Of a DNA stretch of 5,286 nt, positions 1-5,286 are shown piece after piece. Location: the IMG/VR virus record IMGVR_UViG_2744054628_000003, positions 1-5,286 of that record. One strand, written 5' to 3'. The notes under the pieces are model-generated. The model ran no database searches, had not been told where the DNA came from, and was given only the letters and a program-made list of their open reading frames with translations. The translations under genes and the position numbers were made by a program. Origin of the DNA: a virus (Duplodnaviria > Heunggongvirae > Uroviricota > Caudoviricetes). Positions within the stretch are counted from its first letter, which is position 1. The number at the start of each line of letters is the position of its first letter.

Positions 1-473
1 CCTTCTGCGCCCACGCTGAAGTCCACGGTCTGCGTCTCCAGCAGCTCCGTTTTAATCAGCCACAGCCCGGCGCGGTGTGCCTGCCCCCGGCTGGTACAGC
101 CAAAGGCATCCATCTTCGTGACGTTACGACCGTAACGGACAATGGCCTGCGTATCCTCCACAAGCTCTGTCGCCGTCTCCCAGCCGTTATTCGGGTCAAT
201 CCAGTTCACCTCAACGGCATTATGACGGTCCTTCAGGGCGCTGAAGCTGTAGCGGAACGGCGCGCCATCATCCGGCATCACCACATTACTGCGGTTATAG
301 GTCCACACCTTATCCGATGGCCGGTCCTGCACGAACGTCAGCGTCTGCCCGTTCCATACCGGCATACAGCGCATCGCCGAGCAGAAATCACTGAGCACAT
401 CCCACGCCTTGCGCTGCGTGGTCAGGTACGCATTACAGGTGATACGCGGTTCCGTGCCACCAAAGCCATCCGG
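1..473 (-). pseudogene. J: Internal fragment of lambda-type tail tip / host-specificity protein J; 5' part deleted at the V/J joint, 3' part continues beyond the window start
   Basis: Own translation of the minus strand (codons 473-471 downward; absent from the supplied ORF track because it has no ATG and no stop inside the window): [158 protein letters not shown]... I recognise this from memory as the central part of lambda gpJ (very roughly residue 320 onward). Open for 157 codons to the window edge. No in-frame start at the joint, and the frame differs from V'. Confidence 0.85.
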
Positions 474-916
474 CGTCCCACGTTGGTGACTTTCACCGTG
501 CGGGTGATCACTTCCTTCGCCGTCACCGCCTTACCGATACTGCTGACCCAGCCGCGGAACACATCGACCGTGCCGTTCGGGAAGCGGATTTTATAGGCAC
601 GGGTATCCCCTTCATTAAACCACGCCAGCAGCGCCTGCTGCCCCTGCTCTCCGGGCATCCACGCCAGCGTGAAGCTGGTATCTCCGGCAGATTTCTGCCC
701 CTGCCCGGTCGCAGTCCAGTCCGCATCTTCATCATCGAGATAGCTGTCGTCATAGGACTCAGCGGTCAGTTCGCCGGGCGTCAGGTCTTTAACTTTAGCC
801 AGACGCGACCAGTCAACGTCTGAAAGCGGGTTCGCATAAGGGTCACCGCTCCCCTTATAAACCCACAGGGTGGTCCCGGCACCTTTCACCGGCATTACAG
901 GATTTGGTACAGGCAT
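422..916 (-). CDS. V: Truncated major tail (tube) protein V: N-terminal tube domain (~148 aa) followed by a 16-aa out-of-frame tail; C-terminal Ig-like domain missing
   Basis: ORF track 422..946 (-). I prefer the internal start ATG at 916-914 ([36 protein letters not shown]...), which has a GAGGA Shine-Dalgarno at 921-925, 4 nt upstream; the ATGs at 946 and 934 lack one. The sequence through ...[16 protein letters not shown] matches lambda gpV as I remember it. After GR the frame enters J-derived DNA out of frame and reads [16 protein letters not shown] before TGA at 424-422. gpV's C-terminal Ig-like (Big_2) domain is absent. Confidence 0.85.
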
Positions 917-923
917 AGCGTCC

Positions 924-1319
924 TCACATTTCATAGGTAATGACATAAGTCAGATCGGCAGAACTCCACAGGCCCGCATCATCGTCGCGCCGGTAGTCAT
1001 AGCCGCTGGCCACCATACTGGTGATCAAATCTGACAGTGCCGGGATATCGCTCATCACCGGATAAATCCGGGACTCCATCCATGCATCCAGCTCTGAATC
1101 CGGCACCTGAGCAGGCAGGAAAACTTCAATATGCAGCTCCGCCTGCCAGGTATCGCTGTCCAGCTCTTCGCCCGTGTATTCAGCGCCGGTGAGATAAACG
1201 GCAATTGCCGGAAAATCTTCCTCATCAAAAACAGCGGGGCGACCATCAAAAAGCGTCGCCCCGGTGTCATGCTTCTCCAGTGCATCCAGTACGGCTGCAC
1301 GGAGTTCAGTATGTTTCAT
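924..1319 (-). CDS. U: Tail terminator protein U (lambda gpU-like), apparently intact, 131 aa
   Basis: ORF track 924..1319 (-): [131 protein letters not shown], recognised as lambda gpU with full-length size. Its ATG (1319-1317) overlaps the TGA of the upstream ORF (ATGA), and its own TGA (926-924) abuts the V Shine-Dalgarno. Confidence 0.9.
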
Positions 1320-3274
1320 CGCTTTATTACCATTCTCAGTTGATGCTGCAGCGCATAGCCCAGCTCTTTCGGAAGACGTTCACGCCGTATCCGTTCAATA
1401 TTCTGTTTAAACGCCGTGGTCAGCGGCACCGCCATCGGGATTTTCACCACATCAATGGGGTAACGGTTTTTCCCGGCCACACGCTGCATAACATGCCACC
1501 GGCCGTTTTTCAGTTGCTGAATAAACGCGCCGGGAATACGACGGTTACCCACCACAAGCACGCTGCCGCCACCTTTCAGGGATGAACGCTGCCCCTTTTT
1601 ACGACGCCTGCGGCGGGACAGGACAACCCGCGCATTACCCAGCTTGATTACGGGCAAATCCCCCCGGTTAACTTTGATTCTGGCCTGCGGATTTTTGACC
1701 GTGGCCCTTTTCAGCCTGGCCCTTTCCTTTACCAGTTTCCGGCGTACCTTTGTCTCACGGGCAACCTGTGACGCAGACTGCGATATCGCGGATGAAGCAA
1801 CGCGGTTAATGGGGATCACCCGGAACAGCCCATGTTTTTTCGAGCGTTCATACACAATGGTCGGGTCAATCCCGCCAGTATCCCAGCAGATACGGGATAT
1901 CGACATTTCTGCACCATTCCGGCGGGTATAGGTTTTATTGATGGCCTCATCCACACGCAGCAGCGTCTGTTCATCGTCGTGGCGGCCCATAATAATCTGC
2001 CGGTCAATCAGCCAGCTTTCCTCACCCGGCCCCCATCCCCATACGCGCATTTCGTAGCGGTCCAGCTGGGAGTCGATACCGGCGGTCAGGTAAGCCACAC
2101 GGTCAGGAACGGGCGCTGAATAATGCTCTTTCCGCTCTGCCATCACTTCAGCATCCGGACGTTCGCCAATTTTCGCCTCCCACGTCTCACCGAGCGTGGT
2201 GTTTACGAAGGTTTTACGTTTTCCCGTATCCCCTTTCGTTTTCATCCAGTCTTTGACAATCTGCACCCAGGTGGTGAACGGGCTGTACGCTGTCCAGATG
2301 TGAAAGGTCACACTGTCAGGTGGCTCAATCTCTTCACCGGATGACGAAAACCAGAGAATGCCATCACGGGTCCAGATCCCGGTCTTTTCGCAGATATAAC
2401 GGGCATCAGTAAAGTCCAGCTCCTGCTGGCGGATGACGCAGGCATTATGCTCGCAGAGATAAAACACGCTGGAGGGGTCATCCGGCGTCCATTTGAGGCC
2501 AAACGGCGTCTCTTTGTCGCCAAATTTAAGATACTGCTCCTCCCCGCAATGCGGGCAGGCAACATGAAAACGCATAAAATGCGGGGATTCACTGGCTGCA
2601 CGCTCAATCTGACAGGTGCCTCTCACTTTGGGCGTGGAGCCACGGATGGACTTTGGCCAGACCGAGCCTTCAATACGTTTGTCGCCAAGGAACGTCGGAG
2701 AGCCTTCCTGTTCAATATCCTCATCAAAGGCAGCAAGTTCATCATAACCCGCCACATCCACTGACTTTTCACGGTAGTTTTTTGCCGCTTTACCGCCCAG
2801 GCACCAGAAGCCACGACCATTGGAAAAACGCTTCATAGTGAGCGTGTTATCCCGGTGCTTTTTGCCATACCACGGAGCCAGCGCCAGCAGCGACGGAATA
2901 TCGCGGATGGTCGGCTCAACGTGGGTTTTCATAAAGTTCTCGGCATCACCATCCGTCGGCAACCAGATAAGGGTGTTGCGCTGCTTATGCTCTATAAAGT
3001 AGGCATAAACACCCAGCAGCATTTTGGAATAACCGACACGGGCAGACTTCACCACATTCACCTCACGGATGTAGTCGCTGCCCATCGCATTCATGATGGC
3101 CCGCTGAAAGGGCAGTGTTTCCCAGCGCCCTTCCTGGTATGCGGATTCTTTCGGGAGATAGTAATTAGCATCCGCCCATTCAACGGCGGTCTGTGGCTCC
3201 GGCCTGAACAGTGAGCGAAGCCCGGCGCGGACAAAATGCCGCAGCCTGTTAACCTGACTGTTCGATATATTCAC
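1316..3274 (-). CDS. A: In-frame chimeric ORF: terminase large subunit A N-terminal ~489 codons (approx 1808..3274) fused to tail completion protein Z C-terminal ~163 codons (approx 1316..1807); deletion derivative, probably non-functional as a terminase
   Basis: ORF track 1316..3274 (-), 652 aa. Residues 1 to ~489 (MNISNSQVNRLRHFVRAGLRSLFRPEPQTAVEWADANYYLPKESAYQEGRWETLPF...KKHGLFRVIPI) match lambda gpA as I remember it. This part includes a Walker A-like KSARVGYSK (residues 76-84, nt ~3023-3049) and a Walker B-like VDVAGYDE (172-179). The remaining 163 residues (NRVASSAISQSASQVARETKVRRKLVKERARLKRATVKNPQARIKVNRGDLPVIKLGNARVVLSRRRRRKKGQRSSLKGGG...LRMVIKR) are very basic and end in the ATGA-coupled start of U, which is where gene Z lies in lambda. 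Lambda gpA is ~641 aa and gpZ ~192 aa (from memory), so ~150 C-terminal codons of A and ~29 N-terminal codons of Z are missing. The start overlaps the nu1 3' end by 26 nt, as I recall for lambda. Confidence 0.85.
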   Translation of the reverse strand: MNISNSQVNRLRHFVRAGLRSLFRPEPQTAVEWADANYYLPKESAYQEGRWETLPFQRAIMNAMGSDYIREVNVVKSARVGYSKMLLGVYAYFIEHKQRNTLIWLPTDGDAENFMKTHVEPTIRDIPSLLALAPWYGKKHRDNTLTMKRFSNGRGFWCLGGKAAKNYREKSVDVAGYDELAAFDEDIEQEGSPTFLGDKRIEGSVWPKSIRGSTPKVRGTCQIERAASESPHFMRFHVACPHCGEEQYLKFGDKETPFGLKWTPDDPSSVFYLCEHNACVIRQQELDFTDARYICEKTGIWTRDGILWFSSSGEEIEPPDSVTFHIWTAYSPFTTWVQIVKDWMKTKGDTGKRKTFVNTTLGETWEAKIGERPDAEVMAERKEHYSAPVPDRVAYLTAGIDSQLDRYEMRVWGWGPGEESWLIDRQIIMGRHDDEQTLLRVDEAINKTYTRRNGAEMSISRICWDTGGIDPTIVYERSKKHGLFRVIPINRVASSAISQSASQVARETKVRRKLVKERARLKRATVKNPQARIKVNRGDLPVIKLGNARVVLSRRRRRKKGQRSSLKGGGSVLVVGNRRIPGAFIQQLKNGRWHVMQRVAGKNRYPIDVVKIPMAVPLTTAFKQNIERIRRERLPKELGYALQHQLRMVIKR

Positions 3275-3794
3275 TCAGCAACCCCGGTATCAGTTCATCC
3301 AGCGCGGCTGCTTTGTTCATGGCTTTGATGATATCCCGTTTCAGGAAATCAACATGTCGGTTTTCCAGTTCCGGAAAACGCCGCTGCACCGACAGGGGGA
3401 TCCCGTCGAGAATACTGGCAATTTCACCTGCGATCCGCGACAACACGAAAGTACAGAATGCGGTTTCCACCACTTCAGCGGAGTCTCTGGCATTCTTCAG
3501 TTCCTGTGCGTCGGCCTGCGCACGCGTAAGTCGATGGCGTTCGTACTCAATAGTCCCTGGCTGGAGATCTGCCTCGCTGGCCTGCCGCAGTTCTTCAACC
3601 TCCCGGCGCAGCTTTTCGTTCTCAATTTCAGCATCCCTTTCGGCATACCATTTTATGACGGCGGCAGAGTCATAAAGCACCTCATTACCCTTGCCACCGC
3701 CTCGCAGAACGGGCATTCCCTGTTCCTGCCAGTTCTGAATGGTACGGATACTCGCACCGAAAATGTCAGCCAGCTGCTTTTTGTTGACTTCCAT
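3249..3794 (-). CDS. nu1: Terminase small subunit Nu1 (lambda gpNu1-like), intact, 181 aa
   Basis: ORF track 3249..3794 (-): MEVNKKQLADIFGASIRTIQNWQEQGMPVLRGGGKGNEVLYDSAAVIKWYAERDAEIENEKLRREVEELRQ..., recognised as lambda Nu1. It has an N-terminal helix-turn-helix-like segment (KKQLADIFGASIRTIQNWQEQG) and a glycine-rich VLRGGGKGNE segment. It lies immediately next to the cos site with the expected spacing and orientation. Confidence 0.92.
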   Translation of the reverse strand: MEVNKKQLADIFGASIRTIQNWQEQGMPVLRGGGKGNEVLYDSAAVIKWYAERDAEIENEKLRREVEELRQASEADLQPGTIEYERHRLTRAQADAQELKNARDSAEVVETAFCTFVLSRIAGEIASILDGIPLSVQRRFPELENRHVDFLKRDIIKAMNKAAALDELIPGLLSEYIEQSG

Positions 3795-3818
3795 TGTTCA
3801 TTCCACGGACAAAAACAG

Positions 3819-3875
3819 AGAAAGGAAACGACAGAGGCCAAAAAGCTCGCTTTCAGCACCTGTCGTTTCCTTTCT
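3819..3875. repeat. Perfect 16-bp inverted repeat (agaaaggaaacgacag ... ctgtcgtttcctttct), R1/R2-like Nu1 binding elements of cosB
   Basis: 3819-3834 agaaaggaaacgacag is the exact reverse complement of 3860-3875 ctgtcgtttcctttct, with a 25-bp spacer. This corresponds to the inverted R elements of lambda cosB (established knowledge; the R1 versus R2 numbering is not verified). Confidence 0.75.
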
Positions 3876-3915
3876 TTTCAGGGGGTATTTTAAATAAAAA
3901 CATTAAGTTACGACG

Positions 3916-3933
3916 AAGAAGAACGGAAACACC
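3916..3933. repeat. Third R-element-like copy (gaagaagaacggaaacac), R3-like, nearest cosN
   Basis: The core gaacggaaac at 3921-3930 resembles gaaaggaaac of the 3819-3834 element, in the same orientation, about 40 bp from the cohesive end. Confidence 0.6.
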
Positions 3934-3971
3934 TTAAACCGGAAAATTTTCATAAATAGCGAAAACCCGCG

Positions 3972-3983
3972 AGGTCGCCGCCC
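3972..3983. other. cosN cohesive-end sequence (12-nt lambda-type cos overhang), phage genome end-joining / terminase nicking site
   Basis: 3972-3983 aggtcgccgccc is the reverse complement of GGGCGGCGACCT, the 12-nt cohesive end of lambda (established knowledge). The flanks (gcgaggtcgccgccccgtaacctgtcggatcgccggaaagg) match my memory of the joined lambda ends with a few substitutions. Confidence 0.9.
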
Positions 3984-4006
3984 CGTAACCTGTCGGATCG
4001 CCGGAA

Positions 4007-4013
4007 AGGACCC
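4007..4013. other. Approximate position of a cosQ-like element (packaging termination signal) on the genome-right-end side of cosN
   Basis: Placed only by analogy: in lambda, cosQ lies roughly 25-30 bp from the nick site on the right-end side. The sequence here is aggaccc, within ccggaaaggacccgcaaaa. The exact boundaries are not verifiable from sequence alone. Confidence 0.3.
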
Positions 4014-4182
4014 GCAAAATGATAATAATTATCATCTACATGTCACAACGTGCATCTACGCCATCAAACCACGTCAAATAATCAATTATGACGCAGGTAT
4101 CGTATTAATTGATCTGCATCAACTTAACGTAAAAACAACTTCAGACAATACAAATCAGCGACACTGAATACGGGACAACCTC

Positions 4183-4416
4183 ATGTCAACGAAGAACAGA
4201 ACCCGCAGAACAACAACCCGCAACATCCGCTTTCCTAACCAAATGATTGAACAAATTAACATCGCTCTTGATCAAAAAGGGTCCGGGAATTTCTCAGCCT
4301 GGGTCATTGAAGCCTGCCGCCGGAGACTGTGCTCAGAAAAAAGAGTTTCTCCTGAAGCAAACAAAGAAAAGAGTGACATTACTGAATTGCTCAGAAAACA
4401 GATCAGACCAGATTGA
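4183..4416 (+). CDS. Small basic protein with ribbon-helix-helix-like N-terminus (YlcI / DUF3950-like), 77 aa
   Basis: ORF track 4183..4416 (+): MSTKNRTRRTTTRNIRFPNQMIEQINIALDQKGSGNFSAWVIEACRRRLCSEKRVSPEANKEKSDITELLRKQIRPD. The pattern is basic N-terminus, short beta-strand (NIRFP), helix (NQMIEQINIALDQ), G-x-G/S-N turn (KGSGNFS), helix (AWVIEACRRRL), typical of CopG/Arc-type RHH folds. It resembles the small protein encoded next to cos in lambda and DLP12-type prophages (from memory). Weak GGGA 9-10 nt upstream of the ATG. Divergent from nu1. Confidence 0.6.
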   Translation: MSTKNRTRRTTTRNIRFPNQMIEQINIALDQKGSGNFSAWVIEACRRRLCSEKRVSPEANKEKSDITELLRKQIRPD

Positions 4417-4472
4417 AGCAATTTAGATAATCGTGCAGACTACGCCCCTCATATCACATGGAAGGTACTACA

Positions 4473-4883
4473 ATGGCTCAGGTTGCCATTTTTAAACAAA
4501 TATTCGATAAAGTGCGAAATAATTTAAACTATCACTGGTTTTATTCTGAACTAAAACGTCACAATGTCTCACATTACATTTACTATTTAGCCACAGAGAA
4601 TATTCATCTTGTTCTTGAAAACGATAATACGGTTTTAATAAAAGGACAGGGTAAGGTTGTAAATGTAAGATTTTCAAAAAATAAATGCCTTATAGAAGCC
4701 ACCTTAAAAGGATTCAAATCAGGAGAGTTATCATTTTACGAATACAGGAAAAATCTTGCTACAGCAGGGGTTTTCAGATGGATTACAAATATCCACGAAA
4801 ACAAAAGGTATTACTATACCTTTGATAATTCATTACTCTTTACTGAGAACATTCAGAACACTACACAAATATTTCCGCACTAA
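4473..4883 (+). CDS. YbcV-like protein (DUF1398 family), function unknown, ~136 aa
   Basis: ORF track 4458..4883 (+). I prefer the ATG at 4473 ([60 protein letters not shown]...) because GGAAGG at 4460-4465 sits 7 nt upstream of it, whereas the ATG at 4458 has no Shine-Dalgarno. The sequence resembles E. coli prophage protein YbcV as I remember it. The gene is AT-rich relative to the structural genes. Confidence 0.7.
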
Positions 4884-4891
4884 ATCATAAC

Positions 4892-4920
4892 GTCCGGTTT
4901 CTTCCGTGCCAGAACCGGAC
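4892..4920 (+). terminator. Perfect 8-bp stem / 13-nt loop hairpin 9 nt after the ybcV-like stop; possible transcript-end or stability element (no U-tract)
   Basis: gtccggtt (4892-4899) pairs with aaccggac (4913-4920); the loop is tcttccgtgccag. It is not followed by a T-run, so it is not a canonical intrinsic terminator. Confidence 0.25.
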
Positions 4921-5080
4921 TCGCTGGCATGATGAAATATGTGTACCCGGTAACCCCGGTGTGCATCGTTTTTGATTATTCCCCCACACTTGTGCAGAAG
5001 GAGTTCCCCGTCAGGCTACAGTCATAATTAATGCAAGAGTACAGCGACGATACAGCGCACAGAAATAAATCAGGTATCCA

Positions 5081-5108
5081 TTGACTTCACAAAGACGGTG
5101 CATAGCAT
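5081..5108 (+). promoter_or_regulatory. Weak sigma70-like promoter candidate (TTGACT-N16-TAGCAT) reading rightward, away from cos
   Basis: ttgact at 5081-5086 (5/6 match to TTGACA), a 16-nt spacer, then tagcat at 5103-5108 (4/6 match to TATAAT). No long ORF lies downstream within the window. Confidence 0.2.
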
Positions 5109-5153
5109 CGACAGGAGTAATTGCGTAAATTGAACTCTTGGCACACTTTAGCC

Positions 5154-5192
5154 ACCGGCGAATCTTCAGCGGATTATCCTTGGCCGGTTTTT
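5154..5192 (+). terminator. Intrinsic-terminator-like element: GC-rich stem (accggc/gccggt) followed by TTTTT
   Basis: accggc (5154-5159) pairs with gccggt (5183-5188) around a large 23-nt loop, followed by a T-run (5188-5192, ggccggtttttatctg). The stem is short and the loop large, so this is tentative. Confidence 0.3.
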
Positions 5193-5286
5193 ATCTGAGG
5201 CATTGCTCTCGAATGTATAGCTGTGCCCCTTCAAGTTGTTTTTGCATTATTATCAGTCGCGCTCTGAGGGTGAAATAATCCCGTTC

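Follow-up and report, generated by a model that had tools for sequence, protein, structure and literature searches.

The window, by which we mean the whole stretch of 5,286 nucleotides analyzed here (positions 1 to 5,286 of IMG/VR virus record IMGVR_UViG_2744054628_000003), consists of three blocks collinear with phage lambda (J02459) and a non-lambda right end, as revealed by blastn. Window 1-474 corresponds to lambda 16913-16440 in the interior of J (95.1% identity, gap-free), window 465-1812 to lambda 9409-8059 with the 5' part of V, U and the 3' part of Z (97.9%), and window 1806-3983 to lambda 2179-1, comprising the 5' 490 codons of A, Nu1, cosB and cosN (98.9%). E-values are 0 for both flanks of the joint between V and J, which excludes chance similarity. 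Every phage late gene of the window resides on the minus strand, and the order cos-Nu1-A'...'Z-U-V'...'J is collinear with that of lambda at 95-99% identity. Window 3984-5286 contains ynfO- and ydfO-like genes as found in lambdoid prophages of the Qin/DLP12 type. The following features are present:

1-471, minus strand: J' fragment of the tail-tip gene, which starts inside J at codon 313 (P313) and extends to about codon 469, running off the window edge and lacking a start codon
472-474, minus strand: V/J deletion joint, a 3-bp GCC microhomology present in both parents, with zero inserted bases
475-916, minus strand: part derived from the major tail (tube) gene V, codons 1-148, predicted to encode the complete folded N-terminal tube domain
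422-916, minus strand: V' open reading frame in its present form, 148 V codons plus 16 wrong-frame J codons, TGA at 424-422
917-923, minus strand: spacer between U and V, with the Shine-Dalgarno sequence TGAGGA, which extends into the U stop as it does in lambda
924-1319, minus strand: tail terminator gene U, intact, 131 aa, start overlapping the Z stop (ATGA)
1316-3274, minus strand: A::Z in-frame fusion, an open reading frame of 652 aa made up of terminase large subunit codons 1 to about 490 and Z from about codon 29 to the end
1806-1812, minus strand: A/Z deletion joint, 7-bp microhomology CCATTAA
3249-3794, minus strand: Nu1, small terminase subunit, NohA/NohD-like, intact, 181 aa (open reading frame list and lambda match)
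3819-3875: cosB R-site inverted repeat (repeat scan)
3972-3983, minus strand: cosN cohesive-end sequence GGGCGGCGACCT, window 3983 being lambda base 1
4183-4416, plus strand: YnfO/YlcI-like protein (DUF3950), 77 aa
4458-4883, plus strand: YdfO/YbcV-like protein (DUF1398)

The ynfO- and ydfO-like genes run opposite to the late genes and occupy the interval that separates cos from the lysis region. This part of the window shares 99-100% identity with three intact prophages (L004, L008 and L011), and the identity of the ydfO region to Qin from E. coli K-12 amounts to only 72-92%. Next to an intact Nu1 gene, cosN and the cosB R-site inverted repeat are preserved (window 3819-3983), and it is conceivable that the remnant could still be cut and packaged in trans by the terminase of a helper lambdoid phage. 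The U protein represents an extremely common allele with exact matches in the public collection (11,043 blocks); among the matches listed, all lie within intact lambda-like prophages.

The joint between V and J was delimited by a three-way alignment in which the intact prophage of E. coli AR_0017 (L004) served as the parent. Both flanks align with the parent without gaps. Since V can be followed down to window position 472 and J up to 474, the joint is a 3-bp overlap, GCC at 472-474. Read on the phage strand, the parental V sequence is AATGTGGGACGCC before and CGTCGATGGC behind the breakpoint, the parental J sequence is CAGTCAGT before and GCCGGATGGCTTTGG behind it, and the window runs across the joint as AACGTGGGACGCCGGATGGCTTTGG, the joint sequence itself being GGGACGCCGGATGGC. 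V codons start at 475, 472 and so forth and J codons at 473, 470 and so forth, such that the J frame is shifted by -1 relative to V. The DNA absent from the window corresponds to lambda 9399-16441 (7,043 bp), for which the lambda annotation lists V codons 149-246, G, T, H, M, L, K, I and J codons 1-312. The initial annotation, derived from the letters and their open reading frames, had given the string across the joint (gtgggacgcc/ggatggc) correctly and had noted very short homology, which the parent alignment sets at 3 bp. Its list of lost genes, from the Ig-like domain of V through I, matches the lambda annotation of 9399-16441, and the J frame that it had described as uninterrupted from 473 to the window edge is indeed found in the translation of 1-473 on the minus strand. 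It was also right in stating that the N-terminal codons of J have gone, but their number is 312 and not approximately 320.

The remainder of V, residues 1-148, is identical at the protein level to the intact V of prophages L007, L009 and L014 and differs from lambda V in one residue. Both the Shine-Dalgarno sequence (TGAGGA) and the start codon, ATG at 916, match lambda, and the translation of 422-916 on the minus strand gives V residues 1-148, then 16 residues encoded by J DNA and the stop at 424-422. Alignment with lambda and translation therefore agree with the earlier reading of 148 intact V codons behind their own Shine-Dalgarno sequence and ATG, followed by 16 out-of-frame residues and a stop. 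Retention of the tube domain, which had likewise been proposed, is corroborated by a match to Pfam PF16461 (Phage_TTP_12) that covers positions 1-132 of 135 and is essentially complete (E = 1.6e-69). V' also aligns to the gpVN structure PDB 2k4q over residues 1-149. Missing is the C-terminal Ig-like Big_2 domain (residues ~157-246), the DNA for which is deleted and which the same Pfam search places at 161-239 in lambda V. The N-domain of gpV comprises residues 1-156, within which the NMR structure shows disorder at 149-153 (PMC8718954). From its sequence, V' is predicted to be a complete folded tube domain with a foreign tail of 16 residues. As had been expected, this tail is alien to V homologues: it is specified by DNA that is 100% J, read in the wrong frame, and it is absent from 20 of 20 variant V proteins inspected. 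A tail native to some V homologue is therefore rejected. An exact search with the V' protein, allowing for two possible starts, gave no match in an index of 153 billion gene positions.

Translation of V' appears plausible by coupling to U, provided that late transcription enters from outside the window, because the stop codon of Z and the start codon of U share bases, as do the stop codon of U and the Shine-Dalgarno sequence of V. A scan of the window for local promoters yielded chance-level counts (6 promoters versus 5.1 expected), and the same holds true for terminators (5 versus 5.6); with counts so near expectation, a promoter or terminator was rejected as an explanation for V' expression. 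We also rejected a programmed -1 frameshift leading from V' into J', as inspection by eye of the 530-422 overlap did not reveal a slippery heptamer of the X XXY YYZ type. Window 422-916 should accordingly be annotated as a truncated and frameshifted V pseudogene and not as a tail protein.

The J piece equals residues 313-469 of J from strain H9Ecoli (L005) exactly and deviates from lambda J in two residues. Its DNA is 100% identical to gpJ of L005, L016, L017, L021, L022 and L023. The Pfam domain Phage-tail_3 begins at residue 18 of the fragment, which is devoid of a start of its own, of the N-terminal region and of the FNIII-A domain (residues 86-207); the C-terminal receptor-binding domain of gpJ would be situated outside the window. 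Upstream, the J frame is open only to position 530, and neither ATG nor GTG nor TTG occurs in it between 530 and 473. The first candidate starts further downstream, GTG 398, ATG 374 and ATG 365, are not preceded by a recognizable ribosome-binding site. Judging from these features, the remaining 3' two-thirds of J can be regarded as a dead fragment whose start codon is missing, and window 1-471 should be annotated as a J pseudogene fragment rather than as a tail protein. The same 474-bp J segment occurs with 100% identity at three chromosomal sites in prophages with unrelated head modules, namely at the Qin site (L005, L016, L023), on the ompT side (L021, L022) and at ssrA (L017). This J allele provides an example of free movement among lambdoid prophages.

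A second joint, A::Z, is located 1.3 kb upstream of V::J. Here, lambda 2180-8059 is missing, that is W, B, C, Nu3, D, E, FI, FII and the 5' end of Z. In the resulting open reading frame, Pfam recognizes GpA_ATPase, a truncated GpA_nuclease (2-178 of 294) and Minor_tail_Z (24-190 of 190). The identical joint is present in the metagenome contig OIXH01010756.1 (L018, 2681-2711), where an exact 31-mer runs across it, and it was found in 0 of 5,426 complete E. coli genomes. An exact look-up of the A::Z protein returned nothing. As the same joint is carried by this contig, with flanks 1-3% different from ours, and by no complete E. coli genome, A::Z is either old and has persisted while its flanks recombined later, or it is recurrent.

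With this second joint in the window, the element appears as a decayed lambdoid prophage, more precisely as a remnant of a lambda-type prophage with two internal deletion joints, A::Z and V::J, in a genome that would belong to an E. coli-type host. The window itself contains neither a host gene nor an att site. Head genes, the tape measure gene and genes for tail-tip assembly are no longer present in the element. By its gene content it should be unable to make particles, and V' should not be capable of building a tail: with G, GT, H, M, L, K and I missing and J not intact, tail initiation would fail.

We consider the V/J joint to be a pseudogenizing deletion joint in a defective lambda-type prophage that arose by a single illegitimate intra-prophage deletion, and assign this reading a probability of roughly 0.88. 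The starting point would have been a prophage with the normal order cos-Nu1-A-...-Z-U-V-G-T-H-M-L-K-I-J, from which approximately 7.04 kb would have been lost between V codon 148/149 and J codon 312/313 in one illegitimate recombination event. This would have left V as tube domain 1-148 plus 16 nonsense residues and J without a start, and between them A::Z and V::J would have stripped the element of every head gene, the tail chaperones, the tape measure and the genes for tip assembly. The two flanks have the same orientation and stand in the expected order when compared with lambda. One deletion within one prophage is sufficient because the exact J allele already occurs together with lambda-type V-U-Z (97.8%) in the normal arrangement in L021 and L022.

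The closest relatives of the two flanks are not the same, and this could be taken to mean that two distinct lambdoid elements were joined here, for example a resident prophage with the J allele and an incoming or second prophage with the V allele. The V-U-Z flank is up to 99-100% identical to L009, in which J is only ~96% identical, and other lambda-type prophages matching V-U-Z at this level likewise have a J of only 95-97%. The J flank is 100% identical to L005 and L021, the V genes of which show 65% and 97.8% identity, respectively; among the prophages with 100% identity in J, those with HK97-like heads (L005, L016, L017 and L023, at the Qin and ssrA sites) have V genes with only ~65% identity. 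However, lambdoid phages are mosaics, and L021 and L022 already combine both alleles in normal order. Moreover, V lies upstream of J on the same strand, exactly as laid out by a simple deletion, and an exchange between chromosomal prophages would in addition delete or invert the host DNA between them. We therefore regard an origin from two elements as unlikely and infer a single event in one prophage.

Regarding the mechanism, the list of open reading frames and a repeat scan revealed no IS end, target duplication, filler DNA, transposase gene or terminal repeats at or near the joint. A deletion mediated by an IS element or an integrase was rejected on these grounds. Illegitimate deletions with short homology in E. 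coli are attributed to slipped mispairing between short repeats and to microhomology end joining, as known from studies on lacI deletions and alternative end joining. The deletion described here resembles these events in its kilobase scale, in ends that share few bases and in the absence of filler and of a mobile-element signature. It differs from typical cases in that the 3 bp shared at V::J are at the low end and close to chance, since an overlap of at least 3 bp is expected for 5.8% of random joints in lambda DNA; the 7 bp at A::Z are expected for 0.08%. Being only weakly above chance, the 3-bp overlap does not pin down how V::J arose. The joint is illegitimate and independent of homology and says little further about mechanism, and the 7-bp overlap at A::Z points to short-repeat slippage or microhomology-assisted joining. 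For V::J, replication slippage or template switching would fit, as would a break followed by microhomology-assisted end joining; RecA-dependent recombination, a site-specific recombinase or an IS element would fit poorly.

An exact direct repeat of 12 nucleotides, CATCCGGCGTCC, is present at window 467-478, i.e. across the V/J joint, and at 2479-2490 in gene A. About one exact pair of 12-mers is expected by chance per 5.3 kb, and the chance that one falls exactly across the joint is roughly 0.3-0.6%. A role of this repeat as a bridging template was considered and dismissed as a coincidence, given that filler DNA is absent and about one pair is expected anyway.

In megablast searches for the V/J joint, neither 5,426 complete E. 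coli genomes nor 50,697 phage records contained a place matching 80% or more of the query, and exact as well as degenerate patterns of the joint were absent from GTDB species genomes, metagenome contigs and viral contigs. At the same time, a protein search with V' uncovered public V fusions of several kinds (V::Lom, V::L, V::G, V::Stf and V::H) along with frameshifted V genes, and analogous single deletions are found in other E. coli prophages, namely A'::'E (L019), B'::'FII (L020) and V::Stf (L002, L018). The type of event is commonplace and the exact V/J joint is new to the collections searched. The main uncertainty is that this joint is known from one sequence, and its uniqueness in all collections searched would be in line with an artefact of assembly or sequencing, a chimera made from parts of one intact prophage or of two prophages. 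The J segment is repeated in E. coli genomes (median 3 copies, maximum 14), which renders assembly difficult. Still, assemblers join sequences at long shared k-mers and not at 3 bp, and a repeat common to both sides of the joint does not exist. The neighbouring A::Z joint has been recovered independently in metagenome contig L018, indicating a real decayed prophage, and comparable joints are common in finished genomes. An artefact appears very unlikely to us.

Several named elements are related to the decayed prophage described here. The cryptic prophage Qin of E. coli, in the less decayed form found in strain B-JRPT-4119 (L002), resembles the window in featuring ydfO-ynfO, cos, Nu1/nohA, A'::'Z, U and a V that breaks off close to the domain boundary and continues into a downstream tail gene. 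V of L002 extends to lambda 9425 and is fused in frame to stfQ, yielding the 663-aa protein WP_001301021.1; only three genomes carry this joint. The breakpoints differ between L002 and the window both in A (lambda 1647 versus 2179) and in V (9425 versus 9398), and the fusion partner is stf, joined in frame, in the former and J, joined out of frame, in the latter. Although the A::Z joint of L002 (7342-7346) has its A breakpoint at lambda 1647 and not at 2179, its entry into Z is within 1-2 bp of that in the window (~lambda 8058); A::Z in L002 may be a secondary deletion from a joint of the window type or may reflect a preferred endpoint in Z. Qin of K-12 (L024) is a further deletion derivative of the L002 form. 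The window shares only 92.9% identity with K-12 Qin over the region from Nu1 to ydfO and 95.3% with L002, and it is 99.3-99.4% identical to the intact prophages L004, L008 and L011. The Qin site of K-12 is presumably the one between ydfJ and rspB. With respect to this site, the right part of the window matches L004, which adjoins rspB, at 99.3%, and the J allele of the window is found there (L005, L016, L023) as well as at the ompT-side and ssrA sites.

The metagenome contig OIXH01010756.1 (L018) resembles the window in the same A (lambda 2179)::Z (8059) joint and in a truncated V behind it, which is fused out of frame to a downstream tail gene. It differs by an additional in-frame Z::U deletion, which joins lambda 8515 to 8873, by a V that is cut earlier, at lambda 9341 (~residue 129), by stf instead of J as the partner and by the 1-3% divergence of its flanks. 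Prophages at the Qin site vary from 11 to 97 kb in 189 strains, and grounded prophages are prone to deletion (PMC6379469).

V' invites comparison with C-terminal truncation mutants of lambda gpV, the product of which is likewise a tube domain without the Ig-like domain. Unlike these mutants, V' resides in a prophage without G, GT, H, M, L, K, I and an intact J, and it carries 16 additional foreign residues. Removal of the Ig-like C-domain of V lowers lambda activity about 100-fold, and tails still form (PMC8718954). The latter finding could speak for the short V as a natural or retained functional variant under selection, for instance as a poison subunit acting against superinfecting lambdoid phages. 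The whole folded domain is kept without any amino-acid change from intact alleles, the Shine-Dalgarno sequence and the coupling to an intact U are preserved, and most of the N-domain has also been kept at two other decayed loci, L002 (residues 1-157) and L018 (only ~1-129). Yet the tail is encoded by out-of-frame J DNA and not by a native C-terminus, K-12 Qin lacks V altogether, and the scan for promoters and terminators remained at chance level. Identity with intact alleles is explained equally well by a recent deletion. Breakpoints in public V variants are scattered over residues ~126-195, and we take the clustering behind the N-domain as an ascertainment effect. We accord a V variant retained under selection barely any probability. 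In a more specific scenario, the orphan tube-domain V would be kept, expressed from the late operon upon infection or induction of a lambdoid phage, and would co-assemble as an Ig-less, tail-tagged poison subunit that lowers infectivity, which we deem exceedingly unlikely. If it applied, retention of the V N-domain in several decayed prophages would reflect selection, or else a deletion hot spot at the interdomain linker of V. To return to the single intra-prophage deletion, V' would probably be functionless.

V::J is a case of ordinary prophage decay, a private illegitimate deletion of about 7 kb. It is of little importance beyond annotation, and the element should be classed as the remnant of a prophage that is no longer inducible. 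Biological interest would arise only if the orphan tube domain were expressed and interfered with incoming lambdoid phages. The V/J joint represents a private marker that is usable for strain typing and lineage tracing and, alongside L002, L018 and K-12 Qin, exemplifies the stepwise and independent erosion of one type of prophage.

The positions of the breaks in V at lambda 9398 (window), 9425 (L002) and 9341 (L018) looked suggestive of a deletion hot spot. We judged this to be an ascertainment effect, since the survey of variants yielded the scatter over residues ~126-195 mentioned above and the search favours those that keep the N-domain. Within this range, several independent truncations or fusions of V among public E. 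coli proteins (P0003, P0004, P0008, P0009, P0016; L002 ~5985-6001) break at V residues 157-162 (...EDRSTVTA), where a linker connects the tube domain with the Ig-like domain. This cluster could be due to a local hot spot for deletions and frameshifts or to a survivorship effect; the V breakpoint in the window, 148/149, is located just outside of it.

Follow-up and report, generated by a model that had tools for sequence, protein, structure and literature searches.

The two small genes considered here correspond to a pair that has long been catalogued in Escherichia coli K-12 as ynfO–ydfO and is already known. In the Qin locus of K-12, ynfO (b4533) and ydfO (b1549) lie beside the Nu1 homologue nohA. 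DLP12 has the gene order nohD-ylcI-ybcW-ybcV, in which ybcW is found on the opposite strand between ylcI and ybcV, and phage lambda shares this DLP12-type arrangement, with lambdap78 as the DUF1398 gene and lambdap79 as the ybcW homologue. Genomic SELEX has placed PdhR sites ≈70 nt upstream of ydfO and ybcV (genome coordinates converted here), and ybcV mRNA falls 10-fold in a pdhR mutant (PMC7660256). Overproduction of DicC alters the level of ydfO. The gene is induced 12- to 116-fold by ionic liquid (PMC4077768), and lambdap78 is non-essential as judged by CRISPRi (PMC10695390). The neighboring lambdap79 is reported to activate the Vulcan defense system, and lambda escapers are reported to lose it through recombination with Qin, remaining viable after the region swap (bioRxiv 10.64898/2026.09.04.749371). 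Two other lambda genes, bor and lom, are described as being expressed in lysogens (PMC7067206). For the smaller of the two proteins, a comparative study of capsid-forming satellites (cf-PICI) includes YlcI/YnfO in its list of satellite genes (PMC13612085).

The window, by which we mean the whole 5,286-nucleotide stretch of DNA that was analyzed, is a decayed lambda-like prophage with a Qin-type allele of the cos-proximal accessory region. Its minus strand is a lambda-type packaging region comprising the tail tube gene V (positions 422-946) and U (924-1319), a large ORF (1316-3274), and nu1 (3249-3794), which encodes the small terminase subunit and is the first gene of the packaging operon (Pfam Phage_Nu1, 8e-100). 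Between nu1 and ynfO lie a 12-nt core, aggtcgccgccc (3971-3982), that is the reverse complement of lambda GGGCGGCGACCT, and a cosQ-like heptamer, aggaccc (4009-4015), that is the reverse complement of lambda GGGTCCT. We take these elements to be cosN and cosQ on the basis of the lambda cos sequence and the position of cosQ in lambda, respectively. The cos-region DNA of the window matches 95 lambdoid phage records, and over the 200 nt past cosN/cosQ the window differs little from lambda's right end, being near-identical to it. A repeat search returned a near-perfect palindrome, ATGATAAT-A-ATTATCAT, just past cosQ (4019-4036), as well as an inverted repeat, ATCAATTATGACG/CGTATTAATTGAT (4081-4113), with 13-nt arms that are 85% complementary. 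The latter sits 70-100 nt 5′ of the ynfO ATG, is kept in lambda, Qin, and DLP12, and could serve as an operator. A search of the whole window against Rfam returned no RNA family.

Past cos and divergent from nu1, two genes occupy the plus strand, antisense to the late operon, whose packaging and lysis genes are on the minus strand. They are ynfO, a member of the YlcI/YnfO family (4183-4416, 77 amino acids), and a DUF1398 gene of the ydfO/ybcV/lambdap78 family (4473-4883, 136 amino acids), with a gap of 56 nt (4417-4472) between them. Both reading frames, the gap, the Shine-Dalgarno sequence ahead of the second gene, and the site past cos and divergent from nu1 are as the original prediction had placed them. 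The order, orientation, and spacing are the same as for ynfO and ydfO in Qin, and in an E. coli locus with 98.8% identity to the window, the RefSeq annotation has the same two names. Lambda and DLP12 carry the same two families on the same strand and at the same site, flanked by the lysis genes/bor on one side and by cos on the other.

The structural genes have a GC content of 0.55, compared with 0.44 for ynfO (0.36 for the tail-encoding part) and 0.31 for the DUF1398 gene. The AT-richness attributed to the pair is mainly that of the DUF1398 gene, and the description of an AT-rich cassette is accurate for this gene and less so for ynfO. The accessory, moron-like character proposed for the locus is borne out by the orientation of both genes opposite to the late operon, by their GC content (0.31-0.44 versus 0.55), and by the non-essential nature of lambdap78 (PMC10695390). 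Lambda morons such as bor have the same location, from the lysis genes to cos, the same antisense orientation relative to the late operon, and a GC content below that of their flanks, and lambdap78 is likewise dispensable for lytic growth. Bor, however, is a lipoprotein, whereas the products of the two genes have no signal peptide or membrane segment.

The ynfO protein matches Pfam PF13132, DUF3950, with 74.8 bits (cut-off 25), NCBIfam NF041551, YlcI_YnfO_N, with 35.7 bits (cut-off 30), and phrog_949 at 7.9e-34. Alignments restrict conservation to the first ≈50 residues (codons 1-50, positions 4183-4332), which constitute the DUF3950/YlcI-YnfO domain: a basic N-terminal arm, a strand-like IRFP motif, a helix spanning residues 19-32, and the helix NFSAWVIEAC at residues 37-50. 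The motif IRF(P)...NFSAWV..AC marks this N-terminal unit and is retained in relatives with 40-55% identity. In a full-length alignment of 20-24 family members with identities down to 27%, residues I15, R16, I25, F37, and C45 are invariant, and F17, N36, S38, A39, W40, V41, and A44 are nearly so. Over the first 50 codons, ynfO differs from its Stx-phage homologue by 12 synonymous and five non-synonymous changes, and the gene is under purifying selection. Only 112 clusters were found in a full scan of 1.84 billion representative proteins. A tblastn match in a Pasteurella phage labeled “transcriptional repressor” was dismissed because the annotated gene is on the other strand. The Shine-Dalgarno sequence of ynfO is weak, a promoter scan of the plus strand from cos to the ynfO ATG called no sigma-70-like promoter, and no expression data for ynfO were found in the literature.

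The identity of the second gene as DUF1398/YbcV-like, as originally proposed, is confirmed by its match to Pfam PF07166 (147 bits, cut-off 22; 3e-43), which extends over profile positions 1-119 of 119, and by its match to the solved structure of E. coli YdfO, PDB 2hh8 (phmmer 1.4e-69, residues 1-140). An alternative in-frame start is present at 4458, and the RefSeq start corresponds to 4473. The gene is 100% identical in phages Kati, Chlobot, ev099, and PhiR49_1. Its product has a pI of 9.4, and we detected no hydrophobic or membrane segment and no signal peptide in it. An AF2 model built on a shallow alignment of 14 sequences had a pLDDT of 47, too poor for confirmation of the fold. Several functional labels attached to this family in the literature and in databases were set aside. 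A protective effect of YdfO overexpression under oxidative stress has been claimed, but this is a citation error, the source paper reporting YfdO. The call of ydfO as “essential” comes from TraDIS alone, none of the other data sets of that paper flagging the gene, and we did not use it as evidence of function. No tool result supports the labels “head protein” or “envelope protein” for lambdap78, and the lack of a membrane segment argues against the latter. In the literature on lambda ribosome profiling and on lambdoid gene co-transfer, we found nothing on the ynfO or DUF1398 genes.

The DUF1398 gene is preceded by a conserved upstream block. At 4397-4413 on the plus strand, the window carries a PdhR-box homologue, AACAGATCAGACCAGAT, that is homologous to the K-12 SELEX site AAcaGGTcagACCAgaT at ynfO>ydfO (PMC7660256). 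The core match covers 4401-4409, and the left half-site reads GAT in the window rather than the GGT of K-12 Qin. The center of the box is 68 nt 5′ of the DUF1398 ATG, and the box is kept before lambdap78 and ybcV. Downstream of it on the same strand are a −10-like hexamer, GATAAT (4426-4431), kept 5′ of DUF1398 in both allele types, and the Shine-Dalgarno sequence GGAAGG (4460-4465), which ends 7 nt before the ATG at 4473 and is kept in all four aligned loci. A consensus promoter scan called no full promoter at the hexamer (4426-4431); from its conservation, GATAAT may nonetheless be part of a separate promoter for the DUF1398 gene. A terminator scan called none after ynfO or after the DUF1398 gene, and the hairpin following the latter does not outperform shuffled sequence (z −0.95).

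We aligned the junction region of the window with those of Qin, lambda, and DLP12. The four loci are almost identical from 5′ of the ynfO ATG to about codon 50, and the N-terminal domains of lambda and DLP12 are ≈95% identical to that of the window (two of 50 codons differ). After codon ≈50, the window and Qin have 65 nt where lambda and DLP12 have ≈690 nt that include lambdap79/ybcW. All four then converge again at GGTCAGACCAGATTGAA, followed by GATAAT, the Shine-Dalgarno sequence, and the DUF1398 ATG, such that the upstream block in lambda and DLP12 is conserved as in the window. Codons 51-77 and the stop of ynfO (4333-4416) encode a charged tail that is non-conserved, as the original prediction suspected for the C-terminal residues; homologue tails differ, and the pLDDT over this part of the model is 54-59. 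The alignment indicates that these last 27 residues are read-through over a recombination junction into the DUF1398 upstream block, which accounts for homologues with near-invariant residues 1-50 and unrelated tails. Owing to the insert, the small protein of lambda and DLP12 is 64 amino acids long with another tail. In lambda, the corresponding 64-residue ylcI-like ORF, at 48109-48303 on the minus strand, is absent from the RefSeq annotation. Neither this copy in lambda nor the long-catalogued K-12 pair had been recognized in the original prediction. The window, which has no lambdap79, is in the state reported for lambda escapers from Vulcan.

Much of the tail diversity seen for YnfO in protein databases is artefactual and points to lambda control DNA. 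Many tail “variants” come from ≈3.5-kb ENA contigs or from assemblies of unrelated taxa, and they show the lambda gene order with frameshift-like differences. A search of genome contigs for YnfO likewise recovered mostly lambda control DNA in unrelated assemblies and was informative for Tatumella and Rouxiella only. Such error-laden copies of lambda control DNA swell the apparent diversity of tails in the databases.

The YnfO domain likely adopts a ribbon-helix-helix (RHH) fold, for which the evidence is weak but consistent. YnfO resembles the RHH proteins (Arc/MetJ/CopG; the TacA, ParD, and PrpA antitoxins; the regulator CdbA) in its size and basic N-terminal arm, as well as in an alternating strand-like motif with a Pro after it and in its two helices, the second of which is preceded by an N-capping N/S. 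It differs from them in that none of the RHH families gives a significant sequence-profile match and, relative to RHH type II antitoxins, in being without a cognate toxin. Our model of the monomer contains confident helices at residues 19-32 and 37-54, with residues 8-15 modeled as helix and the strand not formed. Foldseek ranked CdbA, an RHH protein, and a chain of VapBC (toxin-antitoxin) highest for this model, and the nearest structural neighbors of the N-terminal domain were the antitoxins TacA, ParD, PrpA, and RelB. Profile comparison with hhalign placed the domain in register with the strand-Pro-helix A segment of Arc, a weak match (E 0.0038, probability 8.8%), and aligned only 13 columns with CopG; the match to PHROG HicB-like proteins was also weak (0.007). 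No match to the Pfam RHH families was obtained at E values up to 1, and searches of the PDB sequences, both with the single sequence and with a profile, found no RHH protein. Taken as predicted, the domain would form an RHH dimer that binds DNA, and YnfO may regulate its own expression.

DUF3950 domains also occur in phage satellites. DUF3950 and the initial ≈50 positions of the small-terminase family Terminase_2 are fused in two protein clusters, P0185 and P0211. The elements that encode them are satellite-like and also contain genes for an integrase, a primase, Terminase_2, and a capsid protein, together with a small alpA-like gene. In these satellites, int and the alpA-like gene are on one strand and the DUF3950 genes on the other, divergent from the primase operon and at the place that a master repressor usually occupies. 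A third element has the same DUF3950 layout beside its integrase. A single DUF3950 gene or a pair of them adjoins int and an alpA-like gene in cf-PICI-like satellites. In one satellite, two perfect copies of the palindrome TGGTACGTACCA flank a TATAAT directly 5′ of a 60-residue DUF3950 ORF, and the gene for the DUF3950-terminase fusion is preceded by GTTTAACAC/GTTAAACAC repeats. The phage and satellite domains share ≈39-48% identity. DUF3950 is probably a family of DNA-binding regulators that is represented in the regulatory region of satellites as well.

Across genomes, the two genes can be separated. In lambda-type loci, YnfO stands ≈60 nt before DUF1398 in the same orientation in each of the 77 viral contigs whose upstream flank is long enough, a set of near-identical and therefore not independent sequences; this adjacency leaves room for a functional link within the lambda-type phage group. 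In lambda and DLP12 themselves, an opposite-strand gene and ≈650 nt separate the ynfO-like and DUF1398 genes. Among phage records, 155 contain YnfO-like sequence and 43 contain DUF1398, so that at least 112 of the 155 are without DUF1398. In an Stx phage, the DUF3950 gene lies between the lysis genes and the unrelated HNH/terS/terL packaging module, without DUF1398. In 5,426 complete E. coli genomes, DNA of the YnfO N-terminal domain has 9,861 match sites, with as many as 12 in a single genome, and near-full-length DUF1398 copies (at least 80% of the query) are present in 3,011 genomes only. Tatumella and Rouxiella have solitary chromosomal YnfO homologues with no phage context, and K-12 YcgX is a DUF1398 protein without a DUF3950 neighbor. 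By these data, the two genes are not inherited together. Within the loci that do contain both genes, YnfO of the window is 96% identical to that of Qin over all 77 residues, tail included, whereas its DUF1398 allele is only 76% identical to YdfO; the same YnfO tail adjoins DUF1398 alleles that are 100% or 76% identical to that of the window (L007 versus L008 and L002). The DUF1398 upstream block is conserved whatever stands 5′ of it. The notion of one functional cassette is not supported, in view of the separation of the genes in lambda and DLP12, the independent upstream block of DUF1398, and a tail that does not covary with the DUF1398 allele.

The observed gene identities, arrangement, separability, conservation pattern, and junction are best explained, in our judgment probably correctly, by two independent accessory genes, one for a small, probably RHH-type DNA-binding regulator with an incidental tail and the other for a soluble DUF1398 protein with a host-controlled upstream region. 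The region is the Qin-type allele of the accessory segment that extends, in phages of the lambda type, from the lysis genes to cos, and it now resides in a decayed prophage. Its two genes would be inherited independently and probably transcribed independently, both facing against the late operon. The ≈50-residue domain of ynfO/ylcI would most likely form an RHH dimer that binds DNA, making YnfO a small transcriptional regulator and probably an autoregulator, and its last 27 residues would be incidental read-through from the junction that removed lambdap79. The DUF1398 gene is predicted to give a soluble, basic, cytoplasmic protein. This gene retains its own upstream block, with the PdhR box, the −10-like hexamer, and the Shine-Dalgarno sequence. 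Its expression from the prophage would be controlled by the host, and it would be dispensable for lytic growth. We infer that it is expressed in lysogens of the window's prophage.

Alternatively, YnfO might be dedicated to regulating transcription of ydfO as well as its own, with both genes co-transcribed as one lysogenic-conversion unit. Such an operon would fit the shared strand and the 56-nt distance with no terminator called in between, the adjacency of the genes in lambda-type loci, where they are always neighbors or parted by lambdap79 only, and the predicted resemblance of YnfO to DNA-binding proteins. We nonetheless consider it unlikely: the DUF1398 upstream block is conserved irrespective of the neighbor, lambda and DLP12 interpose ≈650 nt and a gene on the opposite strand, most YnfO-family genes are without a nearby DUF1398, ycgX exists partnerless, and the host factor PdhR already explains the expression of ybcV. 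The layout also recalls a type II toxin-antitoxin-like or abortive-infection module, in which YnfO would act as an RHH antitoxin, its disordered C-terminal tail neutralizing a DUF1398 toxin, since a small RHH-like protein with a charged tail (pLDDT 54-59) stands 5′ of a ≈136-residue protein, the structural neighbors of the YnfO N-terminal domain are antitoxins (TacA, ParD, PrpA, RelB), and the locus lies where accessory genes accumulate. We give this reading almost no credence. The tail is non-conserved and junction-derived, one and the same tail accompanies DUF1398 alleles that differ by 24%, the genes are apart in lambda and DLP12, and each is found without the other. Searches with YnfO and the DUF1398 protein against Pfam, NCBIfam, and PADLOC-DB 2.0 returned no toxin, antitoxin, or defense family, which leaves the role in toxin-antitoxin function or defense that had been raised for the pair without a profile match in either protein. 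Subthreshold scores for the DUF1398 protein were 15.8 bits to HEPN_AbiA_CTD (cut-off 27) and 12.6 bits to PADLOC Csx23 (E 0.025). In addition, YdfO was obtained soluble for its solution structure (2hh8), and lambdap78 is dispensable.

The conserved position of ynfO could also reflect a role for YnfO/YlcI in packaging or in dealings with satellites, through DNA binding beside cos or through pairing with satellite regulators, either of which would influence packaging or the induction of satellites, with DUF1398 as an unrelated passenger. Although the lambda types use the terminase system Nu1/A and the Stx types the unrelated HNH-TerS-TerL, the gene stays immediately 5′ of the packaging genes in both and points away from them, and palindromes lie between cosQ and ynfO. 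Further arguments come from the satellites, in that P0185 and P0211 join DUF3950 to a small-terminase N-terminal domain, cf-PICI-like satellites carry DUF3950 genes, and YlcI/YnfO is listed among cf-PICI genes (PMC13612085). Heterodimers are doubtful, however, at a phage-satellite identity of only ≈39-48%, the solitary homologues of Tatumella and Rouxiella have no phage context, and the position could merely reflect a recombination-tolerant spot between modules. We regard a packaging or satellite role as quite unlikely and favor two independent accessory genes, a probable DNA-binding regulator and a host-controlled DUF1398 gene, as the account of this locus.

The ynfO and ydfO families are catalogued (ylcI/ybcV; DUF3950/DUF1398) and present in most E. 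coli genomes, and the pair matters little as a discovery. The analysis does provide a correction, in that the lambda reference record is without a conserved ylcI-like ORF. The satellite context of DUF3950 is a new lead and one worth following. It is conceivable, though in our view very unlikely, that DUF3950 proteins are an unrecognized family of RHH repressors of both lambdoid phages and the capsid-forming satellites exploiting these phages. They would act as the master regulator in the satellite, in some cases as a fusion with a small-terminase DNA-binding domain, with the near-invariant phage copy next to cos engaged in phage-satellite cross-talk or acting at the packaging site. If this were true, a lambda gene missing from the reference annotation would be linked to the induction of satellites or to interference by them.

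On the − strand of the window (1316–3274), a 652-aa open reading frame joins terminase large subunit gpA and minor tail protein Z in frame. Its gpA portion consists of the ATPase domain and positions 2–178 of 294 of the nuclease, and its Z portion spans positions 24–190 of 190, while the V open reading frame (422–946) encodes only 174 aa. Judged by the lambda gene order, in which the head genes stand between A and Z, these genes are deleted here, so the prophage is defective.

Alignment of the window with phage lambda (L004) and a second lambda-type locus (L003) shows that it carries the Qin-type allele across 4333–4397 (DNA alignment A5), without lambdap79/ybcW. According to a 2026 preprint, lambdap79 activates the Vulcan NADase defence system, and lambda escapers that lose this gene do so with Qin as the donor. 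In E. coli CP027459.1 (L135, 5400–9800), a satellite resembling a capsid-forming PICI appears to sit within an Stx-type prophage, inserted at about codon 61 of the prophage Terminase_2 small-terminase gene. In this region the satellite integrase occupies 6641–7876, the terS fragment 8696–8881, and HNH 9169–9534. Two DUF3950 genes, accompanied by operator-like palindromes, belong to the satellite, as does a separate Terminase_2 gene.

By eye, residues 1–57 and 88–126 of the DUF1398 protein (4473–4883) share a pattern of a helix followed by aromatic-rich strands, the matching segments being a 10-residue stretch leading on to VL in one half and an 11-residue stretch in the other; this pattern suggests an internal duplication. 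The ≈300 nt (4884–5190) that separate the DUF1398 gene from the Rz-like lysis gene contain no annotated gene; the same position is occupied by bor in lambda and gnsB in Qin. A hairpin at 4893–4921 folds no better than shuffled sequence. A reported gain in oxidative-stress resistance upon YdfO overexpression (PMC4077768, citing PMC3105296) was rejected as a gene-name mix-up because the cited study makes no mention of ydfO, reporting instead on YfdK, YfdO, and YfdS of prophage CPS-53.

Lambda itself encodes a conserved 64-aa YlcI/YnfO homologue beside cos (NC_001416.1 48109–48303, − strand; L004 3110–3304), for which the RefSeq record has no CDS entered. The same record names the DUF1398 protein lambdap78 a “head protein,” and older records a “putative envelope protein”; neither name is backed by any result of this analysis, and lambdap78 has no membrane segment. 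Many database “variants” of the YnfO and DUF1398 proteins (P0024–P0119 and P0243–P0343; loci L013–L043) trace to contigs of ≈3.5 kb or to assemblies from unrelated taxa, including Streptomyces, Cohnella, and Pedobacter, and show the lambda gene order together with frameshift-like errors. These variants of both proteins look like lambda control DNA contaminating the assemblies, and they inflate the apparent diversity and taxonomic range of the families.
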